The notes below the pieces were generated by a model. It ran no database searches, was not told where the DNA came from, and saw only the letters and a list, made by a program, of their open reading frames with translations. From Escherichia coli (GTDB lineage Bacteria > Pseudomonadota > Gammaproteobacteria > Enterobacterales > Enterobacteriaceae), in NCBI RefSeq assembly GCF_050320075.1, contig NZ_CP190018.1: a stretch of 64,000 nt of DNA, one strand, 5' to 3'. Positions 1 through 64,000 of this stretch are shown here, one piece after another. How positions within the stretch are numbered: the first letter of the stretch is position 1; the number at the start of each line of letters is the position of its first letter. The position numbers and the translations under genes are program-made.

Positions 1-1039
1 GCGCGATGGCCCCGCCGTTGACATTCACTTTCTCAGAATCAAAGCCCAGGGTTTTCCCAACGGCAAGGAACTGTGCAGCAAATGCTTCATTAGCCTCAAT
101 GAGATCAATATCCGCCAGTTGCAGCCCCGCCAGTTGTAACGCTTTTTGCGTGGCAGGTACTGGCCCCATACCCATAAATGCGGGGGGCACGCCACCGCTG
201 GCATAACTTTTAATGCGAGCCAGGGGGGTAAGGCCTGCTGCCAGCGCCGCAGATTCTTCCATAATCACCAGAGCGGCAGCACCGTCGTTAATACCAGACG
301 CGTTCCCGGCGGTGACTGTTCCTGCTTTATCGAAGGCCGGGCGCAATGCGCCTAACGCTTCAGTCGTAGAATCCGCTTTCGGGAATTCGTCTTGACTGAA
401 GACGAAGGTTTTCTTCCGAGTGACAACATTTACCGGGACGATTTCGGCTGTAAAAGCACCGGACTCAATTGCGGCTGCCGCTTTACGCTGTGAATGTAGC
501 GCCAGTTCATCCTGCATTTCTCGGGTAATTCCGTACTCTTTGGCCACGTTCTCGGCGGTAATCCCCATATGATAACCATGGGTGGCGCACATCAGACCAT
601 CGCGCAGGATTACGTCATAAACCTGTCCGTCTCCAAGACGATAACCAGAGCGTGCTTTTGCATCGAGTAAGTAGGGCGCTAAACTCATATTTTCCATACC
701 CCCCGCCACAATGCTTTGCGCCTGACCTGCCTGAATTGCCTGGGCGGCAAGCGCCACACTTTTAAGACCCGAACCACACACTTTATTGACCGTGAATCCG
801 CACACCGTTTCTGCCAGCCCGCTTTTTAACAGTGCCTGACGTGCCGGATTTTGCCCCAACCCGGCTTGCAACACGTTACCCATAATCACTTCATCAATGT
901 GTAGTGAATCGATTCTTGCACGTTCAATGGCGGCTTTAATTACTGTCGCCCCCAGGTCGATGGCGCTGGTGGAAGCGAGTGAGCCGTTAAAACTACCGAT
1001 AGCAGTACGTACCGCACTGACGATGACACAATTTTTCAT
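1..1039 (-). CDS. atoB: acetyl-CoA acetyltransferase (thiolase II), 3' end truncated by window edge
   Basis: Reverse complement of 1021-1039 reads ATG AAA AAT TGT GTC ATC (MKNCVI), the AtoB N-terminus; lies downstream of atoE in ato operon order. C-terminus runs off the window. Confidence 0.85.
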
Positions 1040-1069
1040 TTTTTATTCCTTCTGTCTGTAGGGTTGCCG

Positions 1070-2392
1070 TCAGAACAGCGTTAAACCAATGACGAAAATG
1101 ACGCCGGAGAAGAGCAGGGCAGTGATGCAATAGCCCATGATGTCGCGGACACCGAGTCCGGCGATTGCCAGTGCTGGCAGCGCCCAGAATGGTTGTGCCA
1201 TGTTCATCCATTGCTCGCCGTAGGCGATCGCCATTACCGATTTACCGAGATCAGCGCCCAGCGCCTGGGCTGCGGGTATCACGAAAGGTCCCTGAATAAC
1301 CCAGTGACCGCCGCCAGACGGAACGGCGAAGTTAATCAGTGCAGAACTAAAAAAGGTCATTACCGGGAAGGTGTCTTTGTTCGCAACATTGATGAAGAAT
1401 TCGGTAATGAGTCCGCCCAGACCGGAGTGCTCCATCATCAGTTGGATCCCAGCGTAGAAGGGGAATTGCACCAAAATACCGGCAGTACTGCGTGCTGCCG
1501 CGCTGATAGCACGCATATAAGCCATTGGCGTTTTATGTAGCAGCAGACCCGCAATCATAAACATCAGGTTGACGGTATTGATGGTGATGTTGAAGCCATG
1601 TTCGCTGAAGTACATCGCAAGGTAAGCGATACCGAGTGCGCCGATGATCAACGTCAGAATGCGGCTTTCTTCCAGTCGCTCGGATGGTGGGGCATCTTTC
1701 GGTAGCTGCTTTTGGAAATCAGCCTCTTCCATGAGTAGTTTCGGATCGATACTCACCACGTCAGACGGTTTTGGCATCATCATGCGGGTGATAAATGGCA
1801 TCACCACAATCAACGCCACAGTGATGAAAATATTAAAACCACTGAACAGAGTATCGCCCACCGGGATCAGCCCGGCGATATGCTCAACCGGGTTGCCCGG
1901 TGTTGCAGCCAACAGAGGCATTGAGCCAGAGAAACCGCCACCCCAGGTGAGAAAACCAATGTAGGCGCAGGCAATGAGCAACGGATAATCAGAACCGGGT
2001 ACTCGGCGGGCGACTTCACGGGCAAACATTGCGCCGACAACCAAACCAAATCCCCAGTTGATGACACAAGCGACTGAACCGAAGAAAGTAACCAGCATGA
2101 CGCCCTGTACGGGCGTCTTTGCGGCGGAGGCGGCAGTACGCAGCAAACTTTTTACCGGAGCAGAGCTGGCAAGGGCATGACCGGTAACGATGATAAGCGC
2201 CATCTGCATACCAAACGCCAGCAAGTTCCAGAAACCGTCACCCCACATTTTCACCATGCTGATCGGCGTTTGTGGTGTTAACCAAAGCGCGATCACGAAA
2301 GTTAGCAATGTCAGCAACATGGCAAAGATCAGTGGATCGGGAAGCCACCGGCTGACAAAACGCGTCATAAAACGCGATATGCGACCAATCAT
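1070..2392 (-). CDS. atoE: short-chain fatty acid transporter
   Basis: 440-aa ORF, polytopic membrane protein; position between atoA and atoB. Confidence 0.85.
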   Translation of the reverse strand: MIGRISRFMTRFVSRWLPDPLIFAMLLTLLTFVIALWLTPQTPISMVKMWGDGFWNLLAFGMQMALIIVTGHALASSAPVKSLLRTAASAAKTPVQGVMLVTFFGSVACVINWGFGLVVGAMFAREVARRVPGSDYPLLIACAYIGFLTWGGGFSGSMPLLAATPGNPVEHIAGLIPVGDTLFSGFNIFITVALIVVMPFITRMMMPKPSDVVSIDPKLLMEEADFQKQLPKDAPPSERLEESRILTLIIGALGIAYLAMYFSEHGFNITINTVNLMFMIAGLLLHKTPMAYMRAISAAARSTAGILVQFPFYAGIQLMMEHSGLGGLITEFFINVANKDTFPVMTFFSSALINFAVPSGGGHWVIQGPFVIPAAQALGADLGKSVMAIAYGEQWMNMAQPFWALPALAIAGLGVRDIMGYCITALLFSGVIFVIGLTLF

Positions 2393-3039
2393 AAATCACC
2401 CCGTTGCGTATTCAGATCGGCGGCGACTTCAAACCGAGCTTCTGTTTTGGCACGCACGGTGGCTAAATCACACCCGTCGGCAATTTCGGTGAGCCACATT
2501 TTGCCGTCAATAAAACGAAAGACAGCCAGTTCAGTAACCAGCATATGCACCGCATGTTGCGCAGTGAGTGGCATGGTGCAGCGGCGCAAAATTTTTGCTG
2601 AACCATCTTTGGCACAATGTTCCATGGCGATGATCACTTTGCGCGACCCGGTCACCAGATCCATCGCGCCACCCATACCGGGCACCATTTTCCCAGGCAC
2701 TACCCAGTTCGCGAGGTTTGCTTCTTCGTCTACTTGCAAACCGCCGAGCACGCAGGCATCAATATGACCGCCGCGGATTAGCGCAAATGACATGGCGCTA
2801 TCAAACATGGCTGCACCGGGTAAAACACCGCACGGTTGTCCGCCAGCGTTCACCAGATCTGGATGCGCTGTCGTGACCGGGCCTAAACCGAGGAAGCCGT
2901 TTTCCGATTGCAGAGTGATATGAATACCCTCCGGTAAATAATTGGCGACCATTGTGGGTAAACCGATCCCTAAGTTAACGATGTCACCATCACGAAGCTC
3001 TTGCGCCACACGGCGCGCAATACGTTGTTTCGCATCCAT
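2389..3039 (-). CDS. atoA: acetate CoA-transferase beta subunit
   Basis: 216-aa ORF; 4-nt overlap with atoE start; CoA-transferase-like sequence. Confidence 0.85.
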   Translation of the reverse strand: MDAKQRIARRVAQELRDGDIVNLGIGLPTMVANYLPEGIHITLQSENGFLGLGPVTTAHPDLVNAGGQPCGVLPGAAMFDSAMSFALIRGGHIDACVLGGLQVDEEANLANWVVPGKMVPGMGGAMDLVTGSRKVIIAMEHCAKDGSAKILRRCTMPLTAQHAVHMLVTELAVFRFIDGKMWLTEIADGCDLATVRAKTEARFEVAADLNTQRGDL

Positions 3040-3701
3040 TATTTGCTCTCCTGTGAAACGATGATGTGGTCGATAACGGCACCAGGGGTGACAATATGGT
3101 CAGGTTGCAGCTCGCCGGTTTCGACCAGTTCATCTGGCTCTACCAGTGTGATATCAGCCGCAAGGGCTATCAGGGGGTTAAAGTTGCGGGCGCTAAGTTG
3201 ATAGGTCAGGTTGCCAAGTGTGTCGCAACGATGAGCGCGAATTAGCGCCAGGTCGGCGCGCAGTGGGCGTTCGAGCAGCCAGGTTTTACCGTCGAGTGTC
3301 AGTGTCTGTTTGCCTTCCTCTACGACGGTGCCGACACCCGTTGGGGTGAGAAAACCACCAAGTCCAGCTCCACCACAGCGAATTTGCTCGATTAGCGTAC
3401 CTTGCGGCACCAGAACGACGTCCATCTCACCAGATATCATGCGCCGACCTGTTTCCGGGTTGGTGCCGATATGTGAAGCAATCACTTTGCGGACTCGACC
3501 ATTGACGATGAGCGGACCGATGCCAGTATCAACAAACGCGGTATCATTGGCTATCAATGTCAGGTCGCGAACACCAGATTCCAGTAATGCTTCAACCAGG
3601 CGGGATGGAGTGCCAATCCCCATAAATCCGCCCACCATGATGGTCATGCCGTCACGAAAGAAGCCGGTGGCATCTTGTAATGTCATCAATTTTGTTTTCA
3701 T
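3039..3701 (-). CDS. atoD: acetate CoA-transferase alpha subunit
   Basis: 220-aa ORF with [13 protein letters not shown] CoA-transferase motif; first gene of atoDAEB. Confidence 0.85.
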
Positions 3702-3746
3702 TTTTTATCCCTCTTGCATACACCGTTGTGGGTACAGTCAGGGAAT

Positions 3747-3762
3747 AGCAAGGGGAGTGCCA
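3747..3762 (-). promoter_or_regulatory. sigma-54 (-24/-12) promoter of atoDAEB
   Basis: Minus strand reads CTGGCAC-tcccc-TTGCT, matching TGGCAC-N5-TTGCA; about 45 nt upstream of the atoD start. Confidence 0.7.
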
Positions 3763-3844
3763 GAATGAGATTATTGGGTTTTGTTATTTAACTAATTGAA
3801 TATGAAGGGATAAATTGGATGAGGATTTATAAGGAGAATGAGCG

Positions 3845-3885
3845 GCTATGCAGAAAATTGCGCACTGTGCAAATATCTGCATAGC
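3845..3885. promoter_or_regulatory. AtoC upstream activating site (palindromic ~40-bp enhancer)
   Basis: GCTATGCAGAAAATTGCGCA-ctg-TGCAAATATCTGCATAGC, an inverted repeat centred ~130 bp upstream of the sigma-54 promoter; consistent with an enhancer for the sigma-54 activator AtoC. Confidence 0.6.
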
Positions 3886-3896
3886 AAGTTTTGGCG

Positions 3897-5282
3897 TTAT
3901 ACATCCGCCGGATCGATACCGTATTCCTGGAGTTTATACATCAATGCACGGCGACTGATGCCCAGCATTAAAGCAGTGCGGGTTCGGTTTCCTTCTTGTT
4001 GTTCCAGCACTTCCATAATGATGCGTTTTTCGACGCGTTTAATTTCCTCTTTTAAATTACGCTCACCGACAGGGGCTGTTTTTGCCTCACCAGCATTACA
4101 GACTGGCTGACGAATCTGCGGCGGAAGATCCTCAGAGAAAATGATCGGGCCTGAGTTCATCACGACGGCGCGTTCAATAACGTTGGAAAGCTCTCGAATA
4201 TTTCCCGGCCATGACCAGGCGGTAAGCAGTGACATTGCCATCGGATCGATGTCGATAATATCGCGCTGATTCTCACTACTGAATTTTTGCAAAAAGTGAT
4301 TAGCTAACAGGGAAATATCTTCCCGGCGATCGCGCAGAGGCGGCAGTATTAAATGAATAACGTTAAGGCGATAAAAGAGATCTTCACGGAAGGTGCCTTC
4401 TTTTACCATTGCCTGCAAGTCACGGTTGGTGGCAGCAATGATGCGGATATCAACTTTTATGGTCTGATGGCCGCCAATCCGTTCAAATTCCCGTTCCTGC
4501 AGAATGCGTAGTAATTTGGCTTGCAGTACGAGCGGCATTTCGCCAATTTCGTCGAGGAGCAGAGTACCTTCGTTGGCACGTTCAAATAATCCCTGACGCA
4601 AGGTTTGTGCACCAGTAAATGCACCTTTTTCATGACCAAACAGTTCACTTTCGAGCAACGATTCCGGCAGCGCCGCGCAGTTGACTTTAATGAACGGCCC
4701 CTTTGCCCGCCGCGAATTGTAGTGAATCGCTCTGGCAATCAACTCTTTCCCGGTGCCGCTTTCACCGCTAATCAAGACGCTGGCCTGAGAAAGGGCAATT
4801 TTGGCGGTGTCTTTGCAGATATCCATCATCGCAGGGCTGTTGGTGAGAATGTGCCCCCATTGCCAGCTGGTGCTCAGTGCCTGGTGCAGATGACGGATCT
4901 CTTTTTTCATTGACTGGAGTTGTAAAGCGCGCTGAACGATTAAATTCAACTCATCGAGATCAAACGGTTTGATAACATAGTCGAAGGCCCCGCAGCGTAG
5001 CGCTTCGACGGCGGTTTCCACTTCAGCATAGGCCGTCATCAGAATAACGGGGGTCCGTGTCTCATGGCTGCGCATCTCCTTGAGTGCCTTGATGCCGTCC
5101 ATCTCTGGCATGCGGATATCCATCAACACCACGTCAGGGTGAATATCGGCAAACAGGTGTAATGCTGTGCGTCCGTTGTTCGCACAATGTGTTTCGAATC
5201 CTTGTAGTGCAAAAGCGGTGCTCAGCATACGGCGAACATTATCTTCATCATCCACAATAAGGATGCGATTAATAGCAGTCAT
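3897..5282 (-). CDS. atoC: sigma-54-dependent response regulator (NtrC family)
   Basis: 461-aa ORF: receiver domain (VDDEDNVRRM...D), AAA+ sigma-54 activator core (GESGTGKE, GAFTGA) and C-terminal HTH. Confidence 0.9.
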   Translation of the reverse strand: MTAINRILIVDDEDNVRRMLSTAFALQGFETHCANNGRTALHLFADIHPDVVLMDIRMPEMDGIKALKEMRSHETRTPVILMTAYAEVETAVEALRCGAFDYVIKPFDLDELNLIVQRALQLQSMKKEIRHLHQALSTSWQWGHILTNSPAMMDICKDTAKIALSQASVLISGESGTGKELIARAIHYNSRRAKGPFIKVNCAALPESLLESELFGHEKGAFTGAQTLRQGLFERANEGTLLLDEIGEMPLVLQAKLLRILQEREFERIGGHQTIKVDIRIIAATNRDLQAMVKEGTFREDLFYRLNVIHLILPPLRDRREDISLLANHFLQKFSSENQRDIIDIDPMAMSLLTAWSWPGNIRELSNVIERAVVMNSGPIIFSEDLPPQIRQPVCNAGEAKTAPVGERNLKEEIKRVEKRIIMEVLEQQEGNRTRTALMLGISRRALMYKLQEYGIDPADV

Positions 5283-7105
5283 ACAGTCTGATTTCCCTGC
5301 GGATTGATCGGTAAAATAAGCGTGAAGGTTGCGCCGTAGCCCGGCAAACTGGCGACGCGAATATCACCCTGATGGGCATTAATGATGCGTTGACTTAACG
5401 CCAGACCAAGCCCGGTTCCAGAGGCTTTGGTGGTGAAAAAGGGATCGAAGATCTTTTTTTGCAGCGAGAGATCAATGCCACAGCCGTTGTCCTCTATCGA
5501 AATGGCCTGTTGTGAGTCGCTGTATTGCCAGGTTTGAATGCGAATTTTCCCTCGTGCGCTGATAGCCTGGACGGCATTGATCAGGATATTCAGTAGTACC
5601 TGTTTGAGCAGTTCACGATCGGCGTTAATCGGGTTTAATTCATTATCCAGTTCGCTTATGAAGTCGACCCGCGCTTGTACGCCGGCGGTTTGTACCAGTA
5701 CCAGAGTTTCTTCAACCAATGCATTGAGACTGACTTGTTGCCATTGACTGTGGCGTGGACGTGAAAATTCGAGCAATTGCTGAATAACTTTGTTAATTGA
5801 ATCGATTTCTTTGAGTACTACGGACAGATATTCCTGATGTATTAGGTCGCTGGTTTGTTGGCGCAAGATCTGTACATAACCACGAATAGCCGTTAGCGGA
5901 TTACGTACTTCATGCGCGACGCCAGCCATCAGCTCACCCAGTGTGGCGAGGCGTTCTGCTTGCGCCATGCGGCGCTGGGTTTCTTTGCGGGCAGTTAAAT
6001 CAGAGAAAATCACCAAAGCACCTATCATTTCACCATGCGTGTTATGAATACGACTGGTAGTGACACTGAGTTCAATGGTGCGGTCACGGCCTGGAAAACT
6101 GATCTCCAGCGCTACATGTTCGGTGCCATGTTCCAGCGTATCCAGTACTGGACTGTAGAACTGAGTATTGTCGAACAACATGGAGTAAGGCTGCCCTACC
6201 AGTTCATGACGTTGATAGCCAGTGATGACTTCTGCTGCCGGGTTCATGGTGGTTACATCACCCTGGCGGTCAATGGCAATGACGCCATCGGCAGCGTTTT
6301 CAATAATCAGATCGTTAAGTGTCCGCGTTTCACGCAGTGCCTGGGCGAGGTTGTTAACACTCTGACTGATTTGCCCCATTTCACCGGGCAATTGTGGTAA
6401 TCGAGTGGGAATATTTTGTGCCAGAGTCGAGAGGCCATCGGTGATGATATCAATATTGGCGCTCAGGCGACGGGAGAAAAGGACAATCAACAGCAGGCTT
6501 ATCAGCAAACCGGCGGTGAGCACAATGATAATCCTCACATCCATTTTCCAGGCCTGGCGGCGAATATCTTCGGTTAATTCATTGGCCCAGATATAGCCGA
6601 GGATTTCACCATTACGCTCAATGGGGATCATTGAATTCAAAATATCGCCGCGCACCTGCCTGCCTGAATAAACCAAAGGGGTATTTGTACGCATGACTTC
6701 GCGACCAGGGTGATCTGCGGCAATGGTAACGCCGACATTATTCTGATATAGCGCTGAAGGCGCGTAGGTGATTATCGCATCCAGCGTTTTGTTGTAATAA
6801 CCAGCGCCGATGCCAGGGAAGGCGTGAGTGATATTTTCGGTAATGGGGGCAAGTTCTGCATTTAATGCGCGGATACGCTCCTCACGTGGTAAGTCGATGT
6901 AGAGATCATAGCGATCGCCTAGTGCCTGATTAAGCAGGTTGACCACGGCAGAAAGTTTTTTCTCTTTTTCAGATAAGACTGCTGAACGTCCTTCCGTTTC
7001 TACGATATAACCAATAGTAAGCGTTGGGACAATGACCATCAGGATTGCCATCAGAATCATTTGATTGCGTAAGCGGCGTGGATAAATCCACTTCATATAA
7101 TGCAT
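5279..7105 (-). CDS. atoS: sensor histidine kinase
   Basis: About 608 aa from MHYMKW start (ORF track extends 4 codons upstream); TM segments, PAS-like region, H-box (HEVRNPLTAI) and HATPase motifs; 4-nt overlap with atoC. Confidence 0.85.
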   Translation of the reverse strand: MHYMKWIYPRRLRNQMILMAILMVIVPTLTIGYIVETEGRSAVLSEKEKKLSAVVNLLNQALGDRYDLYIDLPREERIRALNAELAPITENITHAFPGIGAGYYNKTLDAIITYAPSALYQNNVGVTIAADHPGREVMRTNTPLVYSGRQVRGDILNSMIPIERNGEILGYIWANELTEDIRRQAWKMDVRIIIVLTAGLLISLLLIVLFSRRLSANIDIITDGLSTLAQNIPTRLPQLPGEMGQISQSVNNLAQALRETRTLNDLIIENAADGVIAIDRQGDVTTMNPAAEVITGYQRHELVGQPYSMLFDNTQFYSPVLDTLEHGTEHVALEISFPGRDRTIELSVTTSRIHNTHGEMIGALVIFSDLTARKETQRRMAQAERLATLGELMAGVAHEVRNPLTAIRGYVQILRQQTSDLIHQEYLSVVLKEIDSINKVIQQLLEFSRPRHSQWQQVSLNALVEETLVLVQTAGVQARVDFISELDNELNPINADRELLKQVLLNILINAVQAISARGKIRIQTWQYSDSQQAISIEDNGCGIDLSLQKKIFDPFFTTKASGTGLGLALSQRIINAHQGDIRVASLPGYGATFTLILPINPQGNQTV

Positions 7106-7271
7106 GCTGAAATCCACTAGTCTTGTCCGGTATATGACGATTATCAGAGGTTAAGGTGATGATTTCTCGGCGGTGTATCATATTCCAGAGAAGAGAGAAC
7201 ATTGCGGTAACACGCTTTTACCGCTACCTTAACCACACTCCATCGGTCACCTGAGGCGGAGCTTCGCCCCT

Positions 7272-10121
7272 TTGAAATACCTTGCTTCTTTTCGTACAAC
7301 CCTGAAAGCCTCGCGCTACATGTTCAGAGCATTGGCGTTAGTGCTCTGGCTGTTGATTGCTTTTTCATCCGTTTTTTACATCGTTAATGCGTTACATCAG
7401 CGAGAATCGGAAATTCGTCAGGAATTTAATCTGAGTTCCGATCAGGCTCAGCGCTTTATTCAACGTACCTCTGATGTGATGAAAGAGCTGAAGTACATCG
7501 CTGAAAATCGCTTATCGGCAGAAAACGGTGTGCTTTCCCCGCGTGGACGAGAAACGCAGGCGGATGTGCCTGCGTTTGAACCGCTGTTTGCCGACTCCGA
7601 TTGTTCCGCAATGAGTAACACCTGGCGAGGCTCTCTGGAGTCATTGGCGTGGTTTATGCGCTACTGGCGCGATAATTTCTCTGCGGCTTACGATCTCAAC
7701 CGGGTATTTTTAATCGGCAGCGATAACCTCTGCATGGCCAATTTCGGTCTGCGTGATATGCCAGTGGAACGCGATACCGCGTTGAAAGCGTTGCATGAAC
7801 GCATTAATAAATATCGAAATGCACCACAAGATGATAGTGGCAGTAACCTCTACTGGATCAGCGAAGGTCCGCGCCCTGGCGTCGGGTATTTTTACGCGTT
7901 GACGCCAGTTTATCTGGCGAACCGGTTGCAGGCGCTTTTGGGTGTCGAGCAGACTATCCGGATGGAGAATTTTTTCTTACCTGGTACGTTGCCGATGGGG
8001 GTTACCATTCTTGATGAAAATGGTCATACCCTGATTTCGCTTACCGGACCAGAAAGTAAAATTAAGGGCGATCCTCGCTGGATGCAGGAACGCTCCTGGT
8101 TTGGCTATACGGAAGGGTTCCGGGAGCTGGTGCTGAAGAAAAATCTGCCACCCTCATCGCTAAGCATCGTGTATTCGGTGCCGGTTGATAAGGTGCTGGA
8201 ACGCATTCGCATGTTGATCCTTAACGCAATTTTGCTGAATGTGCTTGCCGGAGCTGCATTGTTTACTCTCGCGCGGATGTACGAGCGACGTATTTTCATT
8301 CCGGCGGAAAGCGACGCCCTGCGACTGGAAGAACATGAGCAGTTTAATCGCAAGATTGTCGCCTCCGCGCCAGTGGGTATCTGCATTTTGCGTACCGCTG
8401 ATGGCGTCAATATTTTAAGTAACGAACTGGCGCATACCTATCTCAATATGCTTACGCATGAGGATCGCCAACGGCTGACACAAATTATCTGTGGGCAGCA
8501 GGTCAATTTTGTTGATGTCCTGACCAGCAACAATACCAATCTGCAAATCAGCTTCGTCCATTCGCGCTATCGTAATGAAAACGTGGCCATTTGTGTGCTG
8601 GTGGATGTTTCTTCGCGCGTGAAGATGGAAGAGTCGTTGCAGGAGATGGCACAAGCAGCGGAACAGGCGAGCCAGTCAAAATCGATGTTCCTTGCCACCG
8701 TCAGTCATGAGCTGCGAACGCCGCTGTATGGCATTATCGGTAACCTGGATCTGTTGCAAACCAAAGAGTTACCGAAAGGCGTCGATCGTCTGGTGACGGC
8801 AATGAACAACTCTTCCAGCCTGTTGTTGAAAATTATCAGCGATATTCTCGATTTCTCGAAGATTGAATCGGAACAGTTGAAGATCGAACCGCGTGAGTTT
8901 TCACCGCGTGAAGTGATGAACCACATCACCGCCAACTATTTACCGCTGGTGGTACGCAAGCAGTTAGGCTTGTACTGCTTTATTGAACCGGATGTGCCAG
9001 TGGCCTTAAATGGCGACCCGATGCGTTTACAGCAGGTCATCTCCAACCTGTTGAGTAACGCCATAAAATTCACCGATACCGGCTGTATAGTTTTGCATGT
9101 TCGCACTGATGGCGATTATCTCTCTATCCGTGTTCGCGATACCGGCGTGGGGATTCCGGCGAAAGAAGTGGTGCGCTTGTTTGATCCCTTCTTCCAGGTC
9201 GGAACGGGCGTACAGCGTAACTTCCAGGGGACCGGTCTGGGTCTGGCGATTTGTGAAAAACTGATCAGCATGATGGACGGCGATATCTCGGTAGATTCAG
9301 AACCGGGAATGGGTAGCCAGTTTACCGTGCGTATTCCGTTGTACGGCGCTCAGTACCCGCAGAAAAAAGGCGTGGAAGGGTTGAGTGGTAAACGCTGCTG
9401 GCTGGCGGTCCGCAATGCGTCGCTCTGTCAGTTCCTGGAAACCAGTTTGCAGCGCAGCGGCATCGTCGTTACAACATACGAAGGGCAGGAACCGACTCCC
9501 GAAGATGTGTTAATTACTGACGAGGTAGTGAGTAAAAAATGGCAGGGTAGAGCGGTAGTGACCTTCTGTCGTCGCCATATTGGTATTCCGCTGGAGAAAG
9601 CGCCAGGGGAGTGGGTACACAGTGTGGCTGCCCCGCATGAGCTACCGGCATTGTTGGCGCGTATTTATTTGATCGAGATGGAGAGCGACGATCCTGCTAA
9701 CGCTCTGCCGTTAACGGACAAAGCGGTCAGCGATAACGACGATATGATGATTCTGGTCGTGGATGATCATCCGATTAACCGGCGTCTGCTGGCAGATCAG
9801 TTGGGATCGTTGGGCTATCAATGTAAAACCGCGAATGATGGCGTCGATGCGCTTAATGTACTTAGCAAGAATCATATTGATATCGTGCTTAGCGACGTCA
9901 ACATGCCAAATATGGATGGTTACCGCTTGACGCAACGCATTCGTCAGTTGGGACTGACGTTGCCGGTAATCGGAGTAACTGCTAATGCGTTGGCTGAAGA
10001 GAAGCAGCGGTGTCTGGAGTCTGGTATGGACAGCTGCCTGTCGAAGCCGGTAACGCTGGATGTGATAAAACAGACGCTAACGGTATATGCCGAGAGGGTC
10101 AGGAAATCGCGGGATTCGTAG
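7272..10121 (+). CDS. rcsC: hybrid sensor histidine kinase of the Rcs phosphorelay
   Basis: 949-aa ORF; H-box SHELRTPL, HATPase domain, C-terminal receiver domain (VVDDHPINRRL...D); convergent with rcsB. Confidence 0.9.
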   Translation: MKYLASFRTTLKASRYMFRALALVLWLLIAFSSVFYIVNALHQRESEIRQEFNLSSDQAQRFIQRTSDVMKELKYIAENRLSAENGVLSPRGRETQADVPAFEPLFADSDCSAMSNTWRGSLESLAWFMRYWRDNFSAAYDLNRVFLIGSDNLCMANFGLRDMPVERDTALKALHERINKYRNAPQDDSGSNLYWISEGPRPGVGYFYALTPVYLANRLQALLGVEQTIRMENFFLPGTLPMGVTILDENGHTLISLTGPESKIKGDPRWMQERSWFGYTEGFRELVLKKNLPPSSLSIVYSVPVDKVLERIRMLILNAILLNVLAGAALFTLARMYERRIFIPAESDALRLEEHEQFNRKIVASAPVGICILRTADGVNILSNELAHTYLNMLTHEDRQRLTQIICGQQVNFVDVLTSNNTNLQISFVHSRYRNENVAICVLVDVSSRVKMEESLQEMAQAAEQASQSKSMFLATVSHELRTPLYGIIGNLDLLQTKELPKGVDRLVTAMNNSSSLLLKIISDILDFSKIESEQLKIEPREFSPREVMNHITANYLPLVVRKQLGLYCFIEPDVPVALNGDPMRLQQVISNLLSNAIKFTDTGCIVLHVRTDGDYLSIRVRDTGVGIPAKEVVRLFDPFFQVGTGVQRNFQGTGLGLAICEKLISMMDGDISVDSEPGMGSQFTVRIPLYGAQYPQKKGVEGLSGKRCWLAVRNASLCQFLETSLQRSGIVVTTYEGQEPTPEDVLITDEVVSKKWQGRAVVTFCRRHIGIPLEKAPGEWVHSVAAPHELPALLARIYLIEMESDDPANALPLTDKAVSDNDDMMILVVDDHPINRRLLADQLGSLGYQCKTANDGVDALNVLSKNHIDIVLSDVNMPNMDGYRLTQRIRQLGLTLPVIGVTANALAEEKQRCLESGMDSCLSKPVTLDVIKQTLTVYAERVRKSRDS

Positions 10122-10200
10122 GGCGGATAAGGCGTTTACGCCGCATCTGGCATTCAGTGCAAATGCCAGATGCGACGCTGACGCGTCTTATCTGGCCTAC
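10121..10200. repeat. REP/BIME-type extragenic palindromes between convergent rcsC and rcsB
   Basis: GCGGATAAGGCGTTTACGCCGCATCTGGCA and TGCCAGATGCGACGCTGACGCGTCTTATCTGGCCTAC are typical REP units. Confidence 0.7.
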
Positions 10201-10206
10201 AGATGA

Positions 10207-10857
10207 TTAGTCTTTATCTGCCGGACTTAAGGTCACAGAAGAGAGATAATTCAGCAGAGCAATATCGTTCTCGACACCCAGCTTCATCATCGCAGATTTC
10301 TTCTGGCTACTGATGGTTTTAATACTGCGGTTCAGCTTTTTAGCGATCTCGGTCACCAGGAAGCCTTCCGCAAACAGGCGCAGAACTTCACTCTCTTTTG
10401 GCGAGAGACGCTTGTCACCGTAACCACCAGCACTGATTTTTTCCAACAGGCGAGAAACGCTTTCCGGGGTAAATTTCTTCCCTTTCTGCAGCGCGGCGAG
10501 AGCTTTCGGCAGATCGGTCGGTGCACCTTGTTTCAGCACGATCCCTTCGATATCCAGATCCAATACCGCACTAAGAATCGCCGGGTTGTTGTTCATGGTC
10601 AGAACGATGATCGACAGGCTTGGGAAATGGCGCTTGATGTACTTGATTAAGGTAATGCCATCGCCGTACTTATCGCCAGGCATGGAGAGATCGGTAATCA
10701 ACACATGCGCATCCAGTTTCGGCAGGTTGTTGATCAGTGCTGTAGAGTCTTCAAATTCGCCGACAACATTCACCCACTCAATTTGCTCAAGTGATTTGCG
10801 AATACCGAACAAGACTATCGGATGGTCATCGGCAATAATTACGTTCATATTGTTCAT
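10207..10857 (-). CDS. rcsB: response regulator RcsB (LuxR/FixJ family)
   Basis: 216 aa from MNNMNVIIADDHPIV; receiver domain plus C-terminal LuxR-type HTH. ORF track start at 10902 is an in-frame upstream extension. Confidence 0.9.
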   Translation of the reverse strand: MNNMNVIIADDHPIVLFGIRKSLEQIEWVNVVGEFEDSTALINNLPKLDAHVLITDLSMPGDKYGDGITLIKYIKRHFPSLSIIVLTMNNNPAILSAVLDLDIEGIVLKQGAPTDLPKALAALQKGKKFTPESVSRLLEKISAGGYGDKRLSPKESEVLRLFAEGFLVTEIAKKLNRSIKTISSQKKSAMMKLGVENDIALLNYLSSVTLSPADKD

Positions 10858-10873
10858 GTAATAGGCTACCTTG

Positions 10874-13546
10874 CTACAGCAAGCTCTTGACATAACTGTC
10901 AATGTCGCTGATGTATTTTTCTATTCCTGGAACATCCTTTTCACGAATCAGATGTTCCAGCGTTTCACATAACTGCTTGCCGGGTACCAGATTTAGCATG
11001 GCAAACACGCCTTTAAGACGATGAGCCGTTTGGGCTAACGCAGCAAAGTCACTGGTTGCTGCTTCAGTATACAGCCTCTTAACATCATCCGGTACTGTGT
11101 CTACAAAGAGCGCATAATAGCCGCTGGCATGGAGTTGCGCATTTTCATCTCCGCCCAGAGGCGATTCTGTCACCTCTTCCTGCGCCAGTTGCACTTCAAT
11201 TAATTGTAAGACCGCTTCCTGCATAGCGTTGCTCATATTGAAGTTGACGCACAATTGACCAGGCCCAATTTCCCGTACGCCAGACTCATCATCGCTTAAA
11301 AGCAAGCCAGAGGCAGTAAGATTAGACGGATTATCCGTTAAAAAGATATCATAATCTTGACTAATTAATCTTTCATCGGGTGTGATACAGGTTGCACCCC
11401 AATTTTCTAACTGGCGAGTGACAATATTCCGAATTTCTGCCGAAGTAACATCCACCATTACGCAGACATCATCCAGTAAACGCTCTTCTTCCTCTTCAAC
11501 TTCCGGGTCAGCTGCGAGCATTTTGATATGCACAGAGTAGCGTGTACCAAGCCCATCCCGCGTTTTAATGTTTAAATGACCGCCCAGTTTACGTGCCAGT
11601 TGATCGCTCAGCCAGAATGCCAGCGGGTCCGCCTTGCCATAGCGATCGTTTTGGGTCTGGTTGATAAACGGGAAGTGCAAATTATCCATTTCATGAATGC
11701 TTACGCCTTCTCCGGTGTCCAGAATGCGGAACGTCAGGCGGTCTTCGGAGGACTCATCCTGATCAACCTCAAGGGTGATTTTTCCCAATTGCGTTGAGGT
11801 CACGGCATATTGCATCAGTAGCAGCAAAATGCGTCGTAAGGCATCGCGATCGCCGCGGCGCATATCGTGTGCTTTCAGATGATTGTTAATCAGCAGTTGC
11901 AGACCTTTACGCTTGATGGCAGGCAACACTGAAGGCACAACTTCATCAATTAAATCCTGCACGGAGAACAGCACCGTCTCACTTTTCCAGCTATCATCCG
12001 CAAGCATGTTCGCTAACTGTATTTCATCGACCAGCCGCACCAGCACATCTGCCTGATTCGCCAGTTGTTTGCTTTCCGGGGCGTTGAGTTTAGCCGCGCT
12101 CTCCGCCAGGGACTGTGCAGGTTCTTTCAGCGCATCGCCAATGTTTTTCATAAAGGTCATCCGCCCCTGCTGGTTTTTCTCATACAGACGCTGCGCCTGC
12201 TTGAGTTTCTTGTTTACCAGCACTTCGCGATCCTGATCGCGAATAATGAAAATTTGTGTGCGCGGCGCGACCTGGCTGCGGAACATGCGGATCTCATACA
12301 GCTCGTTATTGATCGTCGCCTGAATAATCCCCTGATGCTGTTCCGCCATGGTGGTGATGTTTTGCAGATTCAAATGCGGCAGCAAATGATCGGCAATTTT
12401 GTTACTTATGACAGTGCGGTTCGATTCCTGATCGTGAACCAGCAGGCCAAGCGGCAGCAGTGAGACTATCTCTTCATTGATTGCACGTAAAATGCGCAAT
12501 TCGTTATTGACCGCCGTGCTGGGGACGTTTTCTGTACTGCGGCTGGAGAAATGGCGGAATGTGGTATAGCCAAATAACGCCAGCGCCAGCAAACCGATAT
12601 TCAGCAGCAGTGGCAGCAGAATGTTTTGCAACGTATCCAGCAGTAAGGTGCCATAAGGAACCTGCCAGACCAGGCGCATATCGGTAGAGTTGAGTGCCGA
12701 GGAGATTTCAATCTTCGTACTGTTAAAGTGGATACTGACGCTATCCGTCCCTTCTTTCTCATTATCATTGTTTCCCGTTGCCGTCGCGTCTGGCTCAAGG
12801 CGGAAACTGTCCAGCGGCATGCCCGGTGGGATCAAATCATTAATCGGCAGATCAAAAGCCACGACCGTTGCCAGATGTCCCGGCTGGTTAAAGGTAGTAC
12901 GCAAGGTAAAGTAATGACCGTTCTGCCAGGCTAGGCGGCGCATGTTAGAAAAGCTTTCGCGTTCATCGAGGGCGTTGGCCTGTTGCAACATCTCTGCACG
13001 ACGTGAATCAACAATGTCGCTGACGGTCGATTCTTTAAATCCGGAGGTGAGATCTTTAAGGGGCAGGGTTGAGATCAGCACCAGGCTGTTATCCTGACCA
13101 TTCAGGTAATACATCGACCACGGTACATTTTCTGCGCCCCACAATGTATCCAGATAAGTGGACATCCGTTGAGTCATCTCAAGCGTTGAGTTGTCGTGAG
13201 AGCCAAAGATTAACGCTTCCGTTTTGCGGCGCGGTTTTTCCAGATAGTAGACATCCTGTTTCAGGCGCGTCTCTTGTAAACCTTCGCCGGAGGAGGGGGA
13301 GGTCGTCGCGGCAATGTTGTCGTAGATCTGCCAGGTCACGTAACGCCAGGTATCGACGCGCTTTTGGATTGCGTGGGTAATGTCGACAATCTGGTAACTT
13401 TTATCTTTCAGCCAGGCGTTAACGGCGCTTTGTACCATTACTCCCATCGTCACCAGTAACACAATGATCAACAGTAAAAAGAAGCGGGTAATGCTCCCCG
13501 GTAGGAGTGAAAAGCGGGTCGTGGCCGTTGTCTCTTTCTGACGCAT
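10874..13546 (-). CDS. rcsD: Rcs phosphotransfer protein (HPt domain)
   Basis: 890-aa ORF directly upstream of rcsB with N-terminal TM region and C-terminal HPt-like region (HRLKG). Confidence 0.85.
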   Translation of the reverse strand: MRQKETTATTRFSLLPGSITRFFLLLIIVLLVTMGVMVQSAVNAWLKDKSYQIVDITHAIQKRVDTWRYVTWQIYDNIAATTSPSSGEGLQETRLKQDVYYLEKPRRKTEALIFGSHDNSTLEMTQRMSTYLDTLWGAENVPWSMYYLNGQDNSLVLISTLPLKDLTSGFKESTVSDIVDSRRAEMLQQANALDERESFSNMRRLAWQNGHYFTLRTTFNQPGHLATVVAFDLPINDLIPPGMPLDSFRLEPDATATGNNDNEKEGTDSVSIHFNSTKIEISSALNSTDMRLVWQVPYGTLLLDTLQNILLPLLLNIGLLALALFGYTTFRHFSSRSTENVPSTAVNNELRILRAINEEIVSLLPLGLLVHDQESNRTVISNKIADHLLPHLNLQNITTMAEQHQGIIQATINNELYEIRMFRSQVAPRTQIFIIRDQDREVLVNKKLKQAQRLYEKNQQGRMTFMKNIGDALKEPAQSLAESAAKLNAPESKQLANQADVLVRLVDEIQLANMLADDSWKSETVLFSVQDLIDEVVPSVLPAIKRKGLQLLINNHLKAHDMRRGDRDALRRILLLLMQYAVTSTQLGKITLEVDQDESSEDRLTFRILDTGEGVSIHEMDNLHFPFINQTQNDRYGKADPLAFWLSDQLARKLGGHLNIKTRDGLGTRYSVHIKMLAADPEVEEEEERLLDDVCVMVDVTSAEIRNIVTRQLENWGATCITPDERLISQDYDIFLTDNPSNLTASGLLLSDDESGVREIGPGQLCVNFNMSNAMQEAVLQLIEVQLAQEEVTESPLGGDENAQLHASGYYALFVDTVPDDVKRLYTEAATSDFAALAQTAHRLKGVFAMLNLVPGKQLCETLEHLIREKDVPGIEKYISDIDSYVKSLL

Positions 13547-13857
13547 TCGTGTTTATGACCTGTTAAAACTTCGCGAAGTGATAGGGCAGTATAAAGGGTA
13601 CAGTGTGAAATTCCAGACTCTTACCTGATTGATGATTCTCTATTCTCCCGTGATATTTATCATCCTGCATTGGGGGAAATAGATGTACAAGCGCCATTTT
13701 GCTGTACAAATAACCTACAAAAAGCCCAACGAAATTAATTGCAAATAAACGAAGATTGCTGGAAATTATGCTAATGTTAATTATTTGTGAAATAGTTAAC
13801 AAGCGTTATAGTTTTTCTGTGGTAGCACAGAATAATGAAAAGTGTGTAAAGAAGGGT

Positions 13858-13950
13858 AAAAAAAACCGGATGCGAGGCATCCGGTTGAAATAGGGGTAAA
13901 CAGACATTCAGAAATGAATGACGGTAATAAATAAAGTTAATGATGATAGC
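13858..13950 (-). ncRNA. micF: MicF antisense sRNA
   Basis: Minus strand reads GCTATCATCATTAACTTTATTTATTACCGTCATTCATTTCTGAATGTCTGTTTACCCCTATTTCAACCGGATGCCTCGCATCCGGTTTTTTTT with a terminal hairpin plus U-run; divergent from ompC as expected. Confidence 0.85.
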
Positions 13951-14269
13951 GGGAGTTATTCTAGTTGCGAGTGAAGGTTTTGTTTTGACATTCAGTGCTG
14001 TCAAATACTTAAGAATAAGTTATTGATTTTACCCTTGAATTATTATTGCTTGATGTTAGGTGCTTATTTCGCCATTCCGCAATAATCTTAAAAAGTTCCC
14101 TTGTATTTACATTTTGAAACATCTATAGCGATAAATGAAACATCTTAAAAGTTTTAGTATCATATTCGTGTTGGATTATTCTGCATTTTTGGGGAGAATG
14201 GACCTGCCGACTGATTAATGAGGGTTAATCAGTATGCAGTGGCATAAAAAAGCAAATAAAGGCATATAA

Positions 14270-15379
<1,110 letters not shown>

Positions 15380-15397
15380 TCTCGATTGATATCGAAC

Positions 15398-15421
15398 AAA
15401 GGGCCTGCGGGCCCTTTTTTC
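15398..15421 (+). terminator. rho-independent terminator of ompC
   Basis: AAAGGGCC-tgcg-GGCCCTTTTTTC: GC stem followed by T-run, 19 nt after the stop. Confidence 0.8.
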
Positions 15422-15490
15422 ATTGTTTTCAGCGTACAAACACAGTTTTTTGGTGTACTCTTGCGACCGTTCGCATGAGGATAATCACGT

Positions 15491-16546
15491 ATGGAAATAA
15501 GCTTTACCCGCGTGGCACTGCTGGCTGCCGCGCTCTTCTTTGTTGGTTGCGATCAAAAAACACAACCCGCCAAAACCCACGCTACTGAAGTTACCGTTCT
15601 TGAAGGCAAAACCATGGGTACCTTCTGGCGTGCCAGCATTCCGGGCATTGACGCCAAACGCAGTGCCGAACTTAAAGAAAAGATTCAGACCCAGCTGGAC
15701 GCCGACGATCAGCTGCTTTCGACCTATAAAAAAGATTCCGCGCTGATGCGATTTAACGACTCGCAAAGTTTATCGCCGTGGCCGGTAAGTGAAGCGATGG
15801 CCGATATCGTCACCACCTCGCTGCGCATTGGCGCAAGGACCGATGGTGCGATGGATATAACCGTCGGGCCGCTGGTGAATCTGTGGGGCTTTGGCCCGGA
15901 ACAACAGCCGGTTCAAATTCCGAGCCAGGAACAGATCGATGCGATGAAAGCCAAAACCGGCTTACAGCACCTGTCGGTCATTAATCAGTCGCATCAGCAA
16001 TATCTGCAAAAAGACCTGCCGGATTTATATGTCGATCTCTCCACTGTCGGTGAAGGTTATGCGGCGGATCACCTGGCACGCTTGATGGAGCAGGAAGGTA
16101 TTTCTCGCTACCTGGTGTCGGTGGGCGGGGCGCTGAACAGCCGTGGTATGAACGGTGAAGGCCAGCCGTGGCGAGTGGCGATTCAAAAACCAACCGATAA
16201 AGAAAACGCAGTTCAGGCGGTGGTGGATATCAACGGCCACGGTATCAGCACCTCCGGCAGCTACCGCAACTATTACGAACTGGACGGCAAACGCCTTTCT
16301 CATGTTATCGATCCGCAAACCGGACGACCTATCGAGCATAATCTGGTATCCGTGACGGTGATTGCACCGACGGCGCTGGAAGCCGACGCCTGGGATACAG
16401 GTTTGATGGTGCTCGGGCCAGAGAAAGCCAAAGAGGTTGTTCGCCGGGAAGGGCTGGCGGTTTATATGATCACCAAAGAGGGCGATAGCTTTAAAACCTG
16501 GATGTCGCCGCAGTTTAAAAGCTTCCTGGTGAGCGAAAAAAATTAA
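15491..16546 (+). CDS. apbE: FAD:protein FMN transferase (lipoprotein)
   Basis: 351-aa ORF with lipobox (LFFVGC) and ApbE-family sequence. Confidence 0.85.
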   Translation: MEISFTRVALLAAALFFVGCDQKTQPAKTHATEVTVLEGKTMGTFWRASIPGIDAKRSAELKEKIQTQLDADDQLLSTYKKDSALMRFNDSQSLSPWPVSEAMADIVTTSLRIGARTDGAMDITVGPLVNLWGFGPEQQPVQIPSQEQIDAMKAKTGLQHLSVINQSHQQYLQKDLPDLYVDLSTVGEGYAADHLARLMEQEGISRYLVSVGGALNSRGMNGEGQPWRVAIQKPTDKENAVQAVVDINGHGISTSGSYRNYYELDGKRLSHVIDPQTGRPIEHNLVSVTVIAPTALEADAWDTGLMVLGPEKAKEVVRREGLAVYMITKEGDSFKTWMSPQFKSFLVSEKN

Positions 16547-16619
16547 AGCGCAAGATTGTTGGTTTTTGTGTGATGGTGACCGGACAGACTAAAGGCTATC
16601 CTTAACCAGGGAGCTGATT

Positions 16620-17684
16620 ATGAAAAACGCCACACGCTTAACTGACGATCAACGCTGGCAATCTGTCTTAGCACGCGACCCGAACGCCGACGGCGAATTC
16701 GTTTTCGCCGTGCGCACCACGGGTATCTTTTGCCGTCCGTCTTGCCGCGCCAGACATGCCTTGCGGGAAAACGTTTCTTTCTATACGGATGCCAGCGAGG
16801 CGCTTGCCGCTGGCTTTCGCCCCTGCAAACGTTGTCAGCCAGATAAAGCCAATGCCCAGCAACATCGCCTTGATAAAATTACCCACGCCTGCCGACTGCT
16901 GGAACAGGAAACGCCTGTAACGCTGGAAGCCTTAGCTGACCAGGTGGCGATGAGTCCGTTCCATTTGCATCGATTGTTTAAAGCGACTACCGGAATGACG
17001 CCGAAAGCCTGGCAACAGGCATGGCGTGCTCGCCGTTTACGCGACTCGCTGGCGAAAGGGGAGAGCGTGACTACATCTATTCTTAACGCTGGATTCCCCG
17101 ACAGCAGCAGTTACTACCGTAAAGCCGACGAAACGTTGGGCATGACGGCTAAACAGTTTCGTCACGGAGGTGAAAATCTGGCTGTGCGTTATGCGCTGGC
17201 TGATTGTGAACTGGGCCGTTGCCTGGTGGCTGAAAGCGAGCGGGGGATTTGCGCGATATTGCTGGGCGATGATGACGCGACATTAATCAGCGAGTTGCAG
17301 CAGATGTTTCCCGCTGCCGACAACGCGCCTGCCGATTTGACGTTTCAACAACATGTGCGTGACGTGATCGCCAGCCTCAATCAACGCGATACGCCGCTGA
17401 CGTTACCGCTGGATATTCGCGGCACTGCTTTTCAGCAACAAGTCTGGCAGGCACTGCGCACGATACCTTGCGGTGAAACCGTCAGTTATCAGCAACTGGC
17501 TAACGCCATCGGCAAACCGAAAGCGGTACGGGCCGTTGCCAGCGCCTGTGCCGCCAACAAGCTGGCTATCGTAATACCCTGTCATCGAGTGGTCCGTGGT
17601 GATGGCACACTTTCAGGTTACCGCTGGGGCGTGTCGCGTAAAGCGCAACTGCTGCGCCGCGAAGCTGAGAATGAGGAGAGGTAA
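16620..17684 (+). CDS. ada: bifunctional transcriptional activator / O6-methylguanine-DNA methyltransferase Ada
   Basis: 354-aa ORF; N-terminal Cys cluster (CRPSCRARH...CKRC), AraC-type HTH, C-terminal PCHRV active site. Confidence 0.9.
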   Translation: MKNATRLTDDQRWQSVLARDPNADGEFVFAVRTTGIFCRPSCRARHALRENVSFYTDASEALAAGFRPCKRCQPDKANAQQHRLDKITHACRLLEQETPVTLEALADQVAMSPFHLHRLFKATTGMTPKAWQQAWRARRLRDSLAKGESVTTSILNAGFPDSSSYYRKADETLGMTAKQFRHGGENLAVRYALADCELGRCLVAESERGICAILLGDDDATLISELQQMFPAADNAPADLTFQQHVRDVIASLNQRDTPLTLPLDIRGTAFQQQVWQALRTIPCGETVSYQQLANAIGKPKAVRAVASACAANKLAIVIPCHRVVRGDGTLSGYRWGVSRKAQLLRREAENEER

Positions 17685-18334
17685 TGTTGGATCTGTTTGC
17701 CGATGCTGAACCGTGGCAAGAGCCACTGGCGGCTGGTGCGGTAATTTTACGGCGTTTTGCTTTTAATGCTGCGGAGCAACTGATCCGCGATATTAATGAC
17801 GTTGCCAGCCAGTCGCCGTTTCGCCAGATGGTCACCCCCGGGGGATATACTATGTCGGTGGCGATGACCAACTGTGGGCATCTGGGCTGGACGACCCATC
17901 GGCAAGGTTATCTCTATTCGCCCATTGATCCGCAAACAAATAAACCGTGGCCCGCCATGCCACAAAGCTTTCATGATTTATGTCAACGTGCGGCTACGGC
18001 GGCGGGCTATCCAGATTTCCAGCCAGATGCTTGTCTTATCAACCGCTACGCTCCTGGCGCGAAACTGTCGCTGCATCAGGATAAAGACGAACCGGATCTG
18101 CGCGCGCCGATTGTTTCTGTTTCTCTGGGCTTACCCGCGATTTTTCAATTTGGCGGCCTGAAACGAAATGATCCGCTAAAACGTTTGTTGTTGGAACATG
18201 GCGATGTGGTGGTATGGGGCGGTGAATCGCGGCTGTTTTATCATGGGATTCAACCGTTGAAAGCGGGGTTTCATCCACTCACCACCGACTGCCGCTACAA
18301 CCTGACATTCCGTCAGGCAGGTAAAAAAGAATAA
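17684..18334 (+). CDS. alkB: alpha-ketoglutarate/Fe(II)-dependent DNA dioxygenase AlkB
   Basis: 216-aa ORF whose ATG overlaps the ada stop by 1 nt (TAATG); HxD...H motif region (LHQDKDE). Confidence 0.9.
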   Translation: MLDLFADAEPWQEPLAAGAVILRRFAFNAAEQLIRDINDVASQSPFRQMVTPGGYTMSVAMTNCGHLGWTTHRQGYLYSPIDPQTNKPWPAMPQSFHDLCQRAATAAGYPDFQPDACLINRYAPGAKLSLHQDKDEPDLRAPIVSVSLGLPAIFQFGGLKRNDPLKRLLLEHGDVVVWGGESRLFYHGIQPLKAGFHPLTTDCRYNLTFRQAGKKE

Positions 18335-18409
18335 AAATAAGAATTATTATTGCTGTGCGCGCGAAGATGTTTAAACTGCGGGCTGTAATTCATTGTCCGG
18401 GTTTTCTGC

Positions 18410-20053
18410 ATGGAACTTCTTGTACTTGTCTGGCGGCAGTATCGCTGGCCATTTATCAGTGTGATGGCGCTAAGCCTCGCCAGTGCGGCATTAGGCATTG
18501 GCTTAATTGCTTTTATCAATCAGCGCCTTATCGAAACGGCGGATACCAGTCTGCTGGTGTTGCCGGAGTTTCTGGGGTTATTGCTGCTGTTGATGGCCGT
18601 CACTCTCGGATCGCAACTGGCGCTCACCACTTTGGGGCATCACTTCGTTTACCGACTGCGTAGTGAATTTATCAAGCGAATTCTCGATACCCACGTCGAG
18701 CGCATTGAACAACTTGGTAGCGCCTCGTTGTTGGCGGGGTTAACCAGCGATGTGCGCAATATCACCATTGCTTTTGTGCGTCTGCCGGAACTGGTGCAGG
18801 GGATCATCCTCACTATCGGTTCCGCGGCGTACTTGTGGATGCTGTCGGGCAAAATGTTGCTGGTAACGGCTATCTGGATGGCAGTCACCATCTGGGGCGG
18901 TTTTATACTGGTGGCGCGGGTGTACAAACATATGGCGACCCTGCGTGAAACCGAAGACAAGCTGTACACGGATTTTCAAACCGTACTCGAAGGGCGCAAA
19001 GAGCTGACTCTGAACCGGGAACGCGCCGAGTATGTGTTTAACAACCTCTACATTCCTGATGCGCAAGAGTATCGCCATCATATTATCCGCGCAGACACCT
19101 TCCATCTTAGTGCCGTGAACTGGTCAAACATCATGATGCTGGGCGCAATCGGTCTGGTGTTCTGGATGGCGAACAGTCTCGGTTGGGCTGATACCAACGT
19201 TGCCGCGACCTATTCGTTGACGCTGTTATTCCTGCGTACGCCGCTGCTTTCGGCGGTTGGTGCATTACCGACGCTGCTGACGGCGCAGGTGGCGTTTAAC
19301 AAGCTGAACAAATTCGCACTCGCGCCTTTCAAAGCAGAGTTTCCGCGCCCACAGGCGTTTCCCAACTGGCAAACGCTGGAGCTGCGTAACGTGACGTTTG
19401 CTTATCAGGATAACGCGTTTTCCGTTGGGCCGATTAACCTCACCATCAAACGTGGCGAGCTGCTGTTTCTGATTGGCGGCAACGGTAGCGGAAAATCGAC
19501 GCTGGCGATGTTGCTGACGGGCTTGTATCAGCCACAAAGCGGCGAAATCTTGCTGGATGGCAACCCTGTCAGCGGCGAACAACCGGAAGATTATCGCAAA
19601 CTGTTTTCGGCAGTGTTTACCGATGTCTGGCTGTTCGATCAACTGTTGGGGCCGGAGGGTCAACCCGCTAACCCGCAACTGATTGAGAAGTGGCTGGTGC
19701 AGCTGAAAATGGCTCATAAGCTTGAGTTAAGCAACGGGCGTATTGTTAACCTGAAGTTATCAAAAGGGCAGAAAAAACGCGTCGCGCTGTTGCTGGCGCT
19801 GGCAGAAGAACGCGATATTATCCTGCTGGATGAATGGGCGGCGGATCAGGATCCACACTTCCGTCGTGAGTTTTATCAGGTGTTGCTGCCGCTGATGCAG
19901 GAGATGGGTAAAACTATTTTCGCCATCAGTCATGATGATCATTACTTTATCCACGCCGACCGCCTGCTGGAAATGCGCAACGGGCTACTTAGCGAGCTGA
20001 CAGGCGAAGAGCGCGATGCTGCTTCGCGTGATGCCGTTGCCCGGACGGCATAA
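18410..20053 (+). CDS. yojI: ABC transporter, fused permease/ATPase (microcin J25 efflux type)
   Basis: 547-aa ORF: N-terminal 6-TM domain, Walker [13 protein letters not shown] signature LSKGQKKR, Walker B ILLDE. Confidence 0.85.
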
Positions 20054-20065
20054 TATTTCGACGCT

Positions 20066-20092
20066 GACCTGGCGGACTGCTGCTGCCAGGTC
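20066..20092 (+). terminator. hairpin downstream of yojI (possible terminator)
   Basis: GACCTGGC-ggactgctgct-GCCAGGTC, 8-bp perfect stem 13 nt after the yojI stop; the 3' T-run is weak. Confidence 0.4.
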
Positions 20093-20258
20093 AATATTCT
20101 AAAAATCCCTTCGTTTCTAATAACCCTATAATTAATCAACGAAATTATAATGTTTCTAAAAATAGAATATAATTTATAAACATTATTTAAATGTTGTTAC
20201 TTAAGTGTTACCGTTGATGCCGCGCAAATCTCACCTGCAATAAAGCGACTAAAAGTAA

Positions 20259-21917
<1,659 letters not shown>

Positions 21918-21920
21918 TGA

Positions 21921-22045
21921 TGTGCCACATCCGGCATGGTATGCCGGATGTGGCGTATGCTGATAAGACGCGCCAGCGTCGCATCAGGCAACCGGCTTGG
22001 GCGTTAGATGTCGGATGCGGCGTGACCGCCTTATCCGACCTACGG
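21921..22045. repeat. REP/BIME cluster between convergent mqo and eco
   Basis: Contains GCCACATCCGGCAT-ggt-ATGCCGGATGTGGC (14-bp perfect inverted repeat), CTGATAAGACGCGCCAGCGTCGCATCAGGC and GATGTCGGATGCGGCGTGACCGCCTTATCCGACCTAC. Confidence 0.7.
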
Positions 22046-22066
22046 GGTGGAGCACTTCACGGCAGT

Positions 22067-22555
22067 TTAGCGGACTACCGCGTTGTCAATTTTCTCTTCC
22101 GCCTTCCAGATGCGGTACTTCACATCCACATTGTCTGGCGTATACACCACGATCGGCAGCTTGCTGTTATAACGCAGCATTCCGGCATCGCCCAGATACG
22201 CGGTGACAAATTTCTTCTCTTTCTTGCCATCCGGGCAGGCCATCATCGTCGAAACCGGGGAACTGACTTTATCAAAGACATAATAATCATAGCCCCAGCC
22301 TTCCAGCGTTTTGCTTTCCAGCTTCCCGCCGAGACGATGCAAATTGCAATCGACTTCCAGCGTCTGACCGATTAACAGTTCTACTTTCAGGGTAGATTCA
22401 TCTTCTTGCGGGGTTAACTGAATCACCTGACGCTTCATGCCTTTTTCAGCTTGCGGATAAGGCGCGATTTTTTCCAGTGGCTGGACGCTCTCTGCCGCCC
22501 AGGCGGAGGTGGTGGCGAAAGCGGCAAACAATACTGCAGGTAGAATGGTCTTCAT
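22067..22555 (-). CDS. eco: ecotin (periplasmic serine protease inhibitor)
   Basis: 162-aa ORF with signal peptide [20 protein letters not shown] and ecotin-like sequence ending ...VVR. Confidence 0.85.
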
Positions 22556-22812
22556 TTTTGCTTTCCTTCTTCATTTATAGGTTTTCACCGATGATGTCGC
22601 TGAAGGTTAACATATTCATCAGATTTATTAATTTGCTTTATGAATAACTTAAAGAACATTCAGATAATTTTACCTGCTCTTTTAGTGTTAAATTCTGATG
22701 AGAGAGCAAACCAACAGAAATATTTCTGGTGAATTAATCGCTATATAAATATGTTTATAACCATTTGAAATGTGAGCAAAAGCCCGTTTTTGCCACGCTT
22801 CCCGCCACTCTT

Positions 22813-22847
22813 TTGATCCTGCTACAGGTTTTACCCCGATCGGGGTA
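22813..22847 (+). promoter_or_regulatory. napF promoter control region: NarP/NarL 7-2-7 site plus adjacent FNR-like half-site
   Basis: TACCCCGATCGGGGTA (22832-22847) is a perfect 7-2-7 heptamer inverted repeat; TTGATcctgCTACA (22813-22826) sits 20 bp upstream, the expected FNR position, but only the TTGAT half matches consensus. Confidence 0.6.
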
Positions 22848-22960
22848 TGCATCTTTGACACATCCTTTAATATCTTAGCGGCTATAAAAATGGCTTATTA
22901 ATTATGCGGTTTATTTGGTCGCTCTCAATTTTCAGAGCGCGTTAATGATGGAAGGTCAAT

Positions 22961-23455
22961 GTGAAGATTGATGCATCCCGTCGGGGCATACTCACTGGTC
23001 GCTGGCGCAAAGCCAGTAACGGTATCCGTCCGCCCTGGTCCGGTGATGAATCTCATTTTCTGACCCATTGCACCCGCTGCGACGCCTGTATTAATGCTTG
23101 TGAAAACAACATTCTGCAACGCGGCGCGGGTGGCTATCCGAGTGTTAATTTCAAAAATAACGAGTGCAGCTTCTGTTACGCCTGCGCGCAGGCTTGCCCC
23201 GAATCGCTATTTTCTCCGCGCCACACCAGGGCCTGGGATTTGCTGTTCACCATCGGGGAGGCGTGCCTGGCGTATCAAACAGTTGAATGCCGCCGCTGTC
23301 AGGATAGCTGTGAGCCAATGGCAATTATCTTTCGCCCGACGCTCTCCGGGATCTACCAGCCGCAACTTAATAGCCAACTTTGCAACGGATGTGGAGCATG
23401 TGCAGCCAGCTGTCCGGTATCAGCCATAACTGCGGAGTATCTCCATGCACACTAA
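22961..23455 (+). CDS. napF: ferredoxin-type protein NapF
   Basis: 164-aa ORF with several CxxCxxCxxxCP 4Fe-4S motifs; first gene of the nap operon. Confidence 0.85.
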   Translation: MKIDASRRGILTGRWRKASNGIRPPWSGDESHFLTHCTRCDACINACENNILQRGAGGYPSVNFKNNECSFCYACAQACPESLFSPRHTRAWDLLFTIGEACLAYQTVECRRCQDSCEPMAIIFRPTLSGIYQPQLNSQLCNGCGACAASCPVSAITAEYLHAH

Positions 23456-23708
23456 CTGGCAAGTTTGCAGCCTGGTCGTGCAGGCCAAAAGCGAACGAAT
23501 TTCAGACATCAGCACCCAACTGAACGCCTTTCCCGGCTGTGAAGTTGCTGTCAGCGACGCGCCGAGCGGTCAGTTGATTGTGGTGGTGGAAGCAGAAGAC
23601 AGCGAAACGCTGATTCAAACCATTGAGTCAGTACGCAACGTAGAGGGCGTGCTGGCGGTGTCGCTGGTTTATCACCAGCAGGAAGAGCAAGGTGAGGAAA
23701 CACCATGA
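23445..23708 (+). CDS. napD: NapA chaperone NapD
   Basis: 87-aa ORF overlapping napF end and napA start. Confidence 0.8.
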
Positions 23709-26191
23709 AACTCAGTCGTCGTAGCTTTATGAAAGCTAACGCCGTTGCGGCCGCTGCGGCGGCTGCCGGTCTCAGCGTGCCGGGCGTTGCCCGCGCCGTT
23801 GTTGGTCAGCAGGAAGCCATTAAATGGGATAAAGCGCCGTGCCGTTTCTGCGGTACTGGTTGCGGCGTTCTGGTCGGAACGCAGCAGGGGCGTGTGGTGG
23901 CCTGTCAGGGCGACCCGGACGCACCGGTTAACCGTGGTCTGAACTGCATTAAGGGCTATTTCCTGCCCAAAATCATGTACGGTAAAGACCGTTTGACGCA
24001 GCCGCTTCTGCGTATGAAAAACGGTAAATATGACAAAGAAGGCGAATTTACCCCAATCACCTGGGATCAAGCCTTCGATGTGATGGAAGAGAAATTCAAA
24101 ACCGCCCTGAAAGAAAAAGGGCCGGAATCGATCGGTATGTTCGGTTCTGGTCAGTGGACTATCTGGGAAGGTTATGCCGCGTCCAAGCTGTTTAAAGCGG
24201 GATTCCGTTCGAACAACATCGACCCGAACGCGCGTCACTGTATGGCGTCGGCGGTAGTTGGCTTTATGCGTACCTTTGGTATGGATGAGCCGATGGGCTG
24301 CTATGACGACATCGAGCAGGCTGATGCGTTTGTGCTGTGGGGCGCGAACATGGCGGAAATGCACCCGATCCTCTGGTCGCGCATCACTAACCGTCGTCTC
24401 TCTAACCAGAACGTCACCGTGGCGGTGCTTTCTACCTACCAGCATCGTAGCTTCGAGCTGGCGGATAATGGCATCATCTTTACGCCGCAATCAGACCTGG
24501 TGATCCTGAACTACATCGCCAACTATATCATTCAAAACAATGCGATAAATCAGGACTTCTTTAGCAAACACGTTAACCTGCGCAAAGGGGCGACGGACAT
24601 CGGCTACGGTTTACGTCCGACCCATCCGCTGGAAAAAGCAGCGAAGAATCCAGGTTCTGACGCCTCCGAACCGATGAGCTTTGAAGATTACAAAGCCTTC
24701 GTTGCTGAGTATACGCTGGAAAAAACTGCCGAAATGACCGGCGTGCCGAAAGACCAGTTAGAACAACTGGCGCAGCTGTATGCCGATCCGAACAAGAAAG
24801 TCATCTCCTACTGGACGATGGGCTTCAACCAGCATACCCGTGGTGTATGGGCCAACAACCTGGTCTACAACCTGCACCTGCTGACCGGCAAAATTTCCAA
24901 GCCGGGTTGCGGTCCGTTCTCCCTGACCGGGCAGCCTTCCGCGTGTGGTACTGCGCGTGAAGTGGGCACCTTTGCTCACCGTCTGCCTGCGGACATGGTG
25001 GTAACTAACGAGAAACATCGTGATATCTGCGAGAAGAAGTGGAATATCCCGAGCGGCACCATTCCGGCGAAAATCGGTCTGCATGCGGTAGCACAAGACC
25101 GTGCGCTGAAAGACGGCAAGCTGAATGTTTACTGGACCATGTGTACCAACAACATGCAGGCCGGGCCGAACATCAATGAAGAGCGTATGCCGGGCTGGCG
25201 CGATCCGCGCAACTTCATCATCGTCTCCGATCCGTATCCGACAGTCAGTGCGCTGGCCGCCGACTTGATCCTGCCGACCGCAATGTGGGTAGAAAAAGAG
25301 GGTGCTTACGGTAACGCCGAACGCCGTACTCAGTTCTGGCGTCAGCAGGTACAGGCACCGGGCGAAGCGAAATCGGATCTCTGGCAGTTAGTCCAGTTCT
25401 CCCGCCGCTTCAAAACTGAAGAAGTATGGCCGGAAGATCTGCTGGCGAAGAAACCGGAACTGCGTGGCAAAACGCTGTACGAAGTTCTGTATGCCACCCC
25501 GGAAGTGAGCAAATACCCTGTATCCGAACTGGCGGAAGATCAGCTGAACGATGAATCCCGCGAGCTGGGCTTCTATCTGCAAAAAGGGCTGTTCGAAGAG
25601 TACGCATGGTTTGGTCGCGGTCACGGTCACGATCTGGCACCGTTCGATGACTACCACAAAGCGCGCGGTCTGCGCTGGCCGGTGGTGAACGGTAAAGAAA
25701 CACAGTGGCGTTACAGCGAAGGTAACGACCCGTACGTGAAAGCGGGCGAAGGCTATAAGTTCTACGGTAAACCGGATGGCAAAGCGGTGATCTTCGCACT
25801 GCCGTTCGAACCGGCGGCGGAGGCACCGGATGAAGAGTACGACCTGTGGCTCTCTACCGGACGCGTCCTGGAGCACTGGCATACCGGCAGTATGACTCGC
25901 CGTGTACCGGAACTGCACCGTGCCTTCCCGGAAGCGGTCCTGTTTATTCACCCGTTGGATGCGAAAGCGCGCGATCTGCGCCGTGGCGACAAAGTGAAAG
26001 TGGTTTCTCGCCGTGGCGAAGTGATCTCGATTGTTGAAACGCGCGGTCGTAACCGTCCGCCACAGGGCCTGGTGTACATGCCGTTCTTCGACGCCGCACA
26101 GCTGGTTAACAAACTGACGCTGGACGCGACCGATCCGCTCTCGAAAGAGACGGACTTCAAGAAGTGCGCGGTCAAACTGGAGAAGGTGTAA
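23705..26191 (+). CDS. napA: periplasmic nitrate reductase catalytic subunit
   Basis: 828-aa ORF; Tat signal ([19 protein letters not shown]), N-terminal Cys cluster CRFCGTGCG, molybdopterin oxidoreductase architecture. Confidence 0.9.
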
Positions 26192-26197
26192 GCCATT

Positions 26198-26893
26198 ATG
26201 TCCCGGTCAGCGAAACCTCAAAATGGTCGCCGCCGCTTTCTGCGCGATGTCGTTCGCACAGCTGGCGGGCTGGCTGCCGTGGGTGTGGCGCTGGGGTTAC
26301 AACAGCAAACCGCACGCGCATCTGGCGTGCGGTTGCGCCCGCCCGGAGCCATAAACGAGAACGCCTTTGCCAGTGCCTGTGTGCGTTGCGGTCAGTGTGT
26401 TCAGGCTTGCCCTTACGACACCTTAAAACTGGCGACGCTGGCTTCTGGCCTGTCGGCGGGCACGCCATATTTTGTCGCACGGGATATTCCTTGCGAAATG
26501 TGTGAGGACATTCCGTGCGCCAAAGTGTGCCCGAGCGGTGCGCTGGATCGTGAGATCGAATCGATCGACGACGCGCGGATGGGGCTGGCGGTACTGGTGG
26601 ACCAGGAAAACTGTCTCAACTTTCAGGGGCTGCGCTGCGATGTTTGTTATCGCGAATGCCCGAAAATTGATGAGGCAATCACCCTGGAGCTGGAGCGCAA
26701 CACGCGTACCGGTAAGCACGCCCGCTTTCTGCCGACGGTTCACAGCGACGCCTGTACCGGCTGCGGTAAGTGCGAAAAAGTGTGCGTGCTGGAACAACCG
26801 GCAATCAAGGTGTTACCGCTGTCACTGGCGAAAGGGGAGTTAGGTCACCATTACCGCTTCGGCTGGCTGGAGGGGAACAATGGCAAATCGTAA
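26198..26893 (+). CDS. napG: ferredoxin-type protein NapG
   Basis: 231-aa ORF; Tat-like RRRFLRD motif; four 4Fe-4S Cys clusters. Confidence 0.85.
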
Positions 26894-27743
26894 ACGTGAC
26901 GCCGGGCGCGAGGCGCTGGAGAAAAAAGGCTGGTGGCGCAGCCACCGTTGGCTGGTGTTACGTCGCCTTTGTCAGTTCTTCGTGCTGGGGATGTTTTTGA
27001 GCGGTCCGTGGTTTGGTGTGTGGATCTTGCACGGCAACTACAGCAGTAGCCTGTTATTCGACACCGTTCCGCTGACCGATCCGCTGATGACGCTGCAAAG
27101 TCTTGCCAGCGGTCATCTGCCTGCCACGGTGGCGTTGACCGGTGCGGTAATTATCACCGTGCTCTACGCCCTGGCAGGAAAGCGATTATTTTGCAGCTGG
27201 GTCTGCCCGCTGAACCCGATTACCGACTTAGCGAACTGGTTACGCAGGCGCTTTGACCTCAATCAGTCTGCGACGATCCCTCGCCACATTCGCTACGTGC
27301 TGTTGGTGGTCATTCTGCTGGGATCGGCCTTAACCGGCACACTCATCTGGGAATGGATCAACCCCGTTTCCCTGATGGGGCGCAGTCTGGTAATGGGATT
27401 CGGCAGCGGCGCGCTGCTTATTCTCGCGCTGTTTTTATTTGATCTACTGGTCGTTGAACACGGCTGGTGCGGGCACATTTGTCCGGTTGGCGCGCTGTAT
27501 GGCGTGCTGGGTAGCAAAGGTGTCATTACCGTTGCGGCCACCGATCGGCAGAAATGTAACCGCTGTATGGATTGTTTTCATGTTTGCCCGGAACCGCATG
27601 TGCTACGTGCCCCGGTGCTGGATGAACAAAGCCCGGTGCAGGTCACCAGCCGCGATTGCATGACGTGCGGTCGCTGCGTGGATGTCTGTTCTGAGGATGT
27701 ATTTACAATAACTACACGATGGAGTTCGGGAGCGAAATCATGA
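26880..27743 (+). CDS. napH: membrane ferredoxin-type protein NapH
   Basis: 287-aa ORF; TM helices plus C-terminal CxxCxxC clusters. Confidence 0.85.
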
Positions 27744-28189
27744 AAAGCCATGACCTGAAGAAAGCGCTGTGTCAATGGACGGCGATGCTGGCCCTGGTGG
27801 TGAGCGGCGCGGTTTGGGCGGCTAATGGCGTCGATTTTAGCCAGTCGCCGGAAGTATCCGGGACGCAGGAAGGGGCCATTCGGATGCCAAAAGAGCAGGA
27901 TCGGATGCCGCTGAACTATGTGAATCAGCCGCCAATGATCCCGCATAGCGTTGAAGGTTATCAGGTAACGACCAATACCAACCGCTGCTTGCAGTGCCAC
28001 GGTGTCGAAAGCTATCGCACCACTGGCGCGCCGCGCATCAGTCCTACTCACTTTATGGACAGCGACGGCAAAGTGGGCGCGGAAGTGGCTCCGCGTCGTT
28101 ATTTCTGTCTGCAATGTCACGTACCGCAGGCCGATACCGCGCCAATCGTGGGGAATACCTTTACCCCGTCAAAAGGTTACGGGAAATAA
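27740..28189 (+). CDS. napB: diheme cytochrome c NapB
   Basis: 149 aa from MKSHDLKK; two CxxCH heme motifs (CLQCH twice). Confidence 0.85.
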   Translation: MKSHDLKKALCQWTAMLALVVSGAVWAANGVDFSQSPEVSGTQEGAIRMPKEQDRMPLNYVNQPPMIPHSVEGYQVTTNTNRCLQCHGVESYRTTGAPRISPTHFMDSDGKVGAEVAPRRYFCLQCHVPQADTAPIVGNTFTPSKGYGK

Positions 28190-28198
28190 GAGGTTATT

Positions 28199-28801
28199 AT
28201 GGGAAATTCTGACCGTAAGCCTGGTCTGATTAAGCGCCTGTGGAAATGGTGGCGTACTCCCAGCCGTCTGGCGCTGGGGACGCTGCTGTTGATCGGCTTT
28301 GTTGGCGGCATCGTCTTCTGGGGCGGCTTTAACACCGGGATGGAAAAAGCCAATACCGAAGAGTTCTGCATTAGCTGCCACGAAATGCGTAACACGGTGT
28401 ATCAGGAATACATGGATTCCGTGCACTACAACAACCGTAGCGGCGTTCGTGCGACCTGTCCGGATTGTCACGTTCCGCACGAGTTTGTGCCGAAGATGAT
28501 ACGCAAGCTCAAAGCAAGTAAAGAGCTGTATGGTAAAATTTTTGGCGTTATTGACACGCCGCAGAAATTTGAAGCTCATCGCCTGACGATGGCACAGAAT
28601 GAGTGGCGGCGCATGAAGGACAATAACTCGCAGGAGTGCCGTAACTGTCACAACTTCGAGTATATGGATACAACCGCCCAGAAATCGGTTGCCGCGAAGA
28701 TGCATGACCAGGCGGTGAAAGATGGGCAAACCTGTATTGATTGCCATAAAGGGATAGCGCACAAGCTGCCCGATATGCGCGAAGTCGAGCCAGGTTTTTA
28801 A
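28199..28801 (+). CDS. napC: tetraheme cytochrome c quinol dehydrogenase NapC
   Basis: 200-aa ORF; N-terminal TM anchor; four CxxCH motifs (CISCH, CPDCH, CRNCH, CIDCH). Confidence 0.9.
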   Translation: MGNSDRKPGLIKRLWKWWRTPSRLALGTLLLIGFVGGIVFWGGFNTGMEKANTEEFCISCHEMRNTVYQEYMDSVHYNNRSGVRATCPDCHVPHEFVPKMIRKLKASKELYGKIFGVIDTPQKFEAHRLTMAQNEWRRMKDNNSQECRNCHNFEYMDTTAQKSVAAKMHDQAVKDGQTCIDCHKGIAHKLPDMREVEPGF

Positions 28802-28813
28802 CAGGGTTATTGC

Positions 28814-29437
28814 GTGGGTATGCTTGAAGCCAGAGAGTTACTTTGCGAGCGGGATGAACGAACCTTATTTAGTGGCTTGTCATTTACGCTGAACGCAGGA
28901 GAGTGGGTACAAATCACCGGTAGCAACGGCGCGGGGAAGACAACGCTTCTCCGTTTGCTGACGGGGTTGTCTCGCCCTGATGCGGGTGACGTTCTCTGGC
29001 AAGGGCAGCCCTTGCATCAGGTACGCGACAGCTACCATCAAAACCTGTTATGGATAGGCCATCAGCCGGGGATCAAAACCCGGCTGACGGCGTTAGAAAA
29101 TCTGCACTTTTATCATCGCGATGGCGATACCGCACAATGTCTGGAAGCCCTGGCGCAGGCCGGGCTTGCCGGATTCGAAGATATTCCGGTAAATCAACTT
29201 TCTGCCGGGCAACAACGCCGCGTCGCTTTAGCGCGTCTGTGGCTAACCCGTGCCACGTTATGGATCCTCGACGAGCCTTTTACCGCGATTGACGTTAACG
29301 GCGTCGATCGTCTGACCCAGCGTATGGCGCAGCATACGGAGCAGGGGGGGATTGTGATTCTGACTACCCACCAGCCGCTCAACGTTGCTGAAAGTAAAAT
29401 TCGCCGCATTTCACTGACGCAAACGAGGGCCGCATGA
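28814..29437 (+). CDS. ccmA: heme exporter ATPase CcmA
   Basis: 207-aa ORF; Walker [10 protein letters not shown], signature LSAGQQRR, Walker B ILDEP. Confidence 0.9.
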
Positions 29438-30096
29438 TGTTCTGGCGCATTTTCCGTCTTGAGCTGCGCGTAGCGTTTCGCCATAGCGCCGAAATCGCCA
29501 ACCCGCTGTGGTTCTTCCTGATTGTCATTACCCTTTTTCCGCTCAGTATCGGTCCGGAGCCGCAACTGCTGGCGCGTATTGCGCCGGGCATTATCTGGGT
29601 TGCTGCGCTGCTTTCATCCTTGCTGGCACTGGAGCGTCTGTTCCGTGACGATTTGCAGGACGGCAGTCTTGAACAATTGATGTTGTTGCCGTTACCCTTG
29701 CCCGCCGTTGTGCTGGCGAAGGTGATGGCGCACTGGATGGTAACCGGTCTGCCGTTACTTATCCTTTCGCCCCTGGTAGCAATGCTACTGGGAATGGATG
29801 TTTATGGCTGGCAAGTGATGGCGCTGACGCTACTGCTGGGAACGCCTACGCTTGGCTTTCTCGGAGCACCGGGCGTGGCGCTGACAGTGGGACTTAAGCG
29901 CGGTGGTGTGCTGCTCAGCATTCTCGTATTACCGCTGACTATCCCATTACTCATCTTTGCCACCGCCGCGATGGACGCGGCTTCCATGCATTTGCCCGTT
30001 GATGGGTATCTGGCAATTTTAGGCGCGTTGCTGGCAGGCACCGCGACATTAAGTCCTTTTGCGACGGCGGCAGCGTTACGAATCAGCATTCAATAA
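29434..30096 (+). CDS. ccmB: heme exporter membrane protein CcmB
   Basis: 220-aa hydrophobic ORF overlapping the ccmA stop. Confidence 0.85.
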
Positions 30097-30137
30097 CGCT
30101 GGATTACTGATTTTTGTTCGAGTCTGGTATCGAAACT

Positions 30138-30875
30138 ATGTGGAAAACACTGCATCAACTGGCGATCCCACCACGGCTGTATCAAATCTGTGGCTGGTTT
30201 ATACCGTGGCTGGCAATTGCCAGTGTGGTCGTGCTTACCGTTGGCTGGATCTGGGGATTCGGCTTTGCTCCGGCTGATTATCAGCAGGGAAATAGCTACC
30301 GCATTATCTACCTGCATGTGCCTGCGGCGATCTGGTCGATGGGCATTTATGCATCAATGGCGGTGGCGGCGTTTATTGGCCTTGTCTGGCAGATGAAAAT
30401 GGCCAACCTGGCGGTGGCGGCGATGGCCCCCATTGGTGCCGTGTTTACCTTTATTGCCCTGGTTACCGGCTCTGCATGGGGAAAACCGATGTGGGGCACC
30501 TGGTGGGTATGGGATGCACGCCTGACTTCTGAACTGGTGCTGCTGTTTCTGTATGTTGGTGTAATTGCCCTGTGGCACGCCTTCGACGACCGCCGTCTGG
30601 CGGGCCGTGCGGCAGGTATTCTGGTGCTGATTGGCGTGGTGAATCTGCCGATTATTCATTACTCCGTGGAGTGGTGGAACACCCTGCATCAGGGATCAAC
30701 GCGAATGCAGCAAAGTATCGATCCGGCGATGCGTTCGCCGCTGCGCTGGTCGATTTTTGGCTTCTTGCTGCTGTCTGCCACGCTGACGCTGATGCGGATG
30801 CGTAATTTAATTTTGCTGATGGAAAAACGCCGTCCGTGGGTGAGTGAACTGATACTGAAAAGAGGCCGTAAATGA
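30138..30875 (+). CDS. ccmC: heme exporter protein CcmC
   Basis: 245 aa from MWKTLHQLAIP; tryptophan-rich WGxxWxWD motif (WGTWWVWDARL). Confidence 0.85.
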   Translation: MWKTLHQLAIPPRLYQICGWFIPWLAIASVVVLTVGWIWGFGFAPADYQQGNSYRIIYLHVPAAIWSMGIYASMAVAAFIGLVWQMKMANLAVAAMAPIGAVFTFIALVTGSAWGKPMWGTWWVWDARLTSELVLLFLYVGVIALWHAFDDRRLAGRAAGILVLIGVVNLPIIHYSVEWWNTLHQGSTRMQQSIDPAMRSPLRWSIFGFLLLSATLTLMRMRNLILLMEKRRPWVSELILKRGRK

Positions 30876-31081
30876 CCACTGCATTTGCTTCCTGGAATGA
30901 ATTTTTCGCAATGGGCGGTTACGCCTTTTTTGTCTGGCTGGCGGTGGTGATGACCGTTATTCCGCTGGTGGTTTTGGTCGTGCACTCGGTGATGCAGCAT
31001 CGCGCAATTCTGCGTGGTGTGGCGCAACAGCGGGCGCGTGAGGCGCGTTTACGTGCTGCGCAACAGCAGGAGGCTGCATGA
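30872..31081 (+). CDS. ccmD: heme exporter protein CcmD
   Basis: 69-aa single-TM ORF between ccmC and ccmE with overlapping start/stop. Confidence 0.8.
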
Positions 31082-31557
31082 ATATTCGCCGTAAAAACCG
31101 CTTGTGGATTGCCTGTGCCGTGTTGGCAGGGCTGGCGCTGACTATCGGTCTGGTGCTATATGCGCTGCGCTCGAATATCGATCTCTTTTATACGCCGGGG
31201 GAAATTCTTTACGGCAAGCGTGAAACTCAGCAAATGCCGGAAGTCGGTCAGCGTCTGCGCGTTGGCGGGATGGTGATGCCGGGTAGTGTGCAGCGCGATC
31301 CCAATTCGCTAAAAGTAACTTTCACCATTTACGACGCTGAAGGTTCAGTAGATGTCTCTTACGAAGGCATTTTGCCGGATCTGTTCCGTGAAGGGCAGGG
31401 CGTTGTGGTGCAGGGCGAACTGGAAAAAGGCAATCATATCCTCGCGAAAGAAGTGCTGGCGAAACATGATGAAAACTATACGCCGCCAGAAGTTGAGAAA
31501 GCGATGGAAGCTAACCACCGTCGCCCGGCGAGTGTTTATAAGGACCCAGCATCATGA
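31078..31557 (+). CDS. ccmE: cytochrome c-type biogenesis heme chaperone CcmE
   Basis: 159-aa ORF with N-terminal TM anchor and CcmE-like core. Confidence 0.85.
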
Positions 31558-33497
31558 TGCCGGAAATTGGTAACGGACTGCTGTGCCTGGCGCTGGGAAT
31601 TGCGCTGCTGCTGTCCGTGTATCCGCTATGGGGCGTGGCGCGCGGAGATGCGCGCATGATGGCGTCTTCCCGCTTATTTGCCTGGCTGCTGTTTATGTCT
31701 GTGGCTGGCGCATTTCTGGTGCTGGTCAATGCTTTCGTGGTCAACGACTTTACCGTCACCTATGTTGCCAGCAACTCTAATACCCAGCTTCCGGTGTGGT
31801 ATCGCGTGGCGGCCACCTGGGGCGCGCATGAAGGCTCGCTCCTGCTGTGGGTGCTGCTAATGAGCGGCTGGACCTTTGCGGTAGCGATTTTTAGTCAGCG
31901 TATTCCGCTGGATATTGTGGCCCGTGTACTGGCGATAATGGGGATGGTCAGCGTCGGCTTTTTGCTGTTCATTCTCTTTACCTCTAATCCATTCTCACGC
32001 ACGCTGCCGAACTTCCCGATTGAAGGGCGCGACCTTAACCCGCTGTTGCAGGATCCGGGGTTGATCTTCCATCCGCCTCTGCTCTATATGGGGTACGTCG
32101 GCTTCTCGGTGGCGTTTGCTTTTGCCATTGCTTCTTTGTTGAGCGGGCGTCTGGACAGCACTTATGCGCGTTTTACTCGTCCGTGGACACTGGCAGCGTG
32201 GATCTTCCTGACGCTCGGCATCGTGCTCGGTTCCGCATGGGCCTATTACGAACTCGGCTGGGGTGGCTGGTGGTTCTGGGATCCGGTAGAAAACGCCTCG
32301 TTTATGCCGTGGCTGGTGGGGACTGCGCTGATGCACTCACTGGCGGTCACTGAACAACGCGCCAGCTTCAAAGCGTGGACATTACTGCTGGCAATCAGTG
32401 CCTTCTCGTTGTGTCTGTTGGGGACTTTCCTCGTGCGTTCCGGCGTGCTGGTATCGGTACACGCGTTTGCCTCTGATCCGGCGCGCGGCATGTTTATCCT
32501 CGCCTTTATGGTGCTGGTGATTGGCGGTTCGCTGCTGCTGTTTGCTGCGCGTGGACACAAAGTTCGCTCACGCGTAAACAATGCGCTGTGGTCGCGGGAA
32601 TCTTTGCTGTTAGCGAACAACGTTTTGCTGGTCGCCGCGATGCTGGTGGTGTTGCTGGGGACGCTGTTGCCGCTGGTGCACAAGCAACTGGGACTGGGCA
32701 GTATTTCGATTGGCGAACCGTTCTTCAACACCATGTTTACCTGGCTGATGGTGCCGTTTGCGCTACTGCTTGGTGTCGGTCCTCTGGTGCGCTGGGGGCG
32801 CGATCGCCCACGTAAAATCCGCAATTTATTGATTATCGCCTTCATCTCTACGCTGGTGCTGTCTCTGCTGTTGCCGTGGCTGTTCGAAAGCAAAGTTGTG
32901 GCGATGACGGTGCTCGGCCTGGCAATGGCCTGCTGGATTGCGGTGCTGGCAATTGCGGAAGCTGTGCTGCGTATTTCACGCGGCACGAAAACCACCTTCA
33001 GTTATTGGGGAATGGTGGCGGCTCACCTGGGGCTGGCAGTGACAATTGTTGGTATTGCCTTTAGCCAGAACTATAGCGTTGAGCGTGATGTGCGCATGAA
33101 GTCCGGTGATAGTGTCGATATTCATGAATATCGCTTCACCTTCCGTGATGTCAAAGAGGTGACTGGCCCGAACTGGCGTGGCGGTGTGGCGACTATCGGC
33201 GTAACGCGCGATGGCAAGCCGGAAACGGTGCTGTATGCGGAAAAACGTTATTACAACACTGCTGGGTCGATGATGACCGAAGCGGCAATTGACGGCGGCA
33301 TCACGCGTGACCTGTACGCCGCGCTCGGTGAAGAGCTGGAAAACGGCGCGTGGGCCGTGCGTCTTTACTACAAACCGTTTGTTCGCTGGATTTGGGCGGG
33401 CGGGCTGATGATGGCATTGGGCGGGCTGCTGTGTCTGTTTGATCCTCGCTATCGTAAGCGCGTGAATCCGCAGAAAACTGCGCCGGAGGCTGTATGA
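31554..33497 (+). CDS. ccmF: cytochrome c heme lyase subunit CcmF
   Basis: 647-aa polytopic ORF with [12 protein letters not shown] tryptophan-rich motif. Confidence 0.9.
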
Positions 33498-34051
33498 AGC
33501 GCAAAGTATTGTTAATTCCGTTGATTATCTTCCTGGCGATTGCCGCGGCGCTGCTGTGGCAGCTGGCGCGTAATGCCGAAGGGGATGATCCGACCAATCT
33601 GGAATCGGCGCTCATTGGCAAGCCAGTGCCGAAGTTTCGTCTCGAATCACTGGACAATCCGGGGCAGTTTTATCAGGCGGATGTGCTGACTCAGGGCAAA
33701 CCAGTGCTGCTTAACGTCTGGGCGACCTGGTGTCCGACCTGCCGTGCGGAACATCAATATCTGAATCAGCTTTCTGCGCAGGGCATCCGCGTGGTCGGCA
33801 TGAACTATAAAGACGATCGCCAGAAGGCAATCAGCTGGCTGAAAGAGCTGGGCAATCCTTACGCACTAAGCCTGTTTGATGGCGACGGCATGTTAGGACT
33901 GGATCTCGGTGTCTATGGCGCGCCAGAAACGTTCCTCATCGACGGCAACGGCATCATTCGCTATCGCCATGCGGGCGATCTCAATCCTCGCGTCTGGGAA
34001 GAAGAGATCAAGCCGCTGTGGGAGAAATACAGTAAGGAGGCCGCACAATGA
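33494..34051 (+). CDS. ccmG: thiol:disulfide interchange protein CcmG/DsbE
   Basis: 185-aa ORF with thioredoxin motif WCPTC. Confidence 0.9.
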   Translation: MKRKVLLIPLIIFLAIAAALLWQLARNAEGDDPTNLESALIGKPVPKFRLESLDNPGQFYQADVLTQGKPVLLNVWATWCPTCRAEHQYLNQLSAQGIRVVGMNYKDDRQKAISWLKELGNPYALSLFDGDGMLGLDLGVYGAPETFLIDGNGIIRYRHAGDLNPRVWEEEIKPLWEKYSKEAAQ

Positions 34052-35100
34052 GGTTTTTATTGGGCGTGCTGATGCTGATGATCTCCGGCTCAGCGCTGGC
34101 GACCATCGACGTGTTGCAGTTTAAGGATGAAGCGCAGGAGCAGCAGTTCCGGCAACTCACTGAAGAACTACGCTGCCCGAAATGCCAGAACAACAGCATT
34201 GCCGATTCCAACTCGATGATTGCCACCGACCTGCGCCAGAAAGTGTATGAACTGATGCAGGAAGGTAAAAGTAAGAAAGAGATTGTCGATTATATGGTGG
34301 CGCGTTACGGCAACTTCGTCACTTACGATCCGCCGTTAACGCCGCTGACCGTGCTGCTGTGGGTGCTTCCGGTAGTGGCTATTGGCATTGGCGGTTGGGT
34401 CATTTACGCCCGTTCGCGGCGTCGGGTACGCGTGGTGCCGGAAGCGTTTCCTGAACAAAGCGTGCCGGAAGGTAAGCGTGCCGGATTTGCTGTTTACCTG
34501 CCGGGTATTGTTGTGGCGTTAATTGTGGCTGGCGTCAGCTACTACCAGACTGGCAACTATCAGCAGGTGAAAATCTGGCAGCAGGCCACGGCACAGGCTC
34601 CGGCGTTACTGGACAGGGCGCTGGATCCGAAAGCCGATCCGCTCAACGAAGAAGAGATGTCGCGCCTGGCGCTGGGGATGCGTACTCAACTGCAAAAAAA
34701 TCCGGGAGATATAGAAGGCTGGATTATGTTGGGCCGCGTTGGCCTGGCGCTGGGTAACGCCAGTATCGCCACCGATGCATACGCTACTGCGTATCGCCTC
34801 GATCCGAAGAACAGCGATGCTGCACTGGGATACGCTGAAGCGTTGACACGTTCATCTGATCCCAACGACAACCGCCTCGGCGGCGAACTGCTGCGCCAGT
34901 TGGTGAGAACGGACCATAGCAATATTCGTGTGTTAAGCATGTATGCGTTTAACGCCTTTGAGCAGCAGCGATTTGGCGAAGCCGTTGCCGCGTGGGAGAT
35001 GATGTTGAAACTCTTACCTGCCAACGATACTCGCCGTGCGGTGATTGAACGTAGTATCGCGCAGGCGATGCAACATTTGTCGCCGCAGGAGAGTAAATAA
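34048..35100 (+). CDS. ccmH: cytochrome c-type biogenesis protein CcmH (fused with TPR domain)
   Basis: 350-aa ORF with LRCPKC motif and TPR-like C-terminal half. Confidence 0.85.
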   Translation: MRFLLGVLMLMISGSALATIDVLQFKDEAQEQQFRQLTEELRCPKCQNNSIADSNSMIATDLRQKVYELMQEGKSKKEIVDYMVARYGNFVTYDPPLTPLTVLLWVLPVVAIGIGGWVIYARSRRRVRVVPEAFPEQSVPEGKRAGFAVYLPGIVVALIVAGVSYYQTGNYQQVKIWQQATAQAPALLDRALDPKADPLNEEEMSRLALGMRTQLQKNPGDIEGWIMLGRVGLALGNASIATDAYATAYRLDPKNSDAALGYAEALTRSSDPNDNRLGGELLRQLVRTDHSNIRVLSMYAFNAFEQQRFGEAVAAWEMMLKLLPANDTRRAVIERSIAQAMQHLSPQESK

Positions 35101-35134
35101 AAAGAGGCCCGATGGTGATGCCATCGGGCTGTTT

Positions 35135-35782
35135 TTATTGTGCCCCGCGTTGTTGCAGGAACAGAATGGTGGCCGCCACGCGTGAGCGGACATTGAGTTT
35201 ACGCAGCAGATTGCGAATGTGTACTTTTACTGTCTGCTCGGAAATATTCAACACCGAGGCAATCTGTTTATTTGACAGCCCCTGTGCCAGCTCGTGCAGA
35301 ACATCCAGCTCGCGCTCCGTCAGCACGCTGAAGGGATCTTCTTCCGCGCCAAACATTTCACGTTCACGTAAGTACTGATTGACGCGTTCGCTAAAGACTT
35401 TGCTGCCTTTCGCTCCGGCACGAATCGCTTCCAGCAACACTTCCGGGTCGCTGTCTTTCAACAGATAACCGTCTGCGCCTGCGTCTATCAGCGCAAAGAC
35501 ATCGCTGGAGGCATCGGATACGGTCAGGATAATAATTTGCGCGGTAACGCCATCCCTGCGCAAGGCATTGAGGGTATCCAGGCCACTCATACCTTTCATA
35601 TTGAGATCCAGCAAGATCACGTCGATATCCAGTCTATTCGCCAGATCGATCGCGCTCGCGCCGTCGCCCGCTTCGGCGACCACTTCAAAGCCAGGATCAA
35701 GCTCCAGTAACTGACGAACACCGCGTCGCATAAGTGGATGATCATCCACAATCATCACCTGAAAAGGCGTTGCTTCAGGCAT
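35135..35782 (-). CDS. narP: nitrate/nitrite response regulator NarP
   Basis: 215 aa from MPEATPFQVMIVDDHPLMRRG; receiver domain plus LuxR-type HTH. ORF track has a 10-codon upstream extension. Confidence 0.9.
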   Translation of the reverse strand: MPEATPFQVMIVDDHPLMRRGVRQLLELDPGFEVVAEAGDGASAIDLANRLDIDVILLDLNMKGMSGLDTLNALRRDGVTAQIIILTVSDASSDVFALIDAGADGYLLKDSDPEVLLEAIRAGAKGSKVFSERVNQYLREREMFGAEEDPFSVLTERELDVLHELAQGLSNKQIASVLNISEQTVKVHIRNLLRKLNVRSRVAATILFLQQRGAQ

Positions 35783-36101
35783 AGTAGTCTCCTGAGGTTT
35801 TATTAGAATCATTATGTTTGAGCGTAGCGTTGGTAACGCTACCAGGCGCGTGAATGTTACCCCATTTTATGTATGGACATGTAGCGAAAACTACAACCTT
35901 GTCGTTCGCTTTGGCATCACTTTCATTATAAAGACGGAATTTTGCATCAGCTTCTCATCAAGAAAAACAACTAAAAAATCAATCACAATACTTGTGCATT
36001 TCTTTAAACAGTTTTTAAAAACTGACTCCGGGTATGGAGCTATGGGTATTTTCTCTACCCAATGCTTTTAACAGCAATTAATTTCATAGGATGAAAGCTC
36101 A

Positions 36102-44250: not shown

Positions 44251-44431
44251 GCCTCACCCCCTGACGAATACGGGCAGCGAATACAGCAACACAGCCGGAC
44301 GGGCAACAGTTACGCGCTTCTCGTTCGGTTGATGCCTCGACGTGAACAATACGGGAATCAGTCGGATTAAAGATGACAAAGCGCCAGATAAATGTGTTTT
44401 GAGAATGTTCGAGGGTAGGGGTAGTAGCCAT
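44243..44431 (-). CDS. hypothetical small protein (62 aa)
   Basis: Consensus AGGAGG Shine-Dalgarno 7 nt upstream of the ATG (minus strand ...ACAGGAGGCTGCCAAATGGCT...); first ORF after a structured leader. Confidence 0.5.
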   Translation of the reverse strand: MATTPTLEHSQNTFIWRFVIFNPTDSRIVHVEASTEREARNCCPSGCVAVFAARIRQGVRHA

Positions 44432-44591
44432 TTGGCAGCCTCCTGTAACGTTGGGATATACCCACCGCCGGAGGTGGTAAGCTCGATGGCGGTGGACTGT
44501 ACAGGGTTACCACAACTGGTGTTACAGGAAACCAGCCTGACCGAAGTCAGCCCCATACAGCCCACCATTGATAAGGCGTGCGCGTGCGCCG

Positions 44592-44617
44592 ATACAAAAA
44601 AAGACGCCTGGCGCGTC
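44592..44617 (-). terminator. intrinsic terminator/attenuator inside the island leader
   Basis: Minus strand AGACGC-gccag-GCGTCT followed by TTTTTTTGT; about 160 nt upstream of the 62-aa ORF. Confidence 0.6.
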
Positions 44618-44986
44618 TGTATCGCCTGTAACTCCAGCGGGGTGGTAATCCCGACACCCGTTTTATGAGGTGCGCAGGGAGTATATCCCGTTTTCTTGCT
44701 CATGTGGTCGGATGTGTTGAAGGTGTGCCCACCACACAAATCACATTGCTCACCAGCCGGAAATATGGCATTGTTGGCGATGCATTCAAGTTTAATATAT
44801 GCCTTCTGGCGACCCTCTGCGGTCGCCTTTGTTTTATTCGTAAGCAACATATTTCTTTTGTCGTTTAAGCTATGCGATTGTACGTTTCCGTTTAAAACGG
44901 AAGTGCTATTAGTTCAATTAATTCGTTCGTACGGTTTGAACTGAATAATAACATCAGCCATAATTTTTTATGGTTGAACGAAAACC

Positions 44987-45002
44987 TGCCCCTGTTTGGG
45001 CA
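44987..45002. terminator. hairpin downstream of alpA (bidirectional terminator-like)
   Basis: TGCCC-ctgttt-GGGCA followed by TTTTTG on the plus strand and by GGTTTTCG on the minus strand; ~75 nt after the alpA stop. Confidence 0.45.
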
Positions 45003-45077
45003 TTTTTGCCAGTATTCATAATGTTCTCTCTTAATTGTTTTGTTGCTTGATAGTAATCAGGCCAGCGTTAATCACAC

Positions 45078-45269
45078 TTATGCTTCACGAGTTTCTCTCT
45101 CACGTTCTTTCAACCAGGCGAGTACCTCATCTTCATACCAGCCAATGCGACGCAGCCCGATACGGAATCCTTTGGGGAACCCGCCTTTGTTAACCATCTC
45201 CGTTAGGGTCGAATCAGATTTAATGCGTAGCAAGGCCTTTACCTCTGGTCGTAAAAGAATAGCCCTCAT
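45078..45269 (-). CDS. alpA: AlpA-family phage regulatory protein (HTH, excisionase-like)
   Basis: 63 aa; pattern ILLRPEVKALLRIKSDSTLTEMVNKGGFPKG...IGWYEDEVLAWL matches AlpA/CP4-57 regulators; sits next to the integrase. Confidence 0.75.
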   Translation of the reverse strand: MRAILLRPEVKALLRIKSDSTLTEMVNKGGFPKGFRIGLRRIGWYEDEVLAWLKERERETREA

Positions 45270-45474
45270 CCTATTTCTCCTCTGGACAGCAAAATATCGC
45301 TTTTTGAATGAAAATAACGGTAAGTAATGTAATAAGCATACAAATCTATAAAAAAGACAGTCAAGAATTATTTAATAAGAGCTATGTGATTGGTTATTTT
45401 TTAATTTTCTAACATAAAAAGAATTTAAATGTTTCTCAAAATGAGACAGTATTGAGAAAGTAATGAGACACAAA

Positions 45475-45506
45475 TTAGCTCCTAACTGATACCAATTAGG
45501 AGCTAA
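45475..45506. other. perfect hairpin immediately downstream of the integrase gene
   Basis: TTAGCTCCTAA-ctgatacca-ATTAGGAGCTAA (11-bp perfect arms) followed by a T-rich tract on the plus strand; likely terminator or binding site. Confidence 0.45.
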
Positions 45507-45522
45507 TAATTTTTTAAATATT

Positions 45523-46767
45523 TTATTTTATTCCGCGTAATCCTCTGTGCCCGCTGGCGATGGTTGTTCCGGTTGCGGCTGCTTCCACAAAATCACCCCA
45601 CCAGCACATTAACACTTTACGTTTTTCCAGGTAGTTGCTTCGGTTGTATGCCCGTCTAACTTCGTTTGTGTCCACGTGGGCTAGTGCGGCTTCGATCACG
45701 TCAGGTTCAAATCCTTCTTCATTCGCCGCCGTGCTGAATATTGCGCGTAGTCCGTGAGATACCAGCACACCAGCGTAACCCATTCGTCGTAATGCTGCGT
45801 TTGCTGTCTGGCTGCTCATTGATTGCACTGGATTTTTAAGACTTGGGAAAACATGCTCCCTTCGTGCGCTAATCGGCTTCATGGCTTCAAGCACTGCCAT
45901 CGCCTGAGCGCAAAGGGGGATCACATGATCACGGCGCATCTTCATGCGTCCGGCTGGTATCGTCCAGGTTGCCGCCTCAAGGTTGATTTCTTCCCACCGT
46001 GCGGCGGAGGCTTCGGCTGGGCGGGTTGCGGTTAACAACTGCCACTCAATCAGCAATCTGGTTTGCCGTTCTATGCTGGCGATCGATAAATCGTGCATTA
46101 GCTGCGGTAGTTGTTCCGGTCGGATGGTTGGCATGTGCTTTTTGGTGGGGGAAGGGAATGCCTTGCGAACGTTCGCGGCGGTGTTGATGTCAATCAGTCC
46201 ACTGTTGGCAGCAAAATCCATCACTTCATTGATGCGCTGTAAAACGCGTTTCAGTGTTTCCAGGTTGCCACGTGCCTTGATGGGCGTGAGTATCTCAACA
46301 AAGCGGCGAGCGGTGAGAGTATCTATCGGTGTGTTTCCGATATACGGGAATACATATTTCTCTAGCGAGCGCCAGATGTCCTTGATCGTATTGTGGGCGA
46401 GATTCTGGTTTTTTTTCATTTCGTACCACAATGCGGCCACATTTTCGAACGTGTTGCCCTGTCGTCGAGCCTCTGCTTCGAGTTTTTGCCGTTCGTATTC
46501 CTGCGGGTCGGTTCCTGCCGCAATTAACGTCCTGTACTCGCTACGGCGTTTTCTGGCATCAGCCAGGGAGACTTCATCAAGCGAGCCCAAACTAATGATT
46601 GTTCGTTTTTTGTTCGATGGTCGATAGTAGTTGAATCGCCATAGTTTCGAACCAGACGGCTTAATAACGAGAAAAAGCCCGCCGCCATCCTGTAAGGTGT
46701 ATTCTTTTTCCGCTGGTTTAGCTGCTTTGATCTGTGTGGTGGTGAGTGGGGTCGCCTTTCTTGCCAT
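45523..46767 (-). CDS. int: tyrosine recombinase / integrase, P4 family
   Basis: 414 aa; N-terminal arm-binding domain (LTTTQIKAAKPAEKEYTLQDGGGLFLVIKPSGSKLWRFNYY), catalytic region with R...HGLR...Y; adjacent to the tRNA 3' end. Confidence 0.9.
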   Translation of the reverse strand: MARKATPLTTTQIKAAKPAEKEYTLQDGGGLFLVIKPSGSKLWRFNYYRPSNKKRTIISLGSLDEVSLADARKRRSEYRTLIAAGTDPQEYERQKLEAEARRQGNTFENVAALWYEMKKNQNLAHNTIKDIWRSLEKYVFPYIGNTPIDTLTARRFVEILTPIKARGNLETLKRVLQRINEVMDFAANSGLIDINTAANVRKAFPSPTKKHMPTIRPEQLPQLMHDLSIASIERQTRLLIEWQLLTATRPAEASAARWEEINLEAATWTIPAGRMKMRRDHVIPLCAQAMAVLEAMKPISARREHVFPSLKNPVQSMSSQTANAALRRMGYAGVLVSHGLRAIFSTAANEEGFEPDVIEAALAHVDTNEVRRAYNRSNYLEKRKVLMCWWGDFVEAAATGTTIASGHRGLRGIK

Positions 46768-46799
46768 ACGTTTATGAATCCACGGGAAAAAACAGGTTC

Positions 46800-46856
46800 T
46801 AGTTATACGGATTTAGCTATGCGCCAGCCCGTATAACTAAACATATAACTAAAAAA
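46800..46856. repeat. candidate integrase arm-type sites (GTATAACTA repeats)
   Basis: TAGTTATACGG (inverted), GTATAACTAAA and ATATAACTAAAA between int and the tRNA; another copy CGTATAACTAAA at 38879-38890 near the other island end. Confidence 0.5.
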
Positions 46857-46973
46857 AACGGCTGAAAACCACTGTTACCGTCGAATAACGATGACTAAAA
46901 ACAATAAAAAAACCCGCTATTCAATGAATTAGCGGGCTTATTTCATAAAAACGATAATTAATAATGGGCGATT

Positions 46974-47050
46974 TGGTCGGCACGAGAGGATTTGAACCTC
47001 CGACCCCCGACACCCCATGACGGTGCGCTACCAGGCTGCGCTACGTGCCG
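46974..47050 (-). tRNA. proL: tRNA-Pro (anticodon GGG inferred)
   Basis: Minus strand reads CGGCACGTAGCGCAGCCTGGTAGCGCACCGTCATGGGGTGTCGGGGGTCGGAGGTTCAAATCCTCTCGTGCCGACCA: 77 nt, cloverleaf-compatible, GGTTCAAATCC T-arm, encoded CCA. Confidence 0.9.
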
Positions 47051-47124
47051 ACTCGTGGCTGTTAATACTACCGTTTTCCACACCGATTGCAAGTAAGATA
47101 TTTTGCTAACTGATTTATAATTAA

Positions 47125-48885
47125 TCAGTTAGCGATAAAACGCTTCTCGTCTGTCAGTACTTGCAATAACAAACTTAACTGTGGTTTTTCATCTTTCACT
47201 CTTTCACCACGTAAGTTGTAAGTACGGTATTTACCGTTATTGTTCAGCACCAGCGTCTTTTTCGGGGTGGTAATTGCCAGCGTATCGTTATCCGCGGCGG
47301 TAACCCAGTAATGACGGCGTTGAGAGTTGAACAAATCCTGACCTTGCGAATATTCGCTGGCAGGTGTGCTGACATGTAGCAGGCGTTGCATCAGCGTCGT
47401 CATCAGATCGGTATGATCAGTCAGAGCATTAATACGCTGCGCCGGCGTACCTGGCCAGTGAATCACTAATGGCACCTGCAGATGACCGTGGGACCAGTCA
47501 AAGGTTTCTTCCTCTTCGCTCAGCGGAATACCCCGACCGGCAGTGATAATCACCACCGTATTGTCCAGTTTGCCAGAATCACGTAGTGCATTGAGCACGC
47601 GGTTGATCTGGTCATCGACATTGCTTGCCGCCCGGCTATATTTCCGTGCAAATGCCTGCTGATTGCTGTCGTCAATGTTAGTGCCATTGAAAGAAACCCA
47701 CGAGAACCAGCGGTTATCTTCTTGTGCGTAGCGGCCCAGCCAGTTGATCCACTGCGTGGCGGTCTGCTCGTCGGATTGGGTGCGTACGCTCGGCATCGAG
47801 AAATCTGACAACAATGCCTGGCGATACAGCGGGCTGGTAAAGCCATCTGACGAGAATAACCCCAGCTGATAGCCTTGCTGATTAAGCGCAGTAATTAACG
47901 CCGCAGGCGTACGGGTCGACAGAATGCCGTCCATATAGCTCGGCGAGATGCCATAGAACAGGCCAAAGATGCCGTTGTCTGTAGTGTTGCCGGAGCTCAT
48001 ATGGCGCGTGAACGAAATATTTTGCTCAGCAAAACCTGCCAGCGCAGGCATCTGCTTCTCGAAGCGTGAGTAGTTCAGGCCATCGACAGTAATCAACAAG
48101 ACATTCTGCCCGGTGCCCATATCGCGATAGCGCAGTTCGCTTAACGGATACTGAACGGAAACGGCGTCTGGATTACCTTGCTCAATGAGACGGCGTTGAT
48201 ACTCCTGCGCATCAAGCAGACCATGCTTCTCAAGAAAACGTCGCGCCGTCATCGGGTACGAAAGCGGTAGGTTAGCGCGCTGCATGGTGATCGGGCGATA
48301 GAAGTTGGCATCGGCCCAGATATACACCACATGCGAGGCGATAAAGGCGATAAATAAGAATGCGGCCAGCGGGCGCGCGAAGCGCCGACGACGCGTCAGG
48401 CTGCGTAGCTTTTGCCAGCTCCACGTCGCAAACACCAGTTCAAGCAATAAAATAACCGGCACGCTGATGAACATCAGCTGCCAGTCGCGCGCCATCTCAT
48501 TTTCGTCTGGGTTGATAACCAGTTGCCAGACGATGGGATTAAGATGGAGATGGAAACGAGTAAAGACTTCGCTATCGATCAGTAATAGCGTCATTCCCGC
48601 CGTTGCCAGAATGACGGACAAAAACCTCATCAGCCTCTGGGAGCCGACGATAAAGGTCAGCGGGAAGAGGATCAGCAAGTAGGTGGCGAACACCAGGAAG
48701 CTGAAATGGCCGATAATGCTTACGTAGGAATAAATGCGACCAGCAAGCGTTGTCGGCCAGTCGGCGATAAACAGGTAACGGCTGCCAATGACGAGCGAAA
48801 GCAGAATATTGAACAGTGCAAACCAGTGCCCCCAACTGACCATCTGGGAGACTTTTTCACGGTAGCGCTGACGATGAGTTACCAT
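47125..48885 (-). CDS. yejM: inner-membrane protein with periplasmic sulfatase-like domain (PbgA/YejM)
   Basis: 586-aa ORF; five N-terminal TM helices plus C-terminal sulfatase-fold-like domain; synteny with proL and yejL. Confidence 0.85.
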   Translation of the reverse strand: MVTHRQRYREKVSQMVSWGHWFALFNILLSLVIGSRYLFIADWPTTLAGRIYSYVSIIGHFSFLVFATYLLILFPLTFIVGSQRLMRFLSVILATAGMTLLLIDSEVFTRFHLHLNPIVWQLVINPDENEMARDWQLMFISVPVILLLELVFATWSWQKLRSLTRRRRFARPLAAFLFIAFIASHVVYIWADANFYRPITMQRANLPLSYPMTARRFLEKHGLLDAQEYQRRLIEQGNPDAVSVQYPLSELRYRDMGTGQNVLLITVDGLNYSRFEKQMPALAGFAEQNISFTRHMSSGNTTDNGIFGLFYGISPSYMDGILSTRTPAALITALNQQGYQLGLFSSDGFTSPLYRQALLSDFSMPSVRTQSDEQTATQWINWLGRYAQEDNRWFSWVSFNGTNIDDSNQQAFARKYSRAASNVDDQINRVLNALRDSGKLDNTVVIITAGRGIPLSEEEETFDWSHGHLQVPLVIHWPGTPAQRINALTDHTDLMTTLMQRLLHVSTPASEYSQGQDLFNSQRRHYWVTAADNDTLAITTPKKTLVLNNNGKYRTYNLRGERVKDEKPQLSLLLQVLTDEKRFIAN

Positions 48886-48904
48886 AACCTGTTATCTGTT
48901 TCCC

Positions 48905-49132
48905 TTAGTGCGCTTTGTCTTCGTTGATAGAGGACTGTAAGGCGCGGGCAAAAGAGTTGGCAATTGCCTGGCGTTGGGCCGGGGCAATGCTGGTGTTGAT
49001 AAGGTTAGTGACCATGTTGCCTAACACCATCAGGGAAAGGTCGGTCGGAGCCTTATGTTTTTCCAGTACGTTGAGCAGCTCTGCGAGCAATTGTTCAACC
49101 TGTTCATCACTGTAGCGGGAAATTTGTGGCAT
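48905..49132 (-). CDS. yejL: UPF0352 family small protein
   Basis: 75-aa [43 protein letters not shown]..., between yejM and yejK. Confidence 0.8.
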
Positions 49133-49313
49133 AAATCGAAATCAGTTAGTTGATGAAAGGGCAACATATTACCGTAGCAACGGTTTTTTTTCTGCTTTTT
49201 TATGCGTTAAATCATTCTCGTTACGCCGCCTTCTGTAAAATGACCGCCATCTTTTATTGCGTCGCTTAACCGGCGGTGGTTGAATACCGCCCGGTCTTAA
49301 AGGAGAGTTTATC

Positions 49314-50321
49314 ATGAGTCTGGATATCAACCAGATTGCTCTGCACCAGCTTATCAAGCGTGATGAGCAGAACCTTGAGCTGGTGTTGCGCGATTCATTG
49401 CTGGAACCGACAGAAACCGTCGTTGAGATGGTGGCAGAACTGCATCGGGTCTATAGCGCCAAAAATAAAGCTTACGGCTTGTTTAGCGAAGAGAGTGAAC
49501 TGGCGCAGACACTGCGCTTACAGCGTCAGGGCGAAGAGGACTTTCTGGCATTTAGCCGCGCGGCAACCGGTCGCCTGCGTGACGAATTAGCGAAATATCC
49601 TTTTGCTGACGGTGGATTCGTGCTGTTTTGCCACTATCGCTATCTGGCGGTGGAGTATCTGCTGGTGGCAGTTCTGAGCAACCTGAGCAGTATGCGTGTT
49701 AACGAAAATCTCGACATCAACCCAACCCATTATCTTGATATCAATCATGCGGATATTGTTGCGCGTATCGATTTAACCGAGTGGGAAACCAATCCAGAGT
49801 CGACCCGCTATCTCACTTTCCTGAAAGGGCGAGTAGGGCGCAAAGTGGCGGATTTCTTTATGGATTTCCTCGGGGCCAGCGAAGGGTTAAACGCGAAAGC
49901 GCAAAACCGTGGGCTGTTGCAAGCGGTTGATGATTTCACTGCCGAAGCACAACTGGATAAAGCAGAGCGACAGAACGTGCGCCAGCAGGTTTATAGCTAC
50001 TGTAATGAGCAGCTGCAGGCAGGCGAAGAGATTGAACTGGAATCGCTGTCGAAAGAGCTGGCAGGCGTCAGCGAAGTGAGCTTCACGGAGTTTGCGGCTG
50101 AAAAAGGCTACGAACTGGAAGAGAGCTTCCCGGCAGACCGTAGCACACTGCGTCAGTTGACGAAGTTTGCCGGTAGCGGCGGTGGCTTGACTATTAACTT
50201 TGATGCGATGCTGTTAGGTGAACGCATCTTCTGGGATCCAGCAACCGATACCCTGACCATTAAAGGCACGCCGCCGAATTTGCGCGATCAATTGCAGCGC
50301 CGGACGTCTGGCGGCAATTAA
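49314..50321 (+). CDS. yejK: nucleoid-associated protein YejK (NdpA)
   Basis: 335-aa ORF starting [19 protein letters not shown]. Confidence 0.85.
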
Positions 50322-50335
50322 TCGGTTTTGTGTTC

Positions 50336-50375
50336 TGAATGCCAGATGCGGCGTGAACGCCTTATCTGGCCTGCA
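50336..50375. repeat. REP element downstream of yejK
   Basis: TGCCAGATGCGGCGTGAACGCCTTATCTGGCCTGC, a typical REP unit. Confidence 0.7.
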
Positions 50376-50415
50376 AAAAATAGCAATACCGTAATCAGGC
50401 ATATTCTGCAGATAC

Positions 50416-50443
50416 AAAAAACCCCGCCGGAGCGGGGTTTTTT
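50416..50443. terminator. bidirectional rho-independent terminator between convergent yejK and rplY
   Basis: AAAAAACCCCGCC-gga-GCGGGGTTTTTT. Confidence 0.85.
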
Positions 50444-50459
50444 ACAACTTATTCAGCAA

Positions 50460-50852
<393 letters not shown>

Positions 50853-50868
50853 TCAATCAAAACTACCA

Positions 50869-52629
50869 TTAACCGCGTAATTCGTGCGCCCGACGAAAAC
50901 GACCTTCGTAATCGAACACTTTTTCACGCACTTGCCAGTACTGACCTTTCATGCGGGCGACGACAAAATCCGGGTGTCGCAGTAATGCTTGCTGGGCGAG
51001 GATATCAGCGGCGGTGATCCAGCGCAGAGGGATGCCCGGTGTGCGCGTATGCGGGCGGATAAAAAGCTGCTCGAAGGCGGTACGCTGAGCGGGCGTTTGC
51101 AGACGGAAACGCTCACTCACATCCGCGCCGTCTTCATCGTAATAGGTGATTTTCAACCATTCGCCTTTCTCGTCGTGCCCATGCTGCAAAGACATGCCGC
51201 TACAGCGTAATACCAGCGCGTCTTTCAGTCGTAGCGCCGCTTTTAACATATCATCCGGATCAACCAGTACGGTGTCACATTCGCGGCAGCGGCGGGCGGC
51301 AATATCGTTTTCCGCGTTACATTGCGGGCAATTTTTAAAACGGAAACGGAAATCACACTGTTCTCGATGACCGTCGTCATCTTCAAACCATCCCTGACAG
51401 CGGCGACCAAAGTGTTCAATCAATGTCCCGTCGGCGGTCGTTTTCCCCCAAAAGGTGTTGGCAAAACCGCAGGCAGGGCAGAAAACCTGTACCGGAACGT
51501 TGTCACTTTTGCCTTTCGGTGTACCAACTTCCGGCGCGTAGAGATCGTGAGGGTTACCCGCATAATCAAGAATTAAGCAATCAGTCTTGCCTGGAGCGAG
51601 ACGCAGACCGCGCCCGACAATTTGTTGGTAAAGACTCACCGATTCGGTAGGGCGCAGAATAGCAATAAGATCGACGTGCGGGGCGTCAAATCCAGTGGTC
51701 AGTACCGCGACGTTGACCAGATAGCGAAAACGCTGGGCTTTAAAATCTTCAATTAACACATCGCGCTCAGCGCCGGGTGTGTCGCCAGTAATCAGTGCTG
51801 CATCTTCGGCAGGCAGCAGTCCCACTATCTCCTTGGCGTGTTCAACGGTGGCGGCGAAAATCATCACTCCTTTACGCTTTTCGGCGAACTCCATAATCTG
51901 GCTGATGATGTGCGGGGTAATACGTTGCTGTTTTTTCAGCTCGCGGTTGAGATCGGCTTCGCTGAAAAGCCCGTTACTCTGTGCCTGCAAGCGGCTGAAA
52001 TCGTATTGCACTACTGGCATATCCAGTCGTTCTGGCGGCGTCAGATAGCCGTGTTTAATCATATAACGCAGCGGCAGCTCATAAATGCAGTCACGGAAAA
52101 GGGCTTTCTCATCGCCGCGTACCATGCCGTGATAATGGAACTGGTAGATCCAGCCTTTGCCCAATCGAAAAGGCGTGGCAGTCAGCCCCAGCAGGCGTAA
52201 GTGGGGATTCACTTTTGTCAGGTGAGTGAGGATTTGCTGATACTGGCTCTCTTCATCGTCACCAATACGGTGACATTCATCGACAATCAACAGCGAAAAT
52301 TCACCCTGAAAGGCATCAAGATTACGGGCGACCGACTGCACGCTGCCAAATACCACTTTACCGTGGCTCTCTTTGCGCTTTAGCCCGGCGGCAAAAATAT
52401 CGGCTTCCAGCCCCAGCGCCTGATATTTTGCATGGTTTTGCGCCACCAGTTCTTTAACGTGTGCCAGCACCAGCACGCGACCACGCGCCAGCCGCGCCAG
52501 TTCCGCTATCACCAGGCTTTTACCTGCACCGGTGGGCAGCACGATAACGGCAGGGGTTTTATGACGACGAAAATGGTTGAGCGTGGCATCCACGGCTTCT
52601 TGCTGATATGGGCGGAGTGTAAAAATCAT
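50869..52629 (-). CDS. radD: ATP-dependent DNA repair helicase RadD (superfamily 2)
   Basis: 586-aa ORF; Walker A GAGKS, DECH box (IVDECHRI), C-terminal Cys-rich zinc-binding region. Confidence 0.85.
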
Positions 52630-52778
52630 GGTCTCGCGTAGGTAGATTATTCTGCTAATAGTATGCCACGGATCTTTTTCCCTTGAGGGAAGTTATTAGA
52701 CCGCTATACTGGGCAGACAACAGTTCAGATTTTCGGGTCATTACCCGACCTCCGTTTTTTACAGGCAAAATCACACAC

Positions 52779-53474
52779 ATGCGACTTGATAAATTTATCG
52801 CACAGCAACTCGGCGTTAGCCGTGCTATTGCCGGGCGTGAAATCCGCGGCAATCGTGTCACCGTCGATGGCGAAATCGTCCGTAATGCAGCGTTCAAACT
52901 GCTCCCTGAACATGATGTCGCTTACGATGGCAACCCGCTGGCGCAGCAACACGGTCCACGTTACTTCATGCTCAATAAACCTCAGGGCTATGTTTGCTCC
53001 ACGGACGACCCGGATCACCCAACGGTGCTCTATTTTCTTGATGAACCGGTAGCGTGGAAACTGCACGCTGCAGGGCGTCTGGATATCGATACCACCGGTC
53101 TGGTACTAATGACAGATGATGGTCAGTGGTCGCACCGCATTACTTCTCCGCGCCATCATTGCGAGAAGACCTATCTGGTGACGCTGGAATCACCCGTAGC
53201 TGACGATACGGCAGAGCAATTTGCTAAAGGCGTGCAGCTGCATAACGAAAAAGATCTCACTAAGCCGGCGGTGCTGGAAGTGATTACCCCAACGCAGGTT
53301 CGTTTGACCATCAGCGAAGGGCGTTATCATCAGGTGAAACGTATGTTCGCCGCCGTGGGTAACCATGTGGTTGAGCTGCATCGTGAACGTATTGGCGGCA
53401 TTACGCTGGATGCTGATTTAGCTCCCGGTGAATATCGTCCGTTAACTGAAGAAGAAATTGCCAGCGTCGTCTAA
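52779..53474 (+). CDS. rsuA: 16S rRNA pseudouridine(516) synthase
   Basis: 231 aa from [22 protein letters not shown] (S4 domain) with catalytic [10 protein letters not shown] motif; ORF track start at 52683 is an upstream extension. Confidence 0.9.
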
Positions 53475-53501
53475 CTTTTCAATGACTTTCAGGAGCCCGT
53501 T

Positions 53502-54692
53502 GTGACCACCCGACAGCATTCGTCGTTTGCTATTGTTTTTATCCTTGGCCTGCTGGCCATGTTGATGCCGCTGTCGATTGATATGTATCTGCCCGCGCTA
53601 CCGGTAATTTCAGCGCAGTTTGGCGTACCGGCAGGCAGTACGCAGATGACCCTCAGTACTTATATTCTGGGCTTTGCGTTGGGGCAGTTAATCTACGGGC
53701 CGATGGCAGACAGCTTCGGGCGTAAGCCGGTGGTTCTTGGCGGTACGCTGGTGTTTGCCGCCGCCGCGGTGGCGTGTGCGTTGGCAAACACCATCGATCA
53801 GCTGATTGTGATGCGTTTCTTCCACGGGCTGGCTGCGGCTGCGGCCAGCGTGGTCATTAATGCCCTGATGCGCGATATTTACCCGAAAGAAGAGTTCTCG
53901 CGGATGATGTCGTTTGTCATGCTGGTGACCACTATTGCACCGTTGATGGCACCGATTGTCGGCGGTTGGGTGCTGGTGTGGCTGAGCTGGCATTACATCT
54001 TCTGGATCCTGGCATTAGCGGCGATTCTGGCTTCGGCAATGATTTTCTTCCTGATTAAAGAAACGTTGCCGCCAGAGCGTCGTCAGCCATTTCACATTCG
54101 TACCACTATTGGTAACTTTGCGGCGCTGTTCCGTCATAAGCGTGTCCTGAGTTATATGCTTGCCAGTGGTTTCAGCTTTGCCGGGATGTTCTCGTTCTTA
54201 AGCGCCGGACCGTTTGTCTACATTGAAATTAACCACGTCGCGCCGGAAAACTTTGGTTATTACTTTGCGCTAAACATTGTTTTCCTGTTCGTGATGACTA
54301 TCTTTAACAGCCGCTTCGTCCGCCGAATTGGCGCGTTAAATATGTTCCGCTCGGGGTTGTGGATACAGTTTATTATGGCGGCGTGGATGGTCATCAGTGC
54401 GCTGCTGGGGCTGGGATTCTGGTCGCTGGTGGTTGGCGTTGCGGCGTTTGTGGGCTGCGTGTCGATGGTGTCATCTAATGCGATGGCGGTCATTCTTGAT
54501 GAGTTTCCCCATATGGCGGGAACGGCATCTTCGCTGGCAGGAACCTTCCGTTTCGGCATAGGGGCAATTGTTGGCGCATTACTTTCTCTTGCGACCTTTA
54601 ACTCTGCATGGCCGATGATTTGGTCAATTGCATTCTGCGCAACCAGCTCCATTCTCTTCTGTCTGTACGCCAGTCGGCCGAAAAAACGGTGA
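53502..54692 (+). CDS. bcr: MFS multidrug efflux transporter (bicyclomycin resistance type)
   Basis: 396-aa 12-TM ORF with GTG start preceded by AGGAG; MFS motif [12 protein letters not shown]. Confidence 0.85.
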
Positions 54693-55024
54693 TCTATTGC
54701 ACAACGAGGAAGCTAAAAGGCTTCCTTTGTTGATGCATGTCAACCACAAATCCATCATTCCCCCGATATATGTTTATTTTATGTAAAATCAATTTATGTA
54801 AAAAGTCACATCATTGTAGTTAAAAAGGTTGAGTTAGATCGCAGAAACGGGTACATATAGCCCCGCAAACGTGACCACGCCCGCAGATATTATTTAAATC
54901 AGAGCCATAGAGGCCACGCTGGCGAGGCATCAATCTTTACGATCTGTATAAAGACGGATTGTTGATGATGTGTTAAAATTGATGTAAACAAATTGTGAAG
55001 TAAATGTGCTTCCGGGGAAAATAA

Positions 55025-55369
55025 GTGACTTCATTACAACTCTCAATCGTCCATCGACTGCCGCAGAACTATCGCTGGTCTGCTGGTTTCGCAGGTTCGA
55101 AGGTTGAACCGATTCCGCAAAATGGACCGTGCGGTGACAACAGCCTGGTGGCGCTTAAATTGCTTAGCCCGGATGGTGATAATGCATGGTCGGTGATGTA
55201 CAAACTCAGCCAGGCGTTAAGCGACATCGAAGTTCCATGTTCGGTACTGGAGTGTGAAGGTGAGCCGTGCCTGTTTGTAAATCGCCAGGACGAGTTTGCT
55301 GCAACATGCCGATTGAAAAATTTTGGTGTGGCAATTGCCGAACCCTTCTCAAACTACAATCCTTTTTAA
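55025..55369 (+). CDS. yejG: uncharacterized protein YejG
   Basis: 114-aa ORF (GTG start) [22 protein letters not shown]..., between bcr and yejF. Confidence 0.75.
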
Positions 55370-55372
55370 GCG

Positions 55373-56962
55373 TCAGCTCAACGCCAGTAGCTGACGCGTA
55401 TACTCCTGCTGCGGTGCGGCAAACACGCGCGCGCACGGTCCTTGTTCCACTACTTCCCCTTGTCGCAGTACGATAACCTGATGACATAACGCGCGGACAA
55501 CGTGCAAATCGTGACTGATAAACAAATAGGCCAGTTGATGCTTTTGTTGCAATGATTTCAATAGCGTCAATATTTGCGCCTGTACCGTTTTGTCGAGCGA
55601 TGATGTTGGTTCATCAAGAATGATCAGCGAGGGCTTAAGAATTAACGCCCTGGCAATCGCAATACGTTGCCGCTGACCACCAGAGAACTCCGCCGGATAA
55701 CGGTGGCGTGTTTCAGGATCTAATCCCACTTCATGCATCACGGCTATCACTTGTTGTTCGCGTTGTGCGGCAGAAAGCGTCGGCTGGTGAACCCGTAAGC
55801 CTTCCTCAATAATCTGCAAAACGTTGAGTCGTGGGTTGAGCGAGGAGTTTGGATCCTGAAATACCACCTGAATGCGATGACGAATAGGTAACAGCTGGCG
55901 ACGATTTAAATTTTGCAGTGGCTGACCGTCAAAGATAATGCTGCCCTGAGAGTTAATCAGTCGCAGCAGCGCCAGTCCCGTCGTGCTTTTCCCGGAACCT
56001 GACTCGCCTACTAAACCCAGTGTTTCACCCGCTCGTAGCGTAAAACTGATGTTTTTCACCACCACATTATGATCCACAATGCGCTTCAAAATCCCTTTGC
56101 GAATGGGGAAGGCAACCTGAAGCTGTTCAACATCCAGCAACGTTGAGGCAGGTTCTGGCAATGGTACCGGGTCGCCTGACGGTTCACTGTTGAGTAGCTT
56201 TTGTGTGTAAGGATGAGTGGGTGAGGCAAATAGCGTAGCGGCGTTATTTTGCTCGACACAGCGACCGTTTTGCATTACCGCCACGCGATGGGCCAGTTTT
56301 CTGACAATGCTGAGGTTATGAGTAATAAACAGCATACCCATATTCAGCTCGCCTTGCAGTTCGCGCAACAGCTGTAAAATTTGCGCCTGAACAGAGACGT
56401 CCAGTGCGGTGGTTGGTTCATCGGCAATTAATAATTCAGGTCGCGTTAACAGCGCCATCGCAATCATCACCCGCTGGCGTTCGCCGCCGGAGAGCTGATG
56501 CGGATAATCTGTCAGCCGTTTTGCCGCCTGGCGGATACCGACGCGATCAAGGCAGTTAAGAATTTCGCCACGAGCCGCTTCCCGACGCATCCCGCGGTGG
56601 AGTGAAAGCACTTCATAAAGCTGTTTTTCCAGGGTATGCAATGGATTTAATGACACCATCGGCTCCTGAAAAATCATGGCGATCTTATTACCGCGTACAC
56701 CGCGCAACGTTTGATCGCTGGCATGAAGCAGCGATTCGCCATGAAAACGAATATCGCCGGAGAGATATTCAACCGGCGGGGAAGGGAGCAGGCGTAAAAT
56801 TGACAGCGCGGTAACGCTTTTGCCTGAACCTGACTCACCCACCAGCGCCAGCGTTTCGCCAGCCTCAATCTGAAGTGAAACATCATTGACTACTGTACGT
56901 ACGGTTTGCTGATGGCGAAAACCCACCGACAAATTTTCAATCGCTAACAGAGTTTGCGTCAT
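55373..56962 (-). CDS. yejF: ABC transporter ATP-binding protein with duplicated ATPase domains
   Basis: 529 aa from [11 protein letters not shown]; two Walker A motifs (GESGSGKS twice), two LSGG signatures and two Walker B motifs. Confidence 0.85.
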
Positions 56963-56963
56963 G

Positions 56964-57989
56964 CTACACCGCCTTATTAGGATCAAATGCGTCGCGGACG
57001 GCTTCACCAATAAAGATCAGCAAAGACAACAATATCGCCACCGACAAGAAGGCGGTGATCCCAAGCCACGGGGCCTGAAGGTTATTTTTCCCTTGTAACA
57101 GCAGTTCGCCGAGTGACGGTGAACCGAGCGGCAGACCGAAGCCGAGGAAATCGAGTGAGGTCAGGGTGGTGATCGAACTACATAAAATAAACGGTAAAAA
57201 GGTGAGGGTAGCGACCATGGCATTTGGCAACATATGACGCAGGATGATACTGCGATCGCTGACGCCAAGCGCCTGCGCCGCGCGGATGTAGTCGAAATTA
57301 CGGGTACGTAAAAACTCCGCCCGCACCACGCCGACCAGACTCATCCAGCCAAACAAGACGGTAATTGCCAACAGCCACCAGAAGTTAGGCTGTACGACGC
57401 TGGAAAGTAAAATAATCAAAAACAGCGTCGGCATCCCCGACCATACTTCAATAAAACGTTGCCCCCAGAGATCGACTTTACCGCCGTAATAGCCTTGTAG
57501 CGCCCCCGCCAGCACGCCCATCACGCTGGAGCAGAGGGTCAGCATCAGGCCAAACAGAACTGAGATCCGCGTGCCATAGAGAATACGTGCCAGCACATCG
57601 CCGCCATTGGCATCCGTTCCCAGCCAGTTTTGCCGGGAGGGTGGGGAGGGGAAGGGCTTGTCGGTAGAAAAGTTGATACTGGTAGCGCCAAAGCGAATCG
57701 GTGCCCATAGTACCCAGCCTTTATCTTCCAACCGCTGTTTCAGCCACGGGTCCTGATAATCAGCCTGGCTTGCCAGCGGGCCGCCAAAATCGCTTTCGCT
57801 GTAGTTTTTCAACAACGGGAAATACCAACTGCCGTCATAACGTACCAGCAACGGTTTATCGTTGGCGATCAGTTCAGAACACAAACTCAAACCAAACAAA
57901 ACGAGGAAAATCCATAACGACCAGTAGCCGCGACGGTTATGACGAAAACGCGCCCAACGGGCCTGATTGACGGGGCTGAGTCGCGACAT
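56964..57989 (-). CDS. yejE: ABC transporter permease
   Basis: 341-aa polytopic ORF of the oligopeptide-type permease family; adjacent to yejF and yejB. Confidence 0.85.
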   Translation of the reverse strand: MSRLSPVNQARWARFRHNRRGYWSLWIFLVLFGLSLCSELIANDKPLLVRYDGSWYFPLLKNYSESDFGGPLASQADYQDPWLKQRLEDKGWVLWAPIRFGATSINFSTDKPFPSPPSRQNWLGTDANGGDVLARILYGTRISVLFGLMLTLCSSVMGVLAGALQGYYGGKVDLWGQRFIEVWSGMPTLFLIILLSSVVQPNFWWLLAITVLFGWMSLVGVVRAEFLRTRNFDYIRAAQALGVSDRSIILRHMLPNAMVATLTFLPFILCSSITTLTSLDFLGFGLPLGSPSLGELLLQGKNNLQAPWLGITAFLSVAILLSLLIFIGEAVRDAFDPNKAV

Positions 57990-59083
57990 TAACGTCCCTC
58001 AAAATCTATACGCGGATCGACCAGCGTATAGCTGATATCACTGACAATATTCAGCAGCAGGCCAATCAGGGTGAAAATATACAAGGTACCAAACATTACA
58101 GGATAATCGCGCGAGACGGTCGCTTCGTAGCCCAGTAAGCCAAGACCATTGAGTGAAAACATCACCTCAATCAGCAGCGAGCCGGTAAAAAACATGCTGA
58201 TAAACGTCGCCGGAAAACCGGCAATCACCAGCAGCATGGCGTTGCGGAACACATGTTTCCAGAGAATATTTTTTTCACTTACCCCTTTCGCACGGGCGGT
58301 CACCACGTATTGCTTGCGCACTTCATCAAGGAATGAGTTTTTTGTCAGCATGGTCAGCGCCGCAAAGCCGCCAATCACTGTCGCCAGCACCGGCAGCGTG
58401 ATATGCCACAGATAATCGGTGATTTTCTGATACCACGGCAGCGAATCAAAGTTAGCGGAAACCAGGCCGCGTAGAGGGAACAGGTCGAAATAGCTGCCGC
58501 CTGCGAAGAAGACAATCAGCAGGATGGCAAACAAAAAGGCCGGAATGGCGTAGCCGATGATGATAAATGCACTACTCCAGACGTCAAAGCGACTACCATT
58601 ATAAACAGCTTTGCGAATGCCTAACGGAATCGACACCAGATAGATAATCAGCGTGCTCCATAATCCGAGGGTGATGGAAACCGGCAGACTATCTTTAATC
58701 AGCGTCAGTACCGAGGCGCTGCGAAAAAGGCTGTCGCCAAAATCAAAGCGGATGTAGTCCCAGAGCATTTTGAAGTAACGTTCGTGGATCGGCTTATCGA
58801 AACCGTAGCGATGAGTGATCTCGGCGATCACTTCTGGATCTAATCCGCGTCCGCCACGGTAATTACTGTCGCTGATATTGCCGACGCCCGTTTGCGCATG
58901 GCTGGCGCGAACACCTTCACCGCCTGCGCCGGGTAATACTCCGGCATTACCAAACTCAATGGCGGCGATGGCCTGGTCGACCGGACCGCCAGGCGCAATT
59001 TGCACGATGAAAAAGTTGATAGTGATAATCGCCCATAACGTTGGGATCACCAGCAACAGACGGCGAATCAGATAAGCGCCCAT
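57989..59083 (-). CDS. yejB: ABC transporter permease
   Basis: 364-aa polytopic ORF of the oligopeptide-type permease family. Confidence 0.85.
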
Positions 59084-60904
59084 CTACTCTCCCTGTTGTC
59101 TGGCTGACGGCAGTTTGGCCGCTTTATTAACGTCATACCACCAGGTATCGATACCCAGGCTGTAAACAGGGCGTACAGCGGGTTGGGAGAATTTATCCCA
59201 CCAGGCGAGACGGTCTTCCGCCATGTACCACATTGGCAGCATGTAATAATTCCACGTTAATACGCGATCCAGTGCTCGCCCCAACGGCAGTAATTTTTCT
59301 TTATTTCCCTGCGCGGCAATAATTTGGTTGATCAGCGAGTCGATAACCGGGCTTTGCACGCCGGGGGCATTATAAGTGGAATTGATATATTCCGATGACC
59401 AGGAAATCTGTAAATCGGAACTGGGCCACGGCATCGCCCGCCATACGCGCGGCATCATGTCATAGTCGCGACTGCGCATGCGGTTGGTGATTTGCGAGTT
59501 ATCCACTTTGCGAATGTCCATGTTGATACCCAGCCGTTGCAGGCTGTGCTGGAACGGCAATACCCACTGACTATTGCTGCTCGAAGGTAGCAATAACTCA
59601 AAGCTGAGCGGCTGACCCGTTGTGGCATTTACGCGTTGCTGACCCTTCAGCACCCAGCCCGCTTCGTTGAGAAGTTTGTCGGCTTTTAACAGGTTGTCAC
59701 GATCGTAGCCATCGCCTTTGGATACCGGCGGCTGGTAGATTTGCGTGAAGACTTCTGGCGGTAGATCTTTTTTCATTGGTGCCAGAAGCACCAGCTCCGC
59801 GGCGTCGGGGTAATTTCTGGCCGCGTATTCGGTATTCTGAAAATAACTGTTCGTGCGACTCCAGGCATTGTAAAACAACGCTTTGTTCATCCATTCAAAG
59901 TCAAAGGCGAGAGTGATCGCTTCCCGCACCCGGCGATCGCTGAATACCGGACGTTGGATATTAAACGCCAGCCAGCGCGTATCCTGGGCTGATTCGTTCT
60001 TTTGCTCATCTTTGATGATGTATTTCTTATCGAAATTTTTACCGGTATAGCGCGTGGCCCAGTTTTTGGCGTCGTTTTCCATACGCAAATCAAAGGCACC
60101 GGCTTTAAACGCTTCAAAGGCGACATTATCATCGAGGTAATAATCGTAGCGAATGGTGTCGAAATTCCAGCGTCCACGGTTTACCGGTAAGTTTGCTGCC
60201 CAGTAATCTTTCACGCGGGAATAGACAATATTTTGCCCCATTTTCCAGGACGTAATTCGGTACGGACCACTGGCAAGCGGAGGCGTGGCGAGCGGGTCGC
60301 TAAGTTTGTGATTCTTCCAGTACTTTTCTGGAAACACCGGCAGCGAAAACAGACTCAGCATATCTTCTTTGCCGGGTTTAGCTAACTCAATGCGCACGGT
60401 TAACGGCGCAATGGCTTTGACGGTGGTGCCTTTGTAGACCAGACGAAATTGCGGCACGCCTTCGGTCATAAATTTTTGAAAAGTAAACTCTACATCGCGG
60501 GCAGTAATGGGCGAACCATCATGAAAACGGGCGAGCGGATTAATAGCGACCTCCACCCAGGAATAATCGTCAGCATAGCGTGCACTTTCAGCAATCAGCG
60601 GGTAATAACTGCCTGGTTCGTCATCGGAAGTTGTAAATAGCGTGTCGTACAGCTGCTCGGTGCGTGCGCCCGGGTTGCCGCGCAGTGCATAGCGGTTGAA
60701 ATTATCGAAGGTGCCGAGGGCTGACAACGTTATCTGCCCCCCTTTTGGCGCGGCGGGGTTCACATAATCAAAATGGTTGAAATTAAACGCGTACCGGGGT
60801 TCGCCCAGCACGGCAAAGGCATAGCTTTCCTTGATAGCCTGCGCCTGCGCACCAAAGGTGAACAGAGCGATAAACAGCAGCAGTATGCGCACAATCATCT
60901 GCAA
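59084..60904 (-). CDS. yejA: periplasmic substrate-binding protein of the YejABEF ABC transporter
   Basis: 606-aa ORF (true start may be the ATG two codons downstream) with signal peptide ...[10 protein letters not shown]; family 5 solute-binding protein. Confidence 0.85.
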
Positions 60905-60979
60905 CGGATTTCCTTTTACTCATCATTAGCCGCAATCCGGCATGCTTTCACTATGAATAATAAGGGACGTAAGCACACC

Positions 60980-62536
60980 TTACCACTGCGGCGTATACGG
61001 TTTCTTCAGCCAGCGGACAAAATCGTCCAGCGGTAACGGGCGACTAATCCAGTAGCCTTGCATGAAATTAACGCCGCGTTCGCTTAGCCATCGCGCCTGT
61101 TCCGGCGTTTCGACCCCTTCAGCAACCGTCAGCATATTGAGACGTTTCGCCAGCGTCAGCACCGCGTCAAGTACGGGTGAAGTGATCGTTTCCGTACCGA
61201 TGGCGTTGATAAATCCACGGTCAATTTTCAGATAATCGAGCGTAAAACGCTCAAGGTAGATAAGCGCGCTGTGCCCGGTACCGAAGTCATCAATAGCAAT
61301 TTCTACGCCGACCGAGTGTAGCCAGGCAAAGAGTTGCGTGGCTTCTTGCTCTTTCAGCATATCGCGCTCGGTAATTTCCAGCACAATCTGGAAATGGTGT
61401 GCGGGCAGGGAAGTGAGCAGTTTCTGGATATCTGCTTTAAAGCTTTCGCTGTGCAGATGGTCCGGCGCAATGTTAATGCCAAATTTGACGCCTACCGGCA
61501 GTACTTTTTCTAATTCTGCGGCATCGCGGGCAATCAACTCAAACAGGTGCTGAGTCAGTGGCACAATCATCTTTTGCGATTCGGCAAAGATAATGAAGGC
61601 ATCCGGGGGTATTTCTCCCGCGACAGGATGCCGCCAGCGTAGCAGTACTTCCAGGCCCGTTACTCGCAAAGATTGTGTATCCACCACCGGTTGATACGCC
61701 ACGTAAAATTGTTCGCGCTTGATGGCGGTCATGATTTCTCTGCCGGGGCGCATACGTACGCTCATCAGGTAATAGCAGAGCAGGCCAACGACAGTTCCAC
61801 TCATGCCGCCCAGTAAAAATGCGTACCACACATCGTTCCATGTCCAGTCATCTGCATAAAGCCGAACGGTCAGAGGAATGCCCGCAATTTTAGTTTCACG
61901 GACCGGCATGTCGGTTAATTCATTAACGTTCATCAAACGTGAAGCAAAGGTAGATAGCGCAGTATTGCCAATAATGAGGGCGACGCCATCGTAATCTTCC
62001 TGCCGTGAACTATAAAAGAGAGAAGGCGTCAGATTGAGATTCAGAGCGGCAAACACGCCGCTATTTTTCAGCAAAGGGTTGCGATACCAGATGACGATTG
62101 CGGGTTTGTTCGGCACCATCGGCGTGCCGGGTAAGATCGCCATATCGACGTTTTTATTAATGTCGAGCGCCGGAATCAATTCATTGAGTGGAATGTCCAT
62201 CTCACCAGTCGCAGATGAACAGAATGTTTTTTTATCTTTTACCAGCACAAACGTACGGACATTCATGCTAAATGCCGCGCGGGCAGTCAGTTCGGGGTTA
62301 GCCTGCTGGCAGGTATCTAAGGTCAGCGGCTGGAGCCGGTCAGTAGTGGATTTCAGGTCGGCAAAATAGGTATCGAGATATTTTTGTACGTCGGTAATCA
62401 GTGTGTCGTATTTGACTTCGTGCTTATGCCAGGCCACTAAAAACTGAAGGCAGCTCACCAGTATCGCAATCATCACGCCTGCAACAATGCAGGTAAGCAG
62501 GAGCTTACGTCCAGAATTGGGAGCGCGTATGAACAT
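60980..62536 (-). CDS. pdeN: c-di-GMP phosphodiesterase with EAL domain
   Basis: 518-aa ORF; N-terminal TM and periplasmic region; C-terminal EAL domain (YQPVVDTQS..., ...EITERDM..., DDFGTGHS). Confidence 0.85.
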   Translation of the reverse strand: MFIRAPNSGRKLLLTCIVAGVMIAILVSCLQFLVAWHKHEVKYDTLITDVQKYLDTYFADLKSTTDRLQPLTLDTCQQANPELTARAAFSMNVRTFVLVKDKKTFCSSATGEMDIPLNELIPALDINKNVDMAILPGTPMVPNKPAIVIWYRNPLLKNSGVFAALNLNLTPSLFYSSRQEDYDGVALIIGNTALSTFASRLMNVNELTDMPVRETKIAGIPLTVRLYADDWTWNDVWYAFLLGGMSGTVVGLLCYYLMSVRMRPGREIMTAIKREQFYVAYQPVVDTQSLRVTGLEVLLRWRHPVAGEIPPDAFIIFAESQKMIVPLTQHLFELIARDAAELEKVLPVGVKFGINIAPDHLHSESFKADIQKLLTSLPAHHFQIVLEITERDMLKEQEATQLFAWLHSVGVEIAIDDFGTGHSALIYLERFTLDYLKIDRGFINAIGTETITSPVLDAVLTLAKRLNMLTVAEGVETPEQARWLSERGVNFMQGYWISRPLPLDDFVRWLKKPYTPQW

Positions 62537-62643
62537 GATTCCGTTAATTTCCTGAAATTACGACAACATTTAAAAGATAACAATGACCGGACTATAGCCT
62601 GGATCAAGACGCGGAAACATCATTTTCTCTGATGAATGAAAAC

Positions 62644-62668
62644 AAAAAAGCACTGCCTAAGCAGTGCT
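62644..62668 (-). terminator. rho-independent terminator of mepS
   Basis: Minus strand AGCACTGC-ttag-GCAGTGCT followed by TTTTTT. Confidence 0.8.
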
Positions 62669-62716
62669 TTCAGTTAACTCGTCAGGATAGCCAAGGGATT
62701 GCATCCAAACGGTTTA

Positions 62717-63283
62717 TTAGCTGCGGCTGAGAACCCGGCGTGCTTCGTTGTAACGCTTCTTCCAGTACGGTTCATTCATGCTGGAAATAATAACACCACT
62801 GCTGGTGGAAGCATGGACAAACTGATTGTTGCCGATATAAATACCGACATGGCGTCCCGTTGAACCGGCACGGAACAGAACTAAATCACCCGTACGCAAA
62901 TTACTGCGGGAAACAGATTTACCCATTTCCTGCTGTTCGTAAGTCGAACGCGGAAGTTCTAAGCCAAATTGCTCACGGAATGTACGCTGTACGAAACCAG
63001 AACAATCGATACCTTTTTTAGTGCTGCCGCCCAGGCGATAACGTACGCCTTTCCAGTCAGCATACTGATCCATAATTCGCGATTTTACGTCGACATTACG
63101 AACCAGGTTTTCAAATTCATCCTGAGAAGCTTGCAGTGATGATGTTTCACTACCCACTGCACGTGTCTCAGGATGCATATTCTTTGCGGTGTTATTTGCA
63201 CTACATGCAGAAAGCAGAACCGCTACTGCAATCGCGGGAATCCCGCGCAAGATATATCTCAAAATCGGTTGAGATTTGACCAT
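62717..63283 (-). CDS. mepS: murein DD-endopeptidase / LD-carboxypeptidase lipoprotein (NlpC/P60)
   Basis: 188-aa ORF with lipobox (LLSACS) and NlpC/P60 catalytic region (DCSGFVQ...H). Confidence 0.9.
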
Positions 63284-63694
63284 GTTGTTTGTTTTCCCTT
63301 GAAGTCCTTAACGACAAATATCGTTATAAAAAAATGCCAAGCGACACGAGACTAATTACCTGGGCATGTTGAAACAATTCCTTAAGGCCAAATCTGTGGA
63401 CTAACGCACAAAATTATATGCTGTGAGGATAATCTACCGCCGAGGCAAAACGAGTTCGAGATTACCCGATTGGTGCGGTCTTGGCGAGCGGTTTTACATG
63501 ATTTTTTATAAGAAAAAGTGATACAGAAAGTTAATAAGCGGGATTGGTCAATTAAAGTACGATTGAGTGAAGCGCATGCAATCCATTCATTTACTTAGAG
63601 AATGATTTTTGCGTTCGATAGATGAAAGCACGGTGCGCATCATCAGGATTATCCTCACTATAAAAATAACCCTGATGATGTTAATTACTGTGAG

Positions 63695-64000
63695 TTATTT
63701 GTTTTGGAAATGTTTGTTTTTTCCCGGTAGTGATTTGTCAAAAAAGGTGATTAATCGATCACTTAATGGCGTCAGCAACACCCAGGGCAAACCGATCAAT
63801 ATCACGGTCATCGAACCTACAATGATGTCAGTAAACCAGTGTGCGCCAATCATTACTCTGGGAAATGCAAAAACCACAAAAATAATAAGGGCGATAAGGC
63901 CTGCAACTTTGCCGAAATAACGCCACATGAATGCCGAAAAAATAAGCAGCATCATACCGTGATCACCGGGAAAGCTATCTCGTGAGGCATCTTTCGTGGG
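63695..64000 (-). CDS. lpxT: PAP2-family phosphatase/phosphotransferase (LpxT-like), 5' end outside window
   Basis: C-terminal fragment with PAP2 motif (GAHWFTD); ORF continues past the window end; synteny next to mepS. Confidence 0.6.
   Translation of the reverse strand, partial: PTKDASRDSFPGDHGMMLLIFSAFMWRYFGKVAGLIALIIFVVFAFPRVMIGAHWFTDIIVGSMTVILIGLPWVLLTPLSDRLITFFDKSLPGKNKHFQNK

Follow-up and report, generated by a model that had tools for sequence, protein, structure and literature searches.

The leader that separates alpA from the small-ORF/primase operon of a ~9-kb integrative element in the Escherichia coli chromosome is most probably (about 85%, by our own estimate) an antisense-RNA immunity and early-control module of the P4/P1 type, carried by an island related to the P4-like satellites and the PICIs. 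All positions given here refer to the window, the whole stretch of 64,000 nucleotides that was analysed. The original prediction, a riboregulatory leader that gates read-through into the small-ORF/primase operon, is supported by matches to the isrK and C4 RNA families and by covariation. Its comparison with P4 immunity was an understatement, as the leader is homologous to the P4 immunity region and carries isrK and C4 in the same order. The module is already known: it has been described for P4, P1, Gifsy-1 and the Gram-negative PICIs, and nothing found here lies outside the known system. In the PGAP annotation, the leader appears only as a pseudogene of an 'ash family protein', with no RNA genes.

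The island lies downstream of yejM and adjoins a tRNA-Pro gene (46977-47050, minus strand). Its elements on the minus strand are, in this order, an integrase gene (45523-46767), an AlpA-type HTH gene (45078-45269), the leader, icd (62 aa), a 61-aa ORF, a DUF4222 gene, a DUF927 primase gene (41606-43741), an SSB gene, a ProQ/FinO-family gene (40372-40908) and a PerC-family gene, with yejO lying ~1.4 kb beyond the latter. The integrase, alpA, primase and icd ORFs are all intact. As in the Gram-negative PICIs, the int, alpA and primase genes share one orientation and are located beside a tRNA gene; the late and capsid-related genes of these elements are absent from the island. Since no capsid, packaging, late or sid/psu/delta genes were found in the island or between the PerC-family gene and yejO, the ~9-kb element corresponds to the front half of a P4-like satellite or of a Gram-negative PICI. 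A search with 12-nt seeds found no att repeat for the far end of the island. The int-alpA RNA of Rfam (RF02996) was not detected in the int-alpA intergenic region of the window at E ≤ 1; it is present in a related island (L224, 13087-13155, minus strand).

Iteron-like repeats occur in the window at 41439-41480, 41564-41580 and 39231-39289. The sequence CTGCTGACTTGTCCCAAAATG stands twice in tandem just 3' of the primase gene, and the core of its complement, GGGACAAG, recurs at three more sites. Because PICI origins sit downstream of pri, these repeats are a candidate replication origin. In the unannotated ~1.4 kb between the PerC-family gene and yejO, an RNAI-like Rfam match (38700-38787, plus strand) reached 23.5 bits as compared to a gathering score of 47, and is probably due to chance.

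Two RNAs were detected in the leader when the surrounding 12 kb was scanned against Rfam. The upstream one, an RNA of the IsrK or P4 seqA type (44597-44673, minus strand), is a full-length match to RF01394, with 61.6 bits against a gathering score of 50 (E = 1.8e-11). It is composed of two 5' hairpins, which are followed by an intrinsic terminator, and contains the sites a1 and b1. The terminator, a hairpin with a U7 tract at 44595-44618 on the minus strand, was found independently by a terminator scan; the intrinsic terminator previously read at 44592-44617 is thus real, and is that of the isrK match. IsrK corresponds to the seqA RNA of P4, and C4 to the P4 CI RNA (PMC3632133).

A predicted PLE-like promoter precedes the IsrK-type RNA (44680-44708, minus strand). 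It consists of the -10 hexamer TATACT (44680-44685), a 17-nt spacer and a weak -35 hexamer, ACCACA (44703-44708). The -10 hexamer aligns with the TATGAT or TATAGT of the relatives and of P4, at an equal distance from the IsrK 5' end, and is invariant in four variants of the lineage. In the relatives, the -35 hexamer is TTGATC or TTGCCT and the -10 hexamer ends ~7 nt before the IsrK 5' end. The homology of the window to these relatives stops just upstream of the -10 hexamer, the -35 hexamer ACCACA matches at three of six positions, and the promoter falls below the cut-off of the promoter scan. By analogy with P4, P1 and Gifsy-1, transcription would start at about 44673, from the promoter with its -10 hexamer at 44680-44685.

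The downstream RNA, of the C4 or P4 CI antisense type (44485-44572, minus strand), matches RF01695 over the full length of the model (1-87), with 78.7 bits against a gathering score of 45 (E = 1.8e-14). Its gene begins 24 nt after the end of that of the IsrK-type RNA, which has its own terminator. The C4 architecture comprises a 17-bp closing stem, a UUCG hairpin (44537-44550), a second hairpin with the segment b' in its loop, a junction containing the segment a', and a 3' GCCA directly after the stem. The minimum free energy fold of the segment (-40.9 kcal/mol, z = -4.1) agrees with the Rfam model, and compensatory changes were observed in 10 of the 17 pairs of the stem and in all five pairs of hairpin 1, which is the CUGAC-UUCG-GUCAG hairpin already pointed out at 44537-44550. 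Both CI and C4 are RNase P substrates, their processing having been described for P1 and P4 (PMC5499578). Maturation of this kind goes with a tRNA-like stem and a 3' RCCA, to which the GCCA of the window conforms. A single sRNA of ~270 nt, as had been envisaged for the leader, is unlikely, since the homologous systems make two stable RNAs, a terminated one of ~77 nt and a processed one of ~80 nt (PMC4825925, PMC3632133).

The two RNAs and the start of icd are connected by complementary segments, all on the minus strand. The exposed, single-stranded C4 segments a' (44507-44513, junction) and b' (44521-44531, loop of hairpin 2) are complementary to a1 (44642-44648, loop of hairpin 2 of IsrK) and b1 (44625-44632) inside IsrK, and also to a2 (44474-44480) and b2 (GUUACAGGAGG, 44439-44449) downstream of C4. 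In 51 collected loci, isrK precedes C4 by 25-140 nt. The base pairs of a structure that we specified were tallied in an alignment of 44 sequences, of which 39 were distinct. With the IsrK and C4 helices together with a1:a' and b1:b', 98.6% of the cells in the 44-sequence alignment were paired, and with a':a2 and b':b2 instead, 98.1%. When the partners were slid by one to three columns, pairing dropped to ~40%, and none of 500 shuffles attained the observed value. The four trans pairings were kept in 94-100% of the cells, and compensatory pairs were present at 6/7 positions of a1:a', 7/8 of b1:b', 6/7 of a':a2 and 7/11 of b':b2 (26/33 in sum). A covariance analysis across homologous islands had been suggested along with the original prediction; all of the helices covary in the 44 homologues.

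The helix formed by CCACCGCC (44488-44495) and GGCGGTGG (44462-44469), which was likewise noticed earlier, covaries across the same 44 homologues. It spans 44462-44495 on the minus strand, with 95.8% of the cells paired (26-67% in the slid control) and compensatory changes in 5/8 pairs. This alternative helix takes the 3' arm of the C4 stem, and thereby competes with the closing stem and exposes a2 in its loop.

Three sister islands (L329, L330 and L331; 94%, 93% and 95% identical in searches) were aligned with the window. One of them retains the a and b sequences of the window. In E. coli 042, b is altered jointly in IsrK, C4 and the ribosome-binding site (b1, b' and b2), while in JNEC-KY178 both a and b are altered at all three places. 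The joint switching of the site copies between sister islands is a signature of heteroimmunity, and argues that selection acts on the module in this lineage.

The first gene of the operon, icd (44243-44431, minus strand), encodes 62 aa and matches the Icd-like model NF033153 of NCBIfam (E = 2e-16), which is also hit by P4 Kil and by the Icd of a P1-like phage. BLASTP of the window Icd against P4 Kil gave no alignment, and their relationship is seen only through the NF033153 profile. The AGGAGG Shine-Dalgarno sequence assigned to this ORF is indeed present at 44439-44444, 7 nt before the ATG, and is covered by b2; the masking of this ribosome-binding site by the antisense RNA is judged from complementarity only. 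A C-rich, G-poor stretch, with a C/G ratio of 2.3-2.7, extends over ~44343-44460 and includes the first ~90 nt of icd. The C-rich 5' part of icd is a candidate Rho loading site if translation is blocked. In P1, according to Biere, Citron and Schuster (1992), translational repression of icd reportedly comes first and Rho termination follows.

Several related loci differ in the arrangement around icd. Tandem Icd, C4 and Icd occur in IMG/VR loci, such as L044 (2501-3128), L021, L023 and L047; the second C4 follows the first Icd-like ORF at a distance of ~150 nt, and no isrK was detected ahead of it. In two related islands that have no isrK/C4, SymR-like Rfam matches (L205, 2880-2952, minus strand; L207, 3135-3207, minus strand) of 33-35 bits, below the gathering score of 61, lie on the opposite strand at or within the annotated Icd-like gene, and may represent a different antisense control. 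An sRNA-Xcc1 match (79.6 bits; L004, 4023-4106, plus strand) was found ~0.8 kb 3' of the isrK/C4 of an Stx phage, inside the annotated antB2.

The leader is also spanned by an eta-like ('ash') ORF of 198 codons (44254-44850, minus strand), identified from the ORF list, Pfam Phage_ASH and phrog_29966. The ORF has its start 5' of the internal promoter and extends across IsrK, C4 and most of icd. Phage_ASH covers its residues 56-143, which correspond to nt 44685-44422, exactly the block from IsrK to b2. In the phrog_29966 profile, positions 35-124 are matched by the eta-like ORF and the adjoining positions 125-186 by Icd. In 41 of the 44 homologues no stop codon interrupts the frame between IsrK and the icd ATG, and the distances from the IsrK start to the C4 start (103, 106, 112, 145, 151 or 190 nt) are all 1 mod 3. 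The frame found in P4 is eta, with 199 codons; its ATG overlaps the stop codon of vis, and it crosses PLE, seqA and cI before entering kil. In E. coli 042 the eta-like ORF, as in the window, has 198 codons. A reading of the 'ash' ORF as a pure artefact of translated RNA was rejected, since the frame is kept open, the indels are in frame and P4 eta is the same ORF. Its conservation identifies the 198-aa ORF as genuine; it corresponds to P4 eta and belongs, alongside the RNAs, to the same control. The original prediction had set the reality of this protein against the leader. The ORF is conserved, but the leader RNAs are not refuted by it, as P4 eta overlaps RNAs in the same manner (PMC10111431).

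In P4, Kil is a truncated Eta, while full-length Eta is synthesised solely on transcripts of an upstream promoter, in coupling with the alpA homologue; translation of Eta prevents termination, and homologues of CI and seqA occur in 'Bro zone' genes of PICIs (PMC10111431). The eta-like ORF of the window starts at an ATG at 44850 with a weak Shine-Dalgarno sequence, 228 nt after alpA. It is out of frame with icd in this lineage because the spacer between the Shine-Dalgarno sequence and the ATG is 1 nt shorter, and does not end in the kil/icd frame as an eta-type ORF does in the P4 arrangement; in most homologues the two are in frame. The 228-nt spacer between alpA and the eta-like ORF contains a weak terminator-like hairpin (44987-45002) and was found only in this lineage (65/5426 genomes). 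A 21-codon ORF after alpA (44953-45018, minus strand), with a plausible Shine-Dalgarno sequence, was rejected as a gene: its ATG is ATA in 042, and two other variants carry a 1-nt deletion in it.

The 5' part of the eta-like ORF contains a conserved block (44729-44837, minus strand) with the hairpin GGCGACC-N6-GGTCGCC (44808-44827). The 110-nt block, which starts with AAAACAAAGGCGACCG, is ~80% identical in 708/5426 E. coli genomes, far more than have the rest of the leader. In the mapped related islands it directly follows alpA-like genes, with or without isrK/C4, and in some relatives it comes after a convergent YlcI/YnfO gene. Together with TTTGTTTT, the hairpin at 44808-44827 scores as a terminator on the plus strand. 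Substitutions in the block are mostly non-synonymous in the frame of the ORF, and two loci break the frame. We regard the block as a conserved segment of the domain-swapping ORFs of the Bro network (PMC10111431).

The FinO-like protein of the island had been proposed as the partner of a leader-derived sRNA. IsrK is listed among the ProQ-associated sRNAs in Salmonella (PMC5391140), and FinO domains bind terminator hairpins (PMC9977716). Homologues of the ProQ/FinO-family protein (40372-40908), with 58-80% identity, occur in many islands with the alpA, 5' block, icd and primase arrangement, most of which have no isrK/C4. Among 25 fetched loci with FinO homologues, isrK/C4 was found in four, and by Rfam in 1/10. 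The gene was set aside as a specific IsrK/C4 partner, as the association is not specific, and a dedicated partnership of FinO with IsrK/C4 is speculation.

The module resembles several characterised systems. In P4, the Rfam matches to isrK (8615-8692) and C4 (8420-8507) stand in the same order as in the window, and both have an antisense RNA placed between two targets complementary to it, and a first gene of the Icd/Kil family. The AlpA/Vis-type gene just upstream, the primase operon downstream, and the ~199-codon ORF across the RNAs, with its start 5' of the internal promoter, are also shared. The P4 CI RNA pairs with seqA and seqC, and this pairing leads to termination (PMC4825925). On the other hand, the IsrK-to-C4 spacer is 108 nt in P4 and 24 nt in the window, the -35 hexamer of the window is poor, and the P4 eta start overlaps the vis stop codon, whereas the eta-like ORF of the window starts 228 nt after alpA and is out of the icd frame. 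The primase is of the DUF927 type and not P4 alpha, and the island has no sid, delta or psu.

The immI region of P1 and P7 has a C4 RNA with two exposed segments that face a1 and b1 upstream and a2 and b2 at the ribosome-binding site of icd, again the first gene. Over 44673-44378 the window shares 77% identity with a P1-like phage, in which a C4 Rfam match is also present. The gene downstream in P1 is the antirepressor gene ant, as compared to a replication module in the island. In the isrK-orf45-anrP region of Gifsy-1, IsrK, read-through of its terminator and a processed C4-like RNA (STnc1160) downstream are likewise found (PMC4825925). The stretch 44673-44412 is ~83% identical to Stx phages, and an Stx-converting phage has isrK and C4 Rfam matches in the same order. 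Unlike in the island, the targets of control in Gifsy-1 and the Stx phages are an antirepressor and an antiterminator, and a trans-acting role as translational activator has been demonstrated for IsrK. The PICI 'Bro zone' arrangement (Mageeney et al. 2023, PMC10111431), with an int/alpA zone, a Phage_ASH ORF zone containing CI/seqA and a replication zone, also matches the island, which differs in having no late zone and in ending after the SSB, FinO-like and PerC genes.

By analogy with P4, P1 and Gifsy-1, the P4 details being taken in part from secondary sources, the module may work as follows. Most transcripts from ~44673 would stop at the terminator and yield an IsrK-like RNA of ~77 nt. Transcripts that read through would be processed, by RNase P cleavage and 3' trimming, into a stable C4 RNA of ~80 nt. 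By pairing with a2/b2 of newly made transcripts, and also with their a1/b1, this C4 RNA would block the translation of icd; Rho could then terminate on the untranslated C-rich RNA, and the primase operon would be off. Escape would come from transcripts of the upstream alpA promoter, on which translation of the eta-like ORF across the leader would prevent both folding and termination. Since the eta-like ORF is uncoupled from alpA and out of frame with icd, the P4-type escape may be altered in this island, or may not operate.

The role of a1/b1 in this scheme could be that of a co-target, as in P4, or could belong to IsrK as a trans-activator, as in Gifsy-1. In the Gifsy-1 mode, the short IsrK-like RNA would activate in trans, by opening the read-through transcript for the first ORF, and would not be a co-target of C4. 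Such activation has been shown for the Salmonella IsrK (PMC4825925), and the helix 44488-44495/44462-44469 illustrates that competing leader folds are possible; the strongest covariation of IsrK is nevertheless that of a1/b1 with a'/b' of C4, as in P4 and P1, which makes this mode unlikely, if the most credible of the alternatives. That the Ash/Eta-like protein alone is functional and the RNA structures are incidental is far less credible, and is the last explanation we would choose. The Phage_ASH match, the matches of the eta-like ORF to several PHROG 'regulator' families and the open frame with its frame-preserving indels agree with a functional protein. However, coding does not predict dozens of two-sided compensatory pairs between sites ~100-200 nt apart, and the changes in the a and b sites freely alter the encoded residues. 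Moreover, the P4 immunity factor is an RNA (PMC4825925, PMC5499578), and the dual use of one stretch as ORF and RNA is documented (PMC10111431). The island could also hold a decaying remnant of the module, devoid of regulatory function. The weak -35 hexamer, the eta-like ORF that has been separated from alpA and shifted relative to icd, and the missing late and packaging genes would fit such decay. Against it, all helices and the four trans pairings are intact in the window, as are int, alpA, primase and icd, and the sister islands have swapped specificity at three sites with unbroken complementarity, which implies continuing selection; we consider a remnant quite improbable.

The original prediction placed a sigma-70 promoter at a TACAAT hexamer, under the control of a palindrome, and derived from it one long leader or sRNA (~270 nt or more) that is attenuated at the terminator. 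Both elements exist (44877-44902, minus strand), inside the lineage-specific spacer between alpA and the eta-like ORF. The 17-bp palindrome (44886-44902) reads TTCCGTTT-T-AAACGGAA, but with 8-bp arms around one base it is not strictly perfect. The hexamer TACAAT (44877-44882) is present, but its role as a promoter is unsupported: it has no -35 hexamer, for which reason the promoter scan did not report it, and it lies 200 nt upstream of the homologous -10 hexamer, whereas the homologues put the RNA start at 44673. A transcript from ~44870 would include the eta-like ATG (44850), so that a TACAAT promoter could in principle supply translatable, immunity-resistant transcripts. The 64-kb window contains 12 perfect 8+8 palindromes with spacers of 0-3 nt, and in the divergent sister island JNEC-KY178, TACAAT is changed to AACAAT and one arm of the palindrome is altered. 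A motif scan of IMG/VR with the palindrome returned seven contexts, all of them unrelated. On these grounds, a function of the palindrome as an operator was rejected, and the whole proposal appears improbable. The recurrence of AAAACGG (44657-44664, 44687-44694 and the palindrome) was also dismissed, since an 8-mer repeat within 450 nt is expected by chance. In a variant of the antisense scheme, escape would have been rewired: the eta-like ORF, cut off from alpA by the 228-nt spacer, would be served by the TACAAT promoter gated via the palindrome, in place of AlpA-coupled translation. In another variant, independent of the first, the FinO-domain protein of the island would act as the chaperone of IsrK/C4. 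We hold these variants to be a long shot.

The P4/P1-type antisense module, which we prefer over these readings, leaves the current understanding of the immunity system unchanged. The main value of the finding is a correction of annotation: the stretch labelled by PGAP as a pseudogene holds two RNAs that most likely silence the replication module of the island. In addition, nearly identical E. coli islands have exchanged immunity specificities, an observation relevant to the means by which satellites and prophages escape cross-repression.

Follow-up and report, generated by a model that had tools for sequence, protein, structure and literature searches.

The window, by which we mean the entire 64,000-nucleotide stretch of the Escherichia coli chromosome that we analyzed, carries an island of ~8.2 kb that is inserted at tRNA-Pro(GGG) (proL), adjoins yejM, and is bounded by direct repeats CTCTCGTGCC (the att core) at 46979-46988 and 38796-38805. 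The locus is 100% identical over the query to that of E. coli strain YZLc1-3. All island genes lie on the minus strand, in the order int, alpA, isrK/C4, an Icd-like gene, DUF4222, a DUF927 primase, SSB, ProQ/FinO, and PerC. With a tRNA-adjacent int, co-oriented alpA and primase genes, small size, and no structural genes, the island is, as judged by gene layout, a P4-like/PICI satellite. It shares with Gram-negative PICIs of the EcCICFT073/EcCIMP1 type an inward-facing int next to a tRNA gene, a co-oriented alpA directly beside it, a P4-like immunity-RNA zone, a primase, and PerC (PMC6092414, PMC10111431, PMC11773190). The published layout of Gram-negative PICIs comprises an integration zone (int, alpA), an immunity-RNA zone, replication genes, and late/accessory genes (PMC10111431). 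In these islands, AlpA is an autoactivating, helper-induced master switch that is required for excision and transfer, and its overexpression results in uncontrolled island replication (PMC6092414, PMC11773190). We found no experimental study of the proL island family in the published literature.

Several other elements of the island were apparent. Rfam matches on the minus strand at 44485-44572 and 44597-44673, just downstream of alpA, identified C4 antisense RNA (78.7 bits) and isrK (61.6 bits) in a region that RefSeq annotates merely as an 'ash family' pseudogene; on the basis of these matches, C4 and isrK are a P4-type immunity RNA module within the PICI-like island. Between alpA and these RNAs, a short G+C-rich hairpin (TGCCCCTGTTTGGGCA, 44987-45002) has U-rich sequence on both strands and is terminator-like in both directions. 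Probable integrase arm-type sites are the TTAGTTATA(C/T)G repeats, found as a tandem close to the int promoter (46830-46852), once in inverted orientation (46800-46809), and again as a tandem at the other end of the island (38867-38890). What looks like a replication origin with iterons lies near the far island end (39160-39292, minus strand), where an AT-rich stretch is flanked by three ACTTGTCCC repeats and by three inverted repeats of the GGGACAGG type.

The int stop codon (45523-45525) and the alpA start (45269) enclose a spacer of 253 bp (45270-45522) with a G+C content of 26%, in agreement with the AT-rich spacer of ~250 bp that a first-pass annotation of this DNA had placed after the int stop. 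Pfam confirmed int and then alpA, both on the minus strand, as the flanking genes named in that annotation, with AlpA scoring 26.8 bits against PF05930 (cut-off 21). Published accounts of PICIs (PMC6092414, PMC11773190, PMC10111431) describe no element between int and alpA, and we found no earlier description in the published literature of the spacer hairpin in the proL island family. Listed in the direction of int transcription, the features of the region are as follows.

45523..46767, minus strand: int, a P4-type tyrosine integrase of 414 aa (open-reading-frame list; Pfam Phage_integrase, Phage_int_M, and Arm-DNA-bind_3; identical RefSeq locus)
45508..45522, minus strand: A-rich 15-nt stretch from the int stop to the stem, sense AAUAUUUAAAAAAUU, nearly invariant in all variants and a U-rich tail when read on the plus strand
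45474..45507, minus strand: hairpin with 5' arm 45507-45493, GUAU loop 45492-45489, and 3' arm 45488-45474; 15 pairs (5 G-C, 1 U.G)
45459..45473, minus strand: post-stem tail, sense UUGUGUCUCAUUACU, a weak U-tract with 5 U in the first 8 nt
45443..45475, minus strand: three tandem 11-nt units, ATTTGTGTCTC, ATTACTTTCTC, and AATACTGTCTC, in phase with the hairpin units (TRF, motif enrichment, alignments)
45432..45459, minus strand: second inverted repeat, TTTCTCAA/TTGAGAAA, with 8-bp arms and a 12-nt loop
45405..45419, minus strand: box TTTTATGTTAGAAAA, kept in both cassette types (alignments)
45335..45364, minus strand: candidate alpA promoter TTGACT-18-TATGCT, conserved in all variants (consensus match and conservation only)
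45078..45269, minus strand: alpA, 63 aa, Phage_AlpA family (open-reading-frame list, RefSeq annotation, Pfam)

For the hairpin, the first-pass annotation gave perfect 11-bp arms at 45475-45506. The sequence is as quoted there, and the arms are actually 12 bp long, consisting of ATTAGCTCCTAA (45474-45485) and TTAGGAGCTAAT (45496-45507) with 10 nt between them. In int-sense (minus-strand) RNA, the arms are extended by U.G, U-A, and G-C pairs to give 15 pairs and a 4-nt loop, and the stem begins 15 nt 3' of the int stop codon. This RNA folded with an energy of -20.9 kcal/mol in a 76-nt context (z = -5.23; 0/200 shuffles equal), and the plus-strand RNA folded with -18.8 kcal/mol (z = -5.06 in the shuffle test). 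For the stem-loop alone, the values were -20.4 kcal/mol in the int sense versus -16.5 kcal/mol on the plus strand, where the fold is weaker because a C.A mismatch replaces the int-sense U.G pair. By chance, the whole window should contain 0.18 perfect inverted repeats of at least 11 bp with a 3-12-nt loop, and when the local AT-rich spacer was simulated with a Markov model, 0.44% of the runs produced one (P about 0.004). A motif search of the whole window found the arm motif in no second place.

Some identities for this element could be set aside. An Rfam search of 44000-47200 at E <= 1 returned C4, isrK, and tRNA but no family at the hairpin, which rules out a known RNA family at that threshold. 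A mobile repeat or REP-like sequence was rejected on account of the uniqueness of the arm motif in the window, the presence of the spacer at a single place per genome, and the lack of matches in phage and plasmid collections. A small open reading frame using the AGGAG of the 3' arm was rejected on the reasoning that gain or loss of 11-nt units shifts the frame between variants, and an integrase arm-type site was rejected because the repeat in the att flanks is another one and the core is ~1.5 kb from the hairpin.

The spacer occurs in 67 of 5426 complete E. coli genomes, once per genome and with 73-100% identity, and also in E. albertii and 3 metagenome contigs; no related sequence was found in phage or plasmid collections. 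Versions of the sequence from the int stop to the -35 hexamer were taken from 19 E. coli and E. albertii loci, of which 16 were distinct. The first-pass annotation had named conservation in related islands as a check on the hairpin, and in these versions it was indeed kept at the same position in 16/16; the 3 metagenome contigs also kept it at the same place and added no new hairpin variant. Its distance from the int stop was constant, although bases change and 11-nt units come or go: the arm sequence was ATTAGCTCC or ATTGGTTCC, and the gap between the arms was 10, 14, or 21 nt. Conserved elements of the spacer family were the 15 nt after the stop, the 5' arm, the TTTTATGTTAGAAAA box, and the promoter TTGACT-18-TATGCT, with a replaceable cassette between them. 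The E. albertii island is homologous across int and the hairpin, and the match ends at 45471, immediately beyond the 3' arm (gap from 45471 to 45385); thus, the hairpin moves together with int.

In an alignment of 11 distinct versions, with the structure taken from one aligned sequence, standard pairs occupied 91.5% of cells as against 15-55% when the partners were slid. Three pairs changed type yet stayed paired (A-U/G.U/G-C, C-G/U.G/U-A, and U-A/U.G), and their wobble intermediates are valid only in int-sense RNA. A column-shuffle control gave 91.2% paired versus the observed 91.5%, with the observed values reached in 184-322 of 500 trials, a single pair counted as changed on both sides, and formal covariation statistics for these 11 versions of an Escherichia-confined family were not significant. 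Int-sense RNA folded better in 8 of the 12 variants folded, and the antisense strand was as good or better in four group-B variants. Int relatives in other genera (52 loci) had downstream modules unrelated to this spacer, and AlpA relatives in viral contigs (6 loci) had a different gene between int and alpA; as neither these loci nor the metagenomes supplied usable further relatives, covariation power was not raised. The family is confined to Escherichia and has had little divergence time. On these alignments, the comparative signal favors a selected hairpin and is not statistically decisive.

The suggestion that the hairpin may terminate int transcription survived in part. Its strand, its position, its stable and conserved stem, and a consensus scan that flagged it as terminator-like on the int strand agree with this proposal; its poor U-tract and negative score do not. 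It resembles Rho-independent terminators of E. coli in that a stable stem-loop, formed by the transcribed strand, follows a stop codon by a few nucleotides, with a preceding A-rich tract and a U-containing tail. It differs from them in its A-U-rich stem base (AUUA/UAAU), where a G+C-rich base followed by a run of U is typical, in the interrupted U-tract of its tail (UUGUGUCU), and in its negative discriminant. The T-score of the tail was 2.6, versus 5.2-5.6 for the proL and attR-side terminators, and the U-tracts of the group-B tails (UUAAACCG, CUAUUUGG) are weaker still than that of the window. A d'Aubenton-Carafa-type discriminant, which was computed with modern energies and is a relative measure only, was -12 for the window hairpin in the int sense, -17 to -40 for sister variants, and -41 for the window hairpin on the plus strand; the corresponding scores were +27 for the proL terminator and +20 for the attR-side terminator, both genuine terminators of the window, and +1 for the terminator that precedes alpA in a more distantly related family. 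Because its U-tract is weak, the hairpin is at best a leaky or non-canonical terminator. In four E. coli islands whose int is ~80% identical (L014-L017), a small open reading frame lies between int and alpA, and a canonical terminator (AATAGCGGCCCCTTGCGGTCGCTATTTTTTT) is found directly upstream of the alpA promoter region and thus in a position equivalent to that of the window hairpin.

The first-pass annotation had also offered the hairpin as a binding site for AlpA, on the analogy of CP4-57, in which AlpA controls integrase expression. This proposal fared poorly, as arm sequences and spacings differ among islands whose AlpA and Int proteins are identical: the same AlpA (WP_001201666.1) occurs with both cassette types and both arm sequences, and the same Int (WP_000101294.1) occurs with both arm sequences. 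A palindromic operator for a dimeric HTH protein would have a fixed half-site and spacing that track the protein, and the hairpin has neither. An excisionase-type protein should bind at the att flanks as well, and these do not contain the arm motif. The CP4-57 analogy does not transfer to this position, since the hairpin is located downstream of int, not at the int promoter, and any rise in int expression through AlpA would therefore have to take another route; in EcCICFT073, AlpA switches on the promoter of its own gene and not Pint (PMC6092414). An AlpA operator at the hairpin is thus not supported by the comparison of these islands.

As a feature, the hairpin is ordinary: a stem-loop at the end of a gene, in a satellite island of a known type. 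Its location and stability and its retention through changes of sequence lead us to infer, with a confidence that falls a little short of even, that it is a leaky or non-canonical terminator, a 3'-end stem-loop of int, or both, and that it insulates the autoactivating alpA promoter. RNA polymerase that initiates at the int promoter, which adjoins the tRNA-Pro attachment site, would transcribe int, then the 15-nt A-rich spacer, and then the 15-pair hairpin. The hairpin and the short, imperfect U-stretch that follows it would stop part of this transcription and/or protect the 3' end of int mRNA, read-through into the alpA promoter region 110-180 nt downstream would thereby be limited, and such an insulator would keep low constitutive transcription of int from tripping the alpA switch. 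Leaky expression of AlpA leads to excision and runaway replication, and a block to read-through upstream of alpA would help to keep the island silent, a useful but unsurprising piece of wiring. The arm spacings of 10, 14, and 21 nt could be tolerated by an RNA loop but not by a fixed dimeric operator, and this difference favors an RNA stem-loop. Counting against an RNA role, the arms also belong, as units, to a phased array of 11-bp repeats, and this points to a role at the level of DNA.

From the hairpin to the alpA promoter (45386-45470 in the window, and the same interval in loci L002-L013, L018, and L071-L075) runs a hypervariable cassette that can be replaced and is made of tandem repeats of 11 or 22 bp; both the type of repeat and its copy number vary among islands with identical Int and AlpA. 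TGTCTC-type 11-mers are present in three copies in the window, in 2-6 copies in relatives, and not at all in group B; sister cassettes contain 2-4 copies of GGAGCCAATTT repeats and 1-3 copies of the 22-mer CCCATTATTTAAAGTCAGAAGA. TRF detected arrays of period 11 or 22 in every spacer variant tested, with period 11 at 45440-45468 in the window. The 11-nt unit motif was observed 8 times versus 3.0 expected, three of the copies being adjacent (45443..45475), and the ATT of each 11-nt unit remains in phase through the hairpin and the TGTCTC units. The second inverted repeat (45432-45459), 15 nt downstream of the hairpin, is confined to group-A cassettes and overlaps a weak promoter-like match, TTGAGA-17-TATGTT. 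A consensus scan found no extended -10 element at the candidate alpA promoter.

With at least three adjacent units spaced 10-11 bp apart in AT-rich, bendable DNA, the cassette resembles the operator arrays of recombination directionality factors (RDF proteins) such as lambda Xis, 186 Apl, and P2 Cox. Those arrays, however, consist mainly of direct repeats and are also found at att, whereas here an inverted pair is conserved and the arm motif is missing from the att flanks, which carry TTAGTTATA(C/T)G instead. A second likeness is to P4 PLL, where P2 Cox has its cox-boxes upstream of vis, an alpA homologue: both regions have short tandem repeats at helical-turn spacing and in mixed orientation upstream of the promoter of an AlpA-family gene. 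The upstream neighbor is Psid/ori1 in P4 but int here, and the P2 cox-box consensus TTAAA(G/C)NC(A/C), with two matches in the P4 control, had none in the window or the group-A variants, so that P2 cox-boxes were rejected for the window. One or two matches were found in some group-B relatives only (L011, L012, L018, and L075); the group-B 22-bp repeats hold the exact matches TTAAACTCA and TTAAAGTCA, and two hits have a probability of about 0.004-0.006 (L011, L018). A likeness of the TGTCTC units to lambda Xis sites was rejected as well, with a best match of 11/15 that was no better than in shuffles.

These repeats allow other accounts of the hairpin. Its arms might be inverted members of an 11-bp helix-phased array that is bound cooperatively by a small winged-helix protein of the RDF type, which would bend the DNA and switch PalpA on. 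The candidate binders would be AlpA itself or a Cox/Xis/Apl-like protein of a helper phage, after the model of P2 Cox at P4 PLL upstream of vis, and 186 Apl is a precedent for cooperative binding to an array (PMC7498355). We regard this account as doubtful. It fits the period-11/22 arrays in every variant examined and the phasing of units through the hairpin, the direct repeats one helical turn apart and loose specificity that characterize RDF-protein sites (PMC7498355), the cox-boxes upstream of P4 PLL, which vary in orientation and follow one another at 10-11 bp (PMC3936717), and the tandem 10-bp repeats seen at PLL in the P4 sequence. AlpA autoactivates PalpA, no helper-encoded inducer is named in PMC6092414 or PMC11773190, and variation of the cassette between islands with identical Int and AlpA would be expected of a helper-specific sensor. 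That same AlpA protein occurring beside quite different arrays, however, makes AlpA-specific recognition of the arms unlikely, and the arm motif is found nowhere else in the window, the att-flanking repeats included. The lack of cox-box consensus in the window, a likeness to lambda Xis sites at the level of chance, and the lack of related sequence in phage or plasmid collections also weigh against it, as does a location ~95-180 bp upstream of the predicted alpA transcription start site. Moreover, an array of direct repeats has no need of inverted units, yet inverted symmetry and hairpin potential are the conserved property. It is more improbable still, in our judgment, that the cassette (~45386-45507), with the hairpin arms as its first inverted units, is a helper-phage sensor on which a DNA-bending protein of the helper would polymerize and fire the alpA promoter. 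If this were true, the choice of helper phage that induces an island would shift as cassettes were exchanged among islands whose Int and AlpA are identical, and the cox-box motifs of some sister cassettes would be one such tuning. As a candidate helper-sensing region, which is speculative, the cassette does not depend on the hairpin itself. The phased, swappable cassette is of more interest than the hairpin, as it offers a concrete place to seek the helper-phage signal that induces alpA.

An unlikely account, to which we give slightly less weight than to the bound array, is that the hairpin is a neutral by-product of an unstable 11-nt array that expands, contracts, and inverts by slippage or recombination, in which any inverted pair of units would automatically form a hairpin. 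Copy number does vary between near-identical islands (L002 versus L003), GGAGCCAATTT is present in 2, 3, and 4 copies in L012, L011, and L018, respectively, and the non-significant covariation statistics, the poor terminator score, and the restriction of the family to Escherichia, with its short divergence time, are all in keeping with neutrality. Random shuffling of units would often break the inverted arrangement, however, and a stable hairpin is found at the same distance from the int stop in 16/16 variants despite many rearrangements, with altered pairs that remain standard via G.U intermediates. Alternatively, the hairpin followed by AAUAAUUUUUUAAAUAUUUU on the plus strand could terminate antisense RNA that would otherwise pass from the alpA promoter region into int. 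The nearly invariant 15-nt A-rich stretch provides a U6 run 2 nt past the stem on that strand, and the antisense fold is equal or better in group B. This alternative is very improbable, given that we found no upstream promoter-like site or gene on the plus strand and that the plus-strand fold in the window is the weaker one, with C.A in place of U.G and the score of -41 noted above.

Minor observations concern more distant or altered relatives. In L014-L017, 10-nt ACCAnnnnAA repeats run into TATAAT right after the int stop, and GTGGGTAC repeats surround a ACCGTTTTAAAACGGT palindrome at the alpA promoter. Two E. coli strains (L073 and L074) have IS1 in or next to the int/alpA region and an int pseudogene, and by these signs their island copies are decaying. 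In the Int relatives from Enterobacteriaceae LSJC7 and Brenneria salicis (L020, ~3755-3775; L021, ~3752-3772), a LexA-box-like palindrome, TACTGTATATTCATACAGT / TACTGTATTTATATACAGT, lies right after the int stop and suggests SOS control of the next gene. Finally, in AlpA relatives of 65-67% identity from viral contigs (L077-L081, ~1850-2000), int and alpA are separated by a gene of ~250 aa, after which comes an inverted repeat lacking a U-tract, and a conserved ACCGGAATCCNCCGGT palindrome is present just upstream of the alpA start.

Follow-up and report, generated by a model that had tools for sequence, protein, structure and literature searches.

The 64-kb stretch of Escherichia coli chromosome analysed here (hereafter, the window) carries an 8.2 kb island between yejO, which encodes an autotransporter, and the tRNA-Pro(GGG) gene proL, with yejM lying beyond proL (Table 1). 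The island borders were settled by comparison with an empty yejO-proL-yejM site (locus L001), which reads GGGGATTTTTGGTCGGCACGAGAGGATTTGAACC, and the tRNA 3′ end is intact at the int-proximal junction. All island genes are carried by the minus strand. In addition to a P4-family integrase gene (int), an AlpA-family HTH gene situated 250 bp downstream of int and a DUF927 primase gene, they comprise an ash pseudogene, an icd-like gene, a DUF4222 gene, ssb, a ProQ/FinO gene and a PerC gene; the tRNA and int setting is as the first-pass annotation had stated it. The island combines int, alpA and primase/replication genes with a specific att site and a size within ~8–20 kb, without phage structural or lysis genes, and an int/alpA/primase set of this kind has been described for phage-inducible chromosomal islands (PICIs) of Gram-negative bacteria, E. 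coli among them (PMC11773190). Three such elements, EcCICFT073, EcCIEDL933 and EcCIMP1, resemble the island in int, alpA, primase and PerC genes, in size and in a tRNA-linked att site. An identical island occurs in strain YZLc1-3; at least 80% of the island is present in 52 of 5426 complete E. coli genomes, and a related int-proximal arm was found in 361 of these 5426.

Sister proL islands (L003–L005) encode capsid and small-terminase proteins, unlike the window island, which has neither capsid nor terminase genes. It also lacks their prohead-protease gene, and ~1 kb at its left end (38891-39825) is without an annotated gene; the window island may be a reduced or decaying relative of the capsid-encoding islands. 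Its cargo includes, at 40091-40908, a regulator of the PerC family and an RNA-binding protein of the ProQ/FinO family; in EcCIMP1, a PerC-like gene has been reported to silence LEE expression (PMC11773190). Separately, iteron-like GGGACAAGT repeats with a 21-nt period form two inverted clusters, at 39240-39290 (plus strand) and 41445-41506 (minus strand), with further repeats at 39160-39199 and 41564-41581. There are five exact copies of GGGACAAGT in the window, all within the island. One cluster lies just downstream of the primase gene and the other in the gene-free left kilobase, and together they are a candidate replication origin.

Table 1 Features of the proL island and of its recombination sites, in window coordinates
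Feature	Position	Strand	Basis or remark
yejO	36102-38693	+	
int-distal core remnant CACGAGAG (CTCTCGTG on tRNA strand)	38798-38805	-	comparison with empty site L001 and other occupied sites
IHF-like site AATCATACAGTTA (WATCAANNNNTTR, 1 mismatch), between core and distal pair	38823-38835	-	consensus match
distal arm site 1, degenerate, CGTATATCCAAA	38867-38878	+	equivalent is CGTATAACCAAA in L004, CGTATAGCTTAA in L003
distal arm site 2, exact consensus CGTATAACTAAA	38879-38890	+	73 nt from end of core remnant
DUF927 primase gene	41606-43741	-	
AlpA-family HTH gene, candidate excision/activation factor	45078-45269	-	Pfam Phage_AlpA
int, P4-family tyrosine integrase, 414 aa	45523-46767	-	Pfam Arm-DNA-bind_3, Phage_int_M, Phage_integrase
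int-proximal arm site CGTATAACTAGA, nearest int ATG (30 nt away)	46798-46809	-	conserved across 28 loci
int-proximal arm site CGCATAGCTAAA, degenerate	46812-46823	-	same alignment column: CGTATAACTAAA in L004/L005, CGTGTAGCTAAA in L003
int-proximal arm site CGTATAACTAAA	46830-46841	+	exact consensus
int-proximal arm site CATATAACTAAA	46842-46853	+	aligned in relatives
putative int promoter: -35 TTTTCA (46868-46863), 17-nt spacer, -10 TATGTT (46845-46840)	46840-46868	-	read by eye
terminator hairpin and U-run, island-borne, downstream of proL	46904-46946	-	RNA fold -17.3 kcal/mol, z -3.3
int-proximal core, 17-nt block CTCTCGTGCCGACCAAA, 3′ end of tRNA-Pro	46972-46988	-	common to reconstructed attP and attB
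tRNA-Pro(GGG) proL, integration target	46974-47050	-	ARAGORN; RefSeq annotation of identical locus

The first-pass annotation had drawn attention to a short repeat near both island ends, and the observation is real: exact GTATAACTA occurs three times in the window (38880-38888, plus; 46800-46808, minus; 46831-46839, plus), always at an island end, where shuffles led us to expect 0.14 copies and 0 of 100 shuffles reached three. Of the three copies, one inverted, that had been reported between int and the tRNA, the positions were right, but the third (ATATAACTAAA, 46843-46853) begins with A and not G, so that it was the pattern RTATAACTAAA that added this site at 46843. The recurrence claimed inside the other boundary was borne out as an exact CGTATAACTAAA, and two degenerate copies had been overlooked. 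The full set thereby comes to six 12-nt sites with the consensus CGTATAACTAAA. Allowing up to two mismatches, this consensus has nine matches in the whole window against 3.8 expected by chance; six of the nine make up two clusters, of 24 and 56 bp, one at each end of the island, with three scattered singletons left over.

The sites are unlike the core in sequence and lie on both sides of it, just inside both island ends (38867-38890 and 46798-46853). The four between int and tRNA-Pro form two inverted tandem pairs, and the remaining two form one tandem pair at the far end, 61 nt inside the far core remnant. One distal and one proximal site are degenerate, with two mismatches each, and a repeat search paired the two island ends as a 39-nt repeat of 77% identity. 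Further short, lineage-specific repeats were seen in the int-proximal region: AACGAT occurs twice between the core and the arm sites of the window (46887-46892 and 46950-46955), and CACCGGA/CACCGAA occurs several times in the int-tRNA spacer of L004/L005. These are possible binding sites of the AlpA-like excision factor.

To describe the layout across relatives, we examined 28 loci: besides the window, these were three more proL islands of E. coli and 24 of the nearest hits in a one-genome-per-species scan that yielded 80 loci. Comparing repeat positions in related islands was the check that the first-pass annotation had named, with non-conservation as the result that would speak against it; the number, order, orientation and spacing of the repeats are kept in all 28 loci, which span E. 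coli, E. albertii, Citrobacter, Pectobacterium, Brenneria, Erwinia, Rosenbergiella, Pantoea, Gilliamella and Frischella. The order is invariably tRNA, terminator hairpin, usually CCGTTTACAGCCGGA, two tandem 12-mers, a short spacer, two inverted 12-mers and the int ATG. Alignments placed all four int-proximal sites in register in the three other E. coli proL islands, whose integrases are 83–87% identical.

The motif itself varies between elements, yet each element uses one motif, the same at both ends. In RM13752, every site at both ends is GTATAGCTA or GTGTAGCTA in place of GTATAACTA, a difference that, as read from the alignments, is a concerted change. Class GTATAACTA was found in the window, E. 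albertii, Pectobacterium aroidearum, P. brasiliense and Brenneria; class GTATAGCTA in RM13752, LSJC7 and Pantoea; class TAGTCCC(A/T)AA in Citrobacter, Erwinia, Buttiauxella, Rosenbergiella and other Pectobacterium species; class TATGCCTAA in P. betavasculorum; and class GTATAACAT, at other tRNAs, in Gilliamella and Frischella.

Two observations on individual relatives stand beside this classification. The island of E. albertii NBRC 107761 (L006) has an Int 97% identical to that of the window, an identical AlpA, the same arm sites and a distal pair at a similar distance from int, a closeness that points to recent transfer between species or to shared ancestry. Furthermore, proL is occupied in tandem in two Pectobacterium genomes (L016, 18420-18720; L029, 9740-10000), where the int-proximal arm of a TATGCCTAA-class element comes immediately after the far arm and core of a TAGTCCC-class element; the second int of the L016 tandem is cut off after ~45 codons.

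All 11 loci with sequence reaching the far end of the island carry a tandem pair with a 12-nt period, in the element's own motif, 61–62 nt from the CTCTCGTG core remnant. When the far-end pair was sought in the Gilliamella and Frischella loci, only coding-region singletons were found, and the island ends there probably lie beyond the sequence covered. In 8 of the 10 related loci inspected, the IHF-like match between pair and core is positioned precisely at -30 relative to the core, and it is a probable IHF site.

The far core remnant, by comparison with the empty site, is damaged. The far junction of the window, GATTTTTGG^CACGAGAG, has 4 nt fewer than attB (GATTTTTGGTCGGCACGAGAG), and all the E. 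coli proL islands that we looked at have a small deletion within GGTCGGCAC (window 38787-38805): the window, 2009C_3996 and RM14516 have lost 4 nt, LH50c and RM13752 have lost 2 nt, STEC383 has lost 1 nt, and more is missing in AHB10. One nucleotide is missing in P. peruviense (L015), and the far core is intact in L008 (Enterobacteriaceae bacterium LSJC7) and L014 (Erwinia psidii). One and the same deletion is found beside different arm types, and islands that share an arm type can differ in their deletions. Recurrent "locking" of the island could account for these deletions, as could a hot spot at an Int cleavage site. Given the 4-nt deletion, the island may be locked in place in this strain, and its recombination substrate may no longer be fully functional there. 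We also considered that the gap is encoded in attP with a crossover in TTTGG, which is unlikely, since the gaps of 1, 2, 4 and more nucleotides in relatives would change the core spacing.

The architecture of the sites is that of the attP of satellite phage P4, the reference member of the family (NC_001609), in which 12-nt "attP arm sequence repeats" are annotated as tandem pairs at 4151-4174 and 3942-3965 around a core at 4078-4097, and the int start codon carries an inverted copy (3915-3926). The order in P4 is pair, 54 nt, core, 112 nt, pair and inverted copy, as against pair, 61 nt, core, 118 nt, pair and two inverted copies in the window. Both systems have a tandem pair of 12-nt period on each side of a core at a tRNA 3′ end, an inverted copy by the int start, an int gene transcribed away from the tRNA and an Arm-DNA-bind_3 domain in Int. 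They differ in motif (TGGGGGCA in P4, GTATAACTA in the window), in target (tRNA-Leu, as opposed to tRNA-Pro) and in the integrase, the two proteins being 34% identical. A single inverted copy lies on the ATG of P4 int and another is annotated within the gene, whereas both inverted copies of the window lie upstream of int.

The int-proximal sites may also bear on expression of int. Since int lies downstream of the tRNA on the same strand, and a terminator separates the two (a hairpin kept at this position in relatives), the int promoter must lie in the ~140 nt that hold the arm sites. The putative promoter of the window has 8 of 12 consensus matches, below the threshold of our scan, and its -10 element straddles the junction of the two plus-strand arm sites. 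A sigma-70 promoter scan returned no candidate above threshold in the int-tRNA spacer of the window or in P. aroidearum L010, so the overlap of promoter and arm sites in the window is one that we infer; in L014, the scan gave TTTACA-17-TAGATT, overlapping the first site pair. As a separate observation, CCGTTTACAGCCGGA is kept just before the first arm site across motif classes (L008–L034, ~60–75 nt upstream of int); it contains a -35-like TTTACA and has degenerated to GGTTTTCAGCCGT in the window (46860-46872).

A precedent for such an overlap is the attL-PintS region of KplE1 (CPS-53) in E. coli K-12, where, as in the window, tRNA and int follow each other on the same strand (PMC2951348). There, arm-type sites lie on the int promoter, where a P′ arm site overlaps the -10 of PintS, and IntS has been shown to repress its own gene (PMC2951348), whereas the corresponding overlap in the window is read from the sequence. 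KplE1 differs from the window in the sequences and numbers of its sites and in its directionality factor, TorI, which is not AlpA-like. Autoregulation by direct DNA binding is also reported for P4 Int (Piazzolla et al. 2006, as cited in PMC2951348) and has been predicted for most tRNA-linked int genes (PMC2951348). On this analogy, we lean slightly towards Int repressing its own gene when bound at the proximal sites of the window.

The same observations could be taken further, namely that the four proximal copies are an int operator only, that the far-end copies are incidental and that the repeats have no part in recombination. The proximal sites do adjoin or overlap the likely int promoter, and Int autoregulation via such sites has been documented for KplE1 and is reported for P4 as well (PMC2951348). 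The far end nevertheless makes this quite improbable: a pair kept in 11 loci in the element's own motif, at a fixed distance from the core and with an IHF-like site at -30 in most of those examined, has a geometry that is sensible only relative to the crossover site, and the same far-side pair in P4 is annotated as attP arm repeats.

Int codons 1–95 (46483-46767) encode an arm-binding domain (Arm-DNA-bind_3, E 8e-25, residues 8–94), which matched PDB 3JU0 by sequence (E 3e-20), as well as 3JTZ. An AF2 model of Int (pLDDT 88) places strands at residues 23–28, 31–35, 41–48 and 55–62 and a helix at 68–83, and Foldseek superposed this model on 3JU0 with an rmsd of 0.8 Å and 51% identity, again with matches to 3JTZ and also to 3RMP, whose entry title reads "recognition of attP substrates by P4-like integrases". 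These structures are the integrase arm domains of HAI7 (Pectobacterium) and HPI (Yersinia), which have the same fold of a four-stranded sheet and a helix; they belong to other islands with other DNA motifs. Relative to the lambda type, the N-domain of the P4/SXT type has an extra strand and helix (PMC8138268).

Upon pairwise comparison of 18 full-length proL integrases, the N-domain was found to vary with the motif. Pairs of the same motif family had a mean identity of 73% in residues 1–95 and 81% in residues 105–414; for pairs of different motif families, the means were 54.5% and 79.4% (up to 99.4%), respectively. Eleven columns separate the GTATARCTA from the TAGTCCY group (residues 18, 19, 23, 26, 32, 40, 42, 46, 57, 59 and 82). 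All of them lie within the N-domain (residues 18–82), and eight of the 11 are on predicted beta-strands. Judging from these comparisons, residues 23, 26, 32, 40, 42, 46, 57 and 59 probably set arm-site specificity in P4-type integrases.

The sharpest contrast comes from P. aroidearum L010, of class GTATAACTA, and P. peruviense L015, of class TAGTCCC, whose integrases are 99.4% identical after residue 100 and 67% identical before it. Their DNA is identical from the tRNA to CCGTTTACAGCCGGAAA, diverges from the first arm site to about int codon 85 and is identical again thereafter. At the far end, where L015 has its own GGGACTA pair, L010 and the TAGTCCC-class locus L016 diverge over only ~130 nt, a stretch that takes in the spacer to the core, the tandem pair itself and ~30 nt preceding the pair. 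In these alignments, no coding sequence other than the arm-binding domain of Int changes along with the sites, and the L010/L015 natural swap is the nearest thing to a specificity-swap experiment that sequence can offer on its own. In the excised circle, both arms and int codons 1–85 are contiguous, within ~600 bp, and co-inheritance of arms and N-domain could be due in part to this physical linkage; linkage leaves unexplained the use of one motif at all six sites of an element.

Covariation with Int also bears on whether another protein reads the repeats, the obvious candidate being the AlpA-family protein, as directionality factor or activator. Its gene lies close downstream of int, proteins of the AlpA type act in excision of E. 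coli PICIs (PMC11773190), and directionality factors of KplE1 bind repeats in one att arm (PMC2951348). Yet L010 and L015 have 100% identical AlpA-like proteins, with that of L016 at 98.6%, beside GTATAACTA arms in the one and TAGTCCC arms in the others; the window AlpA is closer to those of TAGTCCC-class loci (67–69%) than to those of the same-motif E. coli loci L004/L005 (59–64%), and sites on both arms would be unusual for a directionality factor. The identical proteins with different motifs led us to reject AlpA as the reader of the repeats, a role that we consider very improbable. Least credible of all are sites for a host factor (IHF, Fis or similar) or chance AT-rich repeats, for although the region is AT-rich and 8-mers with one mismatch are not enriched over the window as a whole, we set both aside because the exact 9-mer and the 12-mer occur more often than expected and cluster strictly at the two ends of the island, and because the motif class switches with the Int N-domain inside one genus (Pectobacterium L010 compared with L015/L016), as a host-factor site would not.

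Lambda Int is heterobivalent and bridges arm and core sites through bends made by IHF. Like the window, lambda has arm sites on both sides of the core (PMC9791396); it differs in having five arm sites (P1, P2 and P′1–P′3), compared with six here, and an int promoter that is not inside att. The first-pass annotation had read the repeats as arm-type sites of a P4- or lambda-type integrase, a reading now supported by the Arm-DNA-bind_3 domain of Int, conservation of the layout, covariation of motif and N-domain and the likeness to P4. We thus consider it highly probable, from the comparative evidence, that the P4-family integrase encoded by the island itself uses the six CGTATAACTAAA-like 12-mers as its arm-type binding sites. 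They are an already known kind of feature, with unusually clean comparative evidence. A literature search that included PICI papers found no occurrence of the 12-mers and nothing relevant on arm sites in PICIs.

In the mechanism that we propose, the excised circle would have an attP in which the six sites lie to either side of the 17-bp tRNA-Pro core. On one side, the tandem pair would lie 61 nt from the core with the IHF-like site between them; on the other, a tandem pair 118 nt from the core would be followed by two inverted copies, the last of them stopping 30 nt short of the int start codon. The N-terminal beta-sheet domain of Int (residues ~8–95) would bind the arm sites, and its C-terminal domains would bind and cut the core. 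Bridging by Int, together with DNA bending, would assemble an intasome that serves integration and, with the help of the AlpA-like factor, excision. After integration, the four sites near int would stand on or beside the int promoter, where bound Int would probably repress int.

Current understanding of how P4-type integrases work is unchanged by this finding, which adds the full recombination substrate of a common proL satellite-island family: six arm sites, a 17-bp core, a probable IHF site and a probable int operator. Knowledge of this substrate serves integration vectors, prediction of island mobility and annotation of true island ends, and the short list of specificity residues is useful for the design of orthogonal integrases. 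As judged from the alignments, the cassette of arm sites and N-domain is sharply bounded and occurs in several classes on otherwise near-identical integrases. The sharply bounded swap and the tandem Pectobacterium neighbours (L016 and L029) of different classes invite a bolder reading, which we offer tentatively and regard as unlikely, that arm sites and Int N-domain are an exchangeable specificity cassette, diversified at one attB (proL) into the orthogonal classes GTATAACTA, GTATAGCTA, TAGTCCC and TATGCCTAA, possibly by selection. If this were true, the Int of one element would not excise its neighbour, assemble on its neighbour's arms or repress its neighbour's int promoter, and several satellites could share or compete for one tRNA site, even in tandem, as "arm immunity types".
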